Of a stretch of DNA of 42,359 bases, positions 1-42,359 are shown piece after piece (within the stretch, counting starts at the first letter, position 1; every line of letters starts with the position of its first letter). Origin of the DNA: Candidatus Parvarchaeota archaeon (lineage in GTDB: Archaea > Nanobdellota > Nanobdellia > Parvarchaeales > Parvarchaeaceae). The notes under the pieces are model-generated. The model was not told where the DNA came from. It did not search any database and saw only the letters and a program-made list of their open reading frames with translations. The stretch is taken from contig JAGDXV010000022.1 in assembly GCA_023261805.1 (NCBI GenBank), positions 1-42,359 on the forward strand, read 5' to 3'. The position numbers and the translations under genes are program-made.

Positions 1-2
1 GT

Positions 3-938
3 TTGCCGACGCAAGTGGAGGTCCCTGTGATAACGGATCTGTCAGACATATGTCAGGTTGCCCAGACAACATACAAACCAGGCGTAAATCTGAATATAGA
101 ACTGCAGCCAAGCGGTAATGGTTCTATTACCTTTTCTCTTTCACAAGGATTATTTAATACTCTTTGTAACAAAAACAGCAAAATATATCCTCACTCGATG
201 GCGACTTTCATTAATGACATAATCTCTGCAGGTAACAATGGCGGCGGATATGTGAGCATGCTTCTTCCCCCGCAGTATTCTCTCGGAATAACGGAGGGAA
301 ATAACGCAGATCTGTGCTTATTTCAGAATTTAATTCAGCCGGATGGAAATCCTTTCATGGTAACTGGAAATATCAGAGGAAGCAGGTTTTATCGGCAGAG
401 CGAGTATCCTATTCAGTATGGAAGGGAAGAAGTTTGTATCAATCTTACAAACATAACAAACGGCGCATACAGTATTAGTCTCTCGCCTCCTTCACAAAAT
501 TATCTCACAAATGGAAATCTCTCTTTCATCAATAATGCATCCGTCATCGGCTTTTCAATACCGGCCAATTCTTATCCAAATCCATTTTCTTTGGGCTCTC
601 CTTATGTGCAGGCTAACTATATCGCTTCAAATAGATTTTTTACTATAGAACCTTCACTCGGTATAACTTCTCCTTTATATAACACTTTTCTTTCAAAGTT
701 AGCTACCAAATTATCTCCTATGTTTTCGAGTACTGCTCAAGCAGCCATTTCAGCTTCATTCACATTCAGTTCTCCCGGTCCAGATCTTCTCTATTATCAA
801 ACAGGATACACAAATGTAACGTTTGAAGTGAATAAAATCGGAGACAATTATCAGCTAAGTTTTATATCAAATAAGATAGTGTTTGGAGTGTATCCAAATA
901 ATGATAATGAAATAGGAGGTACTTACACGCAAAGTTAG
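3..938 (+). CDS. Hypothetical surface/secreted protein, probably 5'-truncated by the window edge
   Basis: ORF open from the window start. S/T/N/G/Y-rich and K/E/R-poor, with several N-x-S/T sequons and Cys. Stop lies 3 nt before the next ATG. Confidence 0.6.
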   Translation: MPTQVEVPVITDLSDICQVAQTTYKPGVNLNIELQPSGNGSITFSLSQGLFNTLCNKNSKIYPHSMATFINDIISAGNNGGGYVSMLLPPQYSLGITEGNNADLCLFQNLIQPDGNPFMVTGNIRGSRFYRQSEYPIQYGREEVCINLTNITNGAYSISLSPPSQNYLTNGNLSFINNASVIGFSIPANSYPNPFSLGSPYVQANYIASNRFFTIEPSLGITSPLYNTFLSKLATKLSPMFSSTAQAAISASFTFSSPGPDLLYYQTGYTNVTFEVNKIGDNYQLSFISNKIVFGVYPNNDNEIGGTYTQS

Positions 939-941
939 GAT

Positions 942-1769
942 ATGGCTTTACCAGAGTTGATGGGGTTTGCGGATGCAGGGATACTCTTAGCAGCTTTCGC
1001 ACTGTTGCTTGTCGTTCTGTCTTACAATGTATCGCAGATCAATAGCCTTATGATATTTGCCAATGCAAAAGCATTTGTAACGGCGCTCAGCACAAGACTG
1101 GTCACCTCTCCAAACTGTTTTGCATATGAACAGCAGATGCCTTATTATAATCAGCAAGGTTACTCTGGTATTCCTGCAGACAGTGTGAGCATTCAGAGCT
1201 CTGAAACACCAGGCGTAATCAGTTTTTCAAAGTTTATCACAAATAATTTTCTTTCATGTGCTCAATACACTTATTATGGCGGTGCTACAGACGTACCCTT
1301 TAGCAAGACTCTAATACCAGATATGGTGGGTATATCCGTAACATTAACTGACACGCAGGATCCAACAGGCCTCGCTGGGCAGAGGTCGTTGACCTTGTCC
1401 AACTTTCCTCAGTATGAGTATGGATCAGCATTTGTATCCGCTGAGGAAGGTACAGCAAGGGCGGCTGAGGTCGCGGAGGCCGTGTTATTTGTAGGAAGTG
1501 TCGCAATAAATGTTGCGATAGGAGTGCTTACTGCTGGGATATCTTATGCTTCCGGTATAAATGTCAATCTCATAGGAGTACTGGGTTCAAATTCTCATAA
1601 CAGTATAGCTCCACAGTATGTTTTGTCCTATCTTTTGCTTTCAGAGAACCGGTATACAGAGTCAATACCTGTAGTGATACAATTTACCAATCCTGAAAAT
1701 CAACCAACATACACGAACTATGGTGTGATGAAGATAACAGTCTTGTACGGGACTAATTATGGAAGTTAA
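942..1769 (+). CDS. Membrane-anchored hypothetical protein, pilin-like cluster member
   Basis: N-terminal hydrophobic helix (GILLAAFALLLVVLSY), Glu at +5 (MALPE), second hydrophobic stretch AVLFVGSVAINVAIGVLTAG. Overlaps the next gene by 11 nt. Confidence 0.6.
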   Translation: MALPELMGFADAGILLAAFALLLVVLSYNVSQINSLMIFANAKAFVTALSTRLVTSPNCFAYEQQMPYYNQQGYSGIPADSVSIQSSETPGVISFSKFITNNFLSCAQYTYYGGATDVPFSKTLIPDMVGISVTLTDTQDPTGLAGQRSLTLSNFPQYEYGSAFVSAEEGTARAAEVAEAVLFVGSVAINVAIGVLTAGISYASGINVNLIGVLGSNSHNSIAPQYVLSYLLLSENRYTESIPVVIQFTNPENQPTYTNYGVMKITVLYGTNYGS

Positions 1770-2328
1770 TAGAAAAGGTCAGATAACACTGATAGATCTT
1801 ATTTTAGCGCCGTTGGTAGCGGTGATACTTTCGGTGATAGCTGTTATGATATTACAGGGATCCACATTTCATCTGATCAATGAGGTTAACATGGAGCCTA
1901 CTGTTGAAGCGTGCAACTTTGGACTTGAAACGCTTTTTTCTTCCTATTATGTTCATACAGCTTCTTCATTGCAATATCTTCAGTCAGCTCATCCGAATCA
2001 GTATGCGGTGGCCACGACAGAACCATTGCAGATCCAGACAGTAAGCTGCGGATATAATTGTTCTGTATCATATGAAGATATTCCTAACACATTGGGAACA
2101 TCATCAGATTTCTATGTAGATTTCATACAGTATTTCGATCCTTTTGCGTTGAGCGTTTTCAATGTTTCCGTTGGGGAAGATGCACCCGAAATGCAGGCCT
2201 TTGGGATGCAGGTGTTTTTGAATAGAGTACCTGCGTTGCCATATACACCATCAGAAGTATGCAGTCTCACTGTATTTAATCCGCAGGATCCAAGCAATCC
2301 ATATACTATCTATGGGGTGATGAGATAA
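1759..2328 (+). CDS. Type IV pilin-like protein with class III signal peptide
   Basis: MEVNRKG|QITLIDLILAPLVAVILSVIAVMIL fits the archaeal prepilin-peptidase motif [KR][GA]|Q followed by a hydrophobic helix. Four Cys in the globular part. Confidence 0.7.
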   Translation: MEVNRKGQITLIDLILAPLVAVILSVIAVMILQGSTFHLINEVNMEPTVEACNFGLETLFSSYYVHTASSLQYLQSAHPNQYAVATTEPLQIQTVSCGYNCSVSYEDIPNTLGTSSDFYVDFIQYFDPFALSVFNVSVGEDAPEMQAFGMQVFLNRVPALPYTPSEVCSLTVFNPQDPSNPYTIYGVMR

Positions 2329-5300
2329 TGAGTAAGAAAGGTCAGGTCAATATAATCGCAGTAATAGGGATGATAGCAGCGACAATAATTGCGCTGATGA
2401 ACCTGATGAACTACGTTAATGAATTAGGTCTCAGCTCAGCAATATACATAAACGCACAAAACAGCATCTATCAGGTGGCGGGGATGAAGGATTATATCCT
2501 TCAGCAAGCTCAGTACAACTTTGATAAGGCACAGTTGATGACTGGATTGAATCTTGTGCCATCAACAACTTCATGCGGTTATATAAATGGGACACAGCTA
2601 CTTCCACAATTGGGAATTCCGAAGATATACTATTGGAACACACCTTCTGGTCAGACATGCTTGCCTTACAATTCAGAGATAGAATATGCGATACTTAAGA
2701 TATTGAGTCAACCAAGCTTTTCAACGATTCCCGTGAATAACAGTCCTGACTTCAAAGAGTACATTGACATAAATTTAACACATGAGTCAGGTGATCTGTA
2801 TCAAGGTTCATTCACCTCGCCTGTTTTCAATGGGCAATATGTAATAACTTTGGATAAGTCTCAGGACACCGTCAGTGTGACCTATAATGGTAATACTGTC
2901 GCATCCGGCCCGGTTCTATCCACATATCTTTCTATCGGAAATTACTCCTTCCTTTTGGGTCCGGTTGAGAGCACAGTAACAGGAGTATTAAATCAACCGG
3001 CATATCAGGCATCTTTCTTTTCAGGGTCCTTTGTTTCTCCAAGTTCTCAGTACGGTCTGATAACTTTCAATGGTCAGCAGGCGATAGTATATAGCAACCA
3101 GACAAACGGAATGTTTTCATTCCATTTAGCTATTCTCCAAAATCCGTATGCATACACCCTTTCAGAGGCAGATGGAGGGAAAGTTTATAACCTCATAAAC
3201 GGATCAGACACGACTATAGATGGTGAGCCGTATCTTTTCCTTATTACAAACGATACAAACGGGATATTTTCCCTCTCTCCAGTTGATTACACAACTCTTG
3301 CGATCCAGCCCAATTTTGTCTTCATGAAATACCTTGTTAATTCCTTCCAATTGTCAGGTAGTCAGAATCTCCTATTCCCATCGGAAAAGAATCTGTATGT
3401 ATCCCTTTTCACATTTCCTCTGTATAATCCGCAGGTCTGTGTTTCCTCGAATGTAGGCACCTTTTCTATACAGGACTGCTTAAGTCTCGCCGGGCAGGTC
3501 TCTTCGCAGGATTATCTTAGCAATCTTTTGCAGCTGAGCATCGCCTTCGTAAATCAGTCTTTTCCTATCGGTCAGATAAGCATACAGGGCTTTCCGCAGT
3601 ATCTGATATACAATTATCTGGAAAATGTTATCCATGGCGTAAACATGAGGACGGTCTCCGTGAACGGAAGGCCGAAATATGATTGGTACTCATCATTGAT
3701 TTTTGCGATAGGGTCACCGAATGGGCAACAGTATTTGGAGAATGAGATAAGTTGTGCGAAGGAAAATTATTATGGCACTACAATATACGATTGTTCACAA
3801 ACTCCTTCCTGTCTGAGTACATGCAGAAGTGTTCTTTCACAGACCCTTGGATACGCCATCAACAATCTGCTCAGCAATCAAGAGCAGGAGGAATTAAGTT
3901 TCTTGAGCGGTTATCCATTCTCTGTGAGTGTATTGAATGTATCAGTTTCAGCAGCGGAAGCGGCCAACTGTGGAAGCGGAAGTGCATCGTACAGTTATAC
4001 ATATCAGCCCCCTTCATCAGCAGGAACATCATCAGAAGAAGTATTAGGTGTTCCCATCTCTCTTATATTTGGTTACAAAAATGGACTCAAGCTCACACCA
4101 ACTGAGGGCTGCGGTTTACAGGAGGACCCTCAAACAGCCTGTTATCCTGGCTTCTCAACCACTTTGTCTGGAAATTCCAAATCTGGTTTTGATATATTCT
4201 CTTGCTGCTCACCGATATTAGCAAACCAATTCCTAAATAGGACATGCATCGCTAACCTTGGTACGAATAACAGAGCAGTAGCAGAATACATAAACTACTC
4301 AACCGGCCCTCAAAACAACGGTATATGTAGCGCAGGGACGCAAGATGGGCAAACTTATTACTATTGCAATCATTTTATTTTTAATGAAACGAATCCCCTG
4401 TTCGAACCGCAAGGATATATATCGGATTGGGTTCTTCACAGCAATTCCTGTCCAAGTACGATAACTATCGCTGGCCAAACTTTCTCTCAAGGAAATAAGG
4501 ATTACGATATATTATCAGAATACGGCGGTGGTACAAGTCAACCGACTTACTCCCTTTACAACTGGACTTCAGCTTACATTGACAATTTGGATTTGGCAAA
4601 CATATCCGTTCACATGTCAGCAAATTTGGGCGGTGCTGCACCGAACTTAGCCGTCATATTCTCCAGCGGGAATATATCATCTTCTCAGAAGCTCAGTTCT
4701 CCAGCCTTTGCGGTCGATGTGGACATACATGACGGCTCAACCTTTGCTTATAATTCTAATGCAGGGATGATGACAAATGTAGGTGCCGGGGCCGTATACG
4801 CATCCACTGGAAATAATCAAGTGGTCGTTGATAAATCTTGTCTGTCGGGCGAGTGTACTGTGGTGGCCTACGAGAATTCAAGGGAAGCTCTGAATCAATC
4901 CTTCTCCAGCGGTAGCGAGACAGAATCGCTAGGAATATCAACAGGTTCATTACCGTCAAATGTTATTGTACCTGAGTTTTTCGTTACAAATTACTTCCCA
5001 AGCTATGCACCAAAAATAATCATATCATCATATCAGCCAGCCACATTTTTGAATCGTGGCCTGCCAAGCGCAAGTGCTTTTAATATAAGCTACAAATATT
5101 TGGGTCAGACTTACTTCAACGTGATTTCTATAGAAAACGGCAGGAAGTTACCTGCATCCTATCAGCTTGAGGTTCCCCTGACCTCACAGTTTTATGTTTC
5201 ACAGATGTTTCCCAACGAGATAAAAGTTTTTGCAGTATATTCACTTGGAAATGTTAAAGAATTAAGCTGGTGGAATGAGACACCAATCTCTGTTGGGTCT

Positions 5301-6017
5301 CCGCTATGGATAAATATCACAAACAATCCTCCAAGAACCATTTACATTGTCTATGGTCAGGGCGTTGCGTACAACAGTGATTCATACGCTGACAATGGAT
5401 CAAAAGTTTTTCCAGTCTTCTTTTCGAACATCACTCTTCCTTCATCCGAGAGCTTTTCCTTGCTTTATCCTGCAATGCCGTCAGATAATTCGACCGTCAG
5501 CAGCGCCGGACTAGTCCTTCAGCAGAATTCACCCATTCCGCCTTACATTTACAACGTAAGCAGCGGAAGGTTCTATGAGCAATTCGCCTGTGTTACGAAG
5601 TCCTCTATGCTACTCGTAAATGCTTCTTATGCATCTTCATTGCCTTCTATTAACCTTCAGGATCTTTATGGAGCATATGATCCTCTTTATCCAAATCTTT
5701 ATATAATAGGAACTTCCACCCCCTCGGCTCAAGCATCTTCTTTTGTAACAACTTTCTACGCTACCAATTTGCTGCAAGGTGCAACTTGGGAAGTAACTTA
5801 TGATGGAATAGAGAAAACGTCTACAAATCCAACCATCTCTTTCGTCACCCCTCTGGGAACTTATCCGTTTACGATAGGTGGGTCGGTTGCCATTTCTACG
5901 TGCTATGACTATTTTGGAGCTCCTTCTGTGACGAGTGGAAATGAGCTTGCTGGCGGTTCAGTCAGTGTGACCTATGATTATCATGGGGTTCCAACCCATG
6001 CTCCGGGGTGCGGATGA
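2328..6017 (+). CDS. Large (1229 aa) pilin-like surface protein with class III signal peptide, DUF2341-like segment and C-terminal acidophile-type beta module
   Basis: MSKKG|QVNIIAVIGMIAATIIALM. TAATG stop/start overlap with the previous gene. DUF2341-like YQLEVPL...ELSWWNE...LWINI...TIYIVYG...DNGSKVF. C-terminal TFYATNLLQGATWEVTYDG...TISF...GTYPFTI. Confidence 0.7.
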   Translation: MSKKGQVNIIAVIGMIAATIIALMNLMNYVNELGLSSAIYINAQNSIYQVAGMKDYILQQAQYNFDKAQLMTGLNLVPSTTSCGYINGTQLLPQLGIPKIYYWNTPSGQTCLPYNSEIEYAILKILSQPSFSTIPVNNSPDFKEYIDINLTHESGDLYQGSFTSPVFNGQYVITLDKSQDTVSVTYNGNTVASGPVLSTYLSIGNYSFLLGPVESTVTGVLNQPAYQASFFSGSFVSPSSQYGLITFNGQQAIVYSNQTNGMFSFHLAILQNPYAYTLSEADGGKVYNLINGSDTTIDGEPYLFLITNDTNGIFSLSPVDYTTLAIQPNFVFMKYLVNSFQLSGSQNLLFPSEKNLYVSLFTFPLYNPQVCVSSNVGTFSIQDCLSLAGQVSSQDYLSNLLQLSIAFVNQSFPIGQISIQGFPQYLIYNYLENVIHGVNMRTVSVNGRPKYDWYSSLIFAIGSPNGQQYLENEISCAKENYYGTTIYDCSQTPSCLSTCRSVLSQTLGYAINNLLSNQEQEELSFLSGYPFSVSVLNVSVSAAEAANCGSGSASYSYTYQPPSSAGTSSEEVLGVPISLIFGYKNGLKLTPTEGCGLQEDPQTACYPGFSTTLSGNSKSGFDIFSCCSPILANQFLNRTCIANLGTNNRAVAEYINYSTGPQNNGICSAGTQDGQTYYYCNHFIFNETNPLFEPQGYISDWVLHSNSCPSTITIAGQTFSQGNKDYDILSEYGGGTSQPTYSLYNWTSAYIDNLDLANISVHMSANLGGAAPNLAVIFSSGNISSSQKLSSPAFAVDVDIHDGSTFAYNSNAGMMTNVGAGAVYASTGNNQVVVDKSCLSGECTVVAYENSREALNQSFSSGSETESLGISTGSLPSNVIVPEFFVTNYFPSYAPKIIISSYQPATFLNRGLPSASAFNISYKYLGQTYFNVISIENGRKLPASYQLEVPLTSQFYVSQMFPNEIKVFAVYSLGNVKELSWWNETPISVGSPLWINITNNPPRTIYIVYGQGVAYNSDSYADNGSKVFPVFFSNITLPSSESFSLLYPAMPSDNSTVSSAGLVLQQNSPIPPYIYNVSSGRFYEQFACVTKSSMLLVNASYASSLPSINLQDLYGAYDPLYPNLYIIGTSTPSAQASSFVTTFYATNLLQGATWEVTYDGIEKTSTNPTISFVTPLGTYPFTIGGSVAISTCYDYFGAPSVTSGNELAGGSVSVTYDYHGVPTHAPGCG

Positions 6018-6089
6018 AAAGATAAATATGAGATACGGGAAAAATCTTAATAGTGAGCGGCTTGGCGAACAGAATCACAAGGTGGTGAT

Positions 6090-9000
6090 ATGGCAATAAC
6101 AAGACTGAATGGTTTTCTACTGTCTATCCTTTTTTTATTAGTTATAGTTTTCGTTTTCAGTTTTTCTGCGAGTAGAAATACTGTTAATTCTACTCCTGTA
6201 GGTAACTCCATTTTATCTCCATATGTATTATCGAGCTTAAACAAAACAGTTTCAAGTGTTGATTCAATAAGCAGTCTGGATCCATCATTTTCAAATTTGA
6301 TATCCAATAATGAGTATATTTGTCCTTCTTATCCATGCGCCTTGAACAGCAGCATTTGGAACACTTACTCCCAACTTGCTGAACAATCAGGAACACTTTC
6401 AAGTATCTTCTCAATTTTAACAACCAGTATCCTTGGTATACTCTCCGTTCCTTTGAACAACGGATTCGATCAAGTTAACCAGTTTATACCAGGTGCCGTA
6501 AGTGGCACTACCTGCATTGCTCCATCCTCATTTTCTTATTATGGCCCTTTTTTGCCGTCTGGTTCGACTGACACTTCATACAGTGATTTCACGGGCTTCT
6601 TTGGATATCCTCAGGAGAGTACTATCACGCCAGAATATAATGTCAAATTTCCTTCTTTGTTTTCTGGGATAATAAATCTGACGGAAGTATTGACTTTTAA
6701 TCTAGCTGAGGGCAGTGTTAGATCTCCTTATGATGAACCAGGTTCAAAGGGAGTCTATAACATAATTGAATGGGGTCAGAGCTCGCTTCACTATTATCCT
6801 GGCACTAGTTACATGTATGCGGAGAGCACTGATGCAGATCTTTATGTGAATGCATCGCCCGGTCAATCCAGTATGATATCTGGGAACACTTTTATAGTGC
6901 CTGCAATATCTTGCGGTGCAACTGCTACTCCGCCCGTTTTAATCGGCACGACGTATGCAGTTCCTCTAACTTCCGGGTTTGTACCCGCTGTTGGTCTGGC
7001 GGCACAGTCTTCAGTAGGATCGATAGTTAAATCACTTGTTGTAAACGAGTTTTCGAGTGATGACATGTTCTGGTCTTTTTATCAGTATGAGGGCCAGTTC
7101 CCGCAGCTTGCTGTTAAAACACTGAAATCGGATTTCAACTTCACTGAGCCCTCGTTGAATTATGCCGCTTTTCCACCTGGAAACAATGGGGATTCACAAT
7201 ATATTAACAATTCAGGTTTCTTTTCGGTTCCTGTTAATGCAACTTTATTCTTTGGGCAGCAGTTTAATCAGCAGAACTTCTTTGTGTACGAAAGCAACAA
7301 TACAATTTTAACATATCAAACAAGTTCAGATACTCCATCCCTTGCAGATGCTACTAAGGTTTCAAATGTTTCAGCATATTCTGTCCCGAACTTAGTGCCT
7401 GCATATTGGCCTTTCTTAGGCGTATTCGGGGGTTCTTTTGGGTCGAGTAGCGGTCCAGATCCTGCTCTCATATACGATACTTTCAAGGTAGATGGGATTC
7501 TCCCGGTTTGTAATATCGGAAATGGGTACAGTTACTGCACCATGAACAACGCAACGAGCGTAAATCCGATATCACCATACAGGCTTTGGGATTATGAAGT
7601 TAGTGGAAATACTTATAGAACAGGATCAATGTTTGGTGGCAGAACAACAACTCAAAACATAGGAACTTGCCATAACGGAATATGTGCTGTTCAGCCGCAG
7701 TCATATTCTGAGCCGCTGAATCAAAATCCGTATGCTCCGGGTTACGATCCGAACGATGTTTACATTAATACTCTGGAAGAAGATGCTCTGAACAGTTTCT
7801 GTTTCTATGGAGATAATTTTGATACATCAACCGGAGTTTACGATTCGCCGAGCTATACAAGGATAATTCCTCCTCTTTCATCAGAGAACTACACTGTAGC
7901 TTTAGGGAAGTGTAATGGCTTTTTCAATAGCACGGATTGCTTTGGCAGTAGTAATGGGAACTATCTCAATTTTGAATCGGGAATATTTTTATCCAAAGTT
8001 TCATGTACATCAAACGGGATATATCCAACTAATGTTACAGATGCATGGATAAGCAGCGTATCGATAGCTAACAATGCTGGGCAATTCTGTGGTTACTTCG
8101 GTGGTAAGAAGGCTCCAGTGAATCCAGTGACGTTTACTGGACTAGGTCAGCTTTATGCCAACAACACAGTTTTCACCGATACGGTTTCCTCCTGTCCTAG
8201 TTTTAATAACGGTTCTGCTTATGTCAATCTACTCGTGACGGTCCAAAACGTTGGTAATTCCTACATCACTGCCCCCTATTTGTATGTTTTGTATGGAAAT
8301 GTTCAACCGAGTCAGATGTTTTATGCAGAGCAGAATACACCGCAAAATGATTACGAGCTTTATCAGACTTTTCTTCTGAACATGAACTCTCAGTCAAGTG
8401 GGCTGATCCAATTGAGATATCTTAATGGGGGACCGCAAGAAGACATGTTCTTCTCAAGGCCCGGAAATTCAGCTCAGGATATCCCTATCTCCGAACTGTT
8501 TTCTGGGGATCAGGAGTATGTAAACGGTCCATACAACAATTCGCTGTTAGGAATGTGGCTGGATTATAATGGAAAAATAATAAGGACTTCGAATACCTTT
8601 CTGTCTTACTCCAATTCAGGCAATACTTTTCCAACTGTTATAATACCTGGAGGAAAGGCATCCTTTGATATAGAAATTCCCCTTCCAGTTTTTGAGATGC
8701 TTCTGAAGAACAACGAAAAGATAGGGATATACTTTGGAAACATGTTCAATGTTAATTGGTGGAACACACAGATTGGTCAACAATACGTTCCTTCAAGCAC
8801 CTCAAACTCAACTTATACCCACAATACTGAATATCTTGATCCTTCATCTTCTTATCCTATGCCGATCTGGCAATACATAGTCGGATCGGAGATGAACATT
8901 GGAAATTCTGTTTTCAAATCCGTTTCAATCTACTCGGATAGTTTCAGTTTGTCGGTTTCGGCTGATAACAATAATGCAAGCATACTTGATTTGGGTGTCA

Positions 9001-12000
9001 GTACAAACATATTGAAATTCAATGGAAGCGGTTTGTATAACCTGACTAAGATTCAAGAGGGATCGAACGGCGTCGGTCCTTTATCAGGTTCTTCTTTGAC
9101 CTGCTTTGCTACGCAGGACAACATGAACGACTTTGACGTTTTCTGGAGCGTTCACGCGGCTTCGTCATCAAATCTTAAGTTTTTGATGGAGAAATACTAC
9201 GGTGAAAATGCCTATCAAAATGAGATAATTAATATTTGGCGTGGGCTTGTATTCATGCCGTATGCTTCGAATGTCGTTTTGAACTACAATAATCTCCCGT
9301 ACTTCCCAACTGATACGGCATCCTTTTCTCTGGAGGAGCCTGCTATTAATTCTTCTTCTACCGTGAATCAAAAGATCGGTTTCGTTTCGCTTCAGGAGAC
9401 CGGGGAACAATCCTCCCTGAAGGCGCTTTCCGATGTTTATCATACGCTAAATACGACGAGAGTGAATATTTCGCAGGCTTTTCCTACGCCAGCAAGTATG
9501 TACGGTTTCTCGATATCTGCCCTCGTCCCAATTAAAAATCAATCGATTCTGAAGATAGGCGCTATGACTCAGGTATCGAATTCTTCTCCTTTCTCCGATA
9601 TTCCGGTATCTATCACTTTGCTTAATGCTGATGGATCCACTTGTTTGTCTGGAGTGTATCCGACAGATCAGTATGGTGTTGTCAATATCACAGAAGCATG
9701 CAGTGGACTGGAAGGCGGTAAGGCCATAATTACTTCTCCTTCAGGGCCGTTCAGCGTCACAATGTATAACAATACTCCTTTGAATATCACAAATACCTCC
9801 TATAACGGAGCCATGGTTGTGGCCGGGAATTTCTCTAGCTTTTCTTCCAACAACGGGTATAGAGTTACTTTGAACTTGGCCAATTCGGTTTTCAACGGTA
9901 ATGGAGTCTCATTTACGTTCTCCTATATTCCGGAATCGTTAGTTTACAAAAATTCCTTGCTCTATCTGTATTATCTTAATGGGACTCCATTTAACTGTAA
10001 TCCCGTGGATGAAAACATCTTCGGGGTTAGCACTTTGGCTCCTGGAGAATACAGACTTTACAATGGCTCAATACTTTGTTCAATCAATTCTCCATTCAAC
10101 TATCTCCGTGCTGTCTTTTTCAACGTCACAAACGGCGCATATCTTGGTGGAGGAGACATAGAAAGTGGATTGATGATAGCATACAATCAATCTTCGCAGG
10201 GCAATTTGTTGAAGTTTTGGTATAATGGCAAGCCAGTGACTTCCCAGGACGTCAACATGTCGGAAATATTTCCATCTCAATCACCGCCATATTATACAGC
10301 AAACAGTTGTGTTCAAAACCAGCTGATCACGAATGGTGTCCTTAATCTATCTGATTCAAGTGTGTCTTCTTGCAGTTCACTGGGAAATGGGCAAAATTAT
10401 ACTATTGATTTATATGTTAGTTCTGGTGGGGTAATGACGAAGGTCTCCGCTGCAATTTTCAATCTGTCTTTGCCGGCATCGGGAAGTGGGATGATTTCGA
10501 TGTCTCCGCAAGTAGTTTTGGATGCTCCATCGGGCATACAGAACTTAACTATAAACAATCCTAGTGTACCTACCCCTGTCTTCTTCAGCGTGGCTTCAAC
10601 CGCTGTTACATCTTGCAACGACATCAGGTTAATACAACCGAGTGGAAATGCATTCCCATATGAGGAAATTCCTTTCCAGGTAGTTTCAAATGTAAGTCTA
10701 TGCGATTATGTGTTTATTGCCCGGCCATCTTTATCTGGGAGTAAGATAACATATGAAATCTATAGGTCGACGCAACCGGCGATCCCATACTCATCTAATT
10801 GGGGTAGCTTTTCGAATGATGTTTACTATTATAAAATTAAAGCTGATAACTATTCAGCGGATCTTCTTCCGAATTGTATGGCCTCTTTGGGTCCTTGTCT
10901 TTCTAATGTCACCGCTTTTGGAAAGTCTGTTGGTACTTTGCTTTTGAACAATGCTTCCGCTTATTCTACTGAAATGAGACCGGTGGCAAGCGGGCCAGTC
11001 ATGAACTGCATAGACGTTTTGTATACTTCCTCATATACATTAAAGCTTCCGGTCAGCGGGTTTGGAGGATTAAATTACAACCTTAATAGACTTTATCAGA
11101 TAGCCACTCCTTCTCAGCAGATAATAAGTTCTTACTGTTTCTTTAGAGGAAGCGACGTTATCCTTGATTATATTTCAATGACGGGCCCTCAAGTTCCGTT
11201 TAGTTTAGAAAATAAACTTAACACTACTTTCATATCTGCTCAGTCTGGAAATGGTTTATCAATGGGCCTTCCAAAGCCAATCTCTACCTCTTGCCTAAGC
11301 AGTACGACAGCTTCATATACAACGACGACTGTTGGTGTTGGTGGAAGCACAACAACCTATGTTATCTCCCCAAACTGTTTGTCAATACCTCCTCCGCCTC
11401 AAGAACCCAACATGAAAAATGTTACATTGCCAAGCTCCTATTTCAATACAGCTAATGGTCCGTTTTTCTGTCTTGGTCAAACCTATCCAACTTATACACC
11501 TCAATTTGAATTTTACTCCACTGGTACACAAGCTGATTCGTATGGAAATTACAACAATATGTCTGGCGGTCTAAGTTACCTTTATACTCCTGGTAATTAT
11601 AGTATCACAACTCAGTATGGAAATACGATATACTATGATACTTGCATACCACCGAGTGGAACTGCGGAGACTGTAAATACGCTCAATGAGCCAAAGTTCT
11701 ATTTTGGTTCTTCAATTGGGCAGCCATATGATGGCTCTTCAGGGGAAAATTATCTTGAGAAAAACGTGGCGATGACAGCGATTAAGAACACAGGTGTTTC
11801 AAGCAACATACTCTTTAATCCAAATGGCGGTGAACTCATAGGAAAGTGTCCGATCAATACATCGATAAGTGATTACACATTTTGTATCAAGCCTGTAGGA
11901 AGCCAGTACTTTTATCCAACCAATTCATATCCAGGTGGACTTGAAGGGCTTCCAAATAATCGTTCGAGTGTTTACAATTATCCAATAGGGGGCGGCTGCC

Positions 12001-14081
12001 TTGTCGATACTAATAATCCCTCAGGTCAGTATTACTGCGCACCTACTTTCGGCAATCTTAGCAATTCTTATCCAGGAAGTACTTCATATGATTCAGTCAA
12101 TGTCAGCTCTGAAGGGTCACTTCCTTATGAATGGTCAAGCAGCAAGAATTCGAATACTTTGTCTTCGCAGAGCCTTGAGGCAAGTTTCAGCTGCTCCGGT
12201 CAGGCAACTGTAGAGGAAAGCGAGTCGGTAGAGTACTATGAGTATAACACAACAACTGGCAATATACTTAATCCAGACGCAGGATCATGTACATTTTATA
12301 CGACACAGAATGAACCAGTTTCATGTAGTTATAATAATGGAATGAGCTCAGGTAGCAGATGCAGTACAAGTTTCTCAAATGGAAATCTTCAATCAGCAAT
12401 AAGCAGTCCTTCGACAGAGATCACCCTGAGTCCAGTTTCCTACTGCAAGCTTAATGAGAACCCGGCTGAGTACAGCACCTGGTACGTCTCTCCTGAATGT
12501 GCCCCTCCTCCAGGAAATGCAACTGCAGGTTATGCTTATGCAGTTTACACTTCACCAAGTGAAGCTAGAGAATCTGTCGTCAAAGTATATCCATATTCAC
12601 TGACTATATACACCACCGCCATAAGCTTGAATCAGGGTGAGAATACAACCTACTATCCAGGGGATTATTCTGATAGTTGTCAAAATGGAACCACTGCCAT
12701 AAAAGATGATGTTGGATTTGGATGGTCTTGGCATCCATATATGTCTTATGAGTTCGGTGTTTACACAACAAATCCTGATGGAATACCTTTAGTTGGTGGC
12801 TGCGAGGCGAACAGGGATACTTATGATGTAACAAATCCGACAATTTCTGTATCTACAAGTGGAAATGGATACCAATATACCTATTCCTGTCCTTCAGGCT
12901 ACTCCGGAAGCATACTGTCATGCGAAAACGAGTCAGCGTCGCGATCAGCAACTTTGAATAGCTCAGTCTTCAGTGCATCGTGTACATCAACATCCCCTGT
13001 GCTTACACAGACCACACAGCAATATTCGTCAAATTCACCGTATTATGGTGCAGCATGCACATCATGCGCCTCTCTTCCAAGCGGGGATCAGAATCTTTAT
13101 CAGCAACCGAATCCTCAAGCGTCTTGTCTTGCTCTTCCAAGGACGCAATTCAACAGTACAATGGCTCCGTATGTGCTTCAGTATTCGAATGATTCCAATA
13201 TAGGAATAGGTCTCGGAGTTTTAGGACCAAATTCAAGGTTGAATATCACTTTGCCCGGAGACACCGAGTCTACGCATAAGGATCTTTATATGACAAGTCT
13301 TTCTGAGGTGCAGACAGAAGCAGAGAATCTGTTCCTTCAGCTTTATCCTTTCTCTGCTTTGAATCAGAAAACTCTCGCATCAGGAATGGAAGAATCGTTC
13401 ATGTTTCCTTTCGATCTTCTGGATGCGTATCTCCTTCAGAATCCTTACTTTGGTGTGAGCGGCGAGCCAGGATTTATCAATGGAAGTGTATATGATGATG
13501 CAATGAATATCTTTTCAGGAGGCACACAATACAATTGTCCTAGCTCCAGCTTGAGGGGGAACTACGGAATATACGCCCTTGGAGAAGGTGTTCTTTGCGA
13601 TGGGAATAACCTGCCAAGCGACTATGTCAATGGAATCTACGCTTCATTAGGCACGTTGAATGAGGGACCACATGCTGTTCAGTTCTATAGCGTATCTGCT
13701 GGAAACAACAGCATACCTCCTACCGTTGGACTTTATAGTAGCGGCGGTCGGGCGGTTTCATTGAATACCGCTTGTTCGAATGGAAATAGCAGGTCTTTTA
13801 CGTTCTCCTATGATGGGACACAGAAGACGTTTGATATTTCATCGGATGACGAATGCGATCCAATAAACAATCTTTTGTATGGGTACATAATAAATTGCAT
13901 GTATCAGACACCGGAAAATCAGACCTATAACATAGGGTCAGTTTATTATTTAGCTTATGATCTACCAACAGTTTGGGATGTTAGTTATACCCTTCTTGTT
14001 TCTCCAAGGAGCTATAATGTTGTGCCGGTCAAGGTGAAGCTAGCGACAGGAAGCAGTGGCTCTTACATAACGATAGGCTAA
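6090..14081 (+). CDS. Giant (2663 aa) N-terminally anchored or secreted Cys-rich surface protein, putative adhesin
   Basis: Uninterrupted 8-kb ORF with GGTGGTGAT Shine-Dalgarno-like site. Hydrophobic N-terminus FLLSILFLLVIVFVFSFSA, many N-x-S/T sequons and Cys, no C-terminal TM helix. Confidence 0.75.
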   Translation: MAITRLNGFLLSILFLLVIVFVFSFSASRNTVNSTPVGNSILSPYVLSSLNKTVSSVDSISSLDPSFSNLISNNEYICPSYPCALNSSIWNTYSQLAEQSGTLSSIFSILTTSILGILSVPLNNGFDQVNQFIPGAVSGTTCIAPSSFSYYGPFLPSGSTDTSYSDFTGFFGYPQESTITPEYNVKFPSLFSGIINLTEVLTFNLAEGSVRSPYDEPGSKGVYNIIEWGQSSLHYYPGTSYMYAESTDADLYVNASPGQSSMISGNTFIVPAISCGATATPPVLIGTTYAVPLTSGFVPAVGLAAQSSVGSIVKSLVVNEFSSDDMFWSFYQYEGQFPQLAVKTLKSDFNFTEPSLNYAAFPPGNNGDSQYINNSGFFSVPVNATLFFGQQFNQQNFFVYESNNTILTYQTSSDTPSLADATKVSNVSAYSVPNLVPAYWPFLGVFGGSFGSSSGPDPALIYDTFKVDGILPVCNIGNGYSYCTMNNATSVNPISPYRLWDYEVSGNTYRTGSMFGGRTTTQNIGTCHNGICAVQPQSYSEPLNQNPYAPGYDPNDVYINTLEEDALNSFCFYGDNFDTSTGVYDSPSYTRIIPPLSSENYTVALGKCNGFFNSTDCFGSSNGNYLNFESGIFLSKVSCTSNGIYPTNVTDAWISSVSIANNAGQFCGYFGGKKAPVNPVTFTGLGQLYANNTVFTDTVSSCPSFNNGSAYVNLLVTVQNVGNSYITAPYLYVLYGNVQPSQMFYAEQNTPQNDYELYQTFLLNMNSQSSGLIQLRYLNGGPQEDMFFSRPGNSAQDIPISELFSGDQEYVNGPYNNSLLGMWLDYNGKIIRTSNTFLSYSNSGNTFPTVIIPGGKASFDIEIPLPVFEMLLKNNEKIGIYFGNMFNVNWWNTQIGQQYVPSSTSNSTYTHNTEYLDPSSSYPMPIWQYIVGSEMNIGNSVFKSVSIYSDSFSLSVSADNNNASILDLGVSTNILKFNGSGLYNLTKIQEGSNGVGPLSGSSLTCFATQDNMNDFDVFWSVHAASSSNLKFLMEKYYGENAYQNEIINIWRGLVFMPYASNVVLNYNNLPYFPTDTASFSLEEPAINSSSTVNQKIGFVSLQETGEQSSLKALSDVYHTLNTTRVNISQAFPTPASMYGFSISALVPIKNQSILKIGAMTQVSNSSPFSDIPVSITLLNADGSTCLSGVYPTDQYGVVNITEACSGLEGGKAIITSPSGPFSVTMYNNTPLNITNTSYNGAMVVAGNFSSFSSNNGYRVTLNLANSVFNGNGVSFTFSYIPESLVYKNSLLYLYYLNGTPFNCNPVDENIFGVSTLAPGEYRLYNGSILCSINSPFNYLRAVFFNVTNGAYLGGGDIESGLMIAYNQSSQGNLLKFWYNGKPVTSQDVNMSEIFPSQSPPYYTANSCVQNQLITNGVLNLSDSSVSSCSSLGNGQNYTIDLYVSSGGVMTKVSAAIFNLSLPASGSGMISMSPQVVLDAPSGIQNLTINNPSVPTPVFFSVASTAVTSCNDIRLIQPSGNAFPYEEIPFQVVSNVSLCDYVFIARPSLSGSKITYEIYRSTQPAIPYSSNWGSFSNDVYYYKIKADNYSADLLPNCMASLGPCLSNVTAFGKSVGTLLLNNASAYSTEMRPVASGPVMNCIDVLYTSSYTLKLPVSGFGGLNYNLNRLYQIATPSQQIISSYCFFRGSDVILDYISMTGPQVPFSLENKLNTTFISAQSGNGLSMGLPKPISTSCLSSTTASYTTTTVGVGGSTTTYVISPNCLSIPPPPQEPNMKNVTLPSSYFNTANGPFFCLGQTYPTYTPQFEFYSTGTQADSYGNYNNMSGGLSYLYTPGNYSITTQYGNTIYYDTCIPPSGTAETVNTLNEPKFYFGSSIGQPYDGSSGENYLEKNVAMTAIKNTGVSSNILFNPNGGELIGKCPINTSISDYTFCIKPVGSQYFYPTNSYPGGLEGLPNNRSSVYNYPIGGGCLVDTNNPSGQYYCAPTFGNLSNSYPGSTSYDSVNVSSEGSLPYEWSSSKNSNTLSSQSLEASFSCSGQATVEESESVEYYEYNTTTGNILNPDAGSCTFYTTQNEPVSCSYNNGMSSGSRCSTSFSNGNLQSAISSPSTEITLSPVSYCKLNENPAEYSTWYVSPECAPPPGNATAGYAYAVYTSPSEARESVVKVYPYSLTIYTTAISLNQGENTTYYPGDYSDSCQNGTTAIKDDVGFGWSWHPYMSYEFGVYTTNPDGIPLVGGCEANRDTYDVTNPTISVSTSGNGYQYTYSCPSGYSGSILSCENESASRSATLNSSVFSASCTSTSPVLTQTTQQYSSNSPYYGAACTSCASLPSGDQNLYQQPNPQASCLALPRTQFNSTMAPYVLQYSNDSNIGIGLGVLGPNSRLNITLPGDTESTHKDLYMTSLSEVQTEAENLFLQLYPFSALNQKTLASGMEESFMFPFDLLDAYLLQNPYFGVSGEPGFINGSVYDDAMNIFSGGTQYNCPSSSLRGNYGIYALGEGVLCDGNNLPSDYVNGIYASLGTLNEGPHAVQFYSVSAGNNSIPPTVGLYSSGGRAVSLNTACSNGNSRSFTFSYDGTQKTFDISSDDECDPINNLLYGYIINCMYQTPENQTYNIGSVYYLAYDLPTVWDVSYTLLVSPRSYNVVPVKVKLATGSSGSYITIG

Positions 14082-14115
14082 AAATTTTAAATTCATGCTA
14101 CGATTAGAATAACCA

Positions 14116-14610
14116 ATGGAAAGCATAAAGATCGAGAGGATATACTTTGAAAATAAGGAAGGTTACAATGTAATAATAGGTCAAAGTCACTTTATCAAGA
14201 CAGTGGAAGACATATACGAGGCGATAGTCACCGCCTCTCAGTCGATCAAGTTTGGAGTCGCTTTCAATGAGGCGTCAGGTACAAGGCTAATAAGATATGA
14301 TGGGAATGATGATAGGGCGGTAAATTCAGCCATAGACATAGCAAAAAGAATCGGTGCAGGCCATGTTTTCTGTGTTGTTTTGACACAGGGGTATCCAATT
14401 AACATACTAGACAGAATAAAGGGTGTGGAAGAAGTTGTGTCTTTATACATATCAACGGCGAACGATTTCTCAGTAGTCATAGCGGATGACGAGAAAGAAG
14501 GAAGGGGCGTCCTTGGTGTCATAGACGGTAAATCTCCGAAAGGAGTGGAAGATGATCAAGAGAAATCAAAAAGACATAAATTTCTCAGGGACATAGGGTA
14601 TAAGAGATAA
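14116..14610 (+). CDS. Adenosine-specific kinase family protein (PAE2307/DUF355-like)
   Basis: Family motifs NVIIGQSHFIKTVEDIYE, FGVAFNEASG, GAGHVF, GRGVLGVIDG and C-terminal IGYKR. Confidence 0.85.
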   Translation: MESIKIERIYFENKEGYNVIIGQSHFIKTVEDIYEAIVTASQSIKFGVAFNEASGTRLIRYDGNDDRAVNSAIDIAKRIGAGHVFCVVLTQGYPINILDRIKGVEEVVSLYISTANDFSVVIADDEKEGRGVLGVIDGKSPKGVEDDQEKSKRHKFLRDIGYKR

Positions 14611-14611
14611 A

Positions 14612-14698
14612 GTCGGGGTTGTATAGTGGTTAGTACGCTGCCCTCATGAAGAAAATTAAGAAAGGCAGAGATCGAGGGTTCAAATCCCTCCCCCGACA
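14612..14698 (+). tRNA. tRNA with CAT anticodon (probably elongator Met) and a 14-nt intron (about 14649-14662)
   Basis: Acceptor GTCGGGG/CCCCGAC, D-stem GTAT/GTAC, anticodon stem CTGCC/GGCAG around a 21-nt loop starting CTCAT, T-arm GAGGG-TTCAAAT-CCCTC, discriminator A, no encoded CCA. Confidence 0.85.
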
Positions 14699-14700
14699 GT

Positions 14701-15504
14701 TCAGGAGTGGAGCTCTGGTACTATAAATGTAGGCGATACGCCGTATTCTTCCAGGTATCTTTCATTCTTTTTTATTATTATGTCTCCATAAAAAACAAAG
14801 GGTATACCACTTTTGTCAAAGTTTAATTTACCTTTTACTTCACTTTTTAGATGATCCTTGTCCTCTTCTAAAAGAGATATCGCCGCTATCAACTTGCTGT
14901 GATAAGCGGCCTCCAGTCTTTCTTCCAGTCTTCTTCTTATATCAGCCAGATCGAAGGAGGAGTATTTGTCAGGATAATCATTTATCGTCCCGTCCTTTAT
15001 GTTTATTCTTAAGTTTTGATCCACAGGTATTGTGCCGATGTTTATTCTTTGCCACAATAGATCAAATAAGTAATCTATAGTTTTTTCATAAAACTTTATG
15101 CTTTCCTTCCCTTCAGGCAGTCCGGTGATGACATTGAGATTTTTTACTATCCTTTTTTCCTGGTTTTCATAGTATTCCCCTTCTCTGAGTCTAATCAATT
15201 CATATTCAAACAATGCACGATAAATAGCATATTTCTCTCCATACGGCAAGACAATCAGATAATTTTCCTTGTCATTTTTAGATTCAATAGTTTGTACGAT
15301 ATAATCGATTGTATGCTTGATTTTCTCGTCTACTTTTTCTTCAACCATTTTAAAGGGGGAGAATTCACCTGGATTAATTATAAATTCTTTCCTATTTGGA
15401 TAATCTACTATTTTTTCCAGATCAGTTTCAGTTTTCATAAAAACCGAGTTATATTCAGTATTATAATGTAGTGATTCTATTAGATATTTAAACATTTCTA
15501 ACAT
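14701..15504 (-). CDS. Hypothetical protein (267 aa)
   Basis: Long ORF, K/E/I/Y-rich, visibly AT-richer DNA, no recognised motif. Confidence 0.55.
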   Translation of the reverse strand: MLEMFKYLIESLHYNTEYNSVFMKTETDLEKIVDYPNRKEFIINPGEFSPFKMVEEKVDEKIKHTIDYIVQTIESKNDKENYLIVLPYGEKYAIYRALFEYELIRLREGEYYENQEKRIVKNLNVITGLPEGKESIKFYEKTIDYLFDLLWQRINIGTIPVDQNLRINIKDGTINDYPDKYSSFDLADIRRRLEERLEAAYHSKLIAAISLLEEDKDHLKSEVKGKLNFDKSGIPFVFYGDIIIKKNERYLEEYGVSPTFIVPELHS

Positions 15505-15530
15505 GATTTGTTTTTATAGATAGGATTGTA

Positions 15531-15950
15531 ATGTATGTTATGGATAGCTTTCTTTTAGGCATACTCATAGGGATAATACTTTCAGCAGTAGCCTCCTTTT
15601 TGTTGTACAGATTGATTTTATTTAGGAGAATAAGGCGGTGGAAGGAAACTGAGCTGCAGAAGGAAATAGAAAAGGCATTAGAAAGGCAAAGATCCGTGGT
15701 GAAAGGAAAAATAAGCGAACAGTTGGTGCCTTTTCTTTCAGATGAGCTCGGGACGCCATCAGATGCAAGATTCATCGGTGATCCGGTGGATTATGTTGTT
15801 TTTGATGGACTATCAAGAGGGGATGATCAAAAGGTCTCTGTCAAATTTGTCGAAGTGAAGACAAGCGGATCGAAATTGAACGATCGTGAGTCTAGGGTGA
15901 GAGACGCAGTTATCGATAAACGTGTTGAATGGAAGGAGATCAGGGTGTGA
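15531..15950 (+). CDS. Membrane-anchored Holliday junction resolvase-like endonuclease (Endonuc_Holl family)
   Basis: N-terminal TM helix, SVVKGKISEQLVPF, DARFIGDPVDYVVFDG and PD-(D/E)xK motif FVEVKT. Confidence 0.8.
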   Translation: MYVMDSFLLGILIGIILSAVASFLLYRLILFRRIRRWKETELQKEIEKALERQRSVVKGKISEQLVPFLSDELGTPSDARFIGDPVDYVVFDGLSRGDDQKVSVKFVEVKTSGSKLNDRESRVRDAVIDKRVEWKEIRV

Positions 15951-15954
15951 AGCC

Positions 15955-16266
15955 TCACAATTTTCTCACAATAAATCTCTCCTGAACCTTGCTGTTTTTA
16001 ACCACAATTCTGTCTCTTTTCAATTTTTGGATCTTCATAAGAACTGTTTTCCTATTATTCTTTCCTTTGATCGTATATCCCCCAACCCTGTGATCGCTCC
16101 TCACAACCTTGTAACAAGGATATCTATCCGGTTGTCCGTTCTTGCTCAGGATTTTTCCAACATATCTCGCCGGAAGTCCAACTTTTTCTCCTATTGCTTT
16201 GTATGTTGTGACTTTTCCCTTGGGTATTGAAAGCAAGAGCTTATAGACCTTCATTTCCTTTTTCAT
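15955..16266 (-). CDS. ogt: Methylated-DNA-protein-cysteine methyltransferase (MGMT family, C-terminal domain only)
   Basis: IPKGKVTTYKAIG, HTH motif PARYVGKIL, active-site-like PCYKVVRSD and GGY. Confidence 0.8.
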   Translation of the reverse strand: MKKEMKVYKLLLSIPKGKVTTYKAIGEKVGLPARYVGKILSKNGQPDRYPCYKVVRSDHRVGGYTIKGKNNRKTVLMKIQKLKRDRIVVKNSKVQERFIVRKL

Positions 16267-16945
16267 TCGTAATCATCTCCAGTATCTGTTCCTCTTTCAT
16301 CGTCTCCAATCCAAGCCTTCTGAACCAGTCATTGATATTGCGTATGTCCCTGATCAGATACTGCCTTGTTGCACTGCTGAGTTTAAGCGCTTGGGAAAAA
16401 TCGATTATGTAAGGTTCTTCGTTGAAATTGAGTATGTTGTATGGACTAAGGTCTCCGTGTATTATCCCTCTTTTTGCAAGTTTTATTATATCATCGATTA
16501 TTTCCTTGTACCATCTGTCCACATCAAATGAACTGCTTTTTACAGCCAGTTCGGCGGGTCTTTTATCTGAGCCTATGAACTGCATCACTATCACATTTCC
16601 GCTTCTTCCATACGGCTCGGGACACTTTACTCCGGCGGAATATGCTCTTTTCAAGGTCTCATATTCGTAGCGGGTCCATTCATCTATTATTTTTATGAAG
16701 CCGCCCGCCCTTTTTCCCCTCAGTTTGAGGTATTCGGGTATCGATTTGAAGGTGTTTATGTTGTGTCTGTGTATTTTGATCGCCGAGGCCCTTCCAAAGT
16801 CGTCTTCTGTATAAAATATATTGGCTTCTTTTCCGCTTCCGATAGGGCCAGAGATCTCGTTTATCAGGCCCGAATTTATAAGCCTGCTTATGTTTTCACC
16901 GGTGTTTTTGTCAAATAAGGGGGAATATTTTTTATCTTTCTCCAT
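16241..16945 (-). CDS. rio1: RIO1-type serine/threonine kinase
   Basis: [10 protein letters not shown]-loop, [12 protein letters not shown] catalytic loop, IIDFSQA. Confidence 0.9.
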
Positions 16946-18851
16946 GTTTCTTGAAAGCGGTTTTGATCGCCCTTATAAGCCTCATCTTCTCCCTTTTTCC
17001 TGTCATCGCGTAGTTTATCACGTCTGTTATAGATGTGGCGGTTATTATTTTTACCTTGTTTTTAAGCTGCGGTATAACATCGTCTTTGTTTGTTGATGGT
17101 ATGATCACTTCCTTTATCCCTGCGTTGATCGCTGCCTCAATCTTCGGATTGACACCCCCTATTGGAAGAACTTCTCCGAGTATGGAAAGTGAGCCAGTCA
17201 TCGCAACATCCTGTCTAACAGGTATGCCCGTAAGTGCAGAGAGGATGCTGACAGCTATACTTATGCTCGCACTATCCCCCTCAACACCTGAATAAGCCTG
17301 AAGGAATTGGATGTGTATATCATAGTCGCTCATCTGCTGCTTCGAATACGCCTTCACTATGGCTGAAACGTTTTTCACGGCCTCCTGTGCGATCTCACCG
17401 AGTTTTCCTGTGGCGATTATCTCACCGGCTCCCTTCCTCATGCTTTTTGTTACTATCGCTTCTATGGGCAGAAGCAAGCCAGAATCTGAATTTTCTATCA
17501 CGGCCAGTCCATTGACCCTTCCAACCCTCGCACCTTTTGTCTGTATGACATCATATTCCTTTTTCTCTTTGATGTACCTTGAGGCGACCTGTTGTTCAAA
17601 GGACGTCGCATACTCCTTTGCATTTATCACATCCTCGGCCTCAACTATTTTCTTCCCTTTCTCCCTCGCCATGTCGCCGGCAACACGTATTATGCCGCCA
17701 AGCTCTCTTAATTTCAGTGTGAGGGCATTCTTTTTGTCCGCTCTTCTTTTAGCTTCATTGACTATCTCTATAACGGCGTTTCTTGAGAAGGGAGGGATCC
17801 TTCCATCTTTTTTGATCTCCTGTGCCACAAATCTGGCTATTTTATCTCTGTTCTCGACCGTATCATCCATGAAATCATTCATGTAAACCTCATAACCATA
17901 CCCTCTTATCCTGGATCTCAGTGCCGGGCTCATCTTCGTTATTGACTCTGGGTTTCCAGCACCGACAAGAATAAAATCACAAGGTACAGGCTCGGTTTTG
18001 ACCATCGCTCCCGCACTTCTTTCGCTTCTTCCTGTTATAGGGGCTTTCTTTTCCTGCATCGCCGTAAGCAGCTGTATTTGCATCTCAGGGGTCATATCTG
18101 CTAATTCATCGATGAAGAGGACCCCTCCATTGGCCTTGTGTATGTCACCTAAAACGACCCTTTCATGAGGAGGTGTTCCAAGGCCGCCTGTTTGGAAAGG
18201 ATCATGTAGGACGTCGCCCAGCAGAGCCCCTTCCCTTGCCCCTGTTGCATCTACGAAAGGTGCAACCTTAACGTTCGAATTATCAAGCAGAAGTTTTGGA
18301 GTCAGAACATTGCTCACCCTTGTCCTTGTTAATCTATACATCAGGAGAACCATCAAAAAGCCGATAAGCATCGTTATTATGAAGAGCGTTCCGGAGATCT
18401 GATCAGCCGCTGCAAGCACCGCGTTTGACTGGGAGTTTACGATCAATTCGACGATATAACTGGCTATGAAAAAGGCAACAAGGATGCCCAAGAATATTAC
18501 CGTGCTGTTACCGTTATTGATCGATGCGAGGGCCTTAGCTTTGGATTGTGCGACTATCTTTTTTCCCTCACCGGCAGGGACGGTCTTTATTATTGGATTG
18601 TTCTCGTCTTTGGGGTTTGGATAAGCAAGAATATCCACGAGTTTTTCTGTTGGCAGCAACTCAGAGAGTGCCTGACCAAGCATACTCTTTCCAACGCCGG
18701 GCTGACCAACGAGAAGCACGTTCCTGTGCTGTATTGCAGCTTTTTTGATTATCTCGACCGCCCTATCTTGTCCTATGACTTGATCGATCAGCCTTTCAGG
18801 TACCTTGATGTCTTCCGTTGTTTTGAATTTAATGCTGAATTCCTCATCCAT
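16932..18851 (-). CDS. lonB: ATP-dependent membrane protease LonB
   Basis: DQVIGQD, Walker A GQPGVGKS, two TM helices inside the AAA domain, Walker B VLFIDE, catalytic GDSASIS with Lys in [10 protein letters not shown]. Confidence 0.95.
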
Positions 18852-18915
18852 TTTGAGTAAAACCCCTAATAATGAATACTTCTTTCAGGAATTTATACCC
18901 TAATGCGGTCGTCGT

Positions 18916-19191
18916 TCACTCGGTTTTTTCTTCCCCTTCAGAAGGGGCAGACACAACGCTCGAGATGATGAATATGTCCTCAATGGCTCTGACAAGGCTG
19001 TGCTGTATGATAGCACCTCTAGCCCCGCTGATCATCTTTGATAGATTTGATGAGGGCCCGGCTTTTACCCTCCAGCCTATTATCCTGTTGTCTTGAATTA
19101 TCGCCTCCTCGACCTCTCCAAAATATGCACCACTGTCAGTATACACCTTTAAACCGTACGTGCTCGAGACCGTTTTAAGCTTCAATGCCAT
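18916..19191 (-). CDS. PRC-barrel domain protein
   Basis: GLKVYTDSGAYFGEVEEAII...VRAIEDIFII, a typical PRC-barrel signature. Confidence 0.8.
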   Translation of the reverse strand: MALKLKTVSSTYGLKVYTDSGAYFGEVEEAIIQDNRIIGWRVKAGPSSNLSKMISGARGAIIQHSLVRAIEDIFIISSVVSAPSEGEEKTE

Positions 19192-19230
19192 ATCTATTTT
19201 GATTATCCCTGAATTTAAATATCTTCTTTT

Positions 19231-20250
19231 TTAGTTTGGTAGAAATTCTTTTCCAAGTTTTTCAAGCCAATCTCTTCTCTCAGCGAAATAATCTCTCGCC
19301 GATTTGAAAGTTTCTATAAGATAACTTGAAACGGCTCCCTTAATGTCATCCGGATGTATCTTTTTTTGTATAAACGCCTCTTCAAACGCGTTGTAATCCT
19401 CGAATTCAATTGTGCCTCCGTATTTCTCAGGCCTCTCTATCTTTATCCTTCCAGTGGCAGGGAAAATTACATACCTGACAATTTGAAGGATCATATTGTT
19501 TTCAACGATGCCCGCCGGGCAATAGGCGTTCTTTATCTTTCTCTTTATCGCCTCCTCACTGTCGTATATTTTGATGTGGCTTTCAGGTATGGATGAGCTC
19601 ATCTTTGTTCCGGGTCCATTCAGAGATGCTATCAATGGCGTCATCACCTCTATTCTTTTTCTGTAACCCAAAAGGGGGAGGTATTCCCTCGCATACATGA
19701 GAATATGTCTTTGATCGGTCCCGCCTAGCTGTATGTCGACATCAAGGTATTGCTCGTCCAATGCCTGCATTATCGGATATATCATCTCACTAACCTTTGG
19801 ATTTTTCATCCTTGTAACCTCAGATGCAGCTCTCATCGCCCTATCAATAGTCGTCTGTGTGGACAATTTAAGCACATCCAATACATATTCTCTCTTCAAT
19901 TGATAACTTGATCCGCGTATGAATTCAGGTTTCTTTATCCAAGGAAGCGCAAGTTCGATGCATCTCTGTGTGTATTCGCTTCTGGCATCAAGAGCCTCCC
20001 AGGGAGCTTTCAGATCATCAAGCGCTGCATGCACATCAGCTATAAGTATCTTTGTTTTTACCCCCGCCTTTTGGAAGTCCAGCAGTTTGCTCAAAGCAAC
20101 GATATGTCCTATATGTAATGGTCCAGTCGGTGCCCTACCTATATACATCGACAGATCCTTCTTTGTTTTCAATGCTTCTCTAAGTTCAGTCTCCTCAACT
20201 ATTTCGACCGTACCCCTCTTTATTAGGTTGAATCTCTCTTCGGCATCCAT
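19231..20250 (-). CDS. tyrS: Tyrosine--tRNA ligase (archaeal type)
   Basis: HIGH motif (PTGPLHIGH), YPIMQALD, GGTDQ, KMSSS, IHPDDIK. Confidence 0.95.
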   Translation of the reverse strand: MDAEERFNLIKRGTVEIVEETELREALKTKKDLSMYIGRAPTGPLHIGHIVALSKLLDFQKAGVKTKILIADVHAALDDLKAPWEALDARSEYTQRCIELALPWIKKPEFIRGSSYQLKREYVLDVLKLSTQTTIDRAMRAASEVTRMKNPKVSEMIYPIMQALDEQYLDVDIQLGGTDQRHILMYAREYLPLLGYRKRIEVMTPLIASLNGPGTKMSSSIPESHIKIYDSEEAIKRKIKNAYCPAGIVENNMILQIVRYVIFPATGRIKIERPEKYGGTIEFEDYNAFEEAFIQKKIHPDDIKGAVSSYLIETFKSARDYFAERRDWLEKLGKEFLPN

Positions 20251-20352
20251 GGATAATAGTTTGTTTCTATTGTTTTAATACCTTTGAGCAACCTTTTTCG
20301 CTGAAGTTCAAGATATGAAAAAGAATTAAACTCTGAGGGATGTCATATTTTT

Positions 20353-21516
20353 ATGAAATTCATACATACTGGAGATTCACATATAGGGGAAGTTTATAAG
20401 GACAGGCAAAGAAACGAGGACATAAAGGATGCATTCAGACAAGTCATAGATGCGGCCATAGATGAGAAGGCAGATTTCATCATTCACTCAGGCGATCTTT
20501 TTGATACAGGAGTCCCCTCCTTTCAGGACATGCTTTTTGTAACCGATCAATTGAAGCGGTTGAAGGAGAAAGGAATAAAGATGTTCATCGTCCCCGGATC
20601 CCATGATATAGGTCTTGGAGAAGAAACAAGCGTGATAGAACTTTTCGATAGGAACGATCTGCTGGTAAATCTGAATTCAAGCAGGTACATAAAGAAGGAA
20701 GAAGACAAGGTTCTATTGAAAGGAGAAGTCTACAAAAACGCCTTCATAGCGGGGATAAGGGGCAAGCGCAGCAGGGTTGAGGACGAGATATTTAAGAGAC
20801 TGAAAGTTGAGATGAGGGACGCATGGATAAAGATATTCGTCTTTCATCATACGATCTCAGCCTTAGGCGAGCCCTTCAGCGATCTTGATACAGATTCTCT
20901 TCCAAAGGGCTTCGATTATTATGCAGCTGGGCATTGGCACGGTCATAGGGACAATATACCTTATGGAAAAGGGATAATACAGTATCCGGGCTCAACTGAG
21001 TACTGTGATGAGAAGGAGATAGTTGATTACAAGAACAGAGGCTTTTATGTCATAGACTACAATGAAAAAGGAATAGGGAAGATATCCTACAGCATCCTCA
21101 AGACAAGGGAAAAGGAGATCCTGCATATAGATGCTAACGGGAAGACTGCACAGAAAGTAAGAGAAGAGATAGGGCAGAAAATAAGCGAGAACGATGGAAA
21201 GATCCTTGTCATAAGGATAGATGGAAAGCTGAACGATAAGCGGTCCTCCTTAGATATCGAGGGAATAAAACAGGATGCGAAATCGCTGGGCTATTCATAT
21301 GTCAGCGTAAATATCTCAAGGTTATCCGACAAATCTGAGGAAGAAGTGAAGGTTTCATCTGACAGCATAGAACAGATAGAGAAGGAATTCCTTGAGAAAA
21401 AGGGGTATTCAGACAAGGACATAGCTGTCGCGAAGCTCTTGATAGATGCAGCCGAAACTGGTCTCAGTATAGATGAAACAAGAAAGAAAACGGAGGAGCT
21501 CTATAAAGACTTATGA
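20353..21516 (+). CDS. mre11: DNA double-strand break repair nuclease Mre11
   Basis: DSHIG, HSGDLFD, PGSHD, GHWH and YPGSTE phosphoesterase motifs. ATGA overlap with rad50. Confidence 0.9.
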   Translation: MKFIHTGDSHIGEVYKDRQRNEDIKDAFRQVIDAAIDEKADFIIHSGDLFDTGVPSFQDMLFVTDQLKRLKEKGIKMFIVPGSHDIGLGEETSVIELFDRNDLLVNLNSSRYIKKEEDKVLLKGEVYKNAFIAGIRGKRSRVEDEIFKRLKVEMRDAWIKIFVFHHTISALGEPFSDLDTDSLPKGFDYYAAGHWHGHRDNIPYGKGIIQYPGSTEYCDEKEIVDYKNRGFYVIDYNEKGIGKISYSILKTREKEILHIDANGKTAQKVREEIGQKISENDGKILVIRIDGKLNDKRSSLDIEGIKQDAKSLGYSYVSVNISRLSDKSEEEVKVSSDSIEQIEKEFLEKKGYSDKDIAVAKLLIDAAETGLSIDETRKKTEELYKDL

Positions 21517-23915
21517 TAATAAGAGCCATAAGACTGAGGAATATAAGGAGTCACGTCTCATCCGAGATACCTTTCAAAGAAGGGATAAACGTCATAATCG
21601 GAAACACAGGCAGCGGTAAATCATCGATTCTGATGGGCATAGAATACGCACTTTTCGGCAAGATAGGGGAAGGAAGAGGGGAGGGAAAGATGCTGCTCAG
21701 GCACGGTTCAAGACAGGGAAGCGTTGAATTGGAAATACAGGAGGGAGATGATGTTTTCAAAATAAGGCGCGGTCTGAAGAGAACCTCAGAGGATGTGAGA
21801 AACGACGATGCGCAGAACTCTATATCAAAGAATGGAAAGGACGTTGACATACTTAACAGGGCGATGGATCTCAGCTTCTACATGAAAAATCTTTTTGGAA
21901 TTTCAACAGCATCACCAATAAAAGTCTTCGAGGCGATAACATACATAAAACAGGATGAGCTTAAAGAATTGATATTTGACACCGGGCAGGAGAAGCAAAC
22001 ATACATAGATGGGCTTCTCCAGGTCGACAGATACGCAAAAACATATGAATGGATGAGGGATCTTCTGTCGGCTATAAACAAAGATGTCGATGTTTACAGG
22101 GCTCAGCAGCAGTTGCTAATAGGGGAGGAAAAGGCTATAGAGCTCGAGGAGAAGATAGTTGATCTAAGAACAAGCATATCTTCACTTAAAGCAAGCGAGG
22201 AGGTTCTGGTCGGCAGCATAAGAGAGAAGGAGGAGTACACGAGTCAGCTTGAGAAAGATGTAAGTTCAGGGAGAGAATTGAGACTGAAGCACGAAAGCCT
22301 GGTGTCGAAGCTAAATGAGAAGAAAGAAGAGATAATTAGACTTAACAAGCAGGCTGAGGAGAATCTGAAGATAATAAAGGAGAAGGAGGCGGACGCTGGA
22401 AAGTATTCCGCCGAGAAAGAGAGGGAATTAACGGAAAAGGAGAGAGCACTCTCGGATAGGCTCTCATCAAAGAACATCGAGATGAATTCTCTTTATCATA
22501 TGATGTCTGATTTGGAGAGCAAGTACAACTCCTCCTCGAACAGGCTGGGACAGATAGAAAAGGAGCTGTCAGATCTAACTTTATCAAAAAATAAACTGAA
22601 AGAAAGGAAGGAAGTGATATTGAGGGAATTGCCAGCTGCTGAGAAGCGTCCGTCGGCGGATGAGATAGGTGGCAGGATAAAACAGATACAGGACGACATC
22701 AAGAAACTCGAGAAAGAGAAAGAGGATGCACTGATTTCAAAGACCTGTCCATATTGTGGAGCTCACTTCGAAGATCCATCTCATATCGCCTCGGAGTTTG
22801 GGAAGAGAATAGGAGAATACGAGGTTCTCTTAAAAGAGTATGAGGGGGCGAGAAAGACCGGCTTCGCCTCGGCAGAGACGATGAGAAAAGAGATGGAGGT
22901 GATAGATGAGAGGCTCGCAGAGATCGATTCAAGGGTCAGTCTTTTATTGATGGAAAAAGAAGGGATGGATCTGGATTCTTTATCGTCTTCATTGAAAAGA
23001 TCAAAAGAAGAATACGCTAAAGCCGTCAAGGAAACCTCCGAACTTAATTCTCAAAGGGAAGATATACTTAAAGAGCTGGATGAGATAGTCAAGTTCAGAG
23101 GGATAGCTGATGAGATAAAAGTCCTTCGAGCAAGGGTCGAGACACTTAATGAGAGCATCGTAAAGGCTGATGAAGAGATATACAAGGTTTCATCGGAATT
23201 GAATATGCTTCAATTCAACGCTGAAGATCTGGAGAGAAAAGAAAAAACACTTAAAGAGACGCAGGAGGAGTTGAACAGAGCGAAGGCGCAGATAACAACG
23301 ATCAAAAGGGAGATAGAACTGAAAGAGGAGACAATGAAAGAGTATGAGGATGAGATGAAAGAGATAAAGGAGCAGATGGAGAAGAAGGAAGAGATACAAA
23401 AGAAACTATCGCATGAGGAAAAGATTTTGGAAAGGCTCAATAATCTAAGGGAGGACATAAGAAGCATAAGAGAATATGTGAGAAATAAGTTTCTCAGTGA
23501 TTTCAGAAGCATATTTCGTGAGAGGTTCTATGAGATAAGAAGCGAGGCCGACTACGATGTAGATATAGACAACAATTACAACGTCGTTATATCGGCTTCG
23601 AATGAGATTTTCGAGTCCAGGACCCTTTCAGGAGGGGAAAAGACGTCAGTTGCACTGGCTTACAGGATCGCACTATCGGCGATAGTTTCAAGGCTGGGCG
23701 GAATCAGCAGAAACGAACTTCTGATAATGGATGAGCCGACATCAGGATTGGATAAAGAAGATGTGAACGCATTGGCCTCATCTATAACGAAAATAAGCGG
23801 CATAAATCAGATAATAATAGTCACGCACGATGATACACTTAAAGGGATAGCTGACAGGGTGATAAGCGTTGACAAGGTAGAGGGGAAAACAAACATCAGC
23901 GTCAGCGACTTCTAA
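21513..23915 (+). CDS. rad50: DNA double-strand break repair ATPase Rad50
   Basis: Walker A GNTGSGKSS, Q-loop YIKQDE, coiled coils with central CPYCG zinc hook, signature LSGGE, Walker B LIMDEPT. Confidence 0.92.
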   Translation: MIIRAIRLRNIRSHVSSEIPFKEGINVIIGNTGSGKSSILMGIEYALFGKIGEGRGEGKMLLRHGSRQGSVELEIQEGDDVFKIRRGLKRTSEDVRNDDAQNSISKNGKDVDILNRAMDLSFYMKNLFGISTASPIKVFEAITYIKQDELKELIFDTGQEKQTYIDGLLQVDRYAKTYEWMRDLLSAINKDVDVYRAQQQLLIGEEKAIELEEKIVDLRTSISSLKASEEVLVGSIREKEEYTSQLEKDVSSGRELRLKHESLVSKLNEKKEEIIRLNKQAEENLKIIKEKEADAGKYSAEKERELTEKERALSDRLSSKNIEMNSLYHMMSDLESKYNSSSNRLGQIEKELSDLTLSKNKLKERKEVILRELPAAEKRPSADEIGGRIKQIQDDIKKLEKEKEDALISKTCPYCGAHFEDPSHIASEFGKRIGEYEVLLKEYEGARKTGFASAETMRKEMEVIDERLAEIDSRVSLLLMEKEGMDLDSLSSSLKRSKEEYAKAVKETSELNSQREDILKELDEIVKFRGIADEIKVLRARVETLNESIVKADEEIYKVSSELNMLQFNAEDLERKEKTLKETQEELNRAKAQITTIKREIELKEETMKEYEDEMKEIKEQMEKKEEIQKKLSHEEKILERLNNLREDIRSIREYVRNKFLSDFRSIFRERFYEIRSEADYDVDIDNNYNVVISASNEIFESRTLSGGEKTSVALAYRIALSAIVSRLGGISRNELLIMDEPTSGLDKEDVNALASSITKISGINQIIIVTHDDTLKGIADRVISVDKVEGKTNISVSDF

Positions 23916-23946
23916 GAATTAATATTCAAAAATAGATATCTTAATT

Positions 23947-24213
23947 GGCAGGCTAACCGGGAAGTCAGTCCCTTCCTGTGAGCGCAAATGGACTTTAGGC
24001 GCGGTGACTACATCGGCGAGGGACAAGATCCTCTAATATGATGGCAAAGCTATCGATGAATGAGGGCCCTACAGGGATGGAGCCGTTAGAAACCCGGCCA
24101 GGTCCGGAAGGAAGCAACCGTAACTGATGGTTTCATCGCTTGTAGACACTCCTTCATGAGAGAATGTTGCCACCCTCTGTAGGGGTTATTGCCTCGAACC
24201 GATGGTGCCTGCC
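23947..24213 (+). ncRNA. ffs: Signal recognition particle (SRP) RNA, 267 nt
   Basis: Terminal helix GGCAGGC/GCCTGCC. Alu domain with TGTGA turn and complementary loops AGTCC/GGACT. Helix-8 SRP54-binding motif CCAGGTCCGGAAGGAAGCAA at 24098-24117. AT-rich TATA-like sequence upstream. Confidence 0.9.
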
Positions 24214-24263
24214 TTTCTGAGAGGACAGTAAAGATATTAATTGAAATAAGTAAATCAATTCTA

Positions 24264-24346
24264 GTCAGGGTACTCAAGTGGTTACGAGGCAGGCCTGCTA
24301 AGCCTGTTGGCGAAAGCCTGCGTGGGTTCGAATCCCACCCCTGACG
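24264..24346 (+). tRNA. tRNA-Ser(GCT)
   Basis: Acceptor GTCAGGG/CCCTGAC, anticodon arm CAGGC-CTGCTAA-GCCTG, long variable arm GGC-GAAA-GCC, T-arm GTGGG-TTCGAAT-CCCAC, discriminator G. Confidence 0.95.
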
Positions 24347-24415
24347 AGCTGTTTCATTTTCTGATGAAGTCCCTCCCTTCTAACGTTTATAAATGATGAT
24401 GATTTACTGAAAGCA

Positions 24416-24949
24416 ATGGGAAGCTTAAGGCCAGGAAGAACGTACAGGGATCTCAAGCAGCCTTACACGAGAAAGTCTAAATATAAGAGCAAGAGCTTCG
24501 TAAAGATCGCTCAACAGCCAAGGATAACGCAGTTTCATTCCGGCGGAAAGATGGCTGATTTTGATACTAAGGTAGTAGTCATCAGCAAACGAACACTCCA
24601 GATAAGAGACAATGCATTGGAAGCTGCAAGGATCGTCGCTAATAAGTACCTCACCGACAATCTCGGCGAAACAGGCTTTCACCTTTTCGTTGTCAAGTTC
24701 CCACACCAGGTTTTGAGGGAGCACAGGTTTGCGACGATAGCAGGTGCTGATAGGTTCTCCTCGGGTATGCAGAAATCCTTTGGTAAACCGATCGGTCTCG
24801 CGGCGAGGCTCTTTGCAGGGGATGAGATATTCGAGATCTTCCTAAACAAGGAGAACGTTAAGATCGGAAAGGAAACAGCCAAGAAGATAGGCAAGAAGCT
24901 CGGTTTTCCTGTCTTAGCGATAGTTTCACAGGCGCGCGTCAGCTCATGA
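24416..24949 (+). CDS. rpl10e: 50S ribosomal protein uL16 (L10e)
   Basis: RPGRTYR, QIRDNALEAARI, GADRFSSGMQKSFGKPIG. Confidence 0.95.
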   Translation: MGSLRPGRTYRDLKQPYTRKSKYKSKSFVKIAQQPRITQFHSGGKMADFDTKVVVISKRTLQIRDNALEAARIVANKYLTDNLGETGFHLFVVKFPHQVLREHRFATIAGADRFSSGMQKSFGKPIGLAARLFAGDEIFEIFLNKENVKIGKETAKKIGKKLGFPVLAIVSQARVSS

Positions 24950-25430
24950 GCTCTTCTTTGTCATTGAGATACCTAAATAGTACAAAAAACAGGGACGATA
25001 GTCTATTCATGTAAGAGAGGATCTCTTTATTTTTTGTGACGCTGACGGTGTGTCTTTCAGCTCTCCTACATACAGCCCTGCAGATGTTTATTATTGTCGA
25101 TTCAGTGTTTCCGTTCGGATAAACAAACTTGTGTATGTCCTTCACATTTAATGAGTATTCATCGATCTCTTTTTCAATTCTTTTTAGATTCTCCTGCAAG
25201 GAATCTTTTCTATACCCAGCCAGCTCAGAATTGATGATATATAGGTCCTTTTCGATGTTCTTCAATGTCTCCTTTACTTTCTCGTTCGACGTCAACGAAT
25301 AGGCGAGGCCGATGATTGAACTGAGCTCATCTATATCGCCTATTGCCTCGACAGCATTGGAATTTTTCTTGGTTCTTTTTCTAAACAGGTCGGTTTCACC
25401 GTTATCTCCCCTTCCTGTATAGTATTTCAT
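24939..25430 (-). CDS. pduO: ATP:cob(I)alamin adenosyltransferase, PduO type
   Basis: YTGRGDNGET, EAIGDIDELSS, RAVCRRAER, YMNRLSSLFF. Confidence 0.9.
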   Translation of the reverse strand: MKYYTGRGDNGETDLFRKRTKKNSNAVEAIGDIDELSSIIGLAYSLTSNEKVKETLKNIEKDLYIINSELAGYRKDSLQENLKRIEKEIDEYSLNVKDIHKFVYPNGNTESTIINICRAVCRRAERHTVSVTKNKEILSYMNRLSSLFFVLFRYLNDKEELMS

Positions 25431-25777
25431 TTTTTCTCCTCTTCAGTATCCTCAGTATTGTTTGTGAGGTAATATTTCACCTTTCTTCTGATCCCATCTA
25501 TATATACCCTGAACATGTCATATGAGAGATGATACAAAACAGTCTTTCCGCTTCTTTCCGATACAAGTATCTTATTGAACATCGGTGATATCAGCGTATA
25601 GAAATGTTTTTTTCCATTGGACGTGCTTATGTCTATCCCAAGAAAAGAGGCAAGCTCCTCCCTACTGACGGACTTTTTCTCCCTGAGAAAGTTTATCGTC
25701 TTTTCAGCTTCAGGATACAGTCTCACACTTTTTGGGTGAGTACCATATAAAATCTGGAGCAGTTCATCCATTGCCAT
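25427..25777 (-). CDS. Hypothetical protein, possible winged-helix DNA-binding protein
   Basis: Helix SVSREELASFLGI and wing-like VSERSGKTVLYHLS. ATGA overlap with pduO. Confidence 0.5.
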   Translation of the reverse strand: MAMDELLQILYGTHPKSVRLYPEAEKTINFLREKKSVSREELASFLGIDISTSNGKKHFYTLISPMFNKILVSERSGKTVLYHLSYDMFRVYIDGIRRKVKYYLTNNTEDTEEEKK

Positions 25778-25795
25778 TATCTATATTAATTGCTG

Positions 25796-25811
25796 AACCT
25801 TTTTAAATATC
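25796..25811. promoter_or_regulatory. Putative TATA box (TTTAAA) between divergent genes
   Basis: AACCTTTTTAAATATC lies about 23-25 nt from both the + ATG (25830) and the - ATG (25777). Confidence 0.5.
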
Positions 25812-25829
25812 TGCGCTCTTCTATAAGGA

Positions 25830-26042
25830 ATGCTTATAGGAAGGGATATTTTTGTCGTGGATAAAAATATTAAGGGAAAAGTGATCGATGAAACTAAGAA
25901 TACCCTTTTGCTCTCCACGGAGAAGGGAATAAAAAGGATATTAAAGGATAAAAGAAAGATTATTATATACTTAAAAGATAAAGAAATTAAAGTCCACGGG
26001 GAAGATATCCTGATGAGACCTTGGGAATATGCGATACGCTGA
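25830..26042 (+). CDS. rnp1: Ribonuclease P protein component 1 (Rpp29)
   Basis: LIG...GKVIDETKNTL...VHGEDILMRPWE, in its conserved position upstream of uS17. Confidence 0.85.
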   Translation: MLIGRDIFVVDKNIKGKVIDETKNTLLLSTEKGIKRILKDKRKIIIYLKDKEIKVHGEDILMRPWEYAIR

Positions 26043-26340
26043 TCTGGCTAAACCAGCCGTAGAATGCAAGGACAAGAACTGTCCGTATCATGGCACATTG
26101 AGAGTGCACGGTCTGCACTTTGAAGGCGTGGTGGTATCGAGCAGATCGCCGAGAACAGCTGTCGTCGCTTGGGAAAGGCACATGAAGCTAGAAAAGTACG
26201 CTATATACGTTAAGAAGAGAACAAAGGTCATAGTTCATAATCCTGACTGCATAGGTGCAAAGGAAGGAGACAAAGTAATAGTGTATGAGACTAGGCCTAT
26301 CAGCAGGTGGAAGAGGTTTGTGATCGTGAGGAAGTTGTGA
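26029..26340 (+). CDS. rps17: 30S ribosomal protein uS17
   Basis: CKDKNCPYHGTLRVHG, HNPDCI, ETRPISRWKRF. Confidence 0.95.
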   Translation: MRYADLAKPAVECKDKNCPYHGTLRVHGLHFEGVVVSSRSPRTAVVAWERHMKLEKYAIYVKKRTKVIVHNPDCIGAKEGDKVIVYETRPISRWKRFVIVRKL

Positions 26341-26341
26341 T

Positions 26342-26773
26342 ATGGGAACCGGTAGGAAGGGCGGAGGTTTGAAGCCCTTGAAGGCGCGTATTTCGAAGGG
26401 GATCAACGTAAGCAGTTATATCAATGTCGCTGATAACTCAGGAGGAAAAATAGCAAAGGTGATTAATGTTCGCGGTTATCACGGCGTCAAGAACAGACAG
26501 CCGAAATGCGGTGTCGGTGATACCGTCTTTGTGGTTATCAAACGCGGCGACACAGCCGTCGTTCATAAGGTTTTTCCAGCGGTGATAATAAGGCAGAGAA
26601 AGGCCTACAGGCGGTTGAACGGTGTGAGGATCTGTTTTGAAGACAATGCATGCGTTCTGATAAAGGACACGGTCAAGTATGAGCCGGTCGGGACGATAAT
26701 AAAGGGTCCACTGCCAAGGGAAATTTCGTTTAGATTTCCTAATATAACAAAGATAGCAAACAAGATCGTATGA
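26342..26773 (+). CDS. rpl14: 50S ribosomal protein uL14
   Basis: VADNSGGK, AVIIRQRK, FEDNACV, GTIIKGP. Confidence 0.95.
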   Translation: MGTGRKGGGLKPLKARISKGINVSSYINVADNSGGKIAKVINVRGYHGVKNRQPKCGVGDTVFVVIKRGDTAVVHKVFPAVIIRQRKAYRRLNGVRICFEDNACVLIKDTVKYEPVGTIIKGPLPREISFRFPNITKIANKIV

Positions 26774-27165
26774 AATCTCATTCATTCAGTGAACATTGGA
26801 ACTCGAGTAAAAATCCGTCAAAGCAGAGGAGATACAGGAAGAACGCCCCATTGCATATAAAGCACAGGTTGCTTTCAGCTCATCTCTCAAAAGAGTTGAG
26901 GAATACTTACAAGATAAGGTCTTTTCCTTTGAGAACAGGGGACACTGTGATGATAATGCGCGGAAAGTTCAAGGGAATGGAGGGAAAGGTTGAGAAAATA
27001 TATATGAAACAGTTAAAAGTTTCCGTGGATACAGCAAAGATAACAACAAAGAAAGGCACGAAAGTACCGCTGAAGATAAGGCCTTCGGCACTGCTGATAA
27101 AGGAATTGAATCTTTCGGACAACAGGAGGGCTAAGGCACTGGAGAAATATGGCAAGGCACGGTGA
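26770..27165 (+). CDS. rpl24: 50S ribosomal protein uL24
   Basis: SKNPSKQRR, APLH, KOW motif GDTVMIMRGKFKG. Confidence 0.95.
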   Translation: MKSHSFSEHWNSSKNPSKQRRYRKNAPLHIKHRLLSAHLSKELRNTYKIRSFPLRTGDTVMIMRGKFKGMEGKVEKIYMKQLKVSVDTAKITTKKGTKVPLKIRPSALLIKELNLSDNRRAKALEKYGKAR

Positions 27166-27805
27166 GTCGAAGCATTTTAAGCGATCAGTTGTGACAGGAG
27201 CAGTGAGCATACCGAGAAAAAGGTATAAGTATTATGTTAGGAATCTTCCGGGCAAACACGAGAACCAGTATGCGATCGCCCTTTTGGGTGTCATCAGGGA
27301 TGTTGGGAAATTCGCGCTTAATGCGAAAGAGGCAAGGTATCTGATAAATAACGGCTTCGTGAAGGTAGATGGAAAGACAGTGAGAGAGGAGCGCTACAAC
27401 CTAGGTTTCGGAGATATCCTGACGGTGAAGGAAGACAGCTTCATCCTTTGGTTTGGTCCGAGCGGTAAATTTATTCTCAAGCCTTATGACACGCCGGAAG
27501 TGAAATTAATGAAGGTTGTATCGATCTATAGTGGTAAGAAGGGAAAGAAGATACTTTTCACAAATGATGGGAGAAACATAATTTATGATGGAAGTATCAA
27601 GGCTGGTGATTCGATAAAGTACAATCTTAAGGAGAAAAAGGTCGTAGAGATCATACCTTTTGAGCAGGGGAGGGAGGCTGTGATATACCGCGGTAAGAAT
27701 CTCGGGAAATCTGGAAAAATAGAGGAGATCGTAGGCGACAATTCCCTTCTCTCTATCAATGGCGAGAAATTAACCGCACTTTCAGATGCATGCATGGTGT
27801 TATGA
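27149..27805 (+). CDS. rps4e: 30S ribosomal protein eS4
   Basis: KHFKR, PGKH, VKVDGK, DGRNI, GKNLGKSG and operon position. Confidence 0.92.
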   Translation: MARHGESKHFKRSVVTGAVSIPRKRYKYYVRNLPGKHENQYAIALLGVIRDVGKFALNAKEARYLINNGFVKVDGKTVREERYNLGFGDILTVKEDSFILWFGPSGKFILKPYDTPEVKLMKVVSIYSGKKGKKILFTNDGRNIIYDGSIKAGDSIKYNLKEKKVVEIIPFEQGREAVIYRGKNLGKSGKIEEIVGDNSLLSINGEKLTALSDACMVL

Positions 27806-28314
27806 ACATGGAAAATAAAATGAGGAACATCTCTGTTGAGAAGATTACGTTGAATGTCGGTGTTGGAGAGCCTGGGGAGAAGCTTGAAAGGGTCGTAACA
27901 TTGTTGAAGAACATCACTGGAAGCCAGCCGGTCAAAACCAAGGCGAAGAAAAGGATACCGGAGTGGGGATTGAGACCAGGTCTGGAGGTTGGCGTCAAAG
28001 TTACTCTGAGGGGAAAGAAAGCTGAAGAAATGCTTCAGAGGCTTTTCAAAGCCGTTGAGAACAAGATACCTGGCAATAAATTTGATGAACAGGGGAACTT
28101 TTCCTTCGGCGTGCCTGAATATGTTTATATTCCCGGCGTAAAATATGATTACACTGTCGGGATAATCGGCCTGTCTGTTGCAGTGACCCTCAAAAGACCG
28201 GGCTTCAGCATCTCAAAGCAGAGACAGAGAAGAAGCATCGGGAAAAAGCACATGATAACAAAGCAGGAGGCCATGGATTTTGTGAGGGAAAGATACAAGG
28301 TGGATGTCGTCTGA
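27802..28314 (+). CDS. rpl5: 50S ribosomal protein uL5
   Basis: EKITLNVGVGE, VKVTLRG, FDEQGNFSFGVPE. Start placed at the ATGA overlap with the eS4 stop. Confidence 0.95.
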   Translation: MNMENKMRNISVEKITLNVGVGEPGEKLERVVTLLKNITGSQPVKTKAKKRIPEWGLRPGLEVGVKVTLRGKKAEEMLQRLFKAVENKIPGNKFDEQGNFSFGVPEYVYIPGVKYDYTVGIIGLSVAVTLKRPGFSISKQRQRRSIGKKHMITKQEAMDFVRERYKVDVV

Positions 28315-28552
28315 TATGGAAAGTGCGTATGAAAGAATATTGAGAACATTAGAGAAGAAACCTGCGAAGAAGGCGAGGTTCATCAGATTCAACAGCAGGA
28401 AACAGAGGAAATATGGTATCGCTACGCACAGATGCGTAAGATGTGGAAGATTTGAGGCTCACATCAGCGTTCATGGACTTAATTACTGCAGGGAATGCTT
28501 CAGAGAGGTTTCAAAGGACCTCGGTTTCAAAAAATACGGGAAGGAGGTATGA
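28304..28552 (+). CDS. rps14: 30S ribosomal protein uS14 (zinc-binding type)
   Basis: CVRCG...CRECFRE...LGFKK. Confidence 0.92.
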   Translation: MSSDMESAYERILRTLEKKPAKKARFIRFNSRKQRKYGIATHRCVRCGRFEAHISVHGLNYCRECFREVSKDLGFKKYGKEV

Positions 28553-28935
28553 CAGATACATTATCTGATGCAATAAACACGATAAAGATCGCGAGGAAGA
28601 CGGGAAAGGCAGTCTGCGTTCTGAAGCCGTTTTCTAAGCTGCTTGTTAACGTCCTGGGAATACTTCAGAAAAACGGTTACATAGAAAAATATGAAATGAT
28701 CTCGGATTCAAGGGGAGGCTTTATAAGGGTGACATTGAACGATTCGCTGAATGAATGCAAAACAATCAAACCGCGCATATCTGTGCGTTTCGAGGACCTT
28801 CAGCGTTACGAGAAGAGATTCCTTCCCGCCCTGAATTTCGGTTTGCTCATCCTTTCCACGAGCAGCGGCGTGATGACAAACATCGACGCAAGAAATAATC
28901 ATGTCGGTGGGAGGCTTTTACTATATGTCTATTAA
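28549..28935 (+). CDS. rps8: 30S ribosomal protein uS8
   Basis: MTDTLSDA start after GGAGGT, IKPR, EKRFLPA, LSTSSG, GGRLLLYVY. Confidence 0.95.
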   Translation: MTDTLSDAINTIKIARKTGKAVCVLKPFSKLLVNVLGILQKNGYIEKYEMISDSRGGFIRVTLNDSLNECKTIKPRISVRFEDLQRYEKRFLPALNFGLLILSTSSGVMTNIDARNNHVGGRLLLYVY

Positions 28936-29449
28936 GTTCAATGTACTAGTACCGGAGAATGTAGATTTGAGAATAGATGGGAAGAAAATCTATGTCAAAT
29001 CAGAGAAGGGAGAATTATCTACGGACATACGTTATTCTTTCTTGAATGTCACAAAGGATGGCAAGCTTCTTCGTATAACAGCGCAGAAGGATAACGATTT
29101 TCAAAAAGCTATAGCCGGCACGCTGGCGGCAAGTGTGAGGAACATGATTAAGGGCGTGACGGAGGGATACACAGCGACCTTGGAGCTGGTTTACTCACAC
29201 TTTCCTGCCTCTCTGAAGCTTGATGGGAAGAAGCTTCTGGTCGAAAATTTTGTTGGTGAGAGAAAAAGCAGAGAAATCTTGATACCAGACGGTGTTGATA
29301 TCAAAGTCCATGGTACACAGATCACTCTCTCAGGTATAGATAAATATCTCGTTGGTCAAACCGCTGGAAGCATAGAGGCAGCAACAAAGTTGAAGGCAAA
29401 GGATAGGAGGGTATTTAAGGACGGGATATATATAACGAAGAAGCCCTGA
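28925..29449 (+). CDS. rpl6: 50S ribosomal protein uL6
   Basis: NMIKGVTEG, YSHFP, NFVGE, DRRVFKDGIYI. Start placed at the ATG after GGGAGG. Confidence 0.95.
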   Translation: MSIKFNVLVPENVDLRIDGKKIYVKSEKGELSTDIRYSFLNVTKDGKLLRITAQKDNDFQKAIAGTLAASVRNMIKGVTEGYTATLELVYSHFPASLKLDGKKLLVENFVGERKSREILIPDGVDIKVHGTQITLSGIDKYLVGQTAGSIEAATKLKAKDRRVFKDGIYITKKP

Positions 29450-29455
29450 AAAAAT

Positions 29456-29803
29456 ATGGAATTCACAAAACACGATGCGGGAAAATTGAAGCGTGTCGGC
29501 AGCTCCTGGAGGCTACCGAGAGGAAAGAAGAACAGAGACCGGCTTCAAAGAAGGGGACACAGGAAACTACCGCAAGAGGGTTTCAGGCGTGCAAGAGAGG
29601 AGAGGGGAAAGATAAACGGAAAGGAGGTTTTTCTGCTCCATTCTCTCTCTGAGATTTCACAGTTGAATCAGGATAACATCGTCATAATTTCATCATCCGT
29701 AGGAAAAAGGAAGAGGGAAGCTCTATTGAAGGCGTGCACGGAAAAGGGGATAGAGGTATTGAACCATGGTGTCACTAAAAACACAGAGAAGGGTAGCCAG
29801 TGA
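29456..29803 (+). CDS. rpl32e: 50S ribosomal protein eL32
   Basis: WRLPRG, SSSVGKRKR, GIEVLN and operon position. Confidence 0.9.
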   Translation: MEFTKHDAGKLKRVGSSWRLPRGKKNRDRLQRRGHRKLPQEGFRRAREERGKINGKEVFLLHSLSEISQLNQDNIVIISSSVGKRKREALLKACTEKGIEVLNHGVTKNTEKGSQ

Positions 29804-30209
29804 AATACTGGGTGTTGGGGAGAAGAGGATCAAGATGGATCCATCGAAGATGAAGGAGATAAAGGAAGCGATAACAAGGGAAGACATCAAGAAGCTGATA
29901 GATCAGGGTGTGATCTCCGTCAGACCGATCGTCGGTCAGTCAAGAGCGAGGGCAAGGGTGCTCGCTGAAAAGAAATCAAGAGGACATAGGAAGGGCAGGG
30001 GAAGCAGAAAGGGAAAGCTTTCAGCGAGGGAGGCGACGGACTGGAGGCTTAAGATAAGAGCACTCAGGAGGGAGCTTAAGAAGCAGCTGAGTGCAGGAAA
30101 TATAAGTAAAGCGGAATATAGACTGCTTTACAGACGCGCAAAGGGAGGGGCATTTCACAGTGTTTCCCACCTTAGATACATGATAAGCGCGGAGCGGAAG
30201 AACCAATGA
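29766..30209 (+). CDS. rpl19e: 50S ribosomal protein eL19
   Basis: QRRVASEILGVG, AITREDIK, GRGSRKG, YRLLYRRAKGG. Confidence 0.95.
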   Translation: MVSLKTQRRVASEILGVGEKRIKMDPSKMKEIKEAITREDIKKLIDQGVISVRPIVGQSRARARVLAEKKSRGHRKGRGSRKGKLSAREATDWRLKIRALRRELKKQLSAGNISKAEYRLLYRRAKGGAFHSVSHLRYMISAERKNQ

Positions 30210-30721
30210 AAAAGAGAGCTGTTAAAACTGATTATAGGAGAAGGATGAAACTTTTGAAGTCCGGTTTACCAAGACTTGTCATCAGAAAGACGAACCGCTA
30301 CATAATAGGGATGATCGTTGAGTATTCTCCATCCGGAGACAGGACGAGTAAACTGATCACGAGCAAATCATTGAAGAAATACGGTTGGGAGCTTGGTCTT
30401 AAGAATACGCCTGCTGCCTATTTGACTGGCTTTCTGATCGGAAAGACAGGAGGGGTCAAGGAAGCCATCGTTGACAAGGGGAGACATACAATGAGCAAAG
30501 GAAGTTTCATACGTTATTTCATAAAAGGCGCGCTGGATGCAGGGATGGATCTTCATGTAAAGGAAATGGATATCGACAAGGAGAGAATGGTCGGAAAACA
30601 TATTTTAGATTATTATTCAAAGGACTCATCAAAGTTTTCAGAGCTCGGTGATAAGATTAAACTTATAACTGATGAGTTCAATAAGGTGATTGAGAAAATA
30701 AATCAGGAAAATGGAAGATGA
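30206..30721 (+). CDS. rpl18: 50S ribosomal protein uL18
   Basis: KTDYRRR, RLVIRKTN, NTPAAYLTG, GALDAG. Confidence 0.93.
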   Translation: MKKRAVKTDYRRRMKLLKSGLPRLVIRKTNRYIIGMIVEYSPSGDRTSKLITSKSLKKYGWELGLKNTPAAYLTGFLIGKTGGVKEAIVDKGRHTMSKGSFIRYFIKGALDAGMDLHVKEMDIDKERMVGKHILDYYSKDSSKFSELGDKIKLITDEFNKVIEKINQENGR

Positions 30722-31427
30722 GGTTGAAGAGAAGCAAGAGATAGAAGAGGAGAAGCAGCAGAAGTCGTACAACTTCAAGACGGAACTTGGAAAAAAAGTC
30801 CTGTCTGGAGAAATAAAGAACATCGATGAAATACTCGACAGCAATCTAAAAATACTTGAGGAGGGCATCGTTGACTATCTTCTTCCTGATCTTGAAATAG
30901 AATATCTTTACATCGGCCAGTCAAGGGGAAAGCTTGGTGGAGGAAAGAGAAGGATCGTGAAGAACACACAGAAGGTTACCGCCGAGGGAAAGAGGCAGAG
31001 GTTCTCCGCTGTCGCCGTTGTAGGGGATAAGAAAGGCCATCTTGGGATAGGCAGAGGAAGCGGGCTAGAGTCGGTGATAGCAAAGGAAAAGGCCGTAAAA
31101 AATGCAAAATTGAACATCACGAAGGTGCTTCTGGGCTGCGGTAGCTCCGAGTGTGCCTGCAGGGAGAAGCATTCTATTCCATTCGTCACCACGGGGAGAA
31201 GTGGCTCAGTGAGGGTGACGTTGATTCCAGCTCCAAAAGGTGTCGGTGCTTGCACGGCAGATGATATCAAGACGATAATACGTCTCGCCGGGATAAAGGA
31301 TGTTTGGTCGAAGGTCATAGGTCAGACAGGTACAAGGGTCAATCTCGGTTATGCGACCTTCGATGCGCTGAGGAAATTAAATCTTTTCAGGTACAATGAT
31401 AAAAACAAGGAAGAGTTGGGTATCTGA
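30711..31427 (+). CDS. rps5: 30S ribosomal protein uS5
   Basis: AVVGDKKGHLG, GCGSSEC, SVRVTLIPAPKG, LAGIKDVWS. Confidence 0.95.
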   Translation: MEDEVEEKQEIEEEKQQKSYNFKTELGKKVLSGEIKNIDEILDSNLKILEEGIVDYLLPDLEIEYLYIGQSRGKLGGGKRRIVKNTQKVTAEGKRQRFSAVAVVGDKKGHLGIGRGSGLESVIAKEKAVKNAKLNITKVLLGCGSSECACREKHSIPFVTTGRSGSVRVTLIPAPKGVGACTADDIKTIIRLAGIKDVWSKVIGQTGTRVNLGYATFDALRKLNLFRYNDKNKEELGI

Positions 31428-31432
31428 TTCAC

Positions 31433-31858
31433 ATGGAAAAGCTTTGTGTGATAAAAATAAGGTCGGATATAAGGGCAAATGGTAAGCAGAAGGAGATTTT
31501 TTCGATCCTTGATTTAAGAAAACAAAATAATTGTGCGATATTTGATAAAACAGATTCGATTTTAGGTCTATTGAAGGAAGTGGAGGGTTACGTGACGTAC
31601 GGCGAGGTCGATGCCGAGAGCCTCAAAAAGCTACTGAAAAAGAAAACAACCATAGATGAACAGAAACTGGATCAATTTGTAAAGGATTTTTTTGATTCAA
31701 AGGCCAAACTTTCCGACCTCGGGATCAGAAACAGATTTTCGCTTCATCCGCCGAGGAAAGGATTTGAGAGAAAAGGTAAGAAAGTACCGTATAAATTGGG
31801 AGGAGCTGCCGGTTATCGGGGAAAAGATATAAATGAACTTTTGTTGAGGATGATATGA
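31433..31858 (+). CDS. rpl30: 50S ribosomal protein uL30
   Basis: YVTYGE, FSLHPPRKG, GYRGKDINELLLRMI. Confidence 0.93.
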   Translation: MEKLCVIKIRSDIRANGKQKEIFSILDLRKQNNCAIFDKTDSILGLLKEVEGYVTYGEVDAESLKKLLKKKTTIDEQKLDQFVKDFFDSKAKLSDLGIRNRFSLHPPRKGFERKGKKVPYKLGGAAGYRGKDINELLLRMI

Positions 31859-32262
31859 AACACAAGAAACTTAGAGGAAGCAACACCGCTGGAAGAGGGG
31901 CAGGAGATAGATCCCGCAGCGGAGCTGGGAGAAGGGGAGGAAGAGGAAAAGCTGGCGGGGGAAAGAGAGGACAGCAGAAGCTGATGTCTTTCCATGAGAA
32001 TAGGCATGCTCCGGAGGAAAGGCACATTAAAAAGATTCCCCTTAATTTGAATCGTATTCAATTTATTATCGAAAAGCTGAAAAAGGATGGAAAGCTGGTA
32101 TACGATGGTGATAGGATCGTACTTCACCTAGACGAGCTCGGTTTTTCAAAAGTCTGTGGCGGTTTCAAGGGCGAAAAGATGAAGCTTGTCGTTTACGGCA
32201 AGGCATCTGCCAAAGCGGAGGAGGACATAAAGGCGGGCGGTGGTGAAGTTAGATATGAATGA
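31855..32262 (+). CDS. rpl15: 50S ribosomal protein uL15
   Basis: KLRGS, GRRGGRGKAG, SAKAEEDIKAGGG. Confidence 0.9.
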   Translation: MKHKKLRGSNTAGRGAGDRSRSGAGRRGGRGKAGGGKRGQQKLMSFHENRHAPEERHIKKIPLNLNRIQFIIEKLKKDGKLVYDGDRIVLHLDELGFSKVCGGFKGEKMKLVVYGKASAKAEEDIKAGGGEVRYE

Positions 32263-33652
32263 GAAGATCAAAAATTTTCTCTCAAATTTGCCATCCGTTC
32301 CAGTTCCAGAGGAGAAGCTTTCACTCAAAACTAAATTTATCTGGACAGGCATCATCCTTCTTCTTTTCATAATCATGTCCTTCACCCCTCTTTACGGGGT
32401 CAGTAGCGCATACAGTTTGAACTTTGAGATACTTCAGGTTCTTCTTGCTTCTCACTTCGGTTCACTTCTTTCCTTAGGTATAGGTCCGATAGTTAGCGCA
32501 AGCATAATAATACAAATGCTGCAGGGGACAGACATCATACACATAGATACCTCAACGAGGGACGGAAGGGTCCTTTTTCAGGGTCTGCAGAAGATATCTG
32601 CGATCATATTTGTTATAATAGAGAATGCGGTCTATGTTTTCAGTGGCGCACTCTCCCCTGCCGGTCCAGGCCTATTTTACCCGCTGGTGATGTTCGTTCA
32701 GCTTGTGATAGCTGGCTTTATCCTTGTACTGATGGATGAAGTTGTAAGCAAGTGGGGAATCGGTTCAGGTATAAGTCTCTTCATATTGGCTGGAATCTCC
32801 CTTCAGCTCATCAATACGACCTTCAATCCATTCATCTCACCGCAAGGTGCGATACCGGCGATCATATCTTCATTGTCAACAGGTGCACCGTTGAGCGCAT
32901 TGTTCCCTGTTATAACGATAATATCGACGATAGCGTTGTTCGCGGTTTCAATATGGCTTCAGGGTGTCAAGGTAGAACTTCCTCTCGCCTTCGGTAGGCT
33001 TAGAGGCTATGCGATAAGATGGCCGGTTGCGCTTTTTTACACAAGTATAATACCGATAGTGCTGATCGTTTCGATCGTCGCGGGTATCCAGTTTTTCGGT
33101 TTGGAGCTGTTCCATTCAGGAATAACGATACTTGGAACATATACACAAGAATCAACGATATTCGGCGTTCAAGAGGTTCCGGTGAGTGGAATAGCCGCGT
33201 TGTTGTCACCTCCAACTATACAACAATTGTATGTTAGTTATACCACCACGGGCATAACCCTTCTGCAGATCGAATCCATGATAGTCTATACCCTCGTTCT
33301 GGTGATAGGTGCTGCTATTTTTTCATATCTCTGGATGTTTCTTGGAGGGCAGGATCCAAAATCCGTCGCTACACAACTGATAGAATCCGGTCTTTCGATG
33401 CCTGGTTTCAGGAGGGATGAAAGGGTCTTGACGGAGGTTCTGAAGCGTTATATTATTCCTCTCGCTGTGATAGGCGGTGCGCTGACGGGTCTTATAGCGG
33501 CACTGGCAACGTTCCTTGATACGCTCACCGCGGGGATAGGTATATTACTTATAGTCATGATAATATATCAGTTCTATACATCTTTGATGAGCGAGAACAG
33601 GGAGGAATTCGAACCGATCAAGGACAAATTGGTCGGAGAATCTGAAGAATAA
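32255..33652 (+). CDS. secY: Preprotein translocase subunit SecY
   Basis: LGIGPIVSASIIIQML, MDEVVSKWGIGSGISLFI, YTSIIP, PGFRRD, GIGILL and multiple TM helices. Confidence 0.95.
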   Translation: MNEKIKNFLSNLPSVPVPEEKLSLKTKFIWTGIILLLFIIMSFTPLYGVSSAYSLNFEILQVLLASHFGSLLSLGIGPIVSASIIIQMLQGTDIIHIDTSTRDGRVLFQGLQKISAIIFVIIENAVYVFSGALSPAGPGLFYPLVMFVQLVIAGFILVLMDEVVSKWGIGSGISLFILAGISLQLINTTFNPFISPQGAIPAIISSLSTGAPLSALFPVITIISTIALFAVSIWLQGVKVELPLAFGRLRGYAIRWPVALFYTSIIPIVLIVSIVAGIQFFGLELFHSGITILGTYTQESTIFGVQEVPVSGIAALLSPPTIQQLYVSYTTTGITLLQIESMIVYTLVLVIGAAIFSYLWMFLGGQDPKSVATQLIESGLSMPGFRRDERVLTEVLKRYIIPLAVIGGALTGLIAALATFLDTLTAGIGILLIVMIIYQFYTSLMSENREEFEPIKDKLVGESEE

Positions 33653-33654
33653 AT

Positions 33655-34362
33655 ATGATTTGGGAAGCTTGGCTTGTTGTGATCCTAGGGGTGATCGTCG
33701 GTGTTTCCGGGCAGATCGCATATCTTTTGATCGTCGACCATGAGAAGGTAAGGGCAAGCAAATCAAGGATAAAAGAGCTTCAAACGAAGATAAAAGCGAC
33801 CCCGCCGACAGATCCTTCCTTCAAGTCATTGCAGACGGAACTTCTTTCAGAGAATGCGAAGATAATGAAGCAGACAATGAAACCAACTTATGTGACCTTC
33901 ATCCCTTTTCTTATAATATTTGTTTTGGTTGAGATGTATCTAAGTGCTGTTCCGATCACCATCGGCGTTCCAATTTCTGCTCAGATCATTGGGAATTTCA
34001 CAGGCAATATAACCTCAACCTGTCTCATGATCAACGGGGAGTTGACTAGGTCGCTTTCTGTCGTCAATGGGATGGCATTCAATGCGACTGTATTGAAAGA
34101 CAACTGCACCCTCTTTTTTATAAGCAATCATGCCAAAAGCAATGTGAGCCTTTCAGGCCTTGTCGGATCGGTACAGAAGAAGGTCTTTTCAGTGAACGGT
34201 GTGAAATTGGCTTTTACCCCCAATGACCTGATCGTAGCATCCTTTTACCTTCCACCTTTCGGAACGATCTATATAAACTGGTTCTGGGCTTACCTTATTT
34301 TCTCTCTCATCTCTGGATTGGGCTTGAACAGGGTCTTCATCCACTACAAGCTTGTGGCTTAG
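33655..34362 (+). CDS. DUF106 / EMC3-TMCO1 (Oxa1 superfamily) membrane insertase-like protein
   Basis: TM helix, coiled coil, MKQTMKPTYVTFIP, C-terminal WFWAYLIFS, located after secY. Confidence 0.8.
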   Translation: MIWEAWLVVILGVIVGVSGQIAYLLIVDHEKVRASKSRIKELQTKIKATPPTDPSFKSLQTELLSENAKIMKQTMKPTYVTFIPFLIIFVLVEMYLSAVPITIGVPISAQIIGNFTGNITSTCLMINGELTRSLSVVNGMAFNATVLKDNCTLFFISNHAKSNVSLSGLVGSVQKKVFSVNGVKLAFTPNDLIVASFYLPPFGTIYINWFWAYLIFSLISGLGLNRVFIHYKLVA

Positions 34363-34378
34363 GAATTCTGAGGGTCAT

Positions 34379-34461
34379 CGCTGGGTACAGGATTCGAACC
34401 TGTGCATCCTTACGGAAACTGGCTCTCAAGGCCAGCGCTTTAACCACTCAGCCAACCCAGC
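34379..34461 (-). tRNA. tRNA-Ser(TGA)
   Basis: On the reverse strand: GCTGGGT/ACCCAGC acceptor, CTGGC-CTTGAGA-GCCAG anticodon arm, long variable arm TCC-GTAA-GGA, ACAGG-TTCGAAT-CCTGT T-arm, discriminator G. Confidence 0.95.
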
Positions 34462-34488
34462 ATTCATTATAGAAGGCTAACATCAATT

Positions 34489-35187
34489 TTATAGTTTTCT
34501 TTTCCTCTTTCTTTTGTTTTTTCTTCTGTACAGGAGCACAACGATGACAATTCCAAGACCGATCATCCCTGCCACGACTATCTCCCTTACAAAGGCGATA
34601 ATCGACAGGGAGAGCACCAAGGAAACATAAGTCATCCAGCTCCCGAGATCCCTGGCATCACCCCTTTTGGTTCCGAAGGTCAAGAACAGAATAGTAAAGC
34701 TTACAAGAAACCATCCGACGAAGTTTGATAGAGGGACACCATAGTAGAAATTATCAAGTGTTGTCAGCCATATCCATGCCCTTCCGCTCAGAAGCGGATC
34801 CATCACAACATCAATAAGCATGGTGAAAACAGCTGAAAGGAAGAGGGAATTGAAGGTCATATATGACACAGCAATGAATGAAAACCACATGAAAGGTATC
34901 AGCAACGGGATCCCGAATATCTTATAACCAAGGTTAGAGGTGTAAATGTATTTTCCAAAGGGAAAGCCGTAGTGCACACCGAGGAACTCAAACGCATAGG
35001 AAAGGACCACCGCCGTCAGCAGAAATTTTGTGCTTTTTTCCAGGCCATATTTTTTGACGGAGAGAAGAAAAGCGTATGGGATCAGAAGGGTATACGCAAG
35101 AAAGGAGAAGAAGTTGTTTGGAAAAGCGGTGGCGATTATTACCACAGATATTATGAGAGAAAGCAGCCAATACTTTTGTGCATCCAT
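34489..35187 (-). CDS. CruF-like carotenoid hydratase family membrane protein
   Basis: E-x-LGV-x-YGFPFGKY-x-Y, GIPLLIPFMW, DVVMDP, WIW, YYGVPLSNFVGWF, multi-TM. Confidence 0.75.
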   Translation of the reverse strand: MDAQKYWLLSLIISVVIIATAFPNNFFSFLAYTLLIPYAFLLSVKKYGLEKSTKFLLTAVVLSYAFEFLGVHYGFPFGKYIYTSNLGYKIFGIPLLIPFMWFSFIAVSYMTFNSLFLSAVFTMLIDVVMDPLLSGRAWIWLTTLDNFYYGVPLSNFVGWFLVSFTILFLTFGTKRGDARDLGSWMTYVSLVLSLSIIAFVREIVVAGMIGLGIVIVVLLYRRKNKRKRKRKL

Positions 35188-35193
35188 AATATT

Positions 35194-36471
35194 TTATGGG
35201 GTTACCCTTTCAGGAGTTCTTGGAAGAAGCGTGGCTTCAGCGATGTTTTGAAGGTCTAACATCTGCTTTACTATCCTCTCAAGGCCGGTGCCTCCTCCGC
35301 CATGCGGGGGTGCTCCATACTTAAAGAAGTCAAGATAGAATGAGAATTTTTCAGGATCAAGACCTTTCTCCTTCAATTGAGATACGAGAACATCGTACCT
35401 GTGTTCTCTCTGTGCAAGGGTCGTAATTTCTAATCCTTTGTATATCAGATCGGCCCTGTATGTTACATCCTCCTCACCTGCCTTTCGCATGTGATAGAAC
35501 TGCGCGGCTGACCAGGGGAATTCGGTCAGGAAGAAGAAGTCACTTTTGTACTTGTTCTTTACGTACTCTCCGAGCATTCTTTCGCCCTCAGGGTCTATGT
35601 CATCCCCTATTTCCTTGTTATATTTCTCCTTCAGTATTTTCTTAGCTTCCTTGAATGGAATGCGGGGGAACTTATAATGCTGGAGCTCCGCCCTCGCACC
35701 AAGTATGTCCAGTTCGGTCTTGTTTTTCTTGTGTACAAACTTTAGTAGCTTAACCATCAGCTCCTCCATTATTTTCATAATCTCCTCATACGACTCTATG
35801 AAGCCCATCTCTATATCCACACTAGTATACTCGCACAGGTGTCTTGTGGTATGGTGGGGCTCAGCCCTAAAAACAGGCCCTATCTCAAATACTTTCGGAT
35901 AGCCAGCTATCACCATCATCTGTTTGTAGAATTGAGGCGATTGTGCAAGATAAGCAGTCTTATCGAAATATACTATCGGAAATACATTTGCCCCTCCTTC
36001 TGTAGCCTGCGAAACTATCTTTGATGAATGAAAGTTGACAAAGCCTTTTTTCTGGAAGAAATCATTTATAAAGTATGTGACAGTGCTTTCTATTTTGAAT
36101 ATCGCGTGCTGTTTCTCCTTTCTCAGGCTCAGGAAACGGTAATCAAGCTGTTTATCGAGTGTTGAATCAATTTTTTCATTCATATTCAGCGGTATCGGCT
36201 GCTCAGCGTGCGCAAGTATCTTGATCTCCAAAGGGGTTATCTCGAAGTTATTGATGACATCGCTGTTGAGTTTTATCTTTCCCCTCAATACAATCACATC
36301 TTCAGGCTTGAGTGATCTTGCGATAGAAAAATTTGGTTCATTTTCTTCTGTCAGAGTAGCCTGATAGTATCTACCATCCTCCCTGACGATCAGAAATATT
36401 ATTTTATTTAGATCTCTGACGGCGCTTACCCATCCCTTTAAAACTACTATATCTTCTGTTTCGTAAAACAT
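35194..36471 (-). CDS. aspS: Aspartate--tRNA ligase (archaeal type)
   Basis: ATEGGANVF, LAQSPQFYKQ, motif 2 FRAEPHHTTRHLCE, motif 3 GAPPHGGGGTGLER. Confidence 0.93.
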   Translation of the reverse strand: MFYETEDIVVLKGWVSAVRDLNKIIFLIVREDGRYYQATLTEENEPNFSIARSLKPEDVIVLRGKIKLNSDVINNFEITPLEIKILAHAEQPIPLNMNEKIDSTLDKQLDYRFLSLRKEKQHAIFKIESTVTYFINDFFQKKGFVNFHSSKIVSQATEGGANVFPIVYFDKTAYLAQSPQFYKQMMVIAGYPKVFEIGPVFRAEPHHTTRHLCEYTSVDIEMGFIESYEEIMKIMEELMVKLLKFVHKKNKTELDILGARAELQHYKFPRIPFKEAKKILKEKYNKEIGDDIDPEGERMLGEYVKNKYKSDFFFLTEFPWSAAQFYHMRKAGEEDVTYRADLIYKGLEITTLAQREHRYDVLVSQLKEKGLDPEKFSFYLDFFKYGAPPHGGGGTGLERIVKQMLDLQNIAEATLLPRTPERVTP

Positions 36472-36513
36472 ATCTAATTCGAGTAAATGAAGGTATTAAT
36501 ATTTTATTCTTAA

Positions 36514-38400
36514 TTATCTCAATCTCAAGGCATCGAGAATCTTCGGTGCGACGGTTTCTATGTGCTCATTTGTCCTAGCGTATTTCATCAAAGCGATGAT
36601 TTTGCTCTCTTCTCCATGATCCAGCACAAGCCTCCTTGGTTTCGGTTTTATGTCCTTTAAGTACCTTTCCAGTTCTTTTCTATCCGAGTGGCCGGAGAAG
36701 CCTTGTATTGAGTATACAGGCAGGTTCACATTAAAATGTCTGAGGGATCCGTTCAGATCTATACTCACCTCCTTTGCTCCCTCCTGAAGTGCCCTTCCAA
36801 GTGTACCATTACCTTGGTAGGAAACAAGTACGACGGCGTTTCTATCGTCTTCGCAGAGATTGGCAAAGTAATAGACAGATGGGCCCCCATTAAGCATACC
36901 TGAGGTAGCAAGTATTATAGCAGGACCTCCAGACAGGACTTTTTGTCTTTCCTCTTCGCTCACAACATGTTTGAATATCTTTGACATGAAAGGACTGTTA
37001 TTGTACTCTATTATTCTCCTTTTTGTCTCAGCATTCATGAACTCTGGATATACGGTATATATCGCCGTCACATCCCAAAGCATCCCATCAACAATCACCG
37101 GCACATCCTGGAGGAAGCCGTAGCGTGTCCATTCCTCGGCCATAAGCATTATCTCCTGTGCCCTTCCTACTCCAAGCACCGGCACTAGAACCTTCCCCCC
37201 TTTATCAATGGTCTTCTTAACAATATCAAAGAAAAAGTTTTCGGCTTCCTCTCTGCTTGGCTGCTTATCATCATCACCACCGTATGTGCTTTCCATGATC
37301 AGCGTTTCAACCCTGTCGAATGTGTTATCGGCTTTGTTCAGTGTTTTTGAGTCAGCGTATTTGAAATCTCCGGTGTAAAGGATATTGTGGAAGCCGTTTC
37401 CTACATTAAGATGAACCATCATCGCTCCAAGTATATGGCCTGAATTGTGTAATGTCACTCTAACATCAGGCGTCACATCAGTCACCTCGTTTGGATTCAG
37501 GACTATAGAATACTTCAACATCTCTTTTATGTTGTCGATGTTGAACAGCTGCTTTTCATTCGTTTTGTCTGTAAGGGAGAGATAGTCGAGATGAAGCAGA
37601 GTCATCACATCTCTAGTTGGGGCTGTTGAAAAAACAGGACCCTTATAACCGTATTTGTACAGGACAGGAAGAAATCCGCAGTGATCCAGGTGGCTGTGGG
37701 TAATCACAACAGCATCAAGCTTTGATATGTCAAATTCAGGTGCATCGATCCTTGGGACCGGATCCCTTGAATTGCTGACATCTATCCCCGCATCCACAAG
37801 AACACTGCTTATTGGGGTTTGTATAAGGATCGCGGATCTTCCGACCTGTCTGAAGCCACCAAGGGCGCTCATCCTAACCCAATATTTATCGTTGACATCA
37901 AACTTCGAATTGTAGATTTTTTCGCCTATTGAATTCATCAGTTTCTTCCTGAAATCAGCGTTCGAGAAAAGCATCTCCCTAATCGCCCTCACGATATCGG
38001 ATTTTATCAGAGGGTATCTTAGTGTCGCTATCGACCAGCCTGTTTTGTCTTTTATTTCCTTGGCGACGTCCATTCCCTTGCTTATCATCTCAGGCCTCAT
38101 CACTTCTAATGTTGCAATGCTCCTGTCCCTTTCAAACCATATCTGCTTTATCTCCGCGGATTTAGGTACGATCTTTTCGATCTCTTTCTCAGCTTCCTTT
38201 TCATCCATTAGAAGAGAGGGATCCAGGCGGACCTCAATCCTTTTTTTCTTAGTGTTCACTATTGGTTTGATGATGTCCAGATTGTTAACAAGGAAATTTT
38301 TGTTTTTTGTGTAGACTATTATGTTGGATACTTCAAACTCTATATCGCTCACTAGAGAGGGATCGCCTATCATCTCCGCTATTTCCTTTTTTATGTCCAT
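36514..38400 (-). CDS. fttA: Beta-CASP ribonuclease aCPSF1 / transcription termination factor FttA
   Basis: N-terminal KH region, LGGFRQVGRS, THSHLDH, GHILG, YTGD, GRAQE, SGMLNGG, GFSGHSD. Confidence 0.93.
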   Translation of the reverse strand: MDIKKEIAEMIGDPSLVSDIEFEVSNIIVYTKNKNFLVNNLDIIKPIVNTKKKRIEVRLDPSLLMDEKEAEKEIEKIVPKSAEIKQIWFERDRSIATLEVMRPEMISKGMDVAKEIKDKTGWSIATLRYPLIKSDIVRAIREMLFSNADFRKKLMNSIGEKIYNSKFDVNDKYWVRMSALGGFRQVGRSAILIQTPISSVLVDAGIDVSNSRDPVPRIDAPEFDISKLDAVVITHSHLDHCGFLPVLYKYGYKGPVFSTAPTRDVMTLLHLDYLSLTDKTNEKQLFNIDNIKEMLKYSIVLNPNEVTDVTPDVRVTLHNSGHILGAMMVHLNVGNGFHNILYTGDFKYADSKTLNKADNTFDRVETLIMESTYGGDDDKQPSREEAENFFFDIVKKTIDKGGKVLVPVLGVGRAQEIMLMAEEWTRYGFLQDVPVIVDGMLWDVTAIYTVYPEFMNAETKRRIIEYNNSPFMSKIFKHVVSEEERQKVLSGGPAIILATSGMLNGGPSVYYFANLCEDDRNAVVLVSYQGNGTLGRALQEGAKEVSIDLNGSLRHFNVNLPVYSIQGFSGHSDRKELERYLKDIKPKPRRLVLDHGEESKIIALMKYARTNEHIETVAPKILDALRLR

Positions 38401-38403
38401 ATT

Positions 38404-39345
38404 TTATCTAAACTTGTCATAGAATGCGGTCCAATTGTAATATCCGCATATGTCTCCCGCTTTTTCATTTGCATTGCATATCGCTGCTATTATCATATCT
38501 GCCTCTATTCTCATCGCAACGGAATAAGCATCATCTTCTCCATACATGGCCTTTTGTGCCAGCTCGGTTGCATTCTGCGAGATGTTCATCGGTGCCAGTG
38601 CTGTCAGAGCTCCATTCATATAAACACCAGCAAAACTTTCGAGAGGAGTGCCGAAGGCATTGTTCACTATCGCCCCGTTTTTGACTCCAAGAGCATACAA
38701 GGGTTCAAATTCAGGATAAGCCTCGAGCATCTGCTGGGCAGGAGGGGGATAGAATCCATAGGGCATATAATACTCAACACTGTTGAATTGAACTGTCTTG
38801 GAACGGTATGTGTTTCCGACCATGAATTTGAGGGTAGTTTCATTCGTTTTCCCTTGGATCGATTCATTAGTCAGCGTTCCATTTTTGAGCCAGTAGACGA
38901 CGGGAACGGTAACATTTTTCTCCCCAAATAGGAATTCGGGAAGATTTCCATCACCGTATGAATATGAATCTATCAGGGACGAGAAGTTTCCAAACTGGTC
39001 TAATGCGATCACAAGTCCAACGCTCAATCTGGCGCAGAACTGGCAGTTTGTCATGCTGGCCAAATAAACCATCACCTTCCCATCGGTGTTATTGATCATC
39101 AACCCATCATTTTGAGACTTGGGGATGAAAATATCATACTGATTAGCCGTTATTTTTCCGCTCATAAGGGCGTTCGCCGTTGTTATCAGGTTGCTGGACA
39201 CATTATCTGAAGGCTGCGTTTGGTAATAGCTTGCATGGTATAGGAATTCATAAGTTGCAAATATCACAACTAAGACAGCCAAAGCGGCTATCACGGCGAT
39301 CACAATCAGCCTTGTTCTTCCTTTCGCACTTTTATTTTCCTCCAT
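38404..39345 (-). CDS. Membrane-anchored thioredoxin-fold protein with CxxC (DUF929-like)
   Basis: N-terminal TM helix, GKVMVYLASMTNCQFCA, LVIALDQFGNFSSL, EADMIIAAIC. Confidence 0.65.
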   Translation of the reverse strand: MEENKSAKGRTRLIVIAVIAALAVLVVIFATYEFLYHASYYQTQPSDNVSSNLITTANALMSGKITANQYDIFIPKSQNDGLMINNTDGKVMVYLASMTNCQFCARLSVGLVIALDQFGNFSSLIDSYSYGDGNLPEFLFGEKNVTVPVVYWLKNGTLTNESIQGKTNETTLKFMVGNTYRSKTVQFNSVEYYMPYGFYPPPAQQMLEAYPEFEPLYALGVKNGAIVNNAFGTPLESFAGVYMNGALTALAPMNISQNATELAQKAMYGEDDAYSVAMRIEADMIIAAICNANEKAGDICGYYNWTAFYDKFR

Positions 39346-39382
39346 ATTTTCTCAAAAGAATAATGAATGAGAAAGGAGAATT

Positions 39383-40006
39383 TTACTTGGAGATGATCTT
39401 ATTGATCTCCTCGTCTGTAAGCTTGTTATACCCTTTTTTGTTGATCACGACTATATCTATTCCATTTCCTGTGTAAACATCACGTTGAAGGGAGGAGGAA
39501 ACTGCTTTGTGCGCTAATCTTATCGCCTCCTCTTCGCTCATATTATCCTTGTAATCTGCTTGTAGGACGCCAAGCGCAAAGACACCGCCGGAACCGGTGA
39601 AAGCGTACTTGTCTTCGGTGTATGATCCAACCTCATCTATCACAAATAATCTCGGCTTTGTATCATATCCACCAACAATTAGCTCAGCGTACAATATATT
39701 CAGGGACAACCTCTTTTCGTAAAGCATTGAACTCAGCAACCCAACAACGGCCTCTGTTGTCATCTCAGACCCAGATCTTATTGTGAAAAGCCTTGTTTCA
39801 GCCTGTATGAGCTTGACAAGCACCTGTAGGTCAGACACCAATCCAGCTGTCGTTATTCCTATGTTTTTCGTCACAGGAAATATCTTTTGTCCATTTGGAT
39901 GTGCGACAATGTGATCCAAAGACACCCTTCTATCCGCTGCCAAAACTACACCGTCCTTGTAGACAAGCCCTATCGTTGTAGTTCCAGTTTTTTCAGCCAT
40001 AAACAT
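39383..40006 (-). CDS. psmB: Proteasome subunit beta
   Basis: KTG|TTTIGL, DGVVLAADRR, AGLVSD, TGSG, RDVYTG. Confidence 0.95.
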   Translation of the reverse strand: MFMAEKTGTTTIGLVYKDGVVLAADRRVSLDHIVAHPNGQKIFPVTKNIGITTAGLVSDLQVLVKLIQAETRLFTIRSGSEMTTEAVVGLLSSMLYEKRLSLNILYAELIVGGYDTKPRLFVIDEVGSYTEDKYAFTGSGGVFALGVLQADYKDNMSEEEAIRLAHKAVSSSLQRDVYTGNGIDIVVINKKGYNKLTDEEINKIISK

Positions 40007-40155
40007 CAGATTGATTGTCGATTATCGTATAAAAACCTTTTTTGGTTAAGAGTATACAGACGTTTCCTATATTTAACCCTTTTCTTTTTTTGATTTTCCA
40101 CAAATCTGATCGTCAGTACAAAAAGAATTTAAATCCTCACAGCATATTATAATGA

Positions 40156-40419
40156 ATGCAGTTTGAAGATATAGCTGAGCCGAACGAATTGATCGTCAGA
40201 GAGGGCTCCAACAATTTCATAAAGATAAACATGACAAAAGGAAAGGAAGGAGACAGGGAGATAACTTTTATAAGCATCAAGAAGGGTTATTATGTTGATG
40301 TAAACGGTAAAAAGCAGGAAAGGATAAAAACAAGCCTTTCCGTGAATTTCGACGAGTTACCTCTTCTGATAGAGGCACTGTCATCATTTAAGAAAAAACT
40401 TGAGTCAAGCACATTTTGA
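40156..40419 (+). CDS. Small protein, possible PC4/Whirly-like single-stranded nucleic-acid-binding fold
   Basis: Beta strands FISIKKGYY...IKTSLSV followed by helix DELPLLIEAL. AAAAAGAATTTAAA TATA-like element about 25 nt upstream. Confidence 0.5.
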   Translation: MQFEDIAEPNELIVREGSNNFIKINMTKGKEGDREITFISIKKGYYVDVNGKKQERIKTSLSVNFDELPLLIEALSSFKKKLESSTF

Positions 40420-42266
40420 TGCTTATGAATAAAATAATTTACGTATTGTTGTTTGTCGTAGCTTTATCACTAATAGGGGTCTCGCACGCGTCTCCATCAA
40501 ATCTGACTGTGATTGGAAAAGCAGGCCTCTACATCTTCGGCGTGACCCAAGAGCCGAATGGAACGATGGTCGGTGTACCCGCTATGCTTAATCTTACCGT
40601 CACGAAGGGGACAGGGCAGATATATATAGGTTCAACCCCCTTGACAGGCACGGATACACAAGCACAGGCAGTCATATCAACGGATGTTGCGTGTAGGTTA
40701 TTAAATGTCAACTGTAATCAGTATAATTTCTATTATTTCATCACCTCCTTTTCCCCAGAAGTGAGCGGGCCGAGCGCCGGTGGCGCTTTCACCATCGCCG
40801 CCATGTCGATTCTATCTGGTAAGCCGTTAAATCCGAATGTAGCGATGACGGGTACAGCGAATCCGGATGGGAGTGTCGGGATTGTCGGGGACGTATCTGA
40901 GAAGAGTGAGGCAGCTGCTCTTCAGGGGATAAAGATCTTCCTCTATCCTTCGACTGACAACGTATCTTCGAGCGCTGAATCTTTTGATCAGGCCCGTGGA
41001 ATGGAGACGATTCCCATAAGCACGATAGATCAGGCCTTCGAATATTTTACAGGCTATAGCGTGTATCAACCATTAAATTCTAGCATCTATACACCGTTTT
41101 ACAATGCGGTCATGAACAGGACATACTATGTAATTTCTTCCTATCAAACCCAGCTTTATGATAGCCTCCCAAGCGTCACGCCTAGCAATCAGACGGCTGA
41201 GTACTACATAACAACCGCGCAGAACGCCATCACTAGGGAGAGGAGTCTTTATTCGGAAGGCGATGCATACGATGCGGCTAGCCTGGCTATAAATACTTCC
41301 ATCCCCGATCTTGTGATGGCTAGAGTGATCGAATCAAGCGGCGGAAATCTCCAGTCTTATCTCAGTTCTTTAATCAATCAAGAATATGGACAGATCTCCT
41401 CGACTTACAATAATGTAACTCAAGACTACGTAACAAATTCCTCCGATCTCGATCTGAAGTTGATTGCTGTGGATAGACTTGCCCAGGCCAGTTATCTCCT
41501 GAACGCATCAAATTCCTCCCTGTCATCGAATCTCTCCCAGGCCCTTTATTACTACGCTCTTGCGAACACGAAGCGCGTCTCGGCTGTTTTTTGGGTTTCT
41601 ATTCTGCCAAGGGGCCATGTTTCGTTCAGTCAGGATTCATTTTATAATTACAGCTCCTATTATCTGTATAAAGCCTCTTCCTATGCCGATTATTCAGCGC
41701 TTCTGGGCGTGAATTCCCCGGATCAGATTTCACTGATGAATTATTATCTTAACAAGGCAAATAATTATTATAATGAAGGTCAGTATATACCATCGATCTT
41801 CGATTCTATTGAGGCGTTAGGGGTGTCACAATTGATAATAGAGGAAAACAGTGTGATAAATGGCTCCTTTGCTCCTATAAACTCTCAGCTTGCAAACATG
41901 GCCTTAGCATCCATAGACAACGCTGAAAGAGCAGGGGTCACGCCGTTCCTTGGAATAAGTTATTATCAGTATGCTCAGAGCTTCTCCCCTGATACAGGAG
42001 AGGCGTATCTGATACAATTCTATGCAAATTCTATGCTGTACTCGGAGTTTGAGGAAGACCTTGTCAGCGGTGCTACATTGAAAAGTGTGGCACTTGTTCC
42101 TTCATCTGCTCCTGTTCAGAATGTTTACACATTTCAGCCTGGAGACGCATATATTTTATATTTCCTCTTCATAGTTTCACTCATAATAATCGCTCTTAAA
42201 TTGATCTCAGAAAACAGATTTCATCCTGTAAGCAAAAATAAGAAAACCAGGCATCAAAAACACTGA
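40416..42266 (+). CDS. Secreted, membrane-anchored S16 (Lon C-terminal-like) serine protease
   Basis: Signal peptide ending VSHA, VSGPSAGG catalytic Ser, MTGTANPDG, Lys in VGDVSEK, no ATPase motifs, C-terminal TM helix and basic tail. Confidence 0.85.
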   Translation: MMLMNKIIYVLLFVVALSLIGVSHASPSNLTVIGKAGLYIFGVTQEPNGTMVGVPAMLNLTVTKGTGQIYIGSTPLTGTDTQAQAVISTDVACRLLNVNCNQYNFYYFITSFSPEVSGPSAGGAFTIAAMSILSGKPLNPNVAMTGTANPDGSVGIVGDVSEKSEAAALQGIKIFLYPSTDNVSSSAESFDQARGMETIPISTIDQAFEYFTGYSVYQPLNSSIYTPFYNAVMNRTYYVISSYQTQLYDSLPSVTPSNQTAEYYITTAQNAITRERSLYSEGDAYDAASLAINTSIPDLVMARVIESSGGNLQSYLSSLINQEYGQISSTYNNVTQDYVTNSSDLDLKLIAVDRLAQASYLLNASNSSLSSNLSQALYYYALANTKRVSAVFWVSILPRGHVSFSQDSFYNYSSYYLYKASSYADYSALLGVNSPDQISLMNYYLNKANNYYNEGQYIPSIFDSIEALGVSQLIIEENSVINGSFAPINSQLANMALASIDNAERAGVTPFLGISYYQYAQSFSPDTGEAYLIQFYANSMLYSEFEEDLVSGATLKSVALVPSSAPVQNVYTFQPGDAYILYFLFIVSLIIIALKLISENRFHPVSKNKKTRHQKH

Positions 42267-42359
42267 ATATTTTTGTGTTAGAAAAACCATCAACCTAGAA
42301 ACACTTAAATATCCCAACTTCTATAATAATAATTTATGAATACAATCCCTTATACCAAT

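Follow-up and report, generated by a model that had tools for sequence, protein, structure and literature searches.

On balance, the five co-directional surface-protein genes O1 to O5 of Candidatus Parvarchaeota archaeon (positions 3-14081, + strand) appear to encode a module of minor and modular pilins together with a giant adhesin, which belongs to a type IV filament. The window, i.e. the whole stretch of DNA that was analysed, comprises 42,359 nucleotides, and the linked genes O1 to O5 represent about 2.6% of the assembled genome. The cluster points to specific candidates for the adhesive end of the filament, namely a 1229-aa pilin-like protein with a predicted lectin-like module, its 2663-aa partner and three smaller subunits, and it bears on host recognition and attachment in ultra-small DPANN archaea.

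Organization of the gene cluster

The following features were identified:

O1, 3-938, + strand, large pilin-like protein of which the C-terminal 311 aa are present, with the ORF open 5'
O2, 942-1769, + strand, 275-aa leaderless pilin-like protein
O3, 1759-2328, + strand, 189-aa small pilin-like protein with the class III signal RKG|Q
O4, 2328-6017, + strand, 1229-aa modular pilin-like protein with the class III signal KKG|Q
O4 lectin-like ConA/galectin jelly-roll module, 4560-5000, + strand, O4 residues 745-891, predicted in the AF2 model
O4 C-terminal beta-sandwich module, 5703-6014, + strand, O4 residues 1126-1229, about 80-100 aa
O5, 6090-14081, + strand, giant secreted protein of 2663 aa with 54 Cys

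The junctions were read directly from the sequence. O1 and O2 are separated by a 3-nt gap (TAG gat ATG), O2 and O3 overlap by 11 nt, O3 and O4 overlap in TAATG, and a 72-nt spacer is located ahead of O5. The five co-directional genes with the three junctions between O1 and O4, as well as the sizes of the last three products, had been described correctly in the first-pass annotation of this DNA. The tight coupling of O1 to O4 suggests that the four proteins may be produced in equimolar amounts. RNA runs that contain this stretch were looked for, and none was listed.

The annotation had also reported proteins rich in S, T, N, Y and C and poor in K, E and R, and counts against the 21 housekeeping ORFs of the window agreed with this (S+T+N+Y 27-38% vs 21%; K+R+E 6-7% vs 20%; Cys 1.8-2.1% in O3 to O5 and 0.7-1.3% in O1 and O2 vs 0.4%). 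None of the proteins O1 to O5 matched a Pfam or NCBIfam model, and their named homologues are 'hypothetical' Parvarchaeota proteins throughout. Neither an S-layer family nor a known enzyme family, the assignments named in the annotation as contrary to a filament, was obtained via Pfam/NCBIfam. The glycosylation proposed there is doubtful, because the own genome (88.7% complete) yielded no oligosaccharyltransferase STT3/AglB and sequons exceed the compositional expectation just modestly. STT3/AglB was found in one of five relatives.

Class III signals and the subunits O1 to O3

O3 starts with MEVNRKG|QITLIDLIL and O4 with MSKKG|QVNIIAV, each continued by about 20 hydrophobic residues. Both class III motifs, already noticed in the first-pass annotation, are kept in all six relatives with fetched loci. 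When an ad hoc rule was applied to the genome, a class III-type start was present in 21 of 642 gene-like ORFs vs 2 of 345 internal windows used as controls; therefore, its occurrence is not due to chance.

O1 is truncated by the contig end, since the window begins at base 1 of contig C15, and tblastn did not recover its N-terminal part from the own assembly. The full-length proteins of the relatives comprise 809-831 aa in five of the six fetched loci and 1286 aa in G009, and O1 is 30-36% identical to their C-terminal parts. Their N-termini are of the type M..KKA|QIVIGIGVIIL, with KKA|Q or KRA|Q and in one case RRT|Q. The pilin-type class III feature was thus found for three of the five proteins, i.e. 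O3, O4 and, via its relatives, O1.

O2 starts with MALxE(L/M)M, which is followed by a transmembrane helix, and has no leader in Parvarchaeaceae. Glu5 and two cysteine residues (C59, C106) are invariant, the motif R..TSPNCFAY is conserved, and a second hydrophobic stretch comprises residues 174-202. Distant homologues of O2 occur with class III leaders (KKG|QVQIE, KKS|QMEIT, KA|QLE), and all of them possess an acidic residue near +5. O2 would need no cleavage, because the mature-type N-terminus lies at its start and Glu5 is kept. The family is rare: a search of 1.84 billion representatives gave 24 matches at E<=1e-3.

In O3, the Asp residue at +6 is invariant. Its homologues form 24 clusters in 5.8 billion proteins, all of them annotated as 'hypothetical'. 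The AF2 model of O3 contains a long N-terminal helix (residues 11-60) and a subsequent alpha/beta part; the mean pLDDT was only 55.1, and a pilin 'lollipop' fold is therefore not established.

Conservation of the cluster and its link to filament machinery

The order O1 to O5 was observed directly in six of six fetched family members, so the conserved synteny on which the first-pass annotation had made its reading depend exists. Orthologue-level matches of O4 were present in 18 of 24 family genomes. The same operon family occurs in Parvarchaeum (ARMAN-4 group), another genus, with orthologues that are 40-48% identical and with 3 of 180 short words in common. Housekeeping genes are the upstream neighbours of the cluster in the family relatives. 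In the marker-complete family member G005, O2 and O4 were not detectable; the module is therefore dispensable or replaceable.

It might be argued that O1 to O5 are fast-evolving surface proteins that lie together without being related in function, and that the pilin-like starts are the common export signal of this lineage. The class III-like starts in about 3% of the gene-like ORFs and the lack of detectable sequence similarity among O1, O4 and O5 would fit such an explanation, which we nevertheless consider very improbable: gene order and overlapping junctions are conserved across genera at 30-50% identity, and this five-gene arrangement is also seen in other families.

The own genome possesses two T2SSE ATPases on contig C9 (PF00437 twice). 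The 506-aa ATPase is accompanied by two T2SSF genes (PF00482 twice in the genome), and the 744-aa ATPase has a 698-aa partner, whose orthologues exhibit weak T2SSF-like similarity. An A24 prepilin peptidase (PF01478, E 2.3e-11) is encoded on C30, where its gene adjoins three ~300-aa class III genes, and C5 encodes small class III pilins (57-67 aa). An ATPase and a prepilin peptidase, whose absence from the genome would have spoken against the first-pass annotation, are both present. The O1 to O5 cluster adjoins no ATPase in the own genome, and in Parvarchaeaceae the filament locus is distributed over at least three pieces (C9, C5, C15).

In three members of other families of the class (G039, G026 and G025), an O2-like gene forms part of a single co-directional locus, which spans 20-30 kb, begins with the gene of a 761-798-aa ATPase and also includes the genes of several small class III pilins. 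The remaining genes of the cluster belong to this locus in G039 and G026. Compared along the full length with the own 744-aa ATPase, the ATPases of these two genomes showed 50-53% identity; their partners share 32-40% identity with the own 698-aa protein. Type IV filament genes of DPANN archaea are described as scattered, and surveys leave their joint action unclear (PMC13705601). In this context, the contiguous loci of the three relatives are genomic evidence that the scattered pieces were once one system and probably still function as such.

The modular pilin-like protein O4

The homologues of O4 form 37 clusters, all of them 'hypothetical' Parvarchaeota proteins without a Pfam domain. In the AF2 model, the pLDDT of the N-terminal 113 residues was below 50, and it ranged from 52 to 83 in 10-residue blocks of the lectin-like module (residues 715-861 of the model). 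This predicted module matched CBM66 (4azz_A) with Z 14.0 over 133 aligned residues (rmsd 2.1 A), galectins with Z about 13, and PilC of Streptococcus sanguinis (7oa7_A) with Z 11.1 over 130 aligned residues (rmsd 2.9 A). The Foldseek probability was 1.00 to CBM66 and galectin-10, and the sequence identity to the structural matches was 9-13%. Additionally, the O4 orthologue of G008 showed a Laminin_G_3 match below the threshold (E 7.6e-4).

The lectin fold of O4 is evident in the prediction, according to which the protein carries an extra ConA/galectin-like domain C-terminal to the pilin moiety, a trait of modular pilins. The predicted fold does not by itself demonstrate sugar binding. Within O4, this module shows the lowest conservation, with 26-30% identity in the family and 65-70% gaps in distant relatives.

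The C-terminal beta-sandwich module was modelled with block pLDDT values of 77-89. Residues 1135-1217 were matched many times in giant ORFs of the relatives, and a class III protein of the own genome, 1252 aa in length and encoded on C18, contains at least 6 copies of the module. The class III protein on C18 matched DUF2341 above the cut-off; the matches of O4 orthologues to this domain were below it (E 3.3e-4 and 0.034).

The giant protein O5

At its N-terminus, O5 possesses K/R and then a 20-residue hydrophobic stretch, which resembles a Sec-like signal or a signal anchor; a class III motif at this position is not conserved among the relatives. Hydrophobic segments are confined to residues 1-32 and 102-122, and a C-terminal transmembrane segment does not occur. 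Conservation is highest in the C-terminal 260 aa. O5 had no match in Pfam, NCBIfam or the PDB sequences, and the PilY1 C-terminal propeller family was likewise not matched (Pfam, 0 families). The homologue of O5 in G039 carries Laminin_G_3 (E 1.7e-16) in an insert that is not conserved in O5.

Class III signals are also found outside filaments, on surface proteins such as the Sulfolobales bindosome and on substrate-binding proteins (PMC13705601), which speaks against a filament. They could serve peptidase-dependent anchoring or the formation of short pseudopilus-like stalks, and O1 to O5 might then form a sheet or sheath in which O5 is S-layer-like. S-layer-like proteins are frequent in archaeal type IV filament loci (PMC4858521). 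Furthermore, O5 is huge, Cys-rich and acid-adapted with a Sec-like start, and the C-terminal module of O4 recurs across many giant surface ORFs. We regard a surface layer as rather unlikely, however: O5 has no C-terminal anchor, the failure to detect O2 and O4 in G005 is not what one would expect of a main wall protein, and in three relatives the locus is linked with small pilins and an ATPase. No S-layer family was matched in Pfam/NCBIfam either, although new S-layer families are possible.

Four pilin-like proteins from tightly coupled genes and one Sec-type, cargo-like protein also call to mind a type II secretion-like pseudopilus, which would push O5, and perhaps other exoproteins, through the envelope, so that O5 would be a released or host-directed effector. 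In bacterial pseudopilin tips, GspK has no acidic residue at +5/+6, and in O1 to O4 this residue is similarly kept by some subunits only; a subtilase gene is located directly upstream of the 744-aa ATPase in the own genome. However, O4 bears a predicted lectin-like module and exceeds, with 1229 aa, the known size of pseudopilins by far, and no enzyme domain was found in O5. A role in secretion is therefore improbable in our view.

Comparison with known systems and proposed function

PilC of S. sanguinis contains a ConA-like lectin module, is stabilised by PilA and occurs in a tip-located complex with PilB (PMC9934059). Like PilC, O4 combines a class III signal and an N-terminal helix with grafted modules, among them a predicted lectin-type jelly-roll, and the gene of a small partner pilin lies beside that of the large one. 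Unlike the S. sanguinis pili, the system is archaeal and without sequence similarity to them, and it comprises four pilin-like genes, with O2 being leaderless, plus a 2663-aa non-pilin protein; O4 is presumably about 2-3 times larger than PilC.

A second comparison concerns the bacterial core minor pilins FimU/PilV/PilW/PilX or GspH-K and the large non-pilin tip adhesin PilY1. As in these bacterial sets, one operon encodes four pilin-like subunits and a very large Sec-type protein, the acidic residue at +5/+6 is present in some subunits only, and the large protein is most conserved towards its C-terminus. Homology does not exist, however, and DUF2341 was detected below threshold in O4 orthologues rather than in O5. 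The analogy to PilY has been discussed for archaeal type IV filaments (PMC4858521, PMC13705601).

Archaeal type IV filament system 2 is described as possessing an N-terminally extended ATPase, a single platform gene, pilin-like proteins with and without SPIII, and large adhesin-like proteins (PMC13705601). The 744-aa ATPase, its single 698-aa partner, the pilin-like proteins with or without a class III motif and the large adhesin-like proteins resemble, by description, this architecture, which fits the loci of G039, G026 and G025 and, by orthology, the own genome; membership in system 2 is therefore tentative. Unlike system 2, the locus of Parvarchaeaceae is split, and the families of O1 to O5 match no Pfam/NCBIfam model. 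The first-pass annotation had called the filament undescribed, which is too far-reaching insofar as large adhesin-like proteins and minor pilins are already predicted for archaeal loci (PMC4858521, PMC13705601).

The favoured interpretation of O1 to O5 is that of the adhesive, low-copy subunit set of a pilus-like type IV filament system. O1, O3 and O4 would be synthesized as prepilins and cut by the A24 peptidase, and O2 would enter without cleavage. The 744-aa ATPase and the 698-aa platform protein would act on the N-terminal helices and extract O1 to O4 from the membrane. These subunits may then be built into the filament, most likely at its tip, and small class III pilins from other loci of the genome would form the shaft. 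O4 would display its fast-evolving lectin-like module, and the Sec-type O5 may be attached to the pilin-like proteins via its conserved C-terminal region, by analogy with PilY1 on bacterial minor pilins. Jointly, O1 to O5 might bind glycans or proteins of the host cell surface. Concerning the filament, tip and host-binding role suggested in the first-pass annotation, the filament itself gains support from the machinery, the synteny, the ATPase-linked loci and the lectin-like module of O4; tip location and host binding are proposed by analogy.

More tentatively, the long secretion ATPase, which is present in nearly every genome of the DPANN phylum sample, might drive a host-docking filament with a tip of lineage-specific giant pilins, in which the giant O5 and the fast-evolving lectin module of O4 set the host specificity and O2 represents a class of leaderless Glu5 pilins that enter without cleavage. 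If so, the operon would encode the host-recognition organelle of the Parvarchaeota and could serve as a template to find equivalent, unrecognisably diverged modules in other DPANN archaea.

Operon layout and composition

Five co-directional ORFs for surface proteins (O1–O5) span bases 3–14081 of the window, which is contig C15 of the genome (546,589 bases in 33 contigs; 88.7% complete):

3–938 (+), O1, truncated by the contig start
942–1769 (+), O2
1759–2328 (+), O3
2328–6017 (+), O4
6090–14081 (+), O5

The cluster accounts for 14,079 of the 546,589 assembled bases (2.6%). The first-pass annotation had described an operon with tightly coupled genes, and this observation was confirmed overall: the 3-nt gap, the 11-nt overlap and the TAATG overlap were read in the sequence, and a 72-nt spacer precedes O5. 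In comparison to 21 housekeeping ORFs of the same window, O1–O5 are rich in S+T+N+Y (27–38% vs 21%) and poor in K+R+E (6–7% vs 20%). The cysteine content is 1.8–2.1% in O3–O5 and 0.7–1.3% in O1 and O2 (housekeeping ORFs 0.4%), and the predicted pI ranges from 4.1 to 4.8. This composition is of the type of acidophile exported proteins. The operon stretch was present in three DNA rows of one study, labelled hot springs metagenome; RNA runs with this stretch were not found among the matching sequencing datasets.

Class III signals

Class III signals consist of a short charged leader, which is cut before the mature residue ('|'), and a following hydrophobic stretch. Those attributed to O3 (MEVNRKG|QITLIDLIL) and O4 (MSKKG|QVNIIAV) proved to be of the textbook type and are kept in relatives. 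An Asp residue at +6 is kept in O3; in O1 and O4 this position is not acidic. Among the six relatives fetched, full-length O1 comprises 809–831 aa in five and 1286 aa in the sixth, G009; in these relatives it starts with M..KKA|QIVIGIGVIIL. The matching 5' part of O1 was not found in our assembly. A further class III ORF (MNTKG|Q...), cut by the contig end, is located on contig C7 (bases 1–511, −); as the missing start of O1 it was rejected, with neither an end overlap nor similarity to the O1 orthologues.

Within the family Parvarchaeaceae, O2 has no leader and starts with MALxE(L/M)M, in which Glu5 is invariant; a transmembrane helix comes next. Its distant homologues start with KKG|QVQIE, KKS|QMEIT or KA|QLE. 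Taken together, these starts suggest that O2 is a pilin-like protein which lost its leader and retained the acidic residue. O5 begins with K/R residues and a hydrophobic stretch of about 20 residues; a conserved G/A|X motif was not found there when relatives were compared, and the O5-like proteins of distant relatives possess classical Sec signals. Genome-wide, an ad hoc class III rule matched 21 of 642 gene-like ORFs vs 2 of 345 control windows, the latter being internal windows.

Glycosylation

The large subunits had also been proposed to be glycosylated. Sequons exceeded composition-matched shuffles modestly in O5 (64 observed vs 50.4 ± 6.2) and O4 (24 vs 18.5 ± 3.6), and O1 showed 6 vs 6.0. 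Despite the N/S/T-rich surface proteins, STT3/AglB (PF02516) was not found in our 88.7% complete genome and was detected in only one of five family relatives (G002, G005, G007, G009, G015). The term 'glycosylated' is therefore unsupported.

Conservation and homology searches

The loci of six relatives were fetched, and the order O1-O2-O3-O4-O5 is kept in all six. The gene of an adenosine-specific kinase (O6) follows O5 in four of them; the two remaining contigs break off within O5. Upstream of O1, these relatives carry housekeeping genes, namely a CCA-adding-like enzyme (judged by the sequence start) and an Lhr-like helicase, and no ATPase gene was found there. That O1–O5 are merely co-located is, next to this shared gene order, very improbable. 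Orthologue-level matches to O4 occur in 18 of 24 other family genomes; three match the C-terminal module of about 80 aa only, and three do not match. Since neither O2 nor O4 is detectable in the marker-complete relative G005, the module is not universal even inside the family.

Pfam yielded no family for O1, O2, O4 and O5, and the sole row for O3 (E 0.098) is a sub-threshold chance match. Likewise, NCBIfam yielded no family for O2–O5 or for the full-length G002 orthologue with which O1 was scanned. PDB sequence and profile searches with O4 and O5 gave nothing meaningful (best E 0.011–0.12, unrelated proteins), and ESM Atlas look-ups gave no usable match for O4 or the C-terminal 604 aa of O5. 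BLAST detected neither internal repeats in O5 nor cross-similarity among O1, O4 and O5. The C-terminal 260 aa are the most conserved part of O5; a Laminin_G_3 domain of the O5-like protein of the distant relative G039 is not conserved in O5 (17 identities in 73 aligned columns, most of the domain gapped).

Homologous clusters numbered 24 for O3 (among 5.8 billion proteins) and 37 for the N-terminal 500 aa of O4, and the O2 profile, run against 1.84 billion representatives, found 24 at E ≤ 1e-3, 12 of them at E ≤ 1e-10. Judged by these searches, the families are narrow. All named homologues are annotated as 'hypothetical protein' and stem from Parvarchaeum ARMAN-4, Ca. Rehaiarchaeum or 'Parvarchaeota archaeon'; by these homologues the genome is assigned to Parvarchaeota (DPANN). 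The ARMAN-4 locus-tag prefix had no match in the literature searched. In the accessible text of the Parvarchaeota genome paper, only generic pilin genes occur (PMC10134863), and pili-like structures are mentioned for Parvarchaeota in that of PMC5864196.

Predicted structures

The AF2 model of O3 (mean pLDDT 55, 27-row alignment) did not reach the quality needed for a fold search; at this low confidence it shows an N-terminal helix (residues 11–60) followed by an alpha/beta part. For O4 (residues 31–1229; mean pLDDT 56.9, 15 rows), several beta-rich stretches are confident. Residues 745–891 (model 715–861) match jelly rolls of the ConA/galectin type, with CBM66 4azz_A (Z 14.0, rmsd 2.1 Å, 133 aligned residues) and galectins (Z about 13). 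Foldseek assigned a probability of 1.00 to CBM66 and galectin-10. A search without Foldseek retrieved CBM66 (Z 13.6), the minor pilin PilC of S. sanguinis (7oa7_A; Z 11.1, rmsd 2.9 Å, 130 aligned), phage receptor-binding proteins (Z 11.1) and a legume-lectin domain of M. jannaschii (Z 10.2). In this region, the O4 orthologue of G008 gave a sub-threshold Laminin_G_3 match; two other orthologues gave sub-threshold DUF2341 matches. Within the family, no part of O4 is less conserved than the lectin-like module (26–30% identity vs 53–56% for the N-terminal and central parts), which is mostly missing in distant relatives. The C-terminal 100 aa or so form a confident beta-sandwich, a module that recurs in many giant ORFs. 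The complex prediction for O2 and O3 (score 0.00, no control runs) counts neither for nor against binding.

A class III protein of 1252 aa (DKA|Q; L032:1987–5745, +) is encoded on contig C18. Its DUF2341 match exceeds the Pfam cut-off, and the approximately 80-aa module found at the end of O4 occurs in it in at least six copies. This protein is a candidate for a second giant pilin-like adhesin in this genome.

Type IV filament machinery and distant loci

Machinery for type IV filaments was detected on other contigs of the genome:

Contig C9, L029:7142–9376, 744-aa secretion ATPase, and after it a polytopic partner of 698 aa
Contig C30, within L031:253–4764 (−), gene of an A24 prepilin peptidase, 278 aa
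Contig C5, 951–3553 (+) and 7482–10071 (−), clustered small class III pilin-like ORFs, 57–67 aa

Contig C9 also carries the gene of a T2SSE ATPase of 506 aa, with two T2SSF genes after it. Directly after the peptidase gene, on the same strand, lie three paralogous-looking class III genes of about 300 aa (SRA|Q, IGANG|A and GKRG|G), which are candidates for shaft pilins or further surface proteins. The C5 cluster, which also contains ORFs of 145, 160 and 311 aa, adds a third component to the scattered filament system, and the contig carries homologues of two further (accessory) genes of the ATPase-to-adhesin locus of G039.

In G039 and G026, distant relatives from other families of the class, the whole O1–O5-like cluster makes up the distal part of a single co-directional locus. 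The first genes of this locus encode an ATPase of 798 or 763 aa and its partner of 671 or 681 aa, and several small class III pilins are also encoded there. The 744-aa ATPase shares 50–53% identity with these ATPases over the full length, and the 698-aa partner 32–40% with their partners. A third distant relative, G025, has a co-directional locus of about 30 kb that opens with the gene of a 761-aa ATPase; five tandem small pilins and then a class III protein of 920 aa follow, and an O2-like gene stands at the other end. Those pilin genes (L049:8065–9741, −; 87–151 aa) show a bacterial-looking KG|FTF(E/A/S/T)Q motif.

The best-supported explanation, somewhat more probable than not, is that O1–O4 are minor or modular pilins and O5 is their giant secreted partner, and that all five jointly provide the adhesive portion of a type IV filament powered by the long ATPase. 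The interpretation given in the earlier annotation is thereby supported in part. One bacterial tip complex consists of four minor pilins and PilY1. To this, O1–O4 together with O5 are likened as the closest analogy, and a PilY1-type analogy has been drawn for archaea in the accessible part of PMC4858521. For O4 with its predicted lectin-like module, the closest analogy is PilC, described as a lectin-bearing modular pilin of S. sanguinis in the part consulted of PMC9934059. Because no homology was found, membership of O1–O5 in the PilC or minor-pilin/PilY1 families is not claimed.

Pilin-like O1–O4 and a secreted O5 could also be read as a secretion pseudopilus with O5 as its cargo, a quite improbable explanation beside the lectin-like module of O4. 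An S-layer or bindosome-like surface assembly is, next to the ATPase-linked loci of G039, G026 and G025, an unlikely alternative.

Of the 301 genomes sampled from the phylum, our own included, 13 matched the O2 profile at E ≤ 0.01, with clear matches outside the family in G039 and G215, whose contig is too short to show linkage. The N-terminal 300 aa of the ATPase matched 295 of 301 (293 of 299 minus the unpublished G274 and G275). These counts argue for a nearly universal long-ATPase motor in the phylum, and for an O1–O5 module that is lineage-specific or diverged beyond recognition. The filament subunits of this DPANN motor are mostly unrecognised. According to the portion available of PMC13705601, type IV filament genes of DPANN are scattered, with ATPase and platform adjacent; the distant loci and the apparently near-universal motor fit and extend this statement.

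The long ATPase of G039, G026 and G025 is flanked, on the side opposite to the pilin genes, by a conserved gene group (L047:9052–12316, L048:2123–5028 and L050:6289–9458), comprising a coiled-coil-like protein of about 130 aa, a protein of about 210–280 aa and three membrane proteins of about 180–200 aa.

Follow-up and report, generated by a model that had tools for sequence, protein, structure and literature searches.

The window, by which we mean the whole 42,359-nt stretch of DNA that was analysed, carries an SRP RNA gene of the 7S type with a tRNA-Ser(GCU) gene downstream on the same strand (Table 1). The Rfam model of archaeal SRP RNA (RF01857, Archaea_SRP) matches positions 23946–24214 of the plus strand with 104.6 bits (E 7.6e-23) against a gathering score of 96.5, a margin of 8 bits, and the match covers model positions 1–317 of 317. 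A sequence-only reading of this DNA had placed an archaeal SRP RNA of 267 nt at 23947–24213; the Rfam match identifies the same gene, and that length is correct when counted from helix 1. The model of large bacterial SRP RNAs (RF01854, Bacteria_large_SRP) also matches, from 23948 to 24212 over model positions 1–256, with 90.3 bits against a cut-off of 60. The window gene is the only SRP RNA match in its genome, which comprises 546,589 bases in 33 contigs.

Table 1. Positions of the SRP RNA gene, its structural parts and its neighbours, in window coordinates
Feature	Position	Strand	Remarks
Possible archaeal TATA box, TTAATATT	23919..23926	+	~20–27 nt upstream of the RNA start; read from the letters
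SRP (7S-type) RNA gene	23946..24214	+	269 nt by Rfam (267 nt from helix 1); full-model matches to RF01857 and RF01854
Helix 1, 5′ strand GGCAGGC	23947..23953	+	Pairs with 24207–24213; consensus 23948–23952/24208–24212, extendable to 23947/24213
Helix 3 hairpin, Alu domain	23959..23977	+	6 pairs, 93.3% paired in 30 sequences; followed by UGUGA (UGUNR motif)
Helix 4 hairpin, Alu domain	23982..24002	+	4 of 4 pairs vary on both sides
Helix 5, 5′ strand	24011..24089	+	Consensus structure of 30 sequences
Distal helix 5, straight into helix 8	24069..24089	+	Pairs with 24124–24145; canonical RNAs branch into helix 6 here
Helix 8 core	24095..24120	+	CGG/CCG stem, internal loop CCAGG/AGCAA, stem UCC/GGA, GGAA loop at 24106–24109
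Helix 5, 3′ strand	24124..24204	+	Consensus structure of 30 sequences
Helix 1, 3′ strand GCCUGCC	24207..24213	+	Followed by TTT at 24214–24216
tRNA-Ser(GCU)	24264..24346	+	49 nt downstream of the SRP RNA gene; conserved neighbour, outside the SRP RNA

The sequence TTAATATT is a candidate TATA box for the SRP RNA gene, and in relatives the interval from about −33 to −20 holds an A/T-rich box such as CTATTTAT. The three T residues directly 3′ of helix 1 form a short run that might act as a terminator; a scan for bacterial-type promoters and terminators returned no intrinsic-terminator-like site at the gene and nothing useful, as expected for an archaeon. Of the 30 SRP RNA loci of the class, 14 have tRNA-Ser(GCU) downstream, with a gap that is sometimes only 2–9 nt. 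This close same-strand linkage suggests that the SRP RNA is co-transcribed with tRNA-Ser(GCU) and that tRNA processing sets its 3′ end. In two loci of the class, tRNA-Val occupies the position of tRNA-Ser, and among six Micrarchaeota loci tRNA-Ser adjoins the SRP RNA in two and lies ~900 nt away in a third. A 63-aa ORF with a TTG start on the minus strand (24086–24277), which lies over the SRP RNA and the spacer, is almost certainly spurious. Elsewhere in the window, a tRNA match at 14612–14698 (+) has 17 bases where the model has 3 positions, in the region of the anticodon loop, and is likely to be an intron-containing tRNA.

SRP RNA matches were collected from 40 relatives, and the window RNA was aligned with those of 29 relatives with loci (n = 30, from 16 families of the class). 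The consensus structure contains helix 1, a full Alu domain and helix 8, all of which the sequence-only reading had recognised. Four of the five consensus pairs of helix 1 vary on both sides. The loop of helix 4 (GGAC, 23990–23993) pairs with the loop of helix 3 (GUCC, 23968–23971), and this loop–loop contact is 99.2% paired across the alignment, with three of its four pairs varying on both sides. The RNA therefore has each of the Alu elements of RF01857: helix 1, helices 3 and 4, the UGUNR motif and the loop–loop pairing. At the opposite end, the helix 8 core falls on the conserved helix 8 block of the Rfam model at high posterior probability, keeps 98.9% of its pairs and is expected to be the site of the SRP54 M domain. 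It also displays what is common to the Rfam SRP RNA clan (CL00003), namely a helix 8 with SRP54/Ffh-binding internal loops and a GNRA-type tip that closes a long helix 5. At minimum free energy, the 269 nt fold into a single unbranched rod (−106.2 kcal/mol, z −3.77), and none of 200 shuffled sequences folds as well.

The part that is missing is helix 6. In the cmscan alignment to RF01857, the 40 model positions between the helix 5 5′ strand and helix 8 are represented by 0 bases (printed as [40] against [ 0]). In a canonical Odinarchaeota RNA, helix 6 occupies these model positions (about 142–181) as a hairpin of 18 pairs capped by a four-base loop. The window RNA has neither a GNAR tetraloop of this kind nor a three-way junction that joins such a hairpin to helices 5 and 8. 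The archaeal model thus deletes exactly the helix 6 block, in agreement with the absence of helix 6 proposed from sequence, and the bacterial model, which describes a full-length RNA that has an Alu domain but lacks helix 6, matches end to end and 30 bits over its cut-off, as the proposed Bacillus-like architecture predicts.

The covariation data support the same structure. In the RNAalifold consensus of the 30 sequences, helix 5 passes into helix 8 without a branch, and both sides vary in 64 of the 70 pairs. The sequence-only reading had paired 24069–24089 continuously with 24124–24145, leaving no room for a three-way junction; the two strands form 20 standard pairs (alignment columns 140–160 with 195–217), every one of which varies on both sides, and 91.8% of the cells are paired, a level that none of 500 shuffles reaches. 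Shuffle counts overstate significance because the sequences share ancestry, but controls in which the 3′ partner was slid by 1–3 columns keep the relatedness and point in the same direction, with 32–52% of cells paired as compared with 91.8%. For the whole structure, including the Alu loop–loop pseudoknot, 94.1% of cells are paired and 67 of 74 pairs vary on both sides, and compensatory change on this scale indicates selection on the structure. A miniature helix 6 built around CCC-UACA-GGG, which had been named as the hairpin that could overturn the unbranched fold, is 73.3% paired and is matched by 464 of 500 shuffles; it has no covariation support, and the rod stands. These results confirm that the SRP RNA without helix 6 is real.

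The same genome encodes the protein partners expected of an archaeal SRP, with one exception. Its SRP54 (439 aa, contig C33) is 67–70% identical to proteins of MAGs labelled Candidatus Acidifodinimicrobium, Parvarchaeota and Nanoarchaeota. Among solved structures, this protein scores best with those from archaea (P. furiosus, 336.9 bits; S. solfataricus, 317; M. jannaschii, 303), followed by eukaryotic (about 244 bits) and bacterial ones (217–235 bits); the NCBIfam models ffh and SRP54_euk both score below their cut-offs and do not discriminate. The FtsY receptor is found with 279.9 bits against a cut-off of 260.7, so that an archaeal-type SRP54 and its receptor are both present. The window DNA was found in three DNA runs, all from one hot-spring metagenome study, and in no RNA run. 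Taken together with the relatives of SRP54, this origin identifies the host as a Parvarchaeales-like DPANN archaeon from a hot spring.

The exception is SRP19, the remaining protein of the archaeal SRP particle, which was not found to be encoded in this genome. A six-frame Pfam search, which is pre-filtered, gave no PF01922 match at E up to 10 in the genome (88.7% complete). We also built two SRP19 profiles, one of 7 sequences and one of 154 sequences, the latter from an exhaustive profile search (1606 SRP19-like representatives) that was used in place of a single-SRP19 homology search with only 5 matches. In unfiltered hmmsearch runs over the 5626 six-frame ORFs of at least 40 aa in this genome, the best E-values for SRP19 were 0.5 and 0.3, on different ORFs. 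The corresponding value was 1.2 over the 5403 ORFs of the single-contig relative G145 (736,802 bp, 100 N), whose SRP RNA is 271 nt long. As a positive control, unfiltered hmmsearch gives E 1.5e-41 on a locus containing SRP19.

The same absence extends to larger samples. No genome has an SRP19 match over the Pfam cut-off among 41 relatives in the class sample, among 301 genomes of the window's phylum (where two sub-threshold matches contain stops), among 61 genomes of the phylum of an Aenigmatarchaeota-labelled genome or among 81 genomes of the phylum of a Micrarchaeota-labelled genome (0 of 80 when G428 is left out). In the control phylum, Thermoplasmatota, SRP19 was found in 55 of 61 genomes. 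The three DPANN samples are taken as distinct phyla on the basis of their record labels and because they share no genomes.

One line of doubt concerns the sensitivity of these searches. SRP19 might be present in DPANN archaea but too divergent for the profiles, and bind the tip of helix 8 or another site on the RNA. The Pfam search misses Sulfolobus acidocaldarius, a control that has SRP19, as well as 6 of the 61 Thermoplasmatota genomes, so that a very divergent SRP19 could escape detection; DPANN proteins evolve fast, which adds to this concern. We nevertheless consider such a protein improbable. The 154-sequence profile, run unfiltered, returned only noise in both the window's genome (E 0.3) and G145 (E 1.2), none of the 443 genomes from the three phyla has a match over the cut-off, and the main docking site of SRP19, the helix 6 tetraloop, is gone from the RNA. 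The SRP19-independent archaeal SRP that was proposed from sequence thus draws support from the coincidence of a missing helix 6 and an undetected SRP19 in a genome where SRP54 and FtsY are found.

We compared the length of the SRP RNA across DPANN and control genomes. Of the 41 genomes sampled from the class, 34 yield an SRP RNA match, and every one of these measures 263–279 nt. In the window's phylum, where the 121 genomes sampled are all at least 90% complete except the window's own, a match was found in 114; 109 of these cover the full model at 263–278 nt, and the remainder comprise three RNAs of 309–320 nt, one weak match of 140 nt and one that is fragmentary (two pieces). All 40 genomes of the Aenigmatarchaeota-labelled phylum have a match, 32 at 266–289 nt and 8 at 306–358 nt, and one genome of this phylum (G330) has the same 40-to-0 deletion of helix 6. 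In the Micrarchaeota-labelled phylum, an SRP RNA was matched in 38 of 40 genomes (37 of 39 if G428 is left out). The RNA is no longer than 280 nt in 33 of these, and just 11 of 40 Micrarchaeota matches reach the Rfam cut-off for RF01857. Canonical SRP RNAs from the controls (two Thermoplasmata genomes, Odin, Hades and Bathy) measure 312–331 nt, and one of the Thermoplasmata relatives (G540) combines a canonical 312-nt RNA with SRP19.

Judged from these sequences, an SRP RNA that lacks helix 6 is the rule across the window's phylum and at least two further DPANN phyla, where, beyond the 30-sequence alignment and a few inspected alignments, the absence of helix 6 is read from RNA length alone. 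Five genomes of the window's class (G034, G139, G131, G080 and G084), which are 96–100% complete, have no RF01857 match at E up to 1; in these genomes the SRP RNA may have diverged further, be split or be lacking. One of them, G034, is a single contig of about 0.5 Mb. Among the controls, the Hadesarchaea-labelled genome G331 has an SRP RNA of canonical length (locus L108, 331 nt, 162.9 bits), yet its Pfam SRP19 search is empty; this gap may reflect incompleteness or a search miss.

Two known kinds of SRP RNA resemble the one described here. The canonical archaeal 7S RNA of Methanocaldococcus jannaschii, Archaeoglobus fulgidus and Sulfolobus solfataricus belongs to RF01857, the best-scoring Rfam family for the window gene, and has in common with it helix 1, an Alu domain with the UGUNR motif and loop–loop contact, a long helix 5 and a GGAA-looped helix 8, together with an archaeal-type SRP54 as partner. 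The window RNA differs from it in lacking helix 6 (40 positions with the GNAR loop) and in being ~45 nt shorter (269 nt as compared with 312–331 nt in five controls), and its genome differs from canonical archaeal systems in that SRP19 was not found. The large SRP RNA of the Bacillus type (6S/scRNA) consists of the same parts as the window RNA, with an Alu domain, helix 5 and helix 8 and neither helix 6 nor SRP19. It is also similar in size, the scRNA of B. subtilis being about 271 nt long. In Bacillus, the HU-like protein HBsu occupies the Alu domain. The window RNA departs from the Bacillus type in its archaeal host, in its partner, which is an archaeal SRP54 instead of Ffh, and in its higher score with the archaeal model.

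These comparisons bear on the possibility that the gene is a bacterial SRP RNA of the Bacillus type that was gained by horizontal transfer. The end-to-end match to RF01854, with 90.3 bits and 30 bits to spare, is what such an origin would produce. The archaeal model nevertheless scores higher (104.6 bits), SRP54 is archaeal in type and has archaea as its nearest relatives, so that the bacterial host with an Ffh partner that goes with RF01854 is not what we find, the trait is spread over three phyla, and the RNA gene is linked to tRNA-Ser in 14 of 30 loci. The higher archaeal score, the archaeal SRP54 and the tRNA-Ser linkage indicate an archaeal gene without helix 6 and not a bacterial import, and we regard transfer as even less probable than an overlooked SRP19. 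That the missing helix is an artefact of assembly or binning, or the mark of a decaying pseudogene, could be suspected of a fragmented metagenome bin of 33 contigs, but it is next to impossible given the same architecture in more than 100 independent genomes, single-contig ones included, the compensatory change in 67 of 74 pairs and the lack of a second SRP RNA match in the genome.

There is precedent for an archaeal SRP that does without SRP19. Archaeal SRP54 binds 7S RNA in vitro without SRP19, and Haloferax volcanii is viable without SRP19 (PMC2905702, PMC6098224). The SRP19-deleted H. volcanii and the SRP19-free reconstitutions resemble what we propose here in that they show an archaeal SRP54–RNA particle to be able to assemble and work without SRP19. 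They differ from it in that their RNA keeps helix 6, which itself clamps helix 8, and in that the SRP19-free state is produced by deletion or in vitro, whereas in DPANN it appears to be the natural state of whole phyla.

Taken together, the data favour the reading that the window contains a functional DPANN SRP RNA gene without helix 6, whose RNA is bound by SRP54 directly at helix 8 with no SRP19, and we put the probability of this reading at roughly 0.87. The particle would most likely be an archaeal SRP with a bacterial-style large domain, composed of two parts, SRP54 and RNA. In such a particle, helix 5 would stack straight into helix 8, as it does in the large bacterial SRP RNAs of the Bacillus type, the M domain of the archaeal-type SRP54 would bind helix 8 directly, and the particle would meet FtsY at the membrane as usual. 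SRP19 would play no part, because the protein and its main docking site on the RNA, helix 6, are both absent. We infer the expression, ends and function of the RNA, like the direct binding of SRP54, from sequence; for the direct binding, the grounds are the conserved helix 8 block, the bacterial precedent and the SRP19-free work (PMC2905702, PMC6098224). Conservation of the Alu domain points to a retained contact with the elongation-factor site of the ribosome.

The literature presents a different picture of archaeal SRPs. In its available sections, a 2010 review (PMC2905702) reports SRP19 genes from every archaeal subgroup and describes SRP19 as occurring together with helix 6, and these sections do not mention Nanoarchaeota. 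The DPANN genome papers, in the portions available, name only SRP54 and FtsY and make no comment on SRP19. Our search of the full-text literature, with subscription journals and large supplementary tables mostly outside its scope, came upon no account of archaeal SRP RNAs that lack helix 6 or of DPANN archaea without SRP19. The supplements of PMC6349945 and PMC7414124, apart from their large gene tables, contain no SRP19 entry, and a silent entry in a presence/absence table may exist. What seems to be new here is the lineage-wide occurrence in DPANN of an SRP RNA without helix 6; the SRP RNA itself is of a known kind.

How this state arose can be read in two ways; the word 'reduced', which the sequence-only reading applied to this SRP, presupposes a loss. 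The SRP without helix 6 and SRP19 may be the original archaeal one, with a Bacillus-type RNA that DPANN archaea have retained from the ancestor they share with bacteria, in which case helix 6 and SRP19 would be a later invention of the other archaea that was passed on to eukaryotes. This reading fits because the trait is common to three DPANN phyla and because RF01854 matches end to end, but we hold it to be rather unlikely as it stands; a single early loss would fit the data equally well. If the ancestral reading were true, helix 6 would provide a rare structural character for the archaeal root and for the question of whether DPANN is one clade.

Several consequences follow. Much of archaeal diversity seems to operate a two-part SRP, where reviews describe a particle of 7S RNA, SRP19 and SRP54 (PMC2905702). 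These lineages offer a natural test of the roles of helix 6 and SRP19. The absence of helix 6 explains why the SRP RNA frequently goes unannotated in DPANN bins, and SRP19 is unsuitable as a universal archaeal completeness marker for DPANN genomes. The trait also supplies a discrete character for the debates on DPANN monophyly and the archaeal root.

Some of the relatives have longer SRP RNAs, and the extra length lies in several places. Among Micrarchaeota-labelled genomes, the RNAs L149 (G435), L150 (G434) and L147 (G405), of 293–300 nt, have an extra hairpin 3′ of helix 8 in single-sequence folds; for G435 and G434, cmscan places 31–38 nt at the position of helix 6, and folding assigns the additional hairpin to the 3′ side of helix 8. 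The hairpin sits where a 'helix 7' would, an element that archaea do not have according to the 2010 review (PMC2905702).

The three long RNAs of the window's phylum belong to one genus (L137, G078, minus strand 51–359; L138, G054, minus strand 51–370; L139, G122, plus strand 51–364; 309–320 nt). Comparison with shorter orthologues of the same genus (L140 and L141) places their extra 36–46 nt inside the 5′ strand of helix 8 and not at helix 6, in the context CCUGGUC/insert/AGGCC. The core of the insert is a bulge-helix-bulge in which a CUGG/CCAG helix separates 3-nt bulges, UCA and AGA, on opposite strands, and a cut after the second bulge base on both strands yields the exact sequence of the insert-free orthologues. 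In these RNAs, the SRP54-binding helix is probably interrupted by an intron of the tRNA type.

Six of the eight long RNAs of the Aenigmatarchaeota-labelled phylum were inspected (L272, G351; L275, G343; L276, G360; L273, G337; L277, G349; L274, G352). The place of helix 6 holds 0–2 nt in four of them and is deleted in a fifth; the sixth, from G352, has 81 unexplained nt there. The additional length of the others lies at the tip of helix 8 in three (33–41 nt), elsewhere in helix 8 in one (~39 nt) and in the Alu domain in one (108 nt). These extra stretches may be further introns.
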